From the NCBI GenBank assembly GCA_021613535.1, contig CP075493.1:14508001-14572000 (forward strand): a stretch of 64,000 bases of DNA, given 5' to 3'. This document shows positions 1 to 64,000 of this stretch, in pieces. Both the position numbers and the translations under genes were made by a program. The stretch comes from Adineta vaga (Eukaryota; Animalia; Rotifera). Positions within the stretch are counted from its first letter, which is position 1, and every line of letters starts with the position of its first letter. The notes under the pieces are model-generated. The model did no database searches. It was not told where the DNA came from and saw only the letters and a program-made list of their open reading frames with translations.

Positions 1-32
1 TAATTCAAATAAGTATTTGGAACGAAATTATT

Positions 33-434
33 ATGGGTAACACAAAAAGCACAATAACTGGAGAATTTGAAGTTTACGTCTTGTATAAGACTCTTGGCAC
101 AGATTCATACACGGGTTTGGGTGATCGTCGTATTTCACATCATATATGTTTGTTGAAATCAACAAAAACTGGTAAATATTATTATTCAGAATTGGAAACA
201 GATGATCCTATTAAGCAAGGTACCATCAAAATAAAATTTGGTGAATATTCATTCTTTCCAGGTCCTATTAATTATGACACTATAGGCTATACAGATAGAA
301 CGATAGATGAAATGAAGGAATTTGTTGAGAACAACAACTATGAGGGAGCAATTTATAATTTATTCCTCAATAATTGTCAGCATTACGTACGAGCTTTTAT
401 TCATTTCTTAAATATAAAGGGTTCTTTTGGCTGA
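33..434 (+). CDS. Permuted papain-fold (PPPDE/DeSI/LRAT-like) putative peptidase, single exon
   Basis: His motif (ISHHICLL) precedes Y-N-L-x-x-N-N-C-Q-H-Y, the PPPDE/LRAT-type catalytic Cys signature. The N-terminus MGNTKS fits the myristoylation consensus. Confidence 0.6.
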   Translation: MGNTKSTITGEFEVYVLYKTLGTDSYTGLGDRRISHHICLLKSTKTGKYYYSELETDDPIKQGTIKIKFGEYSFFPGPINYDTIGYTDRTIDEMKEFVENNNYEGAIYNLFLNNCQHYVRAFIHFLNIKGSFG

Positions 435-1611
435 TCTGAATTTACTCAATTTGCTGAAAATCCATCCAAAATTCATGTACACCATGCCTGTAGAGAGCTT
501 CTATGAAAACTAGCTGTTAAAAATTTTTATTCGTTCTTTGAAACTATTACAAATAAATTGATAGTTCAATTGAATATACTTCTGTGCGCGATCATATGGT
601 TCATGAATATGTTATTAACGACTGTATACGGACCATCTCATGGGTGCCTATTTCTATGTCATGTTACTCTTTTTTTTGCCTCTTTTTTACTTTCATCACA
701 GATAGCATCCTAATAATGATTTCCGTATAAGTTTGTCTACAGTTAACTCACCCTTTTGTCATCTTTCGGTAGTCGTAACTCAAGAACACATAGCTACTAT
801 AGTGCTGAAATTTATCATTTCATGAGATAATTAGATGCCCTACGTTAGCTAGAAATTTCACTTTATTAGGCTGCCCTATTACAATTCTGTAGCCTCAGAA
901 AATCCCGGTAACGGACTCACCATGATTTGTTAAATTCTTTCAGTTTCAAAGTTTATGCATACATTCTTTGGGAGCAACCTCTGAACAACTTCGACCATAG
1001 GTTCACAAACTTACACATTCACCCCAGTTATCACATACAGAACTATCGGACGTGGACATTTAAAAAATTATGTTATCATAGAACAATTAAAGAACAATGT
1101 GTTTATTCTCTTTTTTTCTAATGAAAAAGTTCATGAGAGTGTTACTGATCACAATATCAAGCAAAATAAGTGACATAAAGAATCATTCTCTGATTTATAC
1201 ATTTACGTGAAAGCAATAAGTTTACCTAGGATGTATCAACTAGATTCTTAGTATGAAATAAATGTTTTAGAAGTTCTAAAACATCGCTTGTAAAACATGT
1301 GAGTATTTTCACTTTAGGAATATGCCTGTGTCAATATCTAAGAAAGACATGTATAAAACGCTATCATATAAAGCAATTATTTTATTGAAATTTTCAACAA
1401 AATAATCAAGGCAAATCAATCGTAAGAAAATATGACTATTGAATCAAGAAAAAAAAAGAAAAGAAAGATAGTACGCATTGATGCGAAAAGAAAAACATAA
1501 CCTTATGATCATTGACATGTTTTTATCAAAATAAGAAAAGTACATACTTTTCGAATGATAATATTATCAAGTATATAAAAACGATTTTATATTATTATAT
1601 TTTTAATATAA

Positions 1612-2212
1612 ATGGCTAGCAACAATAATATTCAAGCATTCAAAGGCAGTTGGGATTATGTAAGTTTTTGTATGAAAAAAGTTCTGAAAAAATTAAATTT
1701 CTTTCTTTTAATTGAAACTCAGATAGATGGAGATAATTTGGACGAAATTTTAAAAGCAATCGGCCTGAACAAAGTTATACGTACACTTGCAAAGACTGTT
1801 AAACCTCGTCTTGTTATAGAAGAAAAAAATGGAAAATGGACATTTAAAAATGAATCAAAAATCAAAACTTCATCATTTGAATTTACACCTGATGTTGAAT
1901 TTGAAGACTCATTACCAAATGGAGACAAAATGACGGTTAATATTATTTATTTAAGAATTTGAAAAACAAAGAAAATTTTCTATTCCTTTTAAAGGCAACT
2001 GTTCATTTTGATCAAAATGGCAAATGGATACAAAATATTCGATATCAAAATGGAGCACAAATGTTAGTACAACGGTGGATTAATGATAAAGATCAATTAG
2101 AAAATGTAAATTTTATTTTATTTTTAGATGTATTATTACTTATTTTTCTTTATTCTAGGCTATGGAATGTGGAAATCTTAAAGCTAATCAAGTATATAAA
2201 CGTGTTTCTTAA
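1612..2212 (+). CDS. Cytosolic fatty-acid binding protein (FABP/iLBP family), 4 exons
   Basis: Exons 1612-1659, 1723-1935, 1995-2105, 2159-2212 with GT-AG introns give FKGSWDYIDGDNLDEILKAIGL...FEFTPDVEFEDSLPNG...QVYKRVS*, the classic FABP pattern. Confidence 0.9.
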
Positions 2213-2666
2213 TCATAGAAATTTGTTATTATTTACTTTTTAACATAAACTCGATTAATTGACAAAAATTTTGATTTTTTTTAACAATCTATTAGAATAC
2301 ATATTTTATTTAAAATAAATCTAAAGTTTAAACACTTACTTTGTCTTTGTAGCAGAGGTACTTCGTATCTACACACTTTTTTAACGTATACTACTGCTTC
2401 ATCGTTTTTCATCTATGAAGAATATATTTTTTGAAATTATGTAATAATATACTGATGAGTAATATATTAAGATCGATGGGCGTGTAACGCAAAACACGTC
2501 ATATCGACAACTTCCTTCTCTTTTAACGTGAAGAAAAAACCAATGCGTTTAAGTAATTACGATGAAATTAGTTATGATGGTAAATTTACCATATTATAAA
2601 ATGATATAAATACAGATATCTCTTCTTGGTTTTTCTTCAATTGTTTCAATAATATACAATAAAACG

Positions 2667-3617
2667 ATGATGTGGAATCATTACCGGATGAATATAAATC
2701 CAAATTATGTTGGTGCAAGAGATCAATATCAATATCACAGACGACTTTTCTCCTTTCCAGTACAACCATTGCCATCCAGAGTTGATCTACGCCGATTTAT
2801 GACGGATGTTGAAGATCAACGAAAGATGAATACATGGTAAATATTGTTATAACCAAAAAATAGTTAGTATTGATTTATCATATTGTTTCAGTTGTGCAAA
2901 TGCATTTGTCGGTATATATGAATATCTAATAAAACGGACGACAGGTTATTATATTGATGTATCTCGTTTATTTATTAATTTTAATGGTCAAATAAGAACA
3001 CAATATGGACGTCTAATTACAGATTTAGGTGTTAATCAAAGAGATATTGCATTAGGTATAAGAGAATATGGAGTTTGTAAAGAAACAAGTTGGCCATATA
3101 AAGAGAATTTTTTGAATGTGATGCCATCTCGTAATGCATATGAAGAAGCAAACCGTTATACAGTTATTTTACTTCGTGTTCCAATTGATATTCTTGCTAT
3201 TGAAATATGTTTACAAAATGGTGTACCAGTTCCTATCGATATTATATTAGATGACGATACATCAAATAATATCATAATGAATAATGGTTACTTAGTGATA
3301 CGTCAACTTAATGATCAATCGATTAATAGACGTGCTTTTCATACTGTTGTTATTGTTGGTTATGATCGACAAACACGACATTTTATCGTACGAAACTCTT
3401 GGGGATCGAACTGGGTAAGTGAAATCGTTTTATATCGAATTATATTTCTATAAACTCACAATTTTAGGGTGATCGAGGTTATTTCTACATGCCATATGAT
3501 TTTATATATAGTCGTCTTCGTGTCAATTATAAATATGCTCTATGGACTATTGTAGAAATTATACCGCGCGGAACAAAATTACCCAGCGTACTTCAGTTAG
3601 TTGTACCTGAGTCTTGA
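2667..3617 (+). CDS. Papain-family (C1A) cysteine protease, bacterial/xylellain-like type, with introns
   Basis: Reads LPSRVDLRRFMTDVEDQRKMNTCCANAF (catalytic Cys across intron 2837-2891), SRLFI, GVCKETSWPY, FHTVVIVGYD and RNSWGSNW|GDRGYFYMPY (intron 3415-3467). The start may be further upstream, at ATG 2562. Confidence 0.85.
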
Positions 3618-5354
3618 CGAATGCTTACACACTTTTTCTTTTCAATGTATGTACCTAATAAACATATTCCAACGAATTATTTTTCTAATAGTCAAAATTA
3701 AATACGTGTATTTTATACCACTTCTCACAATATGAACGAATTATTCAGAACAAAAAAGTGAATATTTCACATAAATAATTGAGCTGTCATTAAAATGAAA
3801 AAAAGAAGTAGACTAGATATTCACTCGATTTGTAACAAATAGCTTTGCATTATTACTTTCTTCTCATGAATGCCGACATACCACATTAAATACCTTTCAT
3901 TTCCTATACAAGTCATAACTTATCGATCAGTAACCATCTGAACTACAGATCGTTTTCCGTAAAAACGTTTTTTAATAATATAAATGCTAGAATATCGTTA
4001 ATTTTATAATTAACAAAGCGGAACTTTTTATCATTCTTTTGTCGTTATCAATATAGTTTCCGGGGGAAAACAAAACTTGGCTACTATGCATAAGTCAATA
4101 ACTAATTCTGAACTATCATTTAAATTAGTGAAAAAAAGGCAACTGTACAATGCGGTCAAAACAAATTCTATAGATCATAATGATAAAGATGTTTGATAAA
4201 AACGAAGATCGTTCATCTGATGCTATTTATTATTCAACTGAATTAATTGATATTTAATACATTCTAACGCATTCACAAATATGTTCAATATACTAATTGA
4301 ATTAAACATCTTCTTCTTAGTAATAATCCTAAATTTCAATGCATCTTACTATCCAAAAATTAATCTTTGAAAATAGTATTTGTTTCGCGAAATTTTGAAG
4401 AACGTTTTGATATTTATAAATATCGAAAAGAATAATTTTTCTCAGCATATGACATGAATTATTTTCAAACTTAGTTTTTCTACTCAAGGTTTGATAAACT
4501 CATCTTTTTGAATTGAAATATAATAGGTAATTCGAGAAAGAAAATCAAAGATAGCTTGCAAAGAAACTATTTTTTCATTATAGGATCAAATATGAAAATC
4601 CGTACTTAAACAGACTGGAGAAAAAGAATCATAGAGAAACAAACAATATGATTGGTGATTGAATTATTGAATGTTCTTAATTGAAAATCATTATGCAAAG
4701 GCAACGCTTATCCACTCGGAGCGGTTAACATCAGCGTTCCACTCCAAAAATATCTGTTTTTTATTAATGTCGGCATGAATCCTATGGATAAATATAGAAT
4801 TTTTTGTGAACTTGAACATAAACCTACACGAATGTTTCATTAATATAATAGGGAATGTTACCGGGAGCAGCTAGTCGTTCGTCAGCACCTCTATGTGGCG
4901 CCAATACACAGATTTACAAGAGAGAAAAGCAAGACTTCTTTACTTCAAAAACTGTTTCATGTATAAGTAAAGTACGCAGAAACACACTATCATAGAAGTC
5001 TATGGATTTCCTAAATTTTTTGACGTTTGATCCTGACACAAACATACAAACTATTTTTCTTTCATATGACTCTCCTAACATACTCAAGGGGAATTAAAGT
5101 TTATTTGCTTTTGTGTAATATTATAAATATTGTATAGATATATTCTTAGTTAACATGAGAAAAAAGTAAGGATAACATAACACAACCTTTTGAAAGTACT
5201 GATCATTAAAAATTGATGAAGTTTTTTACTTTAAAAACAATTCCGTTATGTCATAGTTTTAGATAAAATATAAGTAAAGTTGGCATCACATTCGAGTAAT
5301 TATTGTTTGAAATCATTTAACAATAATAAAATATTGATTTGAATTGTATCCTAA

Positions 5355-6843
5355 TTAGCATAAATTTAAAAGAACATTCAAAGTAAAATTAGCATCCGAA
5401 GTAACAGCAATATCAATTTTTCCATCAGAATTAAAATCTCCTGTCGTTATATCAATAATATAAAGATCAGTTGATAATGTTTGGTAAGAAAGAAATGTTC
5501 CATCTTGATTATTTAATAAAATATAAATAAAAGAATCATCATTATTCGAAGCAATAATATCAATAAATGAATCATTGTTTAAATCAGCTGTTTTAACTGG
5601 TATTGGAGCATAACCAATATAATATGCATCACGTTTATAAAAATGTCCTTGTCCATCATTAAATAAAACTCCAACAGAAGATGAACCATGATTAGCAGTA
5701 ACAATATCAATAAAATAATCATTATTTAAATCAGCAACGGTTATTCCCCATGGTGCAATTCCAGTTGAATATGTTTTTCTAGGTTTAAAAAATCCATTTT
5801 TATCATTAATATAAAGACTAATTGTATTATCACTATAATCAGCAACAACAAAATCTGGATAGGAATCATCATTAAAATCTGCAATTGATACAGCTGTACA
5901 ATCATGACCAGCTTGATAAATTTTTGAATGACTAAATGAAAAATTATTATAATCATAGAAAACAGTTACAGAAGCATCATGATCATTAACAACAACAATA
6001 TCAGATAAAGAATTTTTATTAAAATCTGAAATATCAAGCCAATATGGATAATATTCTATTGGATCATTTCCAACTAAATATTCTTTTATTGAACTAAATT
6101 TACGATTTCCATTATTAATTACGATACCAATTGTACTTGTAAAAAGAAAAGGTATTATTATATCAGATTTATTATCATTATTTATGTCTTTAATTGAAAT
6201 ATAAACAGGATTTTTAGGAGTAACATATACTATTGCTTGATGAAATGAACCATTTCCCATACCATAATGAATTCCAATACTACTACTACTTCGATAAACA
6301 ACAACAATGTCAAGATAAAGATCTTCATCTAAATAAGCAGAAGTAAGTGACCAAGGAGTAATACCCGTTGAATAAGATGAATAATTCAGAAAATGTATTG
6401 GATTGCATTGAATAACTAAAAGATTTTTCTTAATCAAATAAATAAACTTTTTTTTTTAATAAAATTACAATAATTACTGCTAGAAATATTTCTCGACTTT
6501 GTTGTGATCACTAAATAAAATCTTTTTTATTTAGAATTCTATTCGTTCTTTGTTATCTTCTTACTTTCAGTTGAAATTAATTTACTTTGAGTTGTTCTTG
6601 TCGATCTCTTGAAGATCATTGTTGTTTCTATTTGTAATGGAAAGATATAATCTATACTGACTGATATTAGAAATCGTATAGAACTTTCAAAAAAATAGTT
6701 TCATTTATATTCGAAGTGTAAAAAGAATTTTACTTGACAAAAATATTCTTCTTACCAATATTAGATTCAGTATCAATGAAGGAAAAGACTGCTTGAATAC
6801 GAATGAAGATAACAAGAATAATAATGATAATAATGATAAACAT
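5355..6843 (-). CDS. Secreted FG-GAP/VCBS repeat beta-propeller protein
   Basis: About 7 repeats of D-F/L-N-N-D-x-x-x-D-I-V-x-A-N in ORF 5355-6437. Upstream small exons start at ATG 6843 and encode a hydrophobic signal peptide (MFIIIIIILVIFIRIQAVFS). Confidence 0.85.
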
Positions 6844-7360
6844 TGGGATTAAAAAACAATTCCAAAGAAAAAATCGAGATATTTTCGATATATGAATGTT
6901 TCTATAAGAAATTTATATTAAAAGAAAAATATTCATTTTCACAATTAAAAGATTACTTTGAAGTCGAATTTTCTTCATCTGATGATAGTTTTTCCATTGA
7001 TATTTTGTACTATGTATTCAAATATACAAGATTTCTTTTTGTCAAATATTTTATTAACTTATTTCAAACTGATGATATTGTTCGCGAGAAAAAAATTCAA
7101 GAAAAAAAACCTATTAACATATTGTGAAGGAATATACGCGTCGTTCTATTTAATTACTCGAATAGTTTTACGCCAGAAAGAAAGAAAAATCAAATAATTA
7201 CTTTCCTATGATATAGAATAGATTTTTCTTCTTACCAATGAATATAACTAAAATAGATCATCATTCTTTGTCTACAATGTCATTTTTATCTAGTCATAGG
7301 AAAATTAATCGATAGATATTCAAGAAGCATACTAAACAATTGTTTTAAATAAGAGAGAAA

Positions 7361-10300
7361 ATGTTCATTTTCTCGAAACAATTCATTACAAACAAACGAG
7401 TTCTGGATGCTTGGACTGTAACCCTTTTTTCTTCACAATTGAACGCTTTTTTTTCAAACTAACATTTAGTAAATCATTTTCTTTCTTCTTACCATATAGG
7501 AAACAAACAATACAAAATATTTCTTTTGGATCGTAAATGTTCGTCCGTATACAAACTTCAATATAAACAGTATGTATCTTTTCTTTATGTGTGCAAATCG
7601 AGAAAAATATACAAATAATCTTTATAGTCTCAACATTAATGTCTCATTATTTATTTTAGTGATGAATATTCGACGATCTCTCTCTCATTTTTTCCATAAA
7701 TCTGAACTTTTCTTTTTAACTTTCAATCTATTTCCATCTATTCCTCCAACTACTGATCAACATGAACTTCGTCATCAACGTATTTCAACAAAATTATTTA
7801 TCTTTCTTCTCACTATATCATTATCTATTTTACTTTTATACACTTCATTAATAAACATTACTCAAACTATTTCCATCAAAACACCTTCTATTATACAATA
7901 TTCACAACTTTATCATCGACATGGTCAATCATTAATGTGTGATTGTACACATATATCAGTTAATTATGAAAAGTTTATTCATATTGATTATACTTTACAT
8001 CAAGTATGTCAAAGTGATTTTGTTACAAAACAATGGACAACTTATCTAGCTCAAACACCGGGAAACGATGGTGATTTCTATGATAACTTTCGAATATTAA
8101 GTTCCTATGCATTTCAGGCTTTAAATACATTTTGTATATTAGTAAATCAAACAATATCAAATCGTTTAGTTGAATTTTATTCTACACAATATGTAAGTGC
8201 ATCTGTAACATCACTCAATGTATTTCAATCACAAACGAATGCATTGATTTCACAATTTATTTCATCAACCAGAGCTGATTTTCTAATCTCACTAACAATG
8301 ATACGTAATACAACGCAAAGTAATGCTTTAGTTTCTGGACAATTTACTAATTATCGATTATATGTGACAATAAATGGTCCATTATTTTCTAAATCTATTT
8401 GGTATGATGATTGTGTATGTGCTTCATCTGCTACATGTACTGATCAATGTACCATTATCAATTATCCTGATTTCACAAAAACATTTTTTGTCCCCGGTTT
8501 CTATTTGGGATGTTATATAGTTGAAGCATTATTTCATTCGACTTTTCAATGCTTCTTCGATCAAAATTGCATCGATGAAATAAAATTTTATTTAGATCCA
8601 TCAAAATCTTTTAATGTTACAGCACTTGATAGTTCTTTATCGATACGTTTTGTTGAAGATTCAACAATTGAAAATATTCTTAATGAATTAATGATTGAAG
8701 AATGGAATACTTCGAGTACATATGAAAACTATTATAATGAATGTCAACCATCACAATGTATTTATACTGAAACAACAAAGAATAATGTTATTTATATTGT
8801 AACTGCAATGATTGGACTTCTTGGTGGTTTAATTGCAGTTTTGCGAGTCATCGTTCCATCTGGAGTGGCTTTTATAAGTAAACATTTATTCAAAATAAAT
8901 ATATCAAAGAACGGTAAGATATTAAAATACATCTTTTTATCCAATTTGTGTTTGAGATCACATTCAAATTATAGAAGAACGGTCAAAAGAAACACCAAAA
9001 TATACCATTTTACATAGAATAAAACATTTTCTGTTTACATTCAATTTATTTCCATCTATTCCTCCAACTACTGATCAACATGAACTTCGTCATCAACTTA
9101 TTTCAACAAGATTGTTTATCCTTCTTCTCACTATATCATTATCTATTTTGCTTTTATACACTTCATTAATAAACATTACTCAAACTATTTCCATCAAAAC
9201 ACCGTCTATTAAACAATATTCTCAGCTTTATCATCGACATGGTCAATCATTAATGTGTGATTGTACACATATATCAGTTAATTATGAAAAGTTTATTCAT
9301 ATAGATTATACTTTACATCAAGTATGTCAAAGTGATTTTGTTACACAACAATGGATTAATTCTCTTAGATTACTTGGTGGTGGTCTCGCGTATCATACGG
9401 ATTTTCGAGTAACAGGAATATTTATGTTTCAAGCTTTAAACACATTTTGTACACTCGTCGATCAAACAATATCAAATCGATTAATACAATTTTATTCTAC
9501 ACAATATATCAGTGCATCTGTTATTCCATCCAATGTGTTTGAAACACAGACAAAAACATTGATTTCACAATTTATTTCATCAACCAGAGCTGGTTTTTTA
9601 GTATCATTAACAATGATACGAAATACAACGCAAAGTAATGCTTTAGTTTCTGGACAATTTACTAATTTCAAATTTAATTATAATAGTCAAAGCGCGCGTA
9701 TTGTTTCTGATTCAGAAAAATATGAAAATTGTACATGTGCTTCATCATCAACATGTATAACACAAGCTTTAATTCTTAATTTGTCCAATTATATAACATT
9801 ATTTTCTGTTCCTGGTATTTATGTTGGATGTTATCCAATTGAATCGTTATTACAATCTAATCTTCAATGTTTTTATAATTATATTTGTATCAGCAGATTA
9901 CAATCTTATTTTAATGAATTTTCATTGATCAATGTAACAGCTCTGAATATCTCTGCATCGAATCGTTTCTTGATCAATTCAACAGTGGAAGAAATTGTCA
10001 ATGAATTAATGGTTGAAGAATGGAATACATCGAATATATATGAAAACTATTATAATGAATGTCAACCATCACAATGTAGTTATACAGAACTGTCAAAGAA
10101 TGGTGCAATTTATATTGCAACAGCAGTGATCGGATTACTCGGAGGTTTAATTACCGTTTTGAAATTTTTAGTACCAAGTTTAGTTATGTTTATCAGTAAA
10201 ACAAGAAAATTTTTTGACTCAGAACATGGTAAGTGTAAAATCATTTATATGAAGAAGAGTATTTGTCTGTTCGCTATGCATTCAGTTCTTGTGATAGCTA

Positions 10301-11849
10301 TGATTAACAAACTTTCTATAGAGTGATTTTCTGAGCCCATCAGTTAGAGATTTAACGAGGGGTGTTTTGATAAAATTTCACCTGATTTTGATTCCTTCAT
10401 TATATTCTCCACGTTAATGTTGGAATAAGGTCCGAGTGAAATTTGTAAGAGAATGGATGGATTTGTAATGCTACATAACGTGAGTTGAACATCTTTTCTT
10501 CATTCACATCATCAAAAAACTATTTGTTTCTTCTGAATATACTAAATTCTGATATGATAAAATCTTTCCTAGAAATTAATTTCAATCATCAAACTCGATT
10601 ATTGTATAAAAAATTTAAAGTTTATTCGACTACTCTCAATCTGTTTCCATCTATTCCTCCAACTACTGATCAACATGAACTTCGTCATCAACTTATTTCA
10701 ACAAGATTGTTTATCCTTCTTCTCACTATATCATTATCTATTTTGCTTTTATACACTTCATTAATAAACATTACTCAAACTATTTCCATCAAATCACCGT
10801 CTATTATACAATATTCTCAGCTTTATCATCGACATGGTCAATCATTAATGTGTGATTGTACACATATATCAGTTAATTATGAAAAATTTATTCATATTGA
10901 TTATACTTTACATCAAGTATGTCAAAGTGATTTTGTTACAAAACAATGGATTGATTATCTAACTACATCAGTTCCAGCTCATACTGTCTATTACATGAAC
11001 TTTAAGGTAACAGGCACGCGTACATTTCAAGCATTGAATTCACTTTGTATGTTAATAAATCAAACAATATCAAATCGTTTAATTGAATTTTATTCTACGC
11101 AATATGTAAGTGCATCTGTAACATCACTCAATGTATTTCAATCACAAACGAATGCATTGATTTCACAATTTATTTCATCAACCAGAGCTGATTTTCTAAT
11201 CTCACTGACAATGATACGAAATATTACTCAAAGCAATAGTTTATTCAATGGCCACTTTACTAATTATGTTTTTTATAAGTCATACGGTACTGCTATGAGA
11301 AGACCACAATTATACAATAATTGTACATGTACTTCATCATCAACATGTATAACACAAGCTTTAATTCTTAATTTGTCCAATTATATAACATTATTTTCTG
11401 TTCCTGGTATTTATGTTGGATGTTATCCAATTGAATCGTTATTACAATCTAATCTTCAATGTTTTTATAATAATATTTGTATCAGCAGATTACAATCTTA
11501 TTTTAATGAATTTTCATTGATCAATGTAACAGCTCTGAATATCTCTGCATCGAATCGTTTCTTGATCAATTCAACAGTGGAAGATATAGTCAATGAATTA
11601 ATGGTTGAAGAATGGAATACATCGAATATATATGAAAACTATTATAATGAATGTCAACCATCACAATGTAGTTATACAGAACTGTCAAAGAATGGTGCAA
11701 TTTATATTGCAACAGCAGTGATCGGATTACTCGGTGGTTTAATTACCGTTTTGAAATTTTTAGTACCACGTTTTGTTGGTTTTATCGTATTTTGTACAAG
11801 AAAATGCAAGCGTAGACGTGTTGAAGTCATTTTAATTGATGATATCTAA
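7361..11849 (+). CDS. Membrane protein with three tandem TM-Cys-rich ectodomain-TM modules (~1300 aa; bdelloid-expanded family)
   Basis: Exons 7361-7417, 7500-7569, 7660-8913, 8975-10228, 10573-11849; the phase-1 introns join ORFs 7572, 9112 and 10485 in frame. Each module has NLFPSIPP...TM1...CDC...VCQSDF...CxC...PGxYxGC...CFY...YYNECQPSQCxY...IGLLGGL (TM2). The two small 5' exons are less certain. Confidence 0.8.
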
Positions 11850-11929
11850 TTGATTATATACACAAATACAATATTTTTATAAATCAAAAGCATACGAAAG
11901 CATCTTTTTAAGTTCAGTTTCATAGAATA

Positions 11930-11987
11930 TCTTGAGGGGATGGGTAGGTAAATGGAGAAGAGCGGACCCATACTCGCACCCTCAAGA
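11930..11987. repeat. Mini inverted-repeat element with telomere-like arms (TCTTGAGGG...CCCTCAAGA)
   Basis: Its right arm ACCCATACTCGCACCCTCAAGA matches 59317-59338 at 21/22 nt. Confidence 0.7.
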
Positions 11988-12071
11988 CAAAGATATATTG
12001 AAGTGAACGGTTTTATATTCATTTCTATGTGAAATAGAATTCTCGAATGAAGAATTGAGGGTGTGGATGTG

Positions 12072-12680
12072 GCCTCAAGTCCACATTCTCATGAACTTCA
12101 TTTTTTCGGTGTCAAGAAAACTAGTTTTTAAAATTTTGTGTCACTATTAAATGATATTGTTGAAAAAGCAATCACAGATTCTGGTAAATCATGAAATTCT
12201 CTGTCATTCTGTTTATTTACTTATTTTCTTGGGTTTCTTGATTGAGAAGAAATTTGAATACAACGAAGATATTCCGAATCGACAAGTACCAAAAATTTGT
12301 ATTTTTTGGTAGTTTTAGAGTTTTACTTTTGAATTTATTATTCATATGAGAAACGTTTTTTGAAAAAGCAATTGTAGATTCTGATAGAGCTTGAAGTTCT
12401 CTATCATTCTATATATTTGTTATACCCGTATTCTATATTCTAGAGAATAATTTCAGCACTACTTAGCACGTTCCTTGACGAGCTCTAGAAACAAATAGTT
12501 TTTTTGTTACTTTGTCCTTCATTTTTCGTTTGAAAAGGTGAGGTTGATAGAGAATTTTAACCTCTATCAGAATCTATAATTTGCTTTTTCAACAATATCA
12601 TTTAATAGTGACACAAAATTTTAAAAACTAGTTTTCATGCCATGGAAAAAATGAAGTCCATGAGAATGTGGACTTGAGGC
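12072..12680. mobile_element. MITE / fold-back element with ~110-bp terminal inverted repeats
   Basis: GCCTCAAGTCCACATTCTCATG...GTGTCACTATTAAATGATATTGTTGAAAAAGCAA at the left is the reverse complement of about 12580-12680. No coding capacity. Confidence 0.85.
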
Positions 12681-12854
12681 TGCTCTCATTGTCCCCAATT
12701 TATTTTGCTAAGATATAAACATCAAATAAAAGACAAATCTATAGGGTGATAGAGAACTCCGTGGGCTTTCAGAATATGTCATTGGTTTTACAGAAGCAGC
12801 TTTTTTCTATGAGAAAAAAGACGAAATACCGACTGTAGGTTTTTTTTCTTTAGG

Positions 12855-13065
12855 GGTATACATGTATATTATGATATTTCACCAATTACTGAAATATGTG
12901 TAATGACGAATACTAATTATGCAAAGTATATTCCAATGTATGCTTTAATTTTTACTTGTTTCGGCCCAATTCTAATAATGATTACTTTTACTTATTTAAC
13001 TCATCATACTATTCAATTAACACGAGCTCTTGCTGAACAAGGAGTTAATAGTCAATTAATACGTA
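12855..13065 (+). pseudogene. Fragment of rhodopsin-class GPCR (ECL2-TM5-ICL3)
   Basis: ISPITEICVMTNTNYAKY...FGPILIMITFTYLT...TRALAEQGVNSQL resembles the bdelloid-expanded class-A GPCRs. The rest of the gene is not recognisable. Confidence 0.5.
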
Positions 13066-15226
13066 AAATATTAATAATAGAAAACAAAATTTATTGTTTT
13101 CTTTTGATATTGTGAGATAGGTATTGTTTCGTCGGATGTTATTTAGCAGAAGATCTTATCAGATATAGAACAACATTTATTAACGCAGAAATGAAAGATA
13201 TATATATAGGTTTGAACAGAACGAAAAGAACATATGAGAAGATTCCATATGATGTAGAATGCAGTCACATGAAATCTGATTGTTTGAAGAATATTCAATC
13301 TTATCTTATCTGATGAACTAAGGATTTTATTCAAAATCAAAATATAACTCATATAAATCAATTCACGAAATAAAAAGATACGAAAGTATTCTTGTTCGTT
13401 ACGTTTTCTATACAGAAAAAAAACACGTTTTTTTATATATGAGATATGATTAATTGAAAAATTTGTTAATTAAATACAGATGACATTTTTGACTAATATA
13501 TCAAGTAATATCAATAATCTCTATAGCTTCTTTTAATGATCAATGATACAATGTATGTTAATAATCTTATAAAAAGTTAATAATATAAACGTATTTTCGT
13601 ATATTATAAATAAAATTTCATTTCATTAAGTATTTATTCGTTGAAAGAGTAAATATAAATGTTATGAAGCCTGATAAGTATGTGTTTGATGTTAATTTTT
13701 AACTTTACACTGAGTTGCTATTGAATGTGTTCTAAAGACGATAGGGTATGATGCGTATGCTGAGAGTGGGGATATGACTAAGAGTACAATAGAGACAGAC
13801 AACATTCACTTCGCTTTCAAACCTTTACTCTCAGACTGTCAAGATAGACTCACTAAATAGATTGGCGAGATCTCGCAGGTATATCCATATATGTTTAACA
13901 TATTATACAGCATTTGTATAGCAAATAGAACTGTTCGAAATTTTAGATATTTGAACACTGTATGACGAACTTAACAACAACACTGTTAGGGAGGTTTGTG
14001 GGATTGATTTATCAAATGAATACTTTGAACGCTTTTTCAAAACAAGAAAAAGCTTCCACATCGTCTATTGTATAAAAAATCATCAAAGTACTCGTAAGTT
14101 AACTGACCATAAAGCATCCACAGAAAAATCGCAGTGAATCTTTTTTCCTGAACAATGATCTACACATGTAACCACATGCAATTCAAGATAGAGATACTCT
14201 CTTGCAGATGAAATCTGGCGGTTTAGATCTCTTCCATTCGACACAGAATTTGATTCTGCATCGAATGGAACTAGTTGAGATCAGCGGAAAACATTTGAAG
14301 AGAAAAAATAACTGATTTTTTTTCTAAAGTATGACCAATATGTGTCGTCAGATGGTTTTGACGAGTGAGATTATTTAAACTTAAATAGATTTTCGCTTAC
14401 TTATAATAGTTAAAATTTGATAAATTCGAACTATTTAACTTATCTCATCAACTGTTTAAATAAATATAAAACCGTTCTTTTTTGTTTCATATTTGTTCGA
14501 GATATTTTTTTAACATATTCATCGAGAAAAGATTAACAATTGATATGGAATTTGATATAAAATTTATCGAAGAGAAATTCAAGGAATAGATTCATCAACA
14601 TCTTTTGGTAAATTTAATTCATCAGCTGTCACCATATCTCATTTTTCTACAACTGTATTCTATGCCAAAAACGCCGTTATTTGATATATTTCATTTGGTT
14701 TGCAATCTTAATGAATTATTTATACAAAAGATTAGCTTTAACTTGAAATGTTTACTAATCTATATTTAGAAAATGAATATAATTTCAGTACGTAAAATAA
14801 TAGAATCAATTGTTCTTCATCGAATAGATGTTCACATGAATCACTATCATTATAAACTTTGTCATGAATATATATTCATATAGCCAATATTTTCCATTAA
14901 CATGTCTTTCATTTTTGATTATTAGGATGGGTAGAGGAACACGATATTCCTGATTGAAATATTGATTTAGATCGACGAGATATTTGAGTTCGAGATCTAA
15001 ATTATTTGTTTGCGATGATTTAAGTACATAATATAACTGTTCTGAATATTTGATTAACCAATTATGTCGAGATAATTTCGTGAAAGTGATGGATGTTGAG
15101 GGATCGATAGAAGAAAAGATATGTGGTCAATGTAATGAAAGAAGATTTTCAATATCTTCAACATTTTCCATTCTAATTTAGTTTAACATCTAAAATAAAG
15201 TTTCAACCCTTTTTAAAATCAGATCA

Positions 15227-17367
<2,141 letters not shown>

Positions 17368-17975
17368 ATCCAATAATCTTCAATACGTTTGCACTTTAAC
17401 AACAATACATTGCAGTTCCACTTTTTCTCAGTGTGATTATTATTGGTTGTTTTACTAACTAATCTTTTTGTTTTCAAAAACATTTTTAATAAACTTCAAT
17501 TGAATCTATAAAATATTTCCGAATAATTTATGAGAAACTATTTCGATTTATACATTTGATATGATTGTATACAGCTGACATCTATATATAAGCATCAAGA
17601 TTTTCCACATCTCTTTCTAAAAGTTAACAAAATAAATATCAAATACTCAAGGCATCACTGATTCGGTGAACTATGATAACACAACTAAAATAACGAACTT
17701 CTGTTATTCAAAAGCTCAGTTGATTCAATAATAATTACAAATAAAATAACAATACTATCATCGAAATCATCGAAAGTATGCGAAGCACATACACGGAAAG
17801 TGTCGTTAGTGGTGATGAAAATAACATGAGCAATGAATCTAAACAAATACATCGTCCTGTTGGTTTATCCTTTGATCAATATGGTAATATTCGAACATGG
17901 TAACCATCAAGTTCAAAAGTTTTTATTTTATTTTTATGAACAGAAAAAAAACAGAATCATATGTATCATTCTATT

Positions 17976-18953
17976 CTATGTAATGCGATTTTCGATTCGT
18001 AATAACCAACAACTCGCATTGACTATATATCGAGCTGTTCCTGCTGAATCCCATTCCATGAACAACTTCGTAAATCCACAATCTAAACATATTCGACCTT
18101 CATTTGATGTTAAACTTGATGATGGATCATATACAGCAATACATGTATTACCATCACCAGCTGTTGCTATAGGAAGAAATACTTTGCGACTTACTTTTGT
18201 TGAATATACAGGATGGCAGATAGTGTGACCTTCATATAAGTTTTTGATTCCAGTGAAGATTTCATGTTGACCAAATTGCCCTTTTCCTTCATGACCATTA
18301 TCTGCATAAGTCATTGTTTCTGTATCCTTATAACATCCATCGAAAGTAATACCAAATTTTTTCTCAAGAAATTCATTTGCATGACAAATATAGGGTGGAT
18401 TATCAGCAAAGAGAAATACTGCACCACCATTGGAATGAAAAGTTGTTAAAGATGAAATGATATTCCGATTTTCGATACAAAGGCTACTGATAATCCATGC
18501 AACTTGATACTGATTTGAAGCGAATTCTTTGATTCATTCATCTTCACTTTTGACGTGTTTCACTTGAAAACCTTTCATTTCTAGTTCATTAATAGACTTT
18601 TTCATGGCAGCATCATCAAACCGCTGTTCAATATGGAATTGTGCAATTAAAATATTAAATCCTATAAATACTCCATCTCGTCCTAAATCATATTCTCTTC
18701 CAACTGGATTCCAATGACAATCATATGCCAAAGCATTAGTAATGTTACTTTTACCTATAACTTCATTGTATGCTTGTAATGGTACAGAAGTAGTTGTACT
18801 ATTGTCAGTTGTAATCGCAGTAGATGATGCTGTTCTTTGTTTAGCTGTTCTTATCTTCTTTTTAGTGACCTTGGTTTTTATAGAACGTGCTTTCGTAGTT
18901 TTATTTGATGATTGTAGTTGTTGTGCTAATCTGGCTCGAGTAATAGCAACCAT
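17976..18953 (-). pseudogene. Uncharacterised protein (class-I GATase-like/DUF4350-like fold) with a single in-frame TGA at 18534-18536
   Basis: ORFs 18534-18953 and 17976-18314 are one frame. The intervening sequence is open (IKEFASNQYQVAWIIS...GGAVFLFADNPPY...KFGITF). A paralog lies at 51152-51790. Confidence 0.65.
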
Positions 18954-20139
18954 TATGCGATAGTAAAATAAAATAAATAGTCTGGATAATTTGTATGTAG
19001 AATGAGTTGTGTTTCAACGAATAGAAAAACGAACATTTATATAGGAATGATAATTGCTGTTATCAAAAGTAATGTACAATCATATGAAGCTATTGTGCAA
19101 TGATATATGTTTGCACAATTTTGATTTCACAAAATATTTATCATGTAAAAGTTCTTAAAATGACTAAAAAAACATTATCTATCAAAGTTATGTGATTTTA
19201 ACCCAGGCGCTGTAGACCTTTGATAAATCGATAAATTATATCTGACATGATAGGATGAATATATATATTTTATACTGACTATTGAAGCTCTTCGATAATA
19301 CTAATCATCGATAGTATGACTCGATATTTTATTCTATAATAATATTAGAACCAAATACGTAATTCATCAATTACATGAAATATTTGATGATGAATAGCTG
19401 CAATCAATTTGTCTCTGAACTTGAGTTTTTCAGATCGATGAAGAGAGTTTTTGTTCAATAGTAAATGCACTAATTGATTAAATTGATGACTATAATGTTT
19501 AAAATAAATTCAATAAGATATTTATTCAGCATCATAACTGATAATCATTTGTTTCGAATGAATATACATAAGATACTAATTCATGTAATCGAGGAATATC
19601 AAAATAATGTTTAGAATTGTTATATCCTCCATTTCATATAAGACACGAAAGATATTGTTCATAAAATTCCAATCTGAATCACATTTTAGCATCATAAAAT
19701 GATGTATTCGTCTAAAAGGTACAGATATGTAACTTACAGTATTTAATGATTGTTTTTTGTATCCTTCGAGAATATTGATTTTTTTAGAAATTTAAATTTA
19801 ATACAATTGTATCATTACAGAAATCATTAGAAAAGATGTCCACTGATGTACGGAACATTTTATCTTTTATATTTGATCTATAAAGAGATTCACCTTCGCA
19901 ACGGAAAACAAATATAGAAGTCCAAATCGATCATGTATTGATATAAAGGTTTCCTATCGACGTTCTTTTAGGACTTTCGACCTCATCCAACACATATCTA
20001 ATTATTTCACGTGACAATTAAAACATCCTTTAAAATAGATATTAAAATAGGACAAGAAGATATAACTTTTAATTATTTATTTTTTTTAATTTCTCGCAAC
20101 ATTTGTTTATGCAATGTACTGTTTAAACAGATCATTGCA

Positions 20140-20960
20140 TTAATAATGTGCACTGGTGAGATCTGCGTTTGGCGTAGGATTTGGATCACCACTTTTTAAC
20201 CAACATTGATCATGAATTCATTCTGTTGCTGAAGACTTGTCCCATGTAAACGCAGTGCAATCTGGATTGCTTTGACACCATTCACAACAAGAAGCGAAAG
20301 TATTTACAGTGTCATGAATTAAATAGTCGACATCCAAATCATATCCAACCAGAACTGTCATATTGCCACAAGTATATGGACTTTTTTGCACACAAAAGTT
20401 TTCTTGCTCTTTCTGATGTAGATGAGGATAAGGATGTAACTATATGATTGTGAATCTTCTTATTGTAAATGTCTTTTATCAAAATTAACAGCAACATCAA
20501 TAATGAAAATTTCATCGCACTTTAGAATCTTTATTCTCGCTCCAACAACAACGATGCTAGTATAGGGATAAGTAGTATGCGCATATATGGGTTTAAGATA
20601 GAAGAATATGATGGTATAAACAAGAGGATGCATGAAGTAAAAGTAAAACGAAGTAAGGTTATAATATCGGCGTATATATCCACATGCTTGCTTGATTGTC
20701 TCTTATCGATTCAAGATTAAAACAGAGTTATGAAACTTTTCTTGAAGGAAAAAATATCCGCACAGTATGCACGGGCTCTCGCTAGTGTCATGGTAGTGCT
20801 TACCTAGTTTTGAAGTTGTAGGTTTCGGAGCAGGAATAGCAACTTTCAACATTAAAGACAACGTAATTGAAAAAGCTACTATGACAAAAATAACTAAAAT
20901 GCAAATAATTATAAACAAGCGATGTTGCCACAATACATGTTTTGATAAACAAGGAATGTT
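20140..20960 (-). pseudogene. Membrane-anchored PAN/apple-domain protein with in-frame TGA at 20218-20220
   Basis: 20140-20390 reads TCGNMTVLVGYDL...SCCEWCQSNPDCTAFTWD...*...QCWLKS...LTSAHY*, a PAN_4 Cys pattern. An upstream exon encodes a TM helix (LFIIICILVIFVIVAFSITLSL). The exon join is unresolved. Confidence 0.6.
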
Positions 20961-21603
20961 ATCTTGATACTGTGTATTTTAGTGTAAATCTAAAATGGAT
21001 GTAACTTATAAGTTTCATAGTGCAAAAAATTACAAATATGGCTCATTCACATTATTATTCTGCACGTTCTTATCTGAATATATATATATATAAAAGTCCA
21101 AACTATTATTCAGTATATAATTCTCTTAAAGCATGTTATTCTGTTTGTTAACTTTCTCGGTCATCGACGACTTTTTAACCATTTAATAACTTACTTCTTT
21201 TAAGAAAAAGTAGATCATTATTTAGAATAACTTATAACTACTAGTAGGAATGATTTTCGAGTGGAATAGATTGGAGTATTGGGGTATTGGAATAGCGCTT
21301 TTCTCCCCTTGGATTTATCTCATGTAGTGAATTTAATGAAAAACTGTTAATTGATCAACAAAATTCTTTACATAGAAAATGTATATGAAGCTGATGAAAA
21401 ATTTGAGGGTGTGATTATGATGTAAAGATTATTTACTACTTATTAAAAAAATGAATCAAATACCAATGAAGAACAAAGTTACTTTAATCATGTGATAATT
21501 TGCAGTAAAAATCATCTAAAATCAACAGTATTAAATAACAATTAAGAAAAGCCAATTCATCTAATATCTAAAAAAGATTTAATTAAGATATATGATCTTC
21601 TCT

Positions 21604-22173
21604 TTAGCTTTTATTTGCACTTTCAGCCCAACGTTTCATTAAAGTGTTTGACGGAAGATTCTTATCGAGTAGCTTGTTAGCTGTTTCAACTGCAGCAATT
21701 GGCAAATTTGTACTATCCAACAGACCGATTTGTACTAATACCGAAGCTTGATCCCAATAGATATGTTCATGACAAAGTTTTCCATCACGAAAAGCAACAA
21801 TAGCAACAAGTGGAATTTTTACGGTTTTTCCAGTTGGTGCAATACCAGGTAACATCCAGCCGATTTCACGATCATGAGTAAAACAGAATAACATTTCATC
21901 GACGACACGATCAGTACCGACAACACGTGAAATTGGAATCATTTGTGTATCTTTTGGATTATTATTGATAAAATGATGTTCATAGAAACGGGACAAATCT
22001 TCAGCACCAACACCACCAGTCATAGTTGGAATATGATTAACGTAAGGATCTGAAATCATAGTTGCCATTGTTGCAGCAACATCACGTGTATTAAATTCAT
22101 AGTCGCAATGTTTTTCCCACAATGCTGCAAGATCATATGATTTTTGTACAGTATTTTCCGATGATTGTTGCAT
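21604..22173 (-). CDS. SnoaL-like / NTF2-fold ester cyclase-type protein (bacterial/fungal type)
   Basis: ATMATMISDPYVNHIPTMTGGVG, DRVVDEM, THDREIGWMLPGIAPTGK and HEHIYWDQASVLVQIGLLD match the SnoaL-like domain seen in carboxymethylenebutenolidase-like proteins. Intronless CDS. Confidence 0.85.
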   Translation of the reverse strand: MQQSSENTVQKSYDLAALWEKHCDYEFNTRDVAATMATMISDPYVNHIPTMTGGVGAEDLSRFYEHHFINNNPKDTQMIPISRVVGTDRVVDEMLFCFTHDREIGWMLPGIAPTGKTVKIPLVAIVAFRDGKLCHEHIYWDQASVLVQIGLLDSTNLPIAAVETANKLLDKNLPSNTLMKRWAESANKS

Positions 22174-23348
22174 CTAAAAATCATAGATCGAAGAAGATAT
22201 TGATACTTTCTATTTCCATTATTTCTTTATTTCTCATTTATAATAAGATACGACGAGAAAGAGTGGTGACCATTGGTCGTATGAATGATGATGAAACATC
22301 GTTATATCTACAGAGAAATATCAAAAATTTATAGAAATAAAAGTTGTGATAAAATATATAAGAATTTAATAATAAATATTAACTTTTCGAAATGGATATC
22401 ATCACTAATAGTATCTTCTTTTGTCTTTTTTAATTTTATCAAAAAAATATTTCTGTTTGATTCGATGTTTGTTTCATTGTGTTATAATAGTTATGGATAT
22501 TGTTATAGATTTCACTTACTTCTTTTCTTCTATGATATCATTGAAAGTGTTTAGCAATCCTCATTGTTTGATCCATCATTCGAAAAATATATACAGATCA
22601 ATTATCGCTTACAACTATAATCGATTATACCGCTTTCATATGTGTTATATAAAATTATGAAACGACCGTCGCTATTCAAAAACTTTCATACTATACTATA
22701 ATGGTGTTCCCCTGAATAATGTTCAGTTGTGTTGATGAAAATTGATAAAAGAATATTTTCTTGTTTGTTCAACTTTTAGTTATATCTTTTTTATGACGTA
22801 ATCATATCGATTCAATATAATCCTTTATGCAAAATAGTTATTTTGATATAGATACGATACAAAATTATTCTTTTGAACTAACAAGTTCTGCGAATTTTAA
22901 TTTCACTATTCATAAAAGCAACAAAAATTAAGATAGAGATAAGAAGTAAAATTCGTGGAAACATATAACATAAATAATAACGATAAAAAACATCATAGAA
23001 ATTAATATTTGAAACTATTTCATTAGAATGCATCATTTACTATTTATTTTTCTTATAGTATTTTCAGTTCTAAGTCGTATTATAATAATTGAAAGAAGCT
23101 TTTTACCAAGTAATGAGAAATATTTAAAAATATCTAATATAAATTCCTTTCAATATGATATCTAACAGTATTCAAATGTTTTTTGTCGATCTGTGTTTAT
23201 TCTTTTCGTTCATGAAAGAAAAAATTATAGTAAAGTAGTTCTTTCTCTTCTTCGTCAGTCCAATGTGTACAAAATATATACACATATTTCACTAGTAATT
23301 TGATTATCGTTTGAGAGAGAACGAGTTCATTTCGTCGGAAACCAAGAA

Positions 23349-23741
23349 ATGACTCAAAATATTTCCAATGACAATAAAAAGGCATAATTTTTGACTGATG
23401 TATGCAGACATATTCGTTCAAAGGAACCAGGTTGGTCATCTTCAGAAGATCTGATCGAAAAAATTGAACAACAATCTAAATCTAAAAGTGCTCTGTTCGA
23501 GCTTTGCCAAACACTTAAAAGTATTAGGAAAGATGTAATTACAGTGGGATGCAAAAACAAATTGCCGTTTATTACATCAACTTTGTGTAGGGAGGTTTCT
23601 GACGTGCTTCGAACAATTATTCTGAAACTATATATAAACCTCAGGTACTACCTTTATGCACTTAGTGAGACTGATAATGGTTGGAAACTGTTATGCAGTT
23701 CCGTAAAAAGGGTTCCTGTTCATAGCACAAGCTGGAGATAA
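23349..23741 (+). pseudogene. Degenerate uncharacterised gene, paralog of 32581-33020
   Basis: ATG ACT CAA...GCA TAA (early stop), then FLTDVCRHIRSKEPGWSSSEDLIEKIEQQ, which aligns with FLIKLCERI-SEEPNWLSLNNLIQAIKQQ at about 32620-32705. Confidence 0.55.
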
Positions 23742-25799
23742 TTTGACCAATAGATCACATTACATTATTTAAGTAGTGATCACATGAAAGAGTTTTATAA
23801 TTACTGCATAATGATGATCCTTACTTACAACACTTCATCTTATAAATCAATGAGAGTTGATCTATCATTTCCTCACCAATTTAAACAGCAATTATATGAC
23901 CAATAGTTATGTATACTTTTGTTATTGTTGATGAAGAAGATGTTAAGATCAATAAAAGCATGAAATTAAACATATTGAAGTCACCAAGACCTATAAAGAT
24001 GCACGATAATCTGTTTGATCTGATTCGATATCATCAAAATTCCAACTGTAATAAAAGTTAATGAGAGATGGTTTACCATCGGCTGCAAGTTCATTTAATA
24101 TCCGTTCACTATGTATCTCATTTCTTGGATGTAAACAGCGATATCTATTGAGGAGAAAATATCAAAAAGTAAATATCGACTTATGTTTCAAAGCTGTTTT
24201 TCGATATTTTTACTTTCGAGTATATTCAAGCAAAATCGCTATGTACTGAATTAAACTTAAAGAAAACTATATTCTTATTAATCTTATAATTCACCTATGA
24301 AATAAAATATCATAACGTTTTCTATAAAGAACTTTACTCATTTCTAAAACAAATTGACCCAAAAAGTTTCCTATCGATAACTTACAAATGTTTCTATTGT
24401 AGCCATACTTCAATGTTCTTTTGTAAAATTAAGAAAGTTTTCTTTTTTGAATTATTTACAGATATTTCGCAAATGGACATGCTTCAAAACTCGAGTTTAA
24501 TAACAGAATCAAAACTCAAAAATATCCAATTAAGTAAGATATTTCTTTGATTCCATCATCAAAAGATGAAAAATATTCATTTCCTCTTATGGTTTACTTA
24601 TTGTTGAATGGAATAGAATAGAATAGAATATGATGTGTTGATATATTTTCATCATCATTACATAAACTTCATACAGGTTTTTGTCTTGATGATTGGATAC
24701 GTGATATATGGCTTTCTGAATGGTCATCTCATCATCAATCATGGTTTATTGGAAGTACATATCATTTAATAATTGATTCAATGAATGAACTTAATCCTCA
24801 TATAAAAAATATTATTGGGATAACTCATATCAATAATAAAAATAGCATAAATCAATTATGATATTTTCTATTTGGATTAATACCAAATAGTTTTTCTCGA
24901 ATTTCTAGAAGAATTTGATGATATATCATTGAGAGTCGAGCTTCAATGGTTTTTGACACCTTTATTTCTCCATTCATTTCATAAAGTTCAATAACACATC
25001 AACTATTCTCCTTCATTTGTAATTTTAAATTAAAAAAATTCGAACGAATCATCAGATAAGAAATTTTTATCATCAGTAATAACTTGAATGTGTTTCTGTT
25101 TGAATTCTTCTTTATATCTCTTCATATACAGCTGTCATCGCAAAAAATTTTATAAAATTAATTTTTCGATCTAATGGCTTTCTTGTTATTAGAAAGTAAT
25201 TATAAAACTTATTTTTCTGTGGATATATGTTTGCTAGTTATACTAAATACTGATCATACAAAAGTGTTATTTCTTTTTTTTCCGACACATACATTTAGTC
25301 ACAACATGATATTGTGACTTTAAAAATCATTACATATCGATATTATATTTTTCGAGCGAAGATGTGCACTCTGTTCCTGCTATTCATCGTGAAACAAATC
25401 TTTATCTTAGGATTATTTATTACAATATCAACAAATTAAAACAAATAAAACCATGTAAATCCTAAAACGGAAGTAGTCAATCACACGTCCCCAGTAAGAG
25501 AGGAAAGCATGCTACTGATCCATATATTCGATAAAATAATAAGATAATTGTTATCTTTCTAACTCTCAAACGCAGAAAAAACGACTTTGCTGCGTCTATT
25601 GTTTCATTACGAGAGAGAAACGCGTTGTCGAGATACGTTTAAGCGCATTCGAATTAAAATATCAACGACAGCTGCATCCAGACACATCAGATTTTTCATT
25701 TTAGCTGCGTTCACATGCGTTTATTTGCGTTTGGTCCTTTGTTCTCTAACGCGTTTATAAGAAAAAAAAATTTCACATGAGTAATGATATGAAAGAAAT

Positions 25800-26540
25800 T
25801 TTATGGACAAGTAGCGGAGATACCCGCTGCAAAGAGGGCACAATTTACGTTTTCCATCTACAACAGTGCTCTTCTTATCACCCACCGGCCCTCTCCGTTG
25901 GTATTTAACTGTCGTGTATAAAAGAATCCTCACACCCTCCTTTTCCAATCTGCATTAGCTAGTGTAATCCTTCAGGTCGTCACTCAGCGCGCGTTACCTG
26001 TCTTCCACACCCAGTGTCCCGCTGCAACTCCTAGCTCTCGATAGATCTGCCTATTCTCAGACGCTCGCTGCAAGTCATTCTCTAGTTTATAACCTTCACT
26101 TCGACTCCAGTCAGGTAGAGTAGTCATTTCATTCCAGATTCAGTTTTTTTGAGAACCCAACCCAGCCATTGCAGTTGTCGACCTTTCCCTGGGCCTAGAG
26201 AAGCATTGTGGAAAGTTTGGGAATGGTAGCTATCACGGAACTGCCTGGGTGAAATTTCACCCACGCCCACCCTCAAACAAACTTTCTTCTTTATATAGAT
26301 AGATACCATTCATCTGTGTCTCTAACGACCATAAATCCGCTTTGTAACGAAATCTGTGATGATATCGTTCTATCCATTTTTTTGGTTTTTCTATGTCTGT
26401 CGTCTTGACTTCTTCATTCTCTTTCGCTTGGTTCCACATATATAACTGCACGTTTCTATCTGTAAAAGATACGATTCATGATAGGAAGAAATAAATAAAG
26501 GCGCAGTTCCATCAGCGCAAATATCTCTTCCATAAAATTG
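25800..26540. mobile_element. GC-elevated non-coding island, probable transposon/LTR remnant
   Basis: Abrupt GC rise against the flanks and a TATA-like TATAAAAG at 25917 followed by a pyrimidine-rich tract. No clear termini or recognisable domains. Confidence 0.3.
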
Positions 26541-26655
26541 TCATAGATATTCTCTCTAAGTGTTGTATACAATAATATTTTATACATTTTCTTTTCAGTG
26601 TACAATCAGATCACTTCTTTCAATTAAACTAATTAATTATCGTCGACGTACGAAT

Positions 26656-29600
26656 ATGACTACTCAACAGTCTAGATTATCAGGACAAAGAAAAAAAAAT
26701 TGGTCTGAAGCTGAACTAAGTGAGTATCAGAAAGCTGATATTTTTTGAACATAATAATAAAGATAAATTTCTGATTTCTTTCAACAATAAGTAAACTTCT
26801 TTGCACAACTCTCTCATGATTGATGGCAGAAAAATGAAGCGAAGACTGAACTTCCCTCTAATCCAGAAAGTCTAGATATACTTGAGTTAAATTGAACAAT
26901 GTGCTCGAATTTGTTTAATAACATCAAATATCTGCGATATTTTCAAAGCTGGGTTAATGATAGCTTGGTAAATTGAATAATTTTATAATGATAGTATCAC
27001 ACTCAAGTGTTAATTTATTTTGGAATAACAAATATAATTGTTGTGATAAACCGTTTTGTGATAAAAGTACTTTTTCGAGCGATAAATACATGTAGATGGT
27101 TTTGTGCAAACGGATATCTTATCAGTTAGAAAAATACCTTTCAGACTTATGGCAAATTATAAGGTGCTAAATGACAAGTTCATCTATAGAAGAACCTAAA
27201 TTATCAAATGTATTTTTATCACATAGGCAACTCTCTAATAAAAAAACTCGAAGCAAGTGCGGTGAAAATAGAAGAGAATGCTTTACAAAGTCGTAACCGT
27301 TCACATCGTGAAATAGAACCTCGAATCCAAGTCTTTTTACAAGCACGTTTGATATTTTATAAAAAACTTCTGTCAAAATTAAAGCAGTCTAATACAGATA
27401 TCACTACAATCGTAAGTTTTTACTTTGCTATAAAAATATTGAATTATTGACTGTCTTATGGATCTTCAACTTCAATTTAGATGGGTAAATTCATAAAAGT
27501 GTTGCAAGAACTAACCAATCACGTTGATGATGAAGTCACGTTGGAGAAAGTGAGTATATAATAATAAAAAGCATATGTTACACTATGTTGAAGACTTATT
27601 CATCAAACAGTATTGTTTTTCTTTCATGTTTACAAGATATTAGATGTGATGTTTGCATATGAACAGTATCCTGTGCCTTCAGAAGAGTCAAGTTATGATT
27701 TTCAAACTCAAATACAAGATTGGAATAGACGTCAAATGGTTGTGGGACCTACTAAAATATCTGCAAGACTTTTGTTAGAGAACGATTCGATTGATTCAAT
27801 CGTTCTCGAAGCTCATATATGTGAAAAGATTTATCAAGTAAGATTGGTCATATTTGTTCTCTGTAGAAGCCTGTGCAATTAAAGAGAAGAAAATATAAGA
27901 CTTTAAAAATATTTTTCTTTAATTAGAAACTCATTAAAGTAGTGTTTTTAAAATGTAACCTTTTGTATTTTTTTAACTTTTGATATGTTTTCATTAGTTA
28001 TTGAATTTTTAACCTTTCTTTTTATCAATTTTAATTGCGTGGACCAAGGAATGACTAATGAGAGAACCGTCCAGATGTCTATACTTCATATTTGAATGAA
28101 AGTTTGTCACAAGATATGGTATAGTGCCTTCATCCAAACTCTATAAAAGAATTTGATCTAAAACTCCTTTCTCCAATGGTGGTTATATGGGCATCTTATT
28201 AAAATGAACTTTGAAAAATTAGTGTTCTGCTTATGAACGAAGTTTCAAGACAAAAGTCCCTTTGCTTGATTTTTGAGTTACATATCCAGGAGTGATCGAA
28301 ATTTTAGTAAAATGACCATATAACCACCATTGAAGAAAGGAGTTTTAGATCAAATTCTTTTATAGAGTTTGGATGAAGGCACTATACCATATCTTGTGAC
28401 AAACTTTCATTCAAATATGAAGAAGACAAATGCGGAGTTCCCTTCGTAAGTACAAGTTGACACTGCCTCAAACTGACAGAGAAATACTTTGACTTGTGAC
28501 TTATTTTTCGAATGAGTCCAAAAGAAAATGAACAATATGAAAGAGGAAAAGAAAAAGAAAGCATAATAATGTTGCTGGATTCTAATATCGTCTTTCTTAT
28601 GCTCTAGGTTTCCTCAACACAAACACTTATATTTAGCTACTTATCAGCTATGATGACAGAAGGCAATGAAAACGTAAGAGAATTTTATACTGTCACAATT
28701 CAATCGGAAAATCTTTCAATATATACTGATCCAGATAAAACCACGGTTGATGATATGAGTTTGGACAAATCTTTATATTATGTTAATTTGCAATCGCAAA
28801 ATGGTGCCACACGTCTTCCTCGACAATTGAATGGAATAATCTCAGTGCAAGACGACGTGTCAGCAGAAGAAGAAGCCTGGTCAAGATTGAAGTTATTCTG
28901 TTCCACTGCAGAAAAACCTCGAAAGCCTTATGATATAAAGATTTGTGCATCACCAGGATGTTGTCGTGCTGTCCTACCTTCTAAACAATCAAATCACTTA
29001 AATTTGTGTGTTGAGCATAGTAAACAATTATATACAATACTTCAGAAATATCAAAGAAATTATGAGATGAACATTCCCGATAAAGATCATCATGACGTAG
29101 ATCGTATGGTTTACTCTAGTCTTCTACCAAGTATTGATTGTTTAATTCAAAAGTTATCAGTATCATCAGATAGTGAGCATAAATTTATTATACAAATTCT
29201 ATTCGCAATCAAAGCATGCATTTATTTATATCGTATACATCTGAACCCATTTCCAGGATTTATTCAAACAACTATTGGTCTGTTCCAATGGTTACTGAAC
29301 CTTAACAAACCGGCAATGTGTAGATTTGCGGAACGAATCTTGCACCTGATTACAATACCATTTGCTATTTTCGGCATTGGAATTATTTGGTCAGCCAATT
29401 TAATCTGTCATGAACGACATCTTGCAACAGTACTTATCAATAGTGGTGTGGGTTTAGGAATATATGGTTATATGAACCATCGCATCGATCCAACAGCCTT
29501 TGGTAAGTCAATTGCATTGACGGTAGGTAGTGTCACATCAATTATGATTGGACTATCGATGCTTTACGACTCCATACGATACTATCCTGATAGTCGAAAT

Positions 29601-29738
29601 ATGGTAAATGTACATGTCATGTTGTCTGATGTTTACAATTACTTTCGTCAGTTTATATCCGGCCACTCAGCGCAAGCCATATTACCGACGAGCGAGGTGT
29701 ATAATACACAAGCAACCACAGCCAACCAATCAGAATAA
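26656..29738 (+). CDS. Uncharacterised protein with a C2HC/C3H-like Zn-finger motif and C-terminal TM segments, 5 exons
   Basis: Exons 26656-26718, 27227-27411, 27481-27549, 27638-27837, 28609-29738 splice in frame. Contains CASPGCCRAV...LCVEH and hydrophobic Gly-rich helices near the C-terminus. Confidence 0.65.
28064..28440. mobile_element. Intronic MITE / fold-back element
   Basis: 28084-28190 is an almost perfect reverse complement of 28316-28422, with degenerate extension on both outer sides. Confidence 0.85.
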
Positions 29739-29929
29739 CATTTATTGATCAGTCAAAGTAATTTCTTCCTCCAGTATGGATGAAAGTAGTGAACGAAATT
29801 ACATTTATATTTATACTCTCATCCACTATTTTCCCTACAATAACTTCATGACTACTATCTTATGTTTATCTAATTTTCAATAATCACCAATAAAAGTAAC
29901 ATAATACTCAAATTATATATAGTTAATTA

Positions 29930-30021
29930 TTTAAGTTACCTGTAACTGGTAACTCACTAATTAAAGTAGTTACTTTTCGGTAGTTACGTAACTTCAAAGT
30001 AAAGTAAATATGCCACCCCTA
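29930..30021. mobile_element. Solo end of hAT-like non-autonomous element
   Basis: A cluster of GTAAC/GTTAC motifs ends in GCCACCCCTA (TAGGGGTGGC-type terminus). No partner end was found. Confidence 0.35.
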
Positions 30022-30503
30022 TTACAGCAGCCTCTTGTTGAATGAATGCAATCATTTGATGAATCTATATTTCATAGATTTCAATTCGATTGTTTTATTG
30101 AAAATTTGTTTTCTGACAAATCTATTTAGCAACATTATTATTACTTAGAGCCCTGTTATGAGAAATATTCTGACGGATGAATAACAAAGCTAAATCAGCA
30201 TATGCAACGTGTAGTAGAAATGCAGCAAAACTTGAAAACAGTTGGATTTTATTTCCTATTTAGGAAAAATACTGTGTAGAGTTGTTGCTATGTTATTCAA
30301 ATAATAAGAAGGTTTTTTAATAAGTAATAATTAAAAATTCCTATTGAATATTTGAAGACAAGAAATGGACTTTACAATGATGATATTCTTCTTGACAGTT
30401 TATCGTATGATCAGATCATTCTTGTATTTTAATCTTGTTTTAATCTTATCGTCACATGTGTGAATTAGATAGATGATTAATTAGTTCATGAACTTGTATT
30501 ATG

Positions 30504-30541
30504 TTCGTGGTAGTATAGTGTTTAGTTTCCCCGCTGCGAAG
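30504..30541 (+). pseudogene. Internally deleted tRNA-Asp pseudogene (inverted copy of 30800-30871)
   Basis: TTCGTGGTAGTATAGTGTTTAGTTTCCCCGC|TGCGAAG then TATTCTCTTTTTTT: the tRNA 5' part is joined to its 3' end and terminator, with the anticodon and T arms missing. Confidence 0.75.
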
Positions 30542-30799
30542 TATTCTCTTTTTTTCGTCTTTTTCATTCTTCTTTCACCATTACTTTTTACTTACATATG
30601 TTCATGAATAAATCATTTTTTTATTTGTCTGGATCGATGTGAAACAAAAAACGAGTTACAAAGATTTCTTTTTTTTGCTGTTGAATTTATCTGTTCTTTG
30701 GTTAATTAAAAATTTCATTCTATGAAGTTCCTCACGATATTTGATTATATCATTTTAACGATTTACTATTGTTTGATAAAACGAAACAAAAAAAGAATA

Positions 30800-30871
30800 C
30801 TCCGCGGCGGGGAATCGAACCCCGGTTTCCCGCGTGACAGGCGGGGATACTCACCACTATACTACCGCGGA
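30800..30871 (-). tRNA. tRNA-Asp (GTC)
   Basis: TCCGCGGTAGTATAGTGGTGAGTATCCCCGCCTGTCACGCGGGAAACCGGGGTTCGATTCCCCGCCGCGGAG forms a cloverleaf with anticodon GTC and A/B boxes, followed by an oligo-T Pol III terminator. Confidence 0.97.
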
Positions 30872-31108
30872 CATTGTCTTTTCAATTAAAATAGTTCCAG
30901 TAAATAAACTAAATTTAAGTAACAAATATGTTTAATTCATTCAATGGAAGAGAGACCGAAAATATCTAGAAGATGATAACGACCTCTATCAAATGAAAAT
31001 TGTTCGTTTTTGTATTGTTATCCATTAGAAAAAAGAACAAATTGATTGAATAGAAAAGTTCTTGAAATCTACTCATGTAAATAAACTAACCGTTTAGTAT
31101 TGTACAAC

Positions 31109-31700
31109 ATGGCAACAGCAGTTATTAAATTAGAAAAGGAATATGTCAACACAAACGTATATGGGTTTGTTGTACTTTTTTCTTTTATTTTCATTGATAA
31201 ATATTTTTGTTCTTGGTTAAATCATCCAGAAAGAACGAAACCATGTGAAGAATTTGAAAAACTTTTAGAAAATGAAAGAAAATCTAATACACAATTGAAA
31301 AAACTACTTGAACAAAAAGATGAGCAATCAACAAACCGCAGAAGAATGAACTGCTAAAGAGATTTTTCTTCGGATTTTTTTTTTCAAAATAAAATATTTA
31401 TTTTAGCTATTTAAGTACTTGATCGAGCATTGGATATAACACAAAATGATTTAGCTGAAGCAAAGAATTATTGCAAAGCATTACATATTGAAAATAAAGA
31501 TTATAAAGTAAACTGAATTTGAATTTTGATAATTGAAACTAAATTACGAATGAAGAACTTCAAGTAAGAAAGAGAAATTCTCGAAAGAAAATCGTTTTTT
31601 ATTCATTATTTCATTTCAGAATTAGTTAGATGATGACAATGAACGAAGTCCTTATCGACTAGTTGGTGGTAATAATCCTGCTGATAAACATTTTATTCTA
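31109..31700 (+). pseudogene. Degenerate multi-exon coiled-coil protein gene
   Basis: Coiled-coil segments (EEFEKLLENERKSNTQLKKLLEQKD; ALDITQNDLAEAKNYCKALHIENKDYK) with intron-like gaps and frame breaks. Confidence 0.4.
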
Positions 31701-32580
31701 TTATATTTTTAACAATCAGTGTGTTGTTTATTTTACTTTTGTCGTCCATATGGTTTGTCTTATTTCATATTTTATCGTTTGTATATGACAATATAACTTC
31801 CTGTTTAACTCATTTGATCATAGAACGATTGAATATGTTTTAGACGTGTTTTTGATAATACAATCTTTTTTTTTCTTGTGACAAAGAAAACAGGGTTAAG
31901 TTATGTTGATGAAAATTGATATAAGAATAATATTTTCTTTTGTTTTCAACTTTTAATTGTATTGTTTTTTTAATGAAATACTCATCGCAATTAAATAAAA
32001 CATTTCAGATAATTCCTTATATTATCTTATACCTCAAGATTTCACTTGATATACTTTTTGAAAATCGATTCGATATTCATCGAAACAAGAGTAAAAATCA
32101 ATAGACAAATTCGATAGAATCATTTGACATGAATGTTAACAATTTAAAGAACATTGAAGAAATGAATACTTGAGACTGTTCCATTAGAATGCATAATTCG
32201 CTATTCATTTTTCTTAGTACTTTCATCTAAAAAATTTTATATAACAATAATCGAAAGAAGATTTTTATCAAATACCTCGTTTGAGTATTTTAACCACAGC
32301 TACTGGTAAATCAGTACTATCCAAACAATATATTTCGATTGATTGAAGTAAATATATGTTCGAACGGAATATTTAACACAAATTCGTAGCTAAAGTACCT
32401 AGTATATTCGAATTTCTTGACCTTCCGTATTTGTTCTCTTAGTCATGGAAGTACGTAAAATATTTCTCTTTTTCTTTTTCGTTCTTCGTCGATCGAACAT
32501 GTTTCTGACCTCATAAGTGTTTAATCAGTGATTTCGTTATTCGTTCAAAAGCAAGTTCATAGTTTAATACATTTTAAAAC

Positions 32581-33020
32581 ATGGCTCAAAGTTCTCGAGA
32601 TGAATGTACAAGATCATTTTTAATCAAATTATGTGAACGCATACTCATTCAGAAGAACCAAACTGGTTGTCTTTAAATAATCTCATCCAAGCCATTAAGC
32701 AACAACCACCATCGAACAGTCAAAAGTATTGAAAACGATGTACGTATTTAACTACTAGAATATCATATTAAAAGAACTTGTTTTAGGTCGGACAACAAGA
32801 AGCATTAATCGAAGTTTCACAAAGAGCTGCTGATACAACAGAAACAAAGCCTGATTCAAATTCTAGTTTAGCTGACACGGATGATCCTGGTGATGGTGAT
32901 AATACAAAACTGTCGTTACCACAAGTACAAATGATACAATTTTACTTAAAAGTAGTTGTAAATCAGATCAATATATTGCAAGAACGATTGTTACGCAAGC
33001 AGGAAAAACGATGATTCTAT
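32581..33020 (+). pseudogene. Degenerate uncharacterised gene, paralog of 23349-23741
   Basis: Frameshifted homology to the 23.4-kb copy. The upstream non-coding sequence (31893-32275) is also homologous to 22721-23112. Confidence 0.5.
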
Positions 33021-33296
33021 TATAGATGATTGAATGTTTCATTTTTTTCTACAAATAAAATATCCATTTATCATGTTTAAGAGAAAAGACTCTGAAGAGA
33101 ATAACAATGACGAAAGGGTCAATCAAATAAGCTGATAACAGTCGAATATAAAATGTTAGAGAGAAACAAGTTCAATTGGTCATCATAGCTTCCGTATTAC
33201 GTGAACAACGTGATCTTTTTCATTATTCTTACAGACGACCGTAAGAAATACGCGGCTATGTATAAAAAAGAATAATATGCTGTGTCAGTGTTAGAT

Positions 33297-35009
33297 ATGA
33301 ATATACTTGATTTGCCTAACGAATTATTAATCATTATTTTCAAAAAATTAAATACAACCGATGCTCTCTATTCACTTGTGGATGTGAATGAACGACTTAG
33401 TGATATAGTATTAGACTCTCTCCATATTCGACGACTTGATGCAGCCAGAATGCTCCGAGGATCACATTTTGATCCAAACATTCCAATGAATCAAGAAATG
33501 CTTTCAAAAATATGTGAAAAAATTCTGTCTCAACTTCATCTTCAATTAAACGAGCTAGTTGTTGAACAATATTCATTCAAAACTATTCTTCTCTCTAATA
33601 TTTATCCTAAACTTTTTTCTTTATCGTTCGCTAACTTTCAAGAAAAAATTCTTCTTCAGTATTTAAGAGGTAAGATATAAGTTGATTTATATAGTAAATA
33701 TCAGCTACACTTTGTTTTTTTGATTTCATAGAGGATTCCAATCTGCGTGAACTTCTGTCTCAACAAATCACACATTTAACTGTTGGATTCCAATGTGAAC
33801 TATCAACAGCAAATCACGACACTCAGTCAAATATATTTGCTCTCATTTTATATTTATGTCAACGATTATATAGTTTAAACTTATGCCAGTTATTTTCATA
33901 TCAGACCATCCCAGTCTTTATTGAAATATTATCATCAACAAATGTTACATCTTCAACTTTAACTACATTAAAAATCAATATCAAAACATTTGGCACCTGC
34001 CTTTATATTTTGGATGGTCGTTTCGCCTGTTTAAGAACGTTAATAGTTCATATCCAAAGAATGTCATATTATTCTTCCGATATAAGTAAAGCAGTAAGTC
34101 TTTTGTCAATTGATATATTTTATGTAAAAACATCAAATGAAATAGATGAACATTGCGAACTTTTTTCTCTAAAGCCAGTACTTCCAACGTTGAAGTATTT
34201 TTTATTGATCTCACTGAATCGTACAAGATGTTATGAAAAGGCAATTCCTCCATTAATTCGTCGAATGATAAATCTCGAAGAGTTGTCATTATTGTTCGCC
34301 ATCACTAGAGATGATACCACTTATATTGATGGTATTCAATTACATGATCAAACTCTTACGTATATGACAAAATTAAATAGATTTACCTTTAGCATCATAA
34401 CATTTGTTTATAATGATCTACGAAGGATTCGACTTCCGTCAAATGACGATATTCAACGTAGTTTCAATGGAGATCTATATTATCAAGTTGGTTCATATGT
34501 TGATGGAGAATCTCTGTGTCCCACAGGCTCGTGTCATATTTATTCACTTCCTTATGAATTCGAATATTTTCTTTGTCTCAACAATTCATTTCGAGGTGGT
34601 GCGTTTGACAAAGTTCGATATTTAACAATGACTGATTCGCGTCCTTTCGAACTGAAATTCTTCAAAATTATTTCTGAAAGTTTTCCGTGTCTCAATGAAT
34701 TACACATACACGATAATAAACGACAAGTAATTAACAAATATGATTCTACATTGATCATTTTTTCTCATCTTATGCTGCTCAATCTCATCAATGCACATCT
34801 AGATTATGCAAAACAATTTATATCTTATGAAAACATTAGTGTACCTTTTTGTTAGATCTTCATATTACATATGAATCACTTGCAGTGATATAACAGATAA
34901 TTTTACCAACAATATTGCACGTTATACGTGTTCGAAGATAAAAAGACTTCATATCGATGGATTGTTTGTTCGATCAGAAGAGTTTTATCGTTATTTTCCT
35001 TTAATATAA
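33297..35009 (+). pseudogene. F-box/LRR protein (bdelloid-expanded family) with two 3' frameshifts
   Basis: MNILDLPNELLIIIFKKL (F-box), CHIYSLPY, PFELKFFKIISESFPCL, AHLDYAKQF; introns at about 33670-33731 and 34094-34174. The tail (LDLHITYESL...FYRYFPLI*) needs frame changes near 34850 and 34890. Confidence 0.75.
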
Positions 35010-35552
35010 TGATTAATTTTTAAAAAAAAAGCTTTTTTGAACAATAAAAGGAATTCCTTGGAAAAATTGATAGTTACCTGATTGACTTACGTTAGATTTC
35101 ATCCTTGAATCTCAGAAGAGTAACAACAAATATTTTCTTATCTTATTCAGTTTCCCGATGAGATTTTTCTATAGACATAACCATTTATTTCTTGAAATAT
35201 TATCAGAAAAACTATTAAATATGTTAGCTATATGTGGCAACTAGCTGAAATATGAATAAATGAATTTCCACATCTTAATTTTCTTTTTGAAGAGGATAGA
35301 TACTTATAATATGCATCATTATCGTCGACACAAAAAAGCTACTTCTCTTTCAAAACGACATATTGCAACTTCTGATTTCATTTCAGATTCCATTGTTGTT
35401 CATGATAACATAACTTCTTGATTATACAATGATTAAGTATGTTCTAGACATGTTTTTAATAATAAAATCTTTTTTCCTGTGAGACAAAAAAAGCGGGATA
35501 GTATATGAACAAAATCTATGGGAGAAAAAAAATGAAGAAGAAAATGTTCATT

Positions 35553-36053
35553 TTAATGATGATGTGCTCGTTCAGCTGCTGCTTTTGCTTCTTCCATATA
35601 TTCTTTTCCAGCCGAAACCGGTTCCACGTGTTCATAAACATCATATTTGTCACATAAATATTGAATTATATGACGAGGTGTCACGAAATGATCTGAATCC
35701 ACATCAGGAATTTCAGTCCAAAATTCATCTTCTAATGCAGCTGTAATTTCAACAATATCTAAGGAATCAAGACCAAGATCTTGAACAAATTTCGAATCTA
35801 ATTGTAATGCATTTCCATCGATTTTATCAAATAAACGTAAGACAAGCATTACACGACTTTCGATCATTGGATAAGTATAATGAACATGTGAAAAGCGACA
35901 CGGAATATGATTAATGATTGATGATTGGCGATGTTTTTCATTCAGATTGACAAGAGTTGGTTTGAATGATAATGCACGACGAGGAAGAGTGACGATGATG
36001 GGTCGTACAAATGATGAAGTTCTTGTTAGAAAACGAAATGTTGATGACAACAT
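35553..36053 (-). CDS. NDUFAB1: Mitochondrial acyl carrier protein
   Basis: Arg/Ser-rich presequence, then RVMLVLRLFDKI...DLGLDSLDIVEI...EDEF (phosphopantetheine Ser motif). Confidence 0.93.
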   Translation of the reverse strand: MLSSTFRFLTRTSSFVRPIIVTLPRRALSFKPTLVNLNEKHRQSSIINHIPCRFSHVHYTYPMIESRVMLVLRLFDKIDGNALQLDSKFVQDLGLDSLDIVEITAALEDEFWTEIPDVDSDHFVTPRHIIQYLCDKYDVYEHVEPVSAGKEYMEEAKAAAERAHHH

Positions 36054-36149
36054 TTTTATATCTGAAAGAAATTAAAAAGAATTAGTAATTGAAATTAATT
36101 GTCATTGAAAGACGTAATGATATTATTCGTTCACAACATAAGGAATAAA

Positions 36150-37138
36150 TTATTGCATTGAATCTCGAATAGCTTTTGCTCGTCCAAGAATAAAATGATA
36201 AAAAATCAATGTAATCAGTTTTCCTGTGCGATATTCTTCAACAATTGGATTATATTCACTCATATCCATTAATTTGACATTTAAAGATTGTCCAGCAACA
36301 AACGCAATATCGCAAGCTTGTTGAGCAGAAAGACCAACACTTGCTGGTGCACTAACACCGGGACAAGAAGCTGAAATAATTGAATCAATATCAAATGAAA
36401 CAAATATATCACAATTTTGTTCTTCAGCTAATTTGATAATCGATCGAAATGGTGTCACTGGATCATCACGAATGGTTTGATACCAAATTAAATTTGTTAA
36501 TGAAGATTTTGAACGAAGATAATTCACATGTTCAATAGAACATTGAGATCCTTGACAAGCAAATTCAATAAAACGATCTATAATAAAGAAGATTTTTTAT
36601 TGAATAAAAATCATTTTCTTTTCTTACTAGAAGAATTTTGATGAAATCTTTGATCTTCAAGTAATTGTCGAAAAGGTGATCCTGAATGAGCTTTATTTCC
36701 TTCTTTTAATGGTCGAACATCCAGATGTGCATCAATATTAATCACATAAACTGATCTCGCGTGATTTAATAAAGCTGAAGCATTTGGATATGATTGATCA
36801 TTTCCACCACCAATAACAAATGGAAGCTTTTTATTTTCAATCAATTGACTAATTCGTTTTTCTAATTGTTGATGTGCTTCTTCTAAACTTAAATTTTCTT
36901 CGATATTTCCTCCATCGGAAATTTTCACATATTTTCTAATATCTAAATCTTCATATTCAGCATTAACAACAGTTCCTGTTCGTTTTAACAATTGTCGAAA
37001 TGCATTTGGACCAGATTTTGCACCAATTCTTCCGTTGTTTCTTCGAACACCTTCATCGTATGGAAATCCAATTAGAATTATATCACCATTATCATCTTCG
37101 GTTATAATATCTCCTAAACGAATATCATCATTGATCAT
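36150..37138 (-). CDS. Formimidoylglutamase (HutG-type, arginase/ureohydrolase family), 2 exons
   Basis: GFPYDEGVRRNNGRIGAKSGP, GGGNDQSY, NIDAHLDVR, HSGSPFRQ, SFDIDSI, PGVSAP, SEYNP. The 50-nt intron 36578-36627 joins the two ORFs in frame. Confidence 0.9.
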
Positions 37139-37527
37139 CTTTTGTATTGTTAACAAATAAACATTTTCTCTCCGACATTTATTTCACTTTGGTTATCTAT
37201 GGATTGTTCTTATAGATGTCACTTGAAGTCATTGAGAAAAGATTTTATCGAGATTTAGTTTTTTGACTGTTCAATTTCGTAAATAATTATTTGATAATTA
37301 TAATATTGATCATTACATTATCTTTGTCTTTTGTTAATGAGAGACATCTTTTCTATTATGTTATGCAGATTGATATGTGTGTCTCTCTCTTCCATTACGC
37401 ATATCCTATAGGTGAAAAGAAAATAGAGAACAGAAAAAGAAAAAAAACGTATTATATTATTCATCATCAGTATGTCATAATCGAGTTGATATTTCGAGAA
37501 TTCTTTGTTTTATTTTAGATATTAAAC

Positions 37528-38925
37528 ATGGCATCAAATTCGCATAATGAAAAAGATAAAGAAAAAATTTTTCCATCATTTACAGAACTTCGTATTTATC
37601 CATCATTCACTGAAATTCGTGAACGATTCAATGCACCGCAAGTACAAAAAAAAAACAAACGAATTGATTTTCTATTTATAACAATGTAAATATCTTTGTT
37701 TTCTAGAATTTCAAAATGTATTTTCCACGTGAAGTTTATGATCAAATTGTTCAAGGAAGTCTTAGTGTTGAAGGAATCGATGTAGTTAGTCAAAATAGTG
37801 TAACAAAAGCAAATAATTTAGAAGGTCAAACGATTTTTATTCATCGTCCACGTGAAACACCAATTGAATGTCAAGTTATTCGTGCAAATGATCTCTTATT
37901 AAAAGATGTGAAAACACATCGATATATTCGTGCACAAAATCATGAACTTGAATATGTTCATATTCCTGAAGAAGAAGGCACAGAAGTGACATTTGCTTTA
38001 CGTCAACAAGGTGATGCAACTCTTTCATATCTTATCAATGGTAAGAGAATATTTGTATTACTTACTTATCATTTAATTGAAATTTTTTAAAGGAATCAAT
38101 TGGTCACCACGATACAATCTTAAAGTTGAATCAAATAATCATTCATTTGAAGCATGGGCTGATATGAAAAATAATACAAAACGTGATTATCAAATCAAAC
38201 ATACCGAATTATTTGGTGGTGATGTACATCTTCAACAATCACATCGTCCAGTTCGAGCATTACGACAATGTTGTATGAAATCCTGTTGTTGTGATTGTGC
38301 TGGTGGTGGTGCACCTACAATTCAAGCTGAAGGTGAACTAGCTGGTATTTATTGGTATTCAATTGATGAACCATTTGTTCTTATGCAACAATCAACATTC
38401 TCACTTCCTTTTGTTAAACCAACGATAAAATTAGAAAAATATTCTGGTTTACAAAATTATTTTCAAGAACAAACACAAAAAGGCAAATTTCAAAGAAAAT
38501 ATCGAATTGAATCCGATAGTTTTCTTCCTAAAGGAACTGTTACTATTCGTGAAGATGGTAGAGTCGTTGGTCAAGCACAATTAAATGATATATCTCAAGG
38601 TGAAAAACAAGATTTAGATTGTGGAAATGATCCTGATGTAAGTTTTACTCGACAAGTTAAAGTTTTGTCACAAAAAAGAGATCAAGCTTCATATGATATT
38701 CATTTAACAATTAAAAATTCCAAATCAAAACCGATCAAATATGAATATAAAGAAATAATCTCCTCAGCAAAATTTACCATTACACCAAAAGATACAAATC
38801 AAGAGAAAATTCAAATTATTAGTGAAGGTTTAGAAATTCTTGGAGAAGAATTACAAGCCAATAATGAACAATCATTTCATTATGAAGTTTTACTTGAGTA
38901 TAAAAATAATCAAGATCATTATTAA
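37528..38925 (+). CDS. DUF4139-type protein, 3 exons
   Basis: Exons 37528-37641, 37707-38040, 38093-38925. LSYLINGINWSPRYNL, WADMKNNT, FLPKGTVTIREDGRVVGQ, GNDPDV and TIKNSK are typical DUF4139 landmarks. Confidence 0.8.
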
Positions 38926-39011
38926 AATTATCTCTAAGCTTATCTCGTTTGTTTTTCTTATCATTCTGATTCCGATTTTTCATTTTTTTATGCAAAACAA
39001 ATAATATGCTT

Positions 39012-39270
39012 ATTTTTCATGATTGATTAAGAATAAATTAGTATTTTAACATCTTTTTTCGATTATAATCAAAAGACAAACGTTTAGAAAGAAAGTTGTA
39101 GAATTATTAGATAGATTGCGAATTTACCGGATTAGGATAACCACGCATACGTGCCATTTGTTTTGCTCCCGTTAATCCAATTCTATTCGATGATTTTGGT
39201 AAATATTGACATTAAGATGGTGACAGAATAAGGTGTCTACATGTTGTTATCGTAATGCCTTGATGAATTT
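39012..39270 (-). pseudogene. Deleted duplicate of the opsin last exon and 3' UTR
   Basis: Colinear homology to 41283-41700, with three internal deletions. Confidence 0.85.
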
Positions 39271-39798
39271 CTTTCTGTCAAAAGAGAACTTCAGCATTTT
39301 GTATCTTTATCTACGTAGAGGATCAATTAGTCAAGGTCATCATCTCTTTACTATAATACCTGTGCAGCATTATCTCATATGATAACTATATCCTCAATTG
39401 ATCTCGATTTTTAATAGTTAGTAATTCACTCACATCAACCATATGAGCTTTTACTGAGAAGATTTTTTATGATTATGATTCACATTAGAGAATGGTATGC
39501 ATATCGAATATCAATTACATTTTCTGTCGAAAATCATTCTTCAAAAAGAGGAGACGGTTTTAACAGTACAGATGTGTTCTATAATGGTGTTCATCATCTA
39601 TCACAAGAATTTTATTTATTTACAAATAATTTCTCTTTTAATCCAAACAAAAAGGACAAGTATTAACAGAGAAAAGTTTTTTATTTGATCAACACCATAT
39701 TACACTATCATTTTAGTATTTATCTTGAATCAACATTAACAAATACTCTATAACAGCAGATAACCATGCACCAAATTTCAAGTACTTCATTCTTGTTG

Positions 39799-40514
39799 TC
39801 AACATTTGTTTTGTCGCAGTAACAACGAATTCCTATCTAACAAACGATCAATTTTGTCATCCTGATTCAATAGATGCTGTTGCTGAAACAATAATTTTTC
39901 TGCAAGATATATTAATTTTTGTTCTTTAGCATATAATTCTTTTTCTTCCTCCACTCGATTTTGAACTTTACCATACGATTTCTCTCGAAGATCCAAAACT
40001 TCTTCCTGGTATAAATTAAATTTTTTTTCTTGATGCAAAAGTTGTTGCTGCAAGGTCAATATTTTATTATTTTGTTCTTCTATTATCATTTTGAAATCAT
40101 CTAATCGTGTTTGCACATGATTTTTTTTCGTTTTGAGTGGGCTATTTCCTAATTGCGACCGTTCAATTAAATTCAGCGATAACTAATAGTTTAAATAGAA
40201 AATATTTATTAACAAAGCAAAACATTTAAAAAAAGAAATTATTCTTCATCACTACTATATATCTTTAGCATTTTTCAAAATGTCAATATAACGTTGAGAA
40301 ATAGTTCGTAAAACTTTCTGATAGGATTCGAAATCATGATTTTGAGTATATATCTTCTTTGCCATCATAAGTTTGTTATCATCTTGTATATCTCTTTTTT
40401 CTTGGTCTTGTTGTTCGTATTTTTTCACCTGTATATTGATGAGACTAAACAAAGGAAAAAGTATTGTTTATTACCATGGTGCTATGGATTGTATCTCACT
40501 ACAGGTATATCCAT
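39799..40514 (-). CDS. Putative coiled-coil protein (possibly degenerate)
   Basis: ORFs 40255-40452 and 39799-40116 are Q/E/K-rich and heptad-like, separated by an intron-sized gap. No family recognised. Confidence 0.35.
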
Positions 40515-40743
40515 TTTAAACTTTATGTCATAGTCAACGGATACCAACAAAAATGAACTACTTTACAAATAGACAGGCCAAACGAAAAGAAAATCGTCAT
40601 TGAATAATACTTACAGTATTCTTTGACTTGCACATCACAAATAACAATGAGAAGAAGGATAAATGTACGGATATATATCATTTCAAGCTGACGATAAAAG
40701 AAGGTACAACTGCAGTCTAGTTACACCCTCCCCTACACCCTTA

Positions 40744-40926
40744 CCCAGATCGACAAATCCAATTGGATTCCGTCAGTAAAATTTCCGTCGGAAGCTGCAG
40801 ATTTTATGAACGTTCTTTTAACTATATTTTATTACGGTCTTATGGCCACCTGTCGGATCTGTCAAAATCCGTTTTCTGGAAACTACAGGATCCTATGTTG
40901 GATCCGATCGGATTGGTCGACCTGTG
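40744..40926. mobile_element. Short MITE (CCCAG-type termini, TA-flanked)
   Basis: TA|CCCAGATCGACAAATCCAATTGGATTCC ... GGATCCGATCGGATTGGTCGACCTGTG|TA, imperfect TIRs. Confidence 0.7.
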
Positions 40927-40989
40927 TACGTTGGATGTGATAGTGTGACTAAAGTGCTGTTATATCCAAGTAGTTTTTTGAACAGGTAT

Positions 40990-41253
40990 GAAGGAAAATT
41001 TCTTAATATGAACACTTCTCAAGGTAACAACGATGGAATTCATCTTTCCAATAATGATTCGTTCATTTTATCAACCAAAAACAAAACTAAAGAGAAAATT
41101 CTGACGCTTAAAAGTTGAGATCGAAAAATCTTTTGCATTGCAAACAAAAATTGTTTCATGTTAAACCGACTAGCAATGAAACGTGCAATGAATTACTTCA
41201 TTTTCATTATGAAGTTTTATAACTTGAATATAAAAATAATCAAGATCATTGTT
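40990..41253 (+). pseudogene. Decayed duplicate of DUF4139 3' end
   Basis: TTATGAAGTTTTA...CTTGAATATAAAAATAATCAAGATCATTGTTAA (41208-41255) matches 38880-38925. Weaker patches (CTCAAGGT, ACCAAAA...AGAGAAAATT) lie upstream. Confidence 0.7.
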
Positions 41254-41372
41254 AACTTTACCGATAAACTTTTCTACAATTCATTTTTCATGATTGATTA
41301 AGAATAAATTAGTATTTTAACATAATGTTTCGTTGAATCAAAAGACAAACATTTAGAAAGAGAGTTGTAAAA

Positions 41373-42598
41373 TTATTGGATAGATTGCGAATTCACCGAA
41401 TGAGGATTACCCCGCATACGTGCCATTTGTTTTGTTCCCGTTAGTCCAACTCTGTTCGATGGCGCAACATTTGCATCTAATTCAATACGATTCACAAATC
41501 GCAGTTTGTAATGTGTTGATGTACCAATATAAAGTAATGGAATCCATATAGCTGATGATTTAGCAAATATTGATGAGATTGATGTTATGATTGGGGGTGT
41601 TCCATAATCTTCGCCTAGAAATATTGATATTAGTACTGCGACAGAATAGGGTGTCCATGTAATGAAAAATCCACATGTTGTTATTGTAATACCTAGATGG
41701 ATTTATTTCTTAAAGAACAATCAATAATTTTCTTACTTTTAAGAATTCTTCTTTCCATTTCAATTCGTTTTCGACTAAAACTTTGTTGAATTCCTCGTTC
41801 AAGTTTTTCTCTCATACGTCGAAGACCAATCATTGTTGTTGTATTCGTTCCAATAAGAATTATTAATGGAATACAATAAATAAATATAAATATAACAATA
41901 GTAAATGATATATATGATGGACGACGATCATACCAACTTATACAACATGATGTTCGACCGACCTTGAACAAAGGAAAACAATACAATACGAAGTTTTCCG
42001 AGGAAAAAATCTTACTTCCATTGTATATTCATTCCATCCAAATAGAGGCATCATTGTCCATAAAAAACTTATAAATAAAACAATACATGAAGCAATAATT
42101 GATTTTCTAACCTAAATTACTCTCCTTTTTTTGAAAATTTTCTCTAAGTATTCGAATTTCTCTTACAGTAATTGTATTTGCATTTAATGGTCTGATGATA
42201 ATATAACATCGACTTATACTAACTGCACATAGTAAATAAGCACTTGCAGTTCCATATAGAAATCCAATAATTCCATCAATGTAACAACCAATTCGTCTAT
42301 ACAACCATTGACAGTAAATAGATGATGTACCTGTTAATGGTAATAATGTACATGAAGCAAGTAAACCGATTCCTGTAATAAACATAACAAAGATATTTGG
42401 TGGTGAACGAAGTTCTTTATATCGAACAAAACTATAGAGTAATGAACCATTGGAAAGAATTCCAATAAATGATGATAAACATAAATAAATTCCAAATAAA
42501 CGAATAATACTACAATTGATTGGTGCTGATTGACTCCAAAATAAATCATCATCACGATTTAATTCTTTGAAATTGATTATTGATTGATTAAACAACAT
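41373..42598 (-). CDS. Opsin (retinal-binding GPCR; xenopsin-like by inference), 4 exons
   Basis: KELRSPPNIF, GCYIDG, PLFGWNEYTME|VGRTSCCISW, WTPY, and the TM7 Schiff-base lysine in FAKSSAIWIPLLY. Three short GT-AG introns. Confidence 0.93.
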
Positions 42599-43515
42599 AT
42601 TTGTGTACAATCTAAAACCTGACTACGATTATTGTTAATCTTTTTTTGCCAAGAAAATCTTGAAAATGAAAAATTGTCGCAGTATAATCCGATTATATAA
42701 TGAACAGGATGTGAGAGATTTATTTTCACTAAAAATAAAAGTCGTTTTTAGATAATAAAGTATTTAATCAGAAGTGAAGGTTTTAAATGAATTCTTGAAT
42801 AACATAACTTATTTATACTCAAAGCTATTCATAAAAATACAACGAAATAGAATTGAATCTTTTGTAGAGGAAAAAAATCAGGGAGAATTTTTTCCGCATT
42901 ATTATTTTGAAAGAAAATGGAAAACGACGAGATTTTTTTAATTATTAAAGGACTAAGTAGGAAACATTATAAAGAAAAGGAAGACGGTTGGAGATTTTCT
43001 TTTAATACTTATGGTTGATTCAGTTAAATCGCAGTTTCATCGAGAAAAAAACAGTTTCTATCATTTGACAACATACGGAAAATTTTTATGTCTGTTGATT
43101 AAAAGAAATTCTTGAAAATAATTGAAAAACAAAGTGAAGTGGCATTAACTTTAAGCTGATGATCATTATAAACTCAAGTACCTCGATTTCATCTAAAAGA
43201 TTCATAAATTTTGATTTTATCTATCGGTGCATGTTAACAAACAATTTCAAATAAATAATAGTCAACCAAATAATTGAATGTTTAACACTAGATTGATTTG
43301 GGTTAATAATTTCCGATTCGTGATTCTTATCATTCATTCATTCAAGTCTATGACTTTTGAGTGATACGGAAAACATTTCCTATGATCTGTAACGCAAGAT
43401 TTTCGATAGACGACCTGTATTATAGCAAATTTTTCAAAAGAAATTAAGTCATGGTTTGTCAAAGAGGATTAAAAAAGGATTTCCTAACTCATATGAAAAT
43501 AATATTTTCATGCAT

Positions 43516-43810
43516 AAATTTTGAAAATTGGCCGTGCCATAATTACAGATCCACTTCATCAAAAATGCATTTTTTGATCTCGTGACATTGCTAGAAGTAG
43601 TTGCTCAAAAACATATCAGCAGTCCTTTCATTATCTATATTATATTGGATGATCTCTTCGTAAAATTTTATGTATACCCTTACAAACTACACAGTAGTGA
43701 AAATAATTTCAATCGCGGTGACGTCATCCTATAACGATATGTCAGATAGTCGAAAATGTATTTTGCGTAAAGAAGATCTGTGCTTAGGTACAGTCAATTT
43801 TCATAAATTT
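43516..43810. mobile_element. Old degenerate MITE (~60-bp imperfect TIRs)
   Basis: AAATTTTGAAAATTGGCCGTGCCATAATTACAGATC...AAAATGCATTTT pairs with the reverse complement of 43743-43810. Confidence 0.55.
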
Positions 43811-44190
43811 GTAGTTATTCTACGACAATCAGACAAACGGAAATAGGATGTTAGACTGGTAGAAAGAACTCATTTAGTCTCACGTTTACAGACCACTAGT
43901 TGATCATTATCTTTTGTTTCGAAGATGATATAAAGATTTTTATATACACGACTATAGGATGTCTATAATTTTGGCTATTCTTGTATGTCCAATGATTAAT
44001 CAACGACATCTTTCGTGAAACAACTATTTTCATAAAATTTTCCTTATTCGTTCTTGCTTGTCCTTTCTTGTATATAATAGTTCTTTTCTCTCAGAAATTA
44101 GATGATGGTTTTTTTTCATGTTTGAAAGAATGAAAAGAAACATCTTATCAGTTTTAATCAAAGCCCAAAAAAATGTTAAATAAATAAGAG

Positions 44191-45126
44191 ATGAAAATTT
44201 ATGATACAATTTTCTCAGTATTCAAACCGAATAATTCTTCGATGATTTTTAAAATGAGAATTCGTCCTGTTTTAACTATTTTATTGATGTTAATTCTAAT
44301 TTTATTTCTCTGGCAAATGACATTAATTTTGTTAACAGTTAATGATTTAGTACGTGGAATTGATACTCATTCAATTGATCAACAATTAAATGAAACAAAT
44401 CGAAACATTCCTTTTCGAATTCATCAAATGTGGAAAACAACTGATTTATCGTCTTATCCAATTAATAATTCTCATCATATTTGGAAATCTTTTTTTCCAG
44501 AATATCAAATTTATTTATGGACAGATGAACAAATTGAAAAATTAATTTTGAAAAATGAATATAAATATTTATATTCAATTTATAAATCTTTTATTTACTC
44601 AATTCAACGTGCTGATCTAGCAAGATTGATTATTCTTCATTCATTTGGTGGAATCTATGCTGATTTAGATGTTTATCCACATGGAACAAATCTTGAAAGT
44701 CTTATTTCAAAGAATGTATCATTTATAATTGGAAAATCATCATCTGATATTTGTTTAGTTAATCATTTTATGATTAGTGAAAAAAATTCACCTATTCTTT
44801 CATATATTCTTCAAAATATTCCAAAAAAGTCGTTTTTTAAGCAAATTTATGTTCTTCCATATCTGGAAGTATTTTCAACTGGATCAATTTATTTAACAAA
44901 TATCATTCGAAATATTCATGATAAAAGATTAATAATTTTATCAAAAGATGATTTATCACAATATATTTATCATGATGCAGGAAGATCATGGCATTTATTT
45001 GATGGTTATTTAATAAATCAAATTGATGCACATCCACGACGTTTTATCTTCGTTATTCTCATTGTTTTCGTTATTTGTTGTATTAAATTCAAAAAATGTC
45101 TTCGTATATCAAATCAATTACGATAG
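44191..45126 (+). CDS. Glycosyltransferase family 32 (DxD; SUR1/OCH1-like mannosyltransferase), intronless
   Basis: IPFRIHQMWKT, YLWTD, IQRADLARLIILHSFGGIYADLDV, FSTGSIYLT, with N- and C-terminal TM helices. The true start may be one of the downstream Mets. Confidence 0.88.
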   Translation: MKIYDTIFSVFKPNNSSMIFKMRIRPVLTILLMLILILFLWQMTLILLTVNDLVRGIDTHSIDQQLNETNRNIPFRIHQMWKTTDLSSYPINNSHHIWKSFFPEYQIYLWTDEQIEKLILKNEYKYLYSIYKSFIYSIQRADLARLIILHSFGGIYADLDVYPHGTNLESLISKNVSFIIGKSSSDICLVNHFMISEKNSPILSYILQNIPKKSFFKQIYVLPYLEVFSTGSIYLTNIIRNIHDKRLIILSKDDLSQYIYHDAGRSWHLFDGYLINQIDAHPRRFIFVILIVFVICCIKFKKCLRISNQLR

Positions 45127-46329
45127 ATAAATGTCTTGTGAATATACAATACAGTACATGAAATTTTGAATTAAATAGTCTTTTATCTAAATATGACATT
45201 TAATAAACGATAATGAAAGATTTCATTACAGATTGCTAACAAAGTAATTAATTTGAAGAGAATAGAATTCTAATATCAAAGTCAATTGATTTAAAAAATA
45301 ACGATGTTGTTGAATTAAATTTAATTAACATAGGAGATTATAGAGAAAAGAGTCTTAAATCTAAGCTTGATATGATCTTGAGAACAGTCCTAATTAGAAA
45401 AGATTTACTTCGTGATATAATATACGGTTTACATTTCAAAAGCATAGTTTGTATAGATCTCTTCATTTTTAACCTAACTTGTTTTTTTCAATTTGATAGA
45501 ATTTTTCACCTGTGAATAAAAGGAGTATTTAAAATAATGGAAGCTTTTCATTAATGGGTATACGAAAAATCAAACTGATTGAAATTATAAGAAATTCGTT
45601 TGCAAGACACTGCTAAGTTCTGCTATAACTAATATATTATATATGATACATGTGTATTACAGAAGTTTCCTATTTCATTCTTTTAGTCTTATCAAATAGT
45701 TGTAATAGTTTTAAGGCAAACCAACTATAATATAATCGAAGTAGATTAAGATGACTTACATCGCTGAATATTTGTATATACTATGCAAGATATGAACTCT
45801 AAAAATATATTTAATTGAATATAGTTTGTTACTTTTTACTCCACGAGTTAGATCGACAATTTATTCTAAATAAATAAATCGCTTTTCCAAGGCATATATT
45901 CTGTTTCATTTACTAGCTTTCTTATCAACTGTTTTTTTTAACAATTCAGTGTTCATCATATGTCGATTTTCATTTCTATATCTGAAATTATATTGTTTTG
46001 GTATTGCAATTTATTAATTGTCAGATCAAAGGTATGAACAAAGACAATGATATTTTATATTATATCATATATTCATTCTATCTTTTGGATGTAGGTAAGA
46101 GCAAGAGTTTGAGTGAGAATAAAGTTAATATTGCTTTTTCTATTGATATCAAATTAGAAAATAACAAGGAATGTTAACCAGTATGCAAGAAGATAAAAGA
46201 AAAGAAGAATGTCAATTATATAACGCAGATCAATTGAAAATTCTCTTTTATTACGATGAGCAGCTAATGAAAGAGTATCGACAACATTCTTCATAAAGAA
46301 GATACAAAACTTTTATCAAAACAAATCAT

Positions 46330-46408
46330 TTGAGGGTGTGGGTGTAGGCAAGAGTACGAATGTACCGAAAAGATCACCCACACTCTCACCCATCTACACA
46401 CTCCCAAG
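46330..46408. repeat. Mini inverted-repeat element with telomere-like arms
   Basis: TTGAGGGTGTGGGTGTAGG ... CACCCACACTCTCACCCATCTACACACTCCCAAG. Confidence 0.6.
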
Positions 46409-46489
46409 ATTTCCATGAAGCTTTTTTAATTGGTTGAAATGAGTCAACCGATGGAAATATTTTGTCAATGGAAATATGCCAAATTGATT

Positions 46490-47060
46490 AGTAATCAGCG
46501 CATTTCTCAGTAAAATATTGTTCAAAATTGAAAAATAACGTGTGGAATCGATAGTGTTCGTGGATTTTGAGCGGAAAGAAGGTAAGAATGGGACTGATTA
46601 TGGGTGAAATCGGTCCAGAGGCGACTCCGTGCAGGAAAAACTGTATTTTTTTGTGTTTTGGGTGGTTTTGTGCGTGAAGAGAGGTACGTAGGAGATCGAA
46701 CATGGTTGGTATCGATAGAGCTCATCGAGCTCGATCTGGGACCAGTGAGACCGTACTTAGGATCCATTCAGATTTTTCTAAAATTTGGGTGTTTTTCGAT
46801 GTTTTTTCGCAGTTTTTTTAGTTTTCTTAGAGGTAAGGGGCGGTTACTTTCGGAAATATTTTTTTGAGAATCCATAGAGCTCGTCGAGTTCTACTTGGAT
46901 CCAGTATGAACAGAGTTGGAACGCATACTCGTGCGAATCTGGCCTGGCCAAGGTCGAATCCGGAGCTAAGATATCCTACGTACCACGAGAAATTATTAAA
47001 AATAATAAGACCATCAACGTTTTTTCTAGAGAATTCGACAAGAAAGCCTTTGATGAAAAC
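46490..47060. mobile_element. GC-elevated non-autonomous DNA-transposon-like remnant
   Basis: Internal repeated TAGAGCTCxTCGAGxTC...GGAxCCAGT motifs at about 46716 and 46875, and a composition shift. Termini not identified. Confidence 0.35.
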
Positions 47061-47505
47061 TGTTTTGTTTATGGCAAACAATAGATGAAGAATACTGAAA
47101 AGTAAAGATCATATGAAGGCTCGCTAAGTTGTGAAACAATGATCAATTTCAGAGGCGAGTTATATTTGAAAACATATTTCAGTGGTATTACTTAGAACGT
47201 CATTCAAATCAACTACGCCAATGCAAAATGAGAAGCAGCTGCCTTATTCCCACTCCATCGACCTACGCAAAGTACCTATAAATCAAGTACTTGAATACGG
47301 CAATGTAATAGTCACAAACAGAAGTTTCTCGCGTACTTTCTTTCTCTTACATAGGTTTATTTTTAATTGATTTTCTCCATTGACTATATTTGTAACTTAA
47401 TCTCCCAAGTACAGAAGAATATGTAATGATATGAAAACAACAACACATGATACTAGCCAAATCCCAACAGGTGGCGTCTTAACTCCTTTTTTCTCTAACA
47501 TGGAG

Positions 47506-47514
47506 TATAAAAGC
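47506..47514 (+). promoter_or_regulatory. TATA box of the repeat polyprotein gene
   Basis: GTATAAAAG about 60 nt upstream of ATG 47568; AATAAA at 49731 downstream of the stop. Confidence 0.55.
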
Positions 47515-47567
47515 AATCGGAAAATTCAATATTCTCTAATAAACCAACATCGAAAACATCATTCAAT

Positions 47568-49659
47568 ATGCATCTAGCAATTGCGTGCACATTTCTTCTC
47601 GCTACTATTGCTTTCGTCCAAAGCAAACCCATCTTGAATAACGGAAACCGTATCAATACAATTCTTCGTCATGTTGCTTCAAAAAACGTAAAATATCCTT
47701 TAATATTGAAAACAAATTTTACATTATCTTACTTTCAGAACTTGGCAAATCAACTCAGTGGTCGTTCTGCTCGCTCAATTCGCAGTCTTATCCATCAACA
47801 ACGAGAATTTGATGATTTTGCCGACCTTATTATTCAAACTCCACAACTCGCAGTAAATTGACAATTTCAATTGTATTTTGTAAGATTTAATTATATATTT
47901 ATATAGACTGTACTTGCTGAGAATTCTGAACTTGCTCTCAATATTTATGCTATTCTTTCTGAACCACAATTAAACTCAATTGAAGAATCCATTCTTAACC
48001 TCGCCAACAGTGTCTTAAGTGGGCAGCTTGATGTTAATACAGCTGTAACCCAATTCTTGGGAGAACTCCAACAGTTCATTGGCTCAGATTCTCAACTTTT
48101 CGATGCTATCACAAACGCTGCTCTGCAAGCGCTTAATGGTCGTCGTGCTCGTTCAATTCGCAGTGCTATCCGTAAACAACGAAAATTTGATGATCTTGTG
48201 GACCTTATTCTTGAAACTCCACAGCTCGGTGTAAATTGACAATTTGAATTGTATTTCGTAAGATTTATTCATATATTTTGATAGGTTGTATTTGCTGAGA
48301 ATGCTGATCTTCTTAACGATGTTTTGAATGCTCTTTCTGATCCAGAATTGAGCACAGTTGCAGAATCTGCTCTTGACCTCGCAAACAGTGTCTTAAGTGG
48401 GGAGCTTGATGTTAATACAGCTGTAACCCAATTCTTGGGAGAACTCCAACAGTTCATTGGCTCAAATTCTCAACTTTTCGATGCTGTCACAAACGCTGCT
48501 CTACAAGCGCTTAATGGTCGTCGTGCTCGTTCAATTCGCAGTGCTATCCGTAAACAATCAACACATGATACTATTGAGACCGTTATTACTGAGAATCCAC
48601 AACTTGCGGTAAATTGATGAATTCATTTATTTTTCAAAAATTTATTTGTATATTTATATAGCTTGTACTCGCTCAGAATGCTGAACTTATTGAAAAACTT
48701 CTGGAATCTCTTTCTCTTTCACAATTCGAGGTCCTTGACACACTCGGTGTCAGTCTCGCCAACAGTGTAATAAGTGGGGAGCTTGATGTTAATACAGCTG
48801 TAACCCAATTCTTGGGAGAACTCCAACAGTTCATTGGCTCAGATTCGCAACTTTTCGATGCTGTCACAAACGCTGCTCTACAAGCGCTTAATGGTCGTCG
48901 TGCTCGTTCAATTCGCAGTGCTATCCGTAAACAATCAACACATGATACTATTTTCACCGTTATTACTGAGAATCCACAACTTGCGGTAAATTGATGAATT
49001 CATTTATTTTTCAAAAATTTATTTGTATATTTATATAGCTTGTACTCGCTCAGAATGCTGAACTTGTTGAAAAAGTTCTGGAATCTCTTACTATTTCACA
49101 ATTCGACGTACTTGACACACTAGGTGCCAGTCTCGCCAACAGTGTAATAAGTGGGGAGCTTGATGTTAATACAGCTGTAACCCAATTCTTGGGAGAACTC
49201 CAACAGTTCATTGGCTCAAATTCTCAACTTTTCGATGCTATCACAAACGCTGCTCTGCACGCGCTTAATGGTCGTCGTGCTCGTTCAATTCGCAGTGCTA
49301 TCCGTAAACAACGAAAATTTGATGATCTTGTGGACCTTATTCTTGAAACTCCACAGCTCGGTGTAAATTGACAATTTGAATTGTATTTTGTAAGATTTAT
49401 TCATATATTTTGATAGGTTGTATTTGCTGAGAATGCTGATCTTCTTAACGATGTTTTGAATGCTCTTTCTGATCCAGAATTGAGCACAGTTGCAGAATCT
49501 GCTCTTGACCTCGCAAACAGTGTCTTAAGTGGAGAGCTTGATGTTAATACAGCTGTAACCCAATTCTTGGGAGAACTCCAACAGTTCATTGGCTCAAATT
49601 CTCAACTTTTCGGTGCTGTCACCAACGCTGTTCAGCAGGTGTTTGGACGTGTGCAATGA
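47568..49659 (+). CDS. Secreted tandem-repeat polyprotein (590 aa; five ~108-aa acidic amphipathic helical units separated by G-R-R/S-A-R-S-I-R sites), 7 exons
   Basis: Exons 47568-47687, 47739-47852, 47907-48230, 48285-48608, 48662-48985, 49039-49362, 49417-49659, all with phase-0 GT-AG introns. Signal peptide MHLAIACTFLLATIAFVQS; 377-378-bp genomic period. Confidence 0.9.
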
Positions 49660-50287
49660 TTTTGATAATTAGGAGAGATCAAAAAAGAGTGATTGAAATT
49701 ACTTTTTTTTGTGAATTTTAATTGCATGGAAATAAAGTTTATTGCGTCTTATACAATCGTTAATATCCCGCGATGAGATGCATATTCTCCAGGAAATTCT
49801 CTTTGTTTCCAAGCTATAGTGTATATATATCTGTCGATTGAAAACAATTAAAAAGTGGATTCTCATACGTGATAAAGGAACACCAACGCTTTAGAACATC
49901 AAAAAGAGTAACCGTTTTCAACAAAGGTAATATAATACGACTTTTTAACGACTTAGCGACGGAAAAGTATCCAGATTGTATAGAAGATAAATCATCTCGT
50001 CAGAACCATGCAGCCGCTGATAAACGCATTTTGGTTTTGCAGCTACTGACACCCGATGCGAAACTGGTGCCGGAATGTTCAATATCGTGGAATAGGATGA
50101 TTGCTCTGCTGATGATTCTTCTACAATTGAACCAGATGATACCGAAGAAATCTACGTAGTTGGTAATTGGTCTTGATTAAATCAAACTATATGTGAAGTT
50201 GTACAGTTTGCTAATATTCACCAGTTTTCAGCTGTCGAACAAAAATATCGTTTGATCAAAGACAAGATGCACTAAAGAATAATAATA

Positions 50288-51149
50288 TTAGGTTGGCAAG
50301 AAAGTTCTTGCGGTTTTTTTGAAAATTTTTTAAAACATTCCAGAAGTTTCCATACTAAGAGTATATAAAGGGAGTATGAATATCTTTCAAATCATAATAA
50401 AACCATCAATATGGATGCTGATCACGGATTGAAAATGAATCTTTCTCGTAGAAAGATTCGAGCGCTTTTGCTTCATGAATTCCGTCTAGATCACAAAGCA
50501 ACGGAAGCAGCCAACAATATATGCAGCACGACTGGTGAGGATGTACTCTGCTTCCGTACGGCACAACATTGGTTCAATAGTTTTAAGAACGTTGACTTAG
50601 AACTCGACGATTTAACTCACTCTGGTAGACCACTGGAAAGGGATGTGGATCTCTTGAAGCAACTTATCTAACAAGATCCTCGGCTGACTTCACGGTGCTT
50701 AGCAGAGCAGCGTGGGTGCTCTTATTGGTAGAAAAACATTTGGGAGAATTAGGCAAAATATCGAGTTCGGATGCTCCATGAGTTATCACCACATCAGCTT
50801 CAAAGCCTACCTGCGAAAAATTATTAAAACTTAGATGGATTATCGTTTTTCATCCACCTTATTCTTCTGACTTGGCTCCAACAGACTACCATTTGTTTCG
50901 TGCTCTTTCTCATCACTTGCGTGAGAAAACGTTCGACGACGAGAACGATGTGAAAATGGATATTGCCAACTTCTTTGATCAAAAGTTCCAGGATTTCTAC
51001 GAACGTGGAACCCTATCTCTGACAGAACGTTGGCGACAAGTCATAGATAGTGATGATGTTTATATAACTGAAAGCTAATTGTAGTATTTAAATGAAAAAG
51101 TAAAAATAAAATTTTTGATAAAAACGTAAAAACTTTGTTGCCAACCTAA
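50288..51149 (+). mobile_element. Mariner (Tc1/mariner) DNA transposon, internally deleted, defective transposase
   Basis: TA|TTAGGTTGGCAAGAAAGTT ... AACTTTGTTGCCAACCTAA|TA. Has the HTH region (IRALLLHEF...ATEAANNIC...HSGRP), WMLHEL and HPPYSSDLAPTDYHLF; the catalytic core is missing. Confidence 0.95.
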
Positions 51150-51151
51150 TA

Positions 51152-51790
51152 CAACGAAAATACCGATTGGTGAATTGAAAATGAATGTTTTTTAAGTGAA
51201 ACATGTGAAAAGTGAAGATGGGAATGTATAAAACAACTTGCTTCAAATCATTATTGAATTGCATGGACTATAAGTACTTGACAAATTCGAAACCGAATTT
51301 TATTCCAACTTTAACAACTTTTCATTCAAAAGGTCGTGCTATATTTTTATTTGCTGATAATACGCCATATGTATGTCATGTCAGTGAATTTCTCAAATCA
51401 AAGTTTGGAATCACTGTTGAAGGAGATTATTATGGTCATAATAAAATGACCTATGAAAAAAATGGTCATCAACAAAAAGAGCACTTTGGTCGACATGAAA
51501 TATTTACTAGAATTAAAAATCTATTTGAAGTTAGTACTATTATATCTCATCCTGTATATTCAATAGCAGAAAGTCGTAAGCTATGTATTCCTATTGCAAC
51601 AGCTAATGATGTTAATCCATATATTGTTGTTTATGATCCACCCTCGTTATTAAGATCGAGAGAAGGACGACTATGTTTAGATTGTGAATTCATAAAATTA
51701 TATTATAACTGAATTCAGCAGGAACAGCTCGATATATTGTAAATACAAGTTGTTGGCTTTTCCGAATTGAAAATCGTTTTACGTCGTATA
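51152..51790 (+). pseudogene. 5'-truncated, frameshifted paralog of the 17976-18953 gene
   Basis: VKHVKSED-ECIKQLASN...GRAIFLFADNTPYVCH...HEIFTRIKNLFE...EGRLCLDC...AGTARYIVNTSCW, with stops and frameshifts. Confidence 0.85.
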
Positions 51791-52039
51791 GAATCACTTA
51801 TTTTTCATTCTATAAATATGAATAAGCGCTTCTCTTATACACGTATTCTCTTTGAAAAATGTATGACAGACAAATGAACTTTTTTCAACATAGCATTGTC
51901 TATTGTTATTGTATGGACGACAAAGAACAATATTTGGAAAAATCAATAGAATTAAATACAATCATCTATATGATGACCGACTTTTTCTAATTTTTGAAAA
52001 AGATTCCTGCAGGAATAGTTGTGACCGATGTCTTCCCCA

Positions 52040-53100
52040 GTATTGTTATAATCTTCCAGATGAATTCTTACTGAATATTTTCAAAAACTTCATACCTTTA
52101 AAGTTTTGTATTTTCTAGTTGGTATTAATAAAAAACTTGATAATATTGCATGTGATCTAACATGTAATCTATTAATTTAACAATTCCATCAAATGAAAAA
52201 TATGATTCAATATGAAATACAATACTTGATCGATTTTGTTTGAATATATTAACTCGAATTCACCATCATGTCATTGAAGATTAGTATTGCTGTATATCTT
52301 CTCGATGGCTATCTTAATCAATTATATACATGACCCGTAATTACTTCGATGTACTCATCGATCAGAAATCATGCATAATCCATCGATATTATTAAATGAA
52401 ACGGTACGAAGAATACAATATCAGAATTCGTTTAGATGCAGACAACGAAAGAAAAAATTAGTTTATCAATTGAAACTATATTTACTATATTTCAAGACAA
52501 ATTTTATGAAATTGAAATGTTTTTCATCATTTGTCTCTCATACGACAAGTGAATTTCATAGTTTTGTTGTTCCACTTCTTCTCGTCTGGATTTACAAAAT
52601 TCATTGATTGATATGGCTCATCTCGAGAATTCTTTTGTCAAACAACCACCATATTTACATACGTTTACCGTTGATATTGTTACTGAATTGCTCATAACGG
52701 ATGAAGAAGTTGACTTCTCTTTTGACGAAATCAAACTTACATTTATTCAACGAAGATATCATGTTGATGGAGATATTGACAGTAATTATTATATGAATTA
52801 TATGTGGCATTGATATCATATCTATTCAACTCCATTCCTAACGGAATCTATACAACAGATTTCACATAGTTTTCCTAGTAGTATGTTCAAGAATGTTACT
52901 TTTCTGTGGATGCGAGATAATTTTATTTCTTTCGATCATGATTTCTTTGTTAAAATTTGAACTTCGTCGTTTGGTAATTCAAATTCATATCACCAATTAT
53001 TACATTTTCTCGCTAAGCTTCACGTACAATATGAATATACAGTGATGAAACAATAATGGCACGTTTAACAGCTTCTTATCTCTATTTTCCTCTCTTGTAG
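52040..53100 (+). pseudogene. Decayed F-box/LRR gene
   Basis: LPDEFLLNIF, ILDRFCLNIL, YSTPF and FKNVTFLWMRD...FDHDFFVKI occur in shifting frames; same family as 33297-35009. Confidence 0.65.
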
Positions 53101-53856
53101 ACAATCTTCTCATATAATAGTTAATTTTTTTAATACACAAATAGAAAACGACTCGAATATTCTCTGAATATCGACATCACTTTAATCGATAAAAAACATC
53201 AGAATTTTTCATCAGGTTTCTCCGTAATTATCTGCATATTATTTGAAAGGAGTAAAATGTTTTGTGTATATCTGTTGCTTAAATACAAAAGTAATTGATG
53301 CAAAGTACATGATTGTGTACAAACAGAACGATGTTTTTATATCATATATTTGATATTAAACCTAAACAAGACACGTATTTACAGGTAGACTAGATAAAAA
53401 GAATGTTTTTTTTTGTTGATAATAACAAATAAAACGAAATAATAAAAACATGACTACTTTTATGTCGATGAGGTGAATGAAGAAATATGGAAATAATAGA
53501 AAAGTAAAAGCCAAGAGTATTATGTCATCTCTTCTCATATAGACCAATAAAATGTAAAGTACATGAATAACTCTGACGCACTTACATGAATGGGTTATAG
53601 GCGCATTTTTCCGTTCGAGAACGGATTTTTTCCGTCCTAAGATAAAAAAAAGCGTGTATAAAAGGCGAAAGCGATACGATCAACCAATATTTGATGATTT
53701 ACAATGGTTCAAAAACCAATCGTTTCGTATGCAGATGCTGATGGAAATTTACGTAAAAAGGAAAATATTGTGTTCAATGCTCAAACAACGTTGATTACTA
53801 TTGTTCAATGAGTTTTAACATGGTTAGATGATACTTACTCATTTGATTTACAAATC

Positions 53857-55740
53857 ATGAATCCAGATACGAATGGTGACTGGACCGATTTTGACGAAGA
53901 ATATTTATATCAACAAAATCCATATTACAATCAACCCTTAATTACATTAAACGTTCTTCCAACTAGGAGTAAACTTTATTAATTATAAAGTCATTCTTCT
54001 TAAATATTTTTTTTCGTTTTGTAGCTGGTCGATTTCGAAACTCTACAATATCCGCTCAAAAAATTCAAGCTTCAGCTCCAGTAACAATTGATTAAACATA
54101 TCCGTACATCATTTTCACCAGACACGTGCGTGAGAAACAACGTGATGAAAATCTTAATAAGACGACATCGATCAAAGGTGAAAAGAATGGTCATGTTCGT
54201 TACAATACGATGCTACCTCAAATCAAAGTAAAGATCTATTTCTTTGTTACATCCAAAGACAATTCGTTCATTTTAGATCACGAGGAATAACATCAATATG
54301 ACGACTAGTTCTTATTCCGGCTTGATGGTCTATCTCGTATGGGAAATATGTGAAAAAGGAATTCGTACATTATATTATCATCCGTATCGAAAGTTAGTCA
54401 ACGACTCAACAAATGAAGATCATATTACAATTTTCCCAACGAACGGAACGTTTAAACAAGGGGATGAGTAAGCAAAACTTATGCCATTCTTTTTTATTCT
54501 TATTTTTTCTCTTCTTCAGTTGTAGTCTTAACTTGCCAACGAAAGGAATTCGCGGTGCAAAGACAGGTGGTAATGGTAAAAATAAAATTCTATTTTTTCA
54601 ATAAAATAATAAATTATCTGACTGTACAAATTATGAAACCAGTCGCTTGGCATGCTTATTGGTGGAAAATGGAAATCGTTCATAGAATACCCTGACACTT
54701 TCAAAAGCTATGATTTTCACAAGTAAATACATCGAGTTTTATTTACTTATATAACATTCTTTTCTTTCAGAGTCTTACTATAAAACAGACCATATAGATG
54801 CATTAGCTTTTAACAATCTATATGGAGAGAAAATACTTGCTCGAACATTCAAACGAAAAAAAGATATGAATCAATCCAGTAACATTTTTTTCCTAGCATA
54901 AAAATTAGAATGTGTTTATCTATATTTTAAGATACAATAGTGGAATGTCCTTCTGCAGTGAAAAAACGAAGAATATCCAAGGGGCCATCAACGCCATATT
55001 CGGATATTAGTCAACCTGTTGTTAATGAAAATGATGTTCTTTGTACTCAAAATATGAATAAACAAATTCTGTCAAATGCACCAGCTATATACTCACATGG
55101 AATGGCAAACGGTTCAACAAACTATCACGTCGGTTTTTCTTAAATTCCTCTACATTATTAACCATAGTATATGATGTTTTAGAATGTTAGTAATCAATAT
55201 CAACCATTTTGACTTGCAGAACCTAATCCTGAATATCAACGTAATAAACTTAGTATATGGAAAAGAGAGTGTGTTAAACTGTTTCTATTTATTTAGATAA
55301 CTGCAATCAAAGTAGCTACTTCCATGAAACAGATCAGTCAACAAGTACAAGAATGCCAGATGATGAAAATTGCGCTATACCATTTTCGTCTCCATCAATT
55401 CCTTCGGTTTGTATTACAATATTTTTAAAATACTAAAAACGTTATTTTACCTTCAAAAATACATTCTATTTGCTTTTTCCTTACTATGAATTTCGAGATA
55501 AATTATACCACTGAGAATAAATTTCTCATTTGATTTTTATTTGATAGCATAATTATTTTAATTTTAGTTCATTGAAAATAAATAAATATTGACTGATAAT
55601 TCATCTATTTCAATTTTAGGGTGAAACTAGTACAGATCAATGTAATTCTATCAAGATGAAGAGTACATCACATTCAATATCGAATGGAGGATCACTTGAC
55701 GTACTGTTTTCTTGGTTTGCCATAGATTCAATGCAATAGG
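53857..55740 (+). pseudogene. Multi-exon degenerate gene with divergent Rel-homology-domain-like motifs
   Basis: Spliced segments YIIFTRHVREKQR...SIKGEK...LPQIK, HPYRKLV, YETSRLACLL and LSKAM are in RHD-like order. In-frame stops are present. Confidence 0.4.
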
Positions 55741-56017
55741 TTTGTTTTTTAAATCTAGAGACCATTGAGAAGAATGGATACATTAATGCAATATCAAACG
55801 ACAAATTCGTTCATGGCGAAAACAATTAATGAATTTTTCGTTTTCTTTCTCTTTTGTCTGCATTTCCGTGATTTGTACAATGAAGCGAGAATACAAAGAA
55901 TTATTTTGTAAAAAAATTAATCAAACAATAACCGAAGATAAGAAACTCAAATCCGAGATTTTTTTAAAATGAATAATTGTTTTTCTCTTTTGAATATATA
56001 TATATATATATATTTAC

Positions 56018-56515
56018 CAGTGACGTAGACAGGAATAGAGCAAATGGACAATTGCCCATTTCATTTTCAGATTTGCTCATCGCAAATTTGTATTGATAAG
56101 TCTTTGTTCACTAAACATTCATTCTTTTGAAATTGTTGTACTTATTAGTAGATCATTGAGTAAAAGTATTTTTCTTCCATCTAATTCATAGTCTAGCTTG
56201 ACGTACAAATGTTATGAATGTAAGTAGGAAAAGCAACTAAAAAATGTCTAGCCTAGTCTTGAAGCGAAAGTTTTAATGTAAATACGATGAAAATAATCCC
56301 ACTCATTTTGTTATTAAGAAAATCTCGTTTCAGTTTTTTATCTTAATAATTGGAAAGAACTTGATTTCCTTCTCTGTATTCTATTATTTCTACAACTGCT
56401 ATCTAGATAAAAACCTTTTGATTCATGGATAAAAGCATTGCCCACTCTCGCCCACTGTTTTTTTCGATATTAGTCGAGTTTGCCGATTTGTCTGATAATC
56501 ATGGCTACGTCACTG
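56018..56515. mobile_element. hAT-family MITE
   Basis: TIRs CAGTGACGTAG...CTACGTCACTG; the 8-bp flanks ATATTTAC / ATACTTGC (6/8 match) are consistent with an aged 8-bp TSD. Confidence 0.8.
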
Positions 56516-57355
56516 ATACTTGCTCATCTATGTGGGTATGATTTTAGTCGAAAAGCATACTTTTTAAAAGAAATTTATTCATTGAAAAACATTAATAGTA
56601 TTCGAATAGAAAACGAATGTGGCGGTGGACGGCATTTGCCTTTGTTTCGTTCACAATAAGTATTGTTTATTAAAGCAATAAAAGAAAGATTATGTCAGGA
56701 TATGCTTATTATGATCAACACTCTCAACAAAGCTCATCAGACGAAGTAATTGAAGATACAACTGCTGCTGAAGTATCAACTATTACAAAGTTTCCAGAAT
56801 TCCCACCCAACGAAGGCATAATGGGAAGATATTGTGGCGATTACAAAACAACTTAACGAAAAAATGACTGAATTTAATAGTGTTGCAAAAGGGATTGATG
56901 ACCACGGTTTTGGATTGAAATATTTATTCGTGACAGGATTTGTAAGTTAAAGATTAGTCTGATCAAAAGTTTATCATTGTGCCATATATTTCAAAATATG
57001 ATTGTGGTCTCATCACCTTACTTGGTTTTTGAAATAACTATATAAGAGGAAAAATGTTAAAAAGTGTATTAGTTGGAATTATATATGTGTATTGTTCATC
57101 TTATGCATTGAAGGGAAAAGAAAATTTGTTTCTTAATACAAAAAAAAATCGAAACTATTTTCATTAATTATTCTCAAGTTGAAGAGTAAATTTTTTTTCA
57201 ATTTCTAGAGGAGACTAATTTTACTAATAAAGAGTACAAATTGCCTTTCTCTTGCATTAAATCAGTAATAATTGTTTATAGTTTATTCTTTTCATTGATT
57301 GAGTAAACTAATAATGAAGAACTCTTTACTAATAGATTTTTATTCATTTATTTCT

Positions 57356-58840
57356 TTATGATAAATTAATTATAAATCTTTGTATTCGGTGATTTAAATA
57401 ATCCGCAACATATAAATTTCCATATCGATCAAATGCTAATCCCGTAGGTGCATTCAGTTGATTTGCTTGTTTTCCTTGACCATTTCCTCCAGCAATAATA
57501 GTTCCTTTTAATGCTCCCTTAAACCAGCGTACAATTCGATGATTCCATGAATCAGCAATATAAACCGTTCCCAATGAATCGATGAGAATACCTTTCGGAA
57601 AAAATAATTGATGTAATTTATCTCCTTGTCGTTGTCCACCAGCAACAACAATACCTTCTTTTGCACCTTCACTCCATTTCATTACACGATCGTTATCACA
57701 ATCAGAGACAAATAATGAATTTTCTTCATCGATGAAGACATAATATGGTAGATCAAGTTGATTCAGATCAGATCCACGTTGTTTACTGCCAGCTACGATC
57801 GTTTCTTGAAATTCATCCATTCGATATCGTTTTACTTGATGATTATCTTTATCAACAATATAAAGAGTTTTATTTCTATCCATTTTTAAACTAAAACACG
57901 AAACATTTGAATGAATAATTTCTCCATTTATTTTATTTTGACGTGACCATCGAACGATTCGTTTATTTTTCGAATCACAGATAATTAAACTATCATTTTC
58001 TTTATCTAAAATCACATCAGTAGGTTCATTCAATTGATGAAGACCATTTCCTTGTCCTTGTCCACCAGCTATGACTTCTCCATCTATTTCACCAGCTTTC
58101 CATGCAATAATACGATTATTTCCCGAATCAGCAATATAAATCGTTTGATCATCATCTACATATATTCCAAAAGGATGAAAGAGTGTCGAATTATATCCAG
58201 CAACTGTTTCACCCTTGTTATTCCATGTTGCATTCGGATGAAGATTTATCATATTTCCAGAGGTTAAAACATCTTTATTTTTTCAAAAAGTTAATATTTC
58301 ACGAACTTTCTAACAACTTACCTGGTTGATGGGTGGTAGTTGTATTTGTTATATCTATTGTTATGAAATCAAAACATTAATATAGTTAGTCTTTTTTTGC
58401 ATACCTTCACTTGATGGACAATATCGTTCATCCATCATCGCTACTGGATAGCAAAGAGGTAGAGCATGACATCGAGGATGTCGAATACAAATTGTATTCG
58501 ACCGAGAACATGAATGATCCGAAGAATTACATGGTACAAGTTGAGAACAACTTGTCCAAAGAAAACCACAAATACCTGTGTTATCTGTGTTAATCATATG
58601 GAAACATCCACAAGCATTACTCGACGAACAACGAGCATACTGAGCAACACCAAAACATATCTGTGATTTTATTGGAACTATTATTGAAAATTATATCAAT
58701 AGATAAGTATTTTAAATAGATCATAACTAACAAACCTGTGATAACACTACAATGAAAATGAAAATGAAAAAATAAAGGACAAACGAAACTATAGTTCATA
58801 GAAATTACCTGATGAGAATCAAAACGCTATAATAGATCAT
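57356..58840 (-). CDS. Secreted Cys-rich N-terminal domain + NHL-repeat beta-propeller protein
   Basis: Signal peptide from ATG 58840; Cys-rich exon (CSSSNACGC...GICGFLWTSC...CIRHPRCHALPLCYP); NHL repeats (PFGIYVD...IYIADSGNNRI, LNAPTGLAFDRYGNLYVADYLNHRIQRF). Confidence 0.88.
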
Positions 58841-59283
58841 AATTTGTATTTAAAAAGTAATCTTCTTTTTTTTTATTCACAAATGATATTTAAAAACAAA
58901 TCTATGCTGAATGAAATGGGCTGCATATATTTTAATCTTTCAATAAATGGATATTCGATACTTTTTCAGATGCTTCGTAACAAGATCAATAACATAAAAA
59001 CAAAAGTTGCAGTATCATTAAAAATAAGTACTATTGATTCTATTTGCTCGATTTTTCTTACAATATGAAAAAATATTCGTTTCATGCACAGTGACGAAGG
59101 TCTAAATATTACTTCGAAGATTTTCATCCAACTATGAAGTAGATTATTATTTGCCCTATATTATATTCCTATTGAGGAATAATCAAACGAATAAGTTCAA
59201 TACTGATTCTCAATTAGATAGAAATTCTTTTGTATAATATAGTTAGATGTAATTTTTTATTTCAATAGTAATAAAAAACCATG

Positions 59284-59338
59284 TTGAGGGTCTGGGTGTT
59301 GGATACTAAAATATACACCCATACTCACACCCTCAAGA
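59284..59338. repeat. Mini inverted-repeat element with telomere-like arms
   Basis: TTGAGGGTCTGGGTGT ... ACACCCATACTCACACCCTCAAGA. Confidence 0.7.
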
Positions 59339-59574
59339 TATAGCTAGTTCTTATTTTAGTTATTGTTTTTTCACTTGAAAAACCTTTCATATCACGTAAA
59401 TAATATCATTCTATGACACATTATAAGCAAAATACTTTACTTTCAAAGATTTCTTCTGAATCTTTATTTGATTGTGATATTATTGAAAGAAATGACTCAA
59501 ATGAAATCTATTTTATTTGTCTTAATTATAATCTAAGGGAAAACTCATGTAAAATAATAGAAAAACAAATTCTT

Positions 59575-62454
59575 CTAATGTTTTATTAAAAGACGAGCTT
59601 TTAATGCTTGAATACCATCAAGAATTTTCTTTTGATGTTCTTCATTACGAATTCCAAACTCAATAAGAGTATTTAATCCAACATATGAAAATAATCCAAA
59701 TCCATCAATTTTTTCTTTTCGAAAACGTTCAACATAACTCTTGTAATTTATTCCAAATGATTCGATCCAATAGCAAACATCACTGTTCGTCCATTTAGCT
59801 AAGTTCCCTCCTTGATATAATGCTAAAAATAAACAAAAAAAAACAATGTTGACATTTTTCACATTTAGCTTACATCTATTAATAGAAAAAACGTTTTCAT
59901 GTGAATGAGAAGAAAATTTTGTTTCATTCGTCAAGCGAGTCTCCTGTTTTCGGCCATATCCATAATCATTTCCATGATAAATATTAGGTTGATAATTTAC
60001 TGGAACAGTACGCATATTATCAGATTGATAAGTGGATTCATTTTTAACTAAACTAGTGTACTGAACAGGTAAAGTAATTGGATATTGAATGACATTTTCT
60101 TCGATTTCAGGAGAATTTAATCGTCTGTTATATTCTTCCCGGGTTGATTTAAAATCATTAACTCGAATATTTGATTCTCCTAAAGATCGTAGTGGCTCTG
60201 GTGACGTTTTTATTTCTTCAAACGCTTGTTTAGGTTCTTCTAATTTTGTTTGAAATTCTCTCGATGATGATGATTGTGATGGTAATACAACATCTTCTAA
60301 TCTTGATGTAATTCCTGTTGCTGCTGATGCGAGTGTTTTAAATGATACATCTGGTTCTTCTCTTGAAGATTTTGATATTTCAAATGTTGGTTCAAGGTCA
60401 TTGGATGTTAATTTGGGTTCTTCAGATGATGAATATATCTCTTCATATATTGGTTTAGATTGAGTAGCTGATAGATTGAAATTTGTAAACGACGATTTTG
60501 ATTCGTCGTTTGGTGATTCAGGTTCTTCAATTATGGGCTGTGATTCTTGTGATGTTGGTTTGAATTCTGAAGTTTGTATTGTTGGCTCATCGAATAATGG
60601 TTCTGTCTTCTCGAATGTTATTATGGGCTCGTCAAATGATAGTTTAGGTTCTTCAGTTGTTGCGTTTGCCTGTGTCAATGGGAGCTGTAATTCTTCTTCA
60701 GATGATCGAAGTTCTTTCGTTGGTACCTCTGGTTCGATTGATGGCTGTCGTTTTTCGGTTGTTGTTTCTGTTTCTTCTAATGTTGTCTTCACTTTTGCAG
60801 ATGATGATTCTAGTTCTTCTGGTACAGTTTCTGGCTCTGTTATTCTTGATGCTATCTCTGGTAATGTAGTCATAAATTTTGAAAGAATTGGTATCGTTTT
60901 AAAGTTTGATTTTGATTCTGAATTCCATTCTTCACCTTGATAAGCAATCCATTTACTTAAAGTTTCAAGAAATTTTTTTGCATAAATTTTTTCTGTCCAT
61001 TTTTGAGGAAGGTTTTGAAAACCATAATAAGCTCCGGCTAATTGTCCATAAATAGCTGCTGTTGTATCAGTATCATCACCAAGATTAACAGCGGCACAAG
61101 CACCTTTTTCAAATGAATCACCATCAGACCAAAAAGCCCAAAGAGCAGCTTCAAGTGCATTAACAATATAACCTTTTCCTCGAATACCTTCATCATAACC
61201 TCCTTCTTTCTGATACGATCCTTTTGCTATATCTAAAATATCTGGATGGAGTTCATCATCTTGAAACCAATTCTTATGCTTGGAATAAAATTCTTTATCA
61301 AGTAATTGTTCTTTTGTTTCTCCATGAAGTGCAGCAACAATTAATGCACCATAATATCGACATGCATCGTAAGCTTTTTTATCACCATGAGTAATTTGTC
61401 CACTTATGCCTGAATACAAAACAGCTTTAATTTGATGTTTATAAAAGAATAATGGAACAGGTGTAAGACGCATTAAAGCTCCATTACCAGCAACACCATC
61501 TTCACTACAGAATATATCAAATTCTTTTATAAATTCATTATCAGATAAATAATCCATTTGTTCGAAAGGAATATTTTTATCTTTTGCAAAATTGTGTTGT
61601 CTTTTTTCAAATTCCTCGATTGATTGTCGTGTAGCTGCACCAATATCAAAGCATGTTCCTGTTGAAGACATATATCCATGTCGATACCACCATTTATAAC
61701 GAACTAATTGATCATATGGAACAAAATCAGCACGAGCAATTAATGAATTTGCTAAACATAATGCCATTGATGTATCATCTGTAAACTAAAAGAAAAGTAA
61801 GTAGAAAATTAGTCTTATAAATAAAATGTCATGTTGATTCGGTAGAAATAAAATATATGACATACTTGTCCTATTTCTAAACCCCAAGTTCCACCACCAT
61901 GAAGATCATCAACAGGATGTTGAACTAAATAATCTCTTGGTCGAAATTCAACATGAGCGCCAAGCGCATCACCGACAGCCATTCCAAATATTGAACCTTG
62001 AATACGATCGAAAATCTCTTGTGAATAATTTTTATGTGGATCTTTCATTTCGTTTTCAAGTTCATTTGGCTTTTTTATTGTCTGTTTTTTATCATCAAGA
62101 TATTGACAATCAAGCCATGATTTATCTATAGCGAATATATCAATATAATTCACATTGTCCTACACGAATGATCTTACCTGTTTGAAATTGACAAGCCGTC
62201 GAATTTGTTTCCATTGATGATCCTATTTATTTAAAAAAAAACAAAGTTCTCAAACTGAATATTTGAAATAAATTACCATAAGAATCATCTGATGTTATTT
62301 CCACTGGAGAATGAGATTCCGGTTCAGTATGTGATACTAATTTTTCACTATGTTCATTATTAAAAGAAGAATCTACTGATGATGTTTCATATTCGAATCC
62401 TTTTTGTATAGATTGAATATCACTAATGGAATTCTCATCAGCAGAATTTGCCAT
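59575..62454 (-). CDS. ADP-ribosylglycohydrolase (DraG/ARH family) with acidic low-complexity linker and C-terminal SAM domain
   Basis: GMAVGDALGAHVEF, GQ|FTDDTSMALCLA, AGNGALMR, GDDTDTTAAIYGQLAGA; an E/P/S/T-rich linker; and WTNSDVCYWIESFG...FRKEKIDG...LIEFGI...KILDGIQAL (SAM). Confidence 0.92.
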
Positions 62455-63588
62455 ATCAAACTTATCTGAAGAAAAGATACAGTTATATTGAGAAACAACG
62501 TGGTATTAAATAATATTAATATAATAAATATATGTGATAAGATTTGTTTTATTTGCATAGGTTAGACGACGAGTAATATAAGAATAGACGAGAATTTTTT
62601 GATAAAAACAACTTCATTCATATTCATGTCACTACATGTAAATAAAAGTGAAATATTCTTTGATAGAAATTCTTGGTGGTATATGATCATAAAGACTTAG
62701 ACAACGAAAACTTTTATACAAGGATTACATAACCTTCACTGTTCTACTTTGATCAAGATAAAATAATTGAAAACAATAATATTTCATTTGAATGAAGAGA
62801 AAAAATTCTTACAAATGTGAATAGTCGTTGAAATAAAAATGAGATTAATCGTTAATCTTTTGTGGTTAAATATTGTTTGCTCTAGACGACTGATTATTTG
62901 AATAAAACAATGAAATTTCATTTTGAAGAGAGCTAAAAAAGACTACTGTAATAATACATGTTTTACCATTTTATTTTTCTTTCATTTTTTTTCAACAGTA
63001 ATAAAAACACTTCAATAAAAATAATCTTTCATTAGACGTACGAGACGAATCATCGAAAATCTCAAGAGAATATATGAAGAAGAAAAAAAACTATTGACAT
63101 TAAAGAAAGAGAAAGAGAAGTAAAGACATGTCTCTTTTTTTTCAACAGATGAATTTTTCTTTTCAGCCAAAAGAAACGAACAAAAATATAAAGAATGTGT
63201 TTTCGATTACCGTCTGAATAAATACAATTATTTGATTAAAATTCCAATGAGGTTTTTTTTTCTTGATCAAAAATAAACTTTCATAAAAAAAAGAGTTTGT
63301 TTTTTTGCATCATATTCTTTTAATTTAATAATCTTAATCAAAGACGAAACTTTTACTCGATGCTCAAAATTTGCATGAAATTGTTAATCATTGTATTCGA
63401 TTAGAATTGAATTTCTGAAACAATATGTTTTATTAGAAAAGAATTTTGAAGATTAAAAACGTAACTAATAGAACTTTTTTGTTGACTTGAATGTAAAAGA
63501 AAGACTATATCTTATCTTTATCTAAAGAACTTTCGATTGTCTATTTTCTCATTTGTATGAAATCTAGAGATTTTTGTTGTTGCATCAA

Positions 63589-64000
63589 ATGTATTTAAAA
63601 TTCGTTGTTTATGTTATATATTTGATATTCATTGAAAATTGTTCAACAATAAAAGATATTGAATATGAACAAGTCATAAGTGATCGTTATCTATATTCAA
63701 TAAATCGAAATCAATCAAATTATTGGAATATATTACCTGATATTCGATCATCATGGCAAGTTTGTTCATTACCACAATATCATCATCAATCGAATGAAGG
63801 TGTTTGGTTATTTATTCAACGAGAGAAACAAGAAAATCTTTATCAGATGTCTTTTTTTTCAATATTTAAGAATGGAACATTAAATATTCTATCGAATATT
63901 GAAATTGAAAATAATCAAACATATTTCGTTACTTCACATGATGAAACGACGAAAGAAAAATATACTGGTGCATTAATAACTTTAAATAAAATTCAATTAA
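63589..64000 (+). CDS. 5' part of an uncharacterised secreted protein (runs off window end)
   Basis: Open frame from ATG 63589 (MYLKFVVYVIYLIFIENCSTI, signal-like) to the window end, about 137 codons without a stop. Confidence 0.6.
   Translation, partial: MYLKFVVYVIYLIFIENCSTIKDIEYEQVISDRYLYSINRNQSNYWNILPDIRSSWQVCSLPQYHHQSNEGVWLFIQREKQENLYQMSFFSIFKNGTLNILSNIEIENNQTYFVTSHDETTKEKYTGALITLNKIQL

Follow-up and report, generated by a model that had tools for sequence, protein, structure and literature searches.

The gene at positions 47568-49659 of the analysed window, a 64,000-nt stretch of Adineta vaga DNA (contig 1, 14508001-14572000, in an assembly of 100.8 Mb in six contigs), is real and publicly annotated as UJR17902.1, and is uncharacterised. 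Its 590-aa product, here P0001, is best explained as a tandemly repetitive polyprotein of an Adineta-restricted family, which a proprotein convertase would process into five acidic helical-bundle proteins of ~11 kDa; we put the probability of this reading at roughly 55%.

Genomic features

The gene lies on the + strand and contains seven exons and six introns. All six introns were of the form GTAAA..AG, in phase 0, 51-54 nt in length and with a GC content of 13-20%. A script check showed that the translations, exon by exon, were consecutive pieces of P0001 (UJR17902.1, 590 aa), whose record is titled "hypothetical protein I4U23_004801 [Adineta vaga]". The exons were searched singly and unjoined, and the 590-aa chain used afterwards is the database protein. 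The features of the gene were as follows.

47506-47513, + strand: TATA-box-like element TATAAAAG, 55-62 nt 5' of the ATG, read directly
47568-47687, + strand: exon 1, 40 codons, signal peptide and start of the basic pro-piece
47739-47852, + strand: exon 2, 38 codons, end of the pro-piece, GRSAR (47760-47774) and unit 1 N-terminal segment
47907-48230, + strand: exon 3, 108 codons, unit 1 core, GRRAR (48138-48152) and unit 2 N-terminal segment
48285-48608, + strand: exon 4, 108 codons, unit 2 core, GRRAR (48516-48530) and unit 3 N-terminal segment
48662-48985, + strand: exon 5, 108 codons, unit 3 core, GRRAR (48893-48907) and unit 4 N-terminal segment
49039-49362, + strand: exon 6, 108 codons, unit 4 core, GRRAR (49270-49284) and unit 5 N-terminal segment
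49417-49659, + strand: exon 7, 80 codons and TGA, unit 5 core, ending ..VFGRVQ
49731-49736, + strand: poly(A) signal AATAAA, 72 nt past the stop codon, read directly

Tandem Repeats Finder showed a single tandem array at 47759-49637, with a period of 377 repeated 5.0 times and 84% matches. Each repeat holds one intron, which indicates that the array expanded by genomic duplication. A sequence-only reading of the window had proposed an intron-containing rotifer gene for a secreted polyprotein of five tandem units, flanked by a TATA box and a poly(A) signal, and the seven exons of UJR17902.1, the 5.0-copy array, the identity of the protein with an Adineta vaga entry and the two flanking elements bear this out. 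The same reading regarded the gene as missed. The mechanical list of open reading frames does hold fragments only, since every intron opens with an in-frame stop, but the public annotation already contains the gene. A pseudogene or an open reading frame artefact was rejected, since the phase-0 introns are clean, the family is conserved and a gene model is public.

Third-position C made up 19% in the five-unit gene versus 4-5% in two adjacent open reading frames, so the abundance of C-ending codons noted earlier is a raised proportion and not a dominant one. The neighbouring open reading frames were GPCR-like, glycosyltransferase-like and NHL-repeat; they are unrelated to the gene and uninformative about it. 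A search of public contigs for one encoding P0001 found none.

Features of the encoded protein

By inspection, the N-terminus of P0001 consists of M-H, a 15-residue hydrophobic stretch and V-Q-S, followed by K-P. The same IAFVQS followed by K/N-P was found at the N-terminus of P0002, P0003, P0005, P0008 and P0025. The protein was divided as follows.

Residues 1-19 (47568-47624): signal peptide ending ..AFVQS, by inspection, with the cleavage position placed by the -3/-1 rule
Residues 20-52: pro-piece of 33 aa, basic, pI 12, ending GRSAR
Residues 53-590: five units of 106-108 aa each, 11.4-11.9 kDa

The units had a pI of 4.1-4.9 and a GRAVY of about +0.1 and contained neither Cys nor Trp, while their 75-77-aa cores held 0-1 Lys/Arg. 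Cys-free, acidic units with basic residues kept to the linkers had been described from the sequence, correctly; the ~85-90 aa given there for the released proteins was too short, as the units measured 106-108 aa, and units 1-4 were still 103 aa when GRRAR was excluded.

The motif GR(S/R)AR was located at residues 48-52, 156-160, 264-268, 372-376 and 480-484, the first site being GRSAR and the other four GRRAR. All five were directly followed by SIRS(L/A)I(H/R)(Q/K)Q, in the form SIRSAIRKQ after the four GRRAR, and the boundary pattern of the earlier reading was thus found at 5/5 sites. Every unit boundary therefore carries, as had been stated, minimal R-x-x-R motifs of the furin type, RSAR once and RRAR four times, with RSIR overlapping them; units 2 and 5 have an extra RKQR. 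RRAR in P0001 has no basic residue (K/R) at P2 and is accordingly a minimal furin motif only.

Two sequence types were seen among the units. In the linker-to-linker register, DNA identity was 96.8% between units 2 and 5 and 95.8% between units 3 and 4, and the two types were ~76-79% identical to each other. The type of N-terminal segment (RKFDDLVDLILETPQLG or STHDTI..ITENPQLA) was always paired with the type of the core downstream, and from this co-variation the border of a functional unit falls at the basic site and not at the exon border. From the second half-core through GRRAR-SIRS, nucleotide identity was 91-100% in all repeats, against 53-82% in the remainder. The likeness of the four RRAR linkers at the DNA level points to homogenisation, recent duplication or gene conversion, and they count as one observation, not as independent selection.

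Homology and distribution

A HMMER search with the exon profile against 1.84 billion representatives gave 23 proteins at E<=0.001. The true homologs (E 5e-79 to 1e-9) came from Adineta vaga, A. ricciae, A. steineri and JGI environmental contigs, and no other rotifer genus or other animal was among the matches of this search at that threshold. Bacterial poly-HAMP chemoreceptors (P0020-P0022, HMMER E 1e-4 to 6e-4) were also matched and were rejected; with an hhalign probability of 9.5%, these matches were taken as chance or compositional. Word-indexed homolog searches added only P0034 (Adineta ricciae), P0035 (unnamed) and the JGI contig P0033.

The signal peptide (..IAFVQS K/N P) and the unit are common to the family members, which have 1-5 units each. 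P0002 (A. vaga UJR24434.1), encoded at about 0.533 Mb on contig 2, has 588 aa and five units. The closest paralog of P0001 is P0006 (A. vaga UJR18504.1), encoded 2 Mb downstream on contig 1, with 202 aa and one unit. The A. ricciae and A. steineri members are unnamed proteins, and the JGI members are proteins from ~1-kb contigs whose automatic names are obviously wrong. All relatives are annotated as hypothetical or unnamed. A survey of the literature on secreted repeat proteins of bdelloids, polyproteins of rotifers, the secretome of Adineta and adhesives of the pedal glands found neither the family nor proteomic data.

Searched with the family profile, the A. vaga genome gave two loci on contig 1, one each on contigs 2 and 4, and a weak one on contig 6. 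The contig 6 locus, L019, has five repeats with a period of 388 nt and units ending ..ALSIFGKR-EAVDAR-VNLNDI... Its match to the family profile was weak (E 2.4e-5; hhalign 21%), and it showed 44% identity to P0012 over 48 residues that cover the linker and the first helix (E 6e-9). The logic of a linker with two Arg sites is therefore present in this further, distant A. vaga gene.

Two JGI contigs, L016 and L017, were intron-less, with a 5' leader of a few bases, a whole open reading frame and a 3' end that is rich in A/T and contains AATAAA. This layout makes them look like environmental transcripts, and would indicate, indirectly, that genes of this kind are expressed as multi-unit mRNAs. 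The family has so far been seen, by sequence, only in the genus Adineta and in such apparent environmental transcripts. Because its use of C-ending codons is raised and some of its relatives were assembled from environmental transcripts, P0001 is a candidate abundant secreted rotifer protein.

Structural modelling

The AlphaFold2 model of one unit, built on a 40-row alignment of family units, was a 6-7-helix bundle with a mean pLDDT of 88.4 and a pTM of 0.77, and its uncertainty was confined to the first ~10 basic residues. The helical nature assigned to the units from sequence is thus reproduced by the model. A two-unit model, built on a 27-row alignment of unit pairs, had the same helix order and topology in both halves and a pTM of 0.46. 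Construct residues 1-9 and 105-118, the latter being the basic linker RRARSIRSAIRKQS, had a pLDDT below 50, and with the linker disordered no confident packing between the units was seen. The low linker pLDDT together with the pTM of 0.46 makes the units look like independently folding beads on a string, with an exposed basic linker predicted between them.

Comparison of the unit with known families gave no assignment. No Pfam family was over its cut-off when each exon was searched at E<=10 or when the 40 family units were searched at E<=1, and no NPA, insect allergen repeat or saposin model appeared in the exon search or among the 25 best-supported of 66 families in the unit search. The sub-threshold noise was helical (TPR_TNPO3_IPO13_3rd at 22 bits against a cut-off of 27, 7TMR-HDED and FIVAR). 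The PDB sequence profile search (E<=10) gave a designed helical repeat protein only (E 6e-4) and no ABA-1 chain. Foldseek comparison of one unit model with the PDB, a check that the sequence-only reading had proposed, gave nothing at E<=0.001. Nematode FAR lipid-binding proteins came top in the PDB, with a non-significant E of 0.7-1.5 and a TM of 0.34, and the insect allergen repeat, NPA/ABA-1 and saposin folds were absent among the top fold matches. In the ESM Atlas, matches by shape reached a TM of <=0.56 with unrelated families, and the search by features returned no usable match.

The kinship with the MA repeat (Bla g 1) suggested earlier found no support, since Pfam, the PDB sequences and the fold comparison all gave no match to it and the motif likeness is statistically undetectable; NPA or saposin kinship likewise drew no Pfam or PDB-sequence match and no such top fold. 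The unit is an unclassified small helical bundle with no detectable relative, and, being compact and confidently predicted, it could define a new domain family.

Putative cleavage sites and proposed processing

Linkers differed among family members, and GAR was also among the linker motifs of the family. The linkers of nine members were as follows.

P0001: GRRAR-SIR
P0006: GRTR-SVR (GRTRSVR contains RSVR)
P0007: L-RKRR-ATVAG
P0004: GKRR-ATVGR
P0009: GKR-SAAVAR
P0010: SKR-VAGR and SRR-VASR
P0012 and P0019: GQR-SAPVAR
P0015: GKR-ASNGHR

A first basic site with a second Arg 3-6 residues on was found at the same linker position in proteins that are 20-45% identical. Across 18 family proteins, Lys/Arg density was 0.075 in linkers versus 0.018 in cores, dibasic pairs numbered 28 versus 2 and RxxR motifs 12 versus 0, counts whose sample size is overstated because repeats within one protein are non-independent. 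In P0007, RKRR occurs again after the last unit, with an 11-aa stub behind it. P0012 has ..ATVAR / ANINDL straight after its signal peptide, and if this short pro-piece were removed, the N-terminus of the first unit would match those of the internal units; the 33-aa pro-piece of P0001 also ends in an Arg site. The P0007 stub and the post-signal Arg site of P0012 fit with true processing.

Linkers with no convertase motif also occur. Those of P0002 (GLARP, GLTRP and SRSNTRV) have neither RxxR nor a dibasic pair, with Pro after the Arg in GLARP and GLTRP, and the linkers of A. ricciae P0003, P0005 and P0011 are GLTRP, again with no convertase motif and with Pro at P1'. Release of the units would thus not be obligatory for the domain. 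The natural series of linkers, from RKRR to RRAR to none, offers material for studying the evolution of cleavage sites within repeat arrays.

Under the favoured reading, the signal peptide would bring the 590-aa precursor into the ER, and a furin/kexin-type proprotein convertase of the late secretory pathway would cut the exposed basic linkers at RSAR/RRAR, possibly also at the overlapping RSIR three residues on. We infer as products the basic pro-piece of 33 aa and five 6-7-helix proteins of ~11 kDa, acidic, Cys-free and of two sequence types, so that a single transcript would supply a small extracellular helical protein in five copies. Candidate enzymes are encoded, P_proprotein (PF01483) being over its cut-off at about nine places in the A. 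vaga genome. Our best guess, by analogy with nematode NPAs, is that the released units would carry or coat hydrophobic ligands or surfaces.

A possible alternative, with the odds against it, is that the ~61-kDa chain is left uncut after secretion and acts as a multivalent beads-on-a-string component of mucus, adhesive, matrix or a surface coat, its basic linkers serving for electrostatic binding. The charge alternation is real (cores of pI about 4 against Arg-rich linkers), and concerted evolution accounts for the identity of the RRAR linkers; yet distant members carry multibasic motifs, full RKRR and GKRR included, at the matching position, and the linker site coincides with the only disordered stretch of the two-unit model. 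Likewise, while the five-unit P0002 and the A. ricciae proteins are multi-unit members that do have no cut sites, the stub past the last site of P0007 and the pro-pieces of P0012 and P0001, which end in an Arg site after the signal peptide, argue for cleavage.

A precursor of the neuropeptide or host-defence type, in which short or amidated products would be cut out at G-R-R or G-K-R and the helical domains would be spacers, is highly improbable. Conservation and a confident fold are seen in the ~95-aa helical domain, and the stretches between the two Arg sites are just 3-6 residues long and variable; the units, moreover, are acidic rather than cationic. Gly before the basic residues in P0001 and in the GKR, GKRR and GQR linkers of relatives is what such a precursor would show, but it is missing from L-RKRR and Q-SKR/SRR. 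Carboxypeptidase E/D trimming of basic residues halts at Ala, so after a cut at RRAR (..GRRA) the Gly would not be exposed, and a cut after GRR would be required. Copper monooxygenase loci of the PHM-type family are present in the A. vaga genome (Cu2_monooxygen, PF01082, best match 143 bits), but that family includes dopamine-beta-hydroxylase-type enzymes and its presence is permissive only. Of the amidation raised by the sequence-only reading, what stands is that Gly precedes RR; amidation of the P0001 unit ends is itself improbable, as the RRAR cut leaves Ala and the Gly is not conserved in relatives.

Comparison with known polyproteins

Nematode polyprotein allergens (NPAs) consist of tandem, helix-rich, lipid-binding units with regularly spaced K/R-x-K/R-R cut sites, and ABA-1A has seven helices (PMC3079579). 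The seven-helix NPA fold comprises two four-helix bundles around a long central helix that belongs to both, and NPAs bind fatty acids and retinol. Like NPAs, P0001 has a signal peptide, tandem similar units, regularly spaced basic furin-like sites and differing unit sequence types inside one array, and its units are small and helix-rich (6-7 helices in the model, seven in ABA-1A). There are also differences: no sequence similarity or top fold match links the two, the site in P0001 is R-R-A-R and not K/R-x-K/R-R, and NPA units are ~130 aa as compared with ~106 aa. NPAs are, moreover, described as confined to nematodes. Tandemly repetitive polyproteins are reported to have few or no introns in the repeat region (PMC3079579), unlike the P0001 gene with an intron in every repeat. 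The P0001 gene thus resembles NPAs in design, as an analogy and not as membership.

Insect MA proteins such as Bla g 1, which binds lipids (PMC8286345), are likewise secreted and built of tandem ~100-aa helical repeats. In Bla g 1, however, a repeat pair forms one 12-helix capsule, whereas the two units modelled for P0001 did not pack confidently against each other (pTM 0.46). Profilaggrin is an intracellular protein of keratinocytes. It and other furin-processed polyproteins resemble P0001 in having many copies of one unit and basic linker sites (PMC3079579), and are unrelated to it in sequence, cell biology and unit type.

A bolder proposal is that this is a rotifer-specific, separately evolved polyprotein whose ~11-kDa units, with no solved fold relative, are abundant extracellular carriers of hydrophobic ligands and a functional analogue of NPAs, and whose paralogs gained, changed or lost cleavage sites; we consider it rather unlikely in this full form. 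Tandemly repetitive polyproteins with folded-protein units have been called rare, the textbook cases being filaggrins and nematode NPAs (PMC3079579). If the processing reading is true, the bdelloid family would be a third, independent polyprotein design of this kind, after filaggrins and NPAs.

Uneven identity within the repeat array

The repeats of the main gene, UJR17902.1, share a near-identical DNA block of about 120-150 nt, which spans the second half of the core and the GRRAR-SIRS linker.
Window 48020-48160, 48400-48540, 48775-48915, 49150-49290: near-identical block in the repeats

The block showed 91-100% DNA identity across all repeats, while the remainder of the repeat, introns included, showed only 53-82%, a difference that suggests local gene conversion, or else mosaic duplication, within the array. 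The G+C content of window 46001-52000 (the main gene and its flanks) rose to 34-38%, compared with about 25-31% across most of the window.

Family members in A. vaga and environmental contigs

The A. vaga genes and environmental contigs were as follows.
Contig 2, 530500-537000 (L013), about 2290-4363, minus: UJR24434.1, five-unit paralog, 588 aa
Contig 1, 16609000-16616000 (L014), about 3211-4000, plus: UJR18504.1, single-unit member, 202 aa
Contig 4, 15118000-15125000 (L015), about 3903-4446, minus: single-unit member
L016, L017, L018 (JGI samples 3300057186, 3300010874, 3300056994): mRNA-like family contigs
Contig 6, 11413000-11422999 (L019), about 2700-5150, minus: tandem secreted-type gene

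UJR24434.1 had the same signal peptide and unit as the main gene; unlike the latter, its cores were Gln-rich. Its linkers (GLARP, GLTRP, SRSNTRV) lacked a convertase motif, and two of its five units carried an extra helix (ADLLNLANQF..). UJR18504.1 contained a truncated first unit, then GRTRSVR and a full unit, and the contig-4 gene encoded the signal peptide of the family and one unit.

The three environmental contigs, each about 1 kb and intronless, encoded members of 2-3 units with RKRR/GKR linkers. The protein names assigned to them automatically (oligoendopeptidase F, oligoribonuclease, phosphate uptake regulator) were clearly wrong.

The contig-6 gene contained five repeats with a period of 388 nt (93% matches), and its units ended in a hydrophobic tail and FGKR-EAVDAR. 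It was weakly related to the main-gene family, with 44% identity over 48 aa to P0012, a family member with a GQR-SAPVAR linker.
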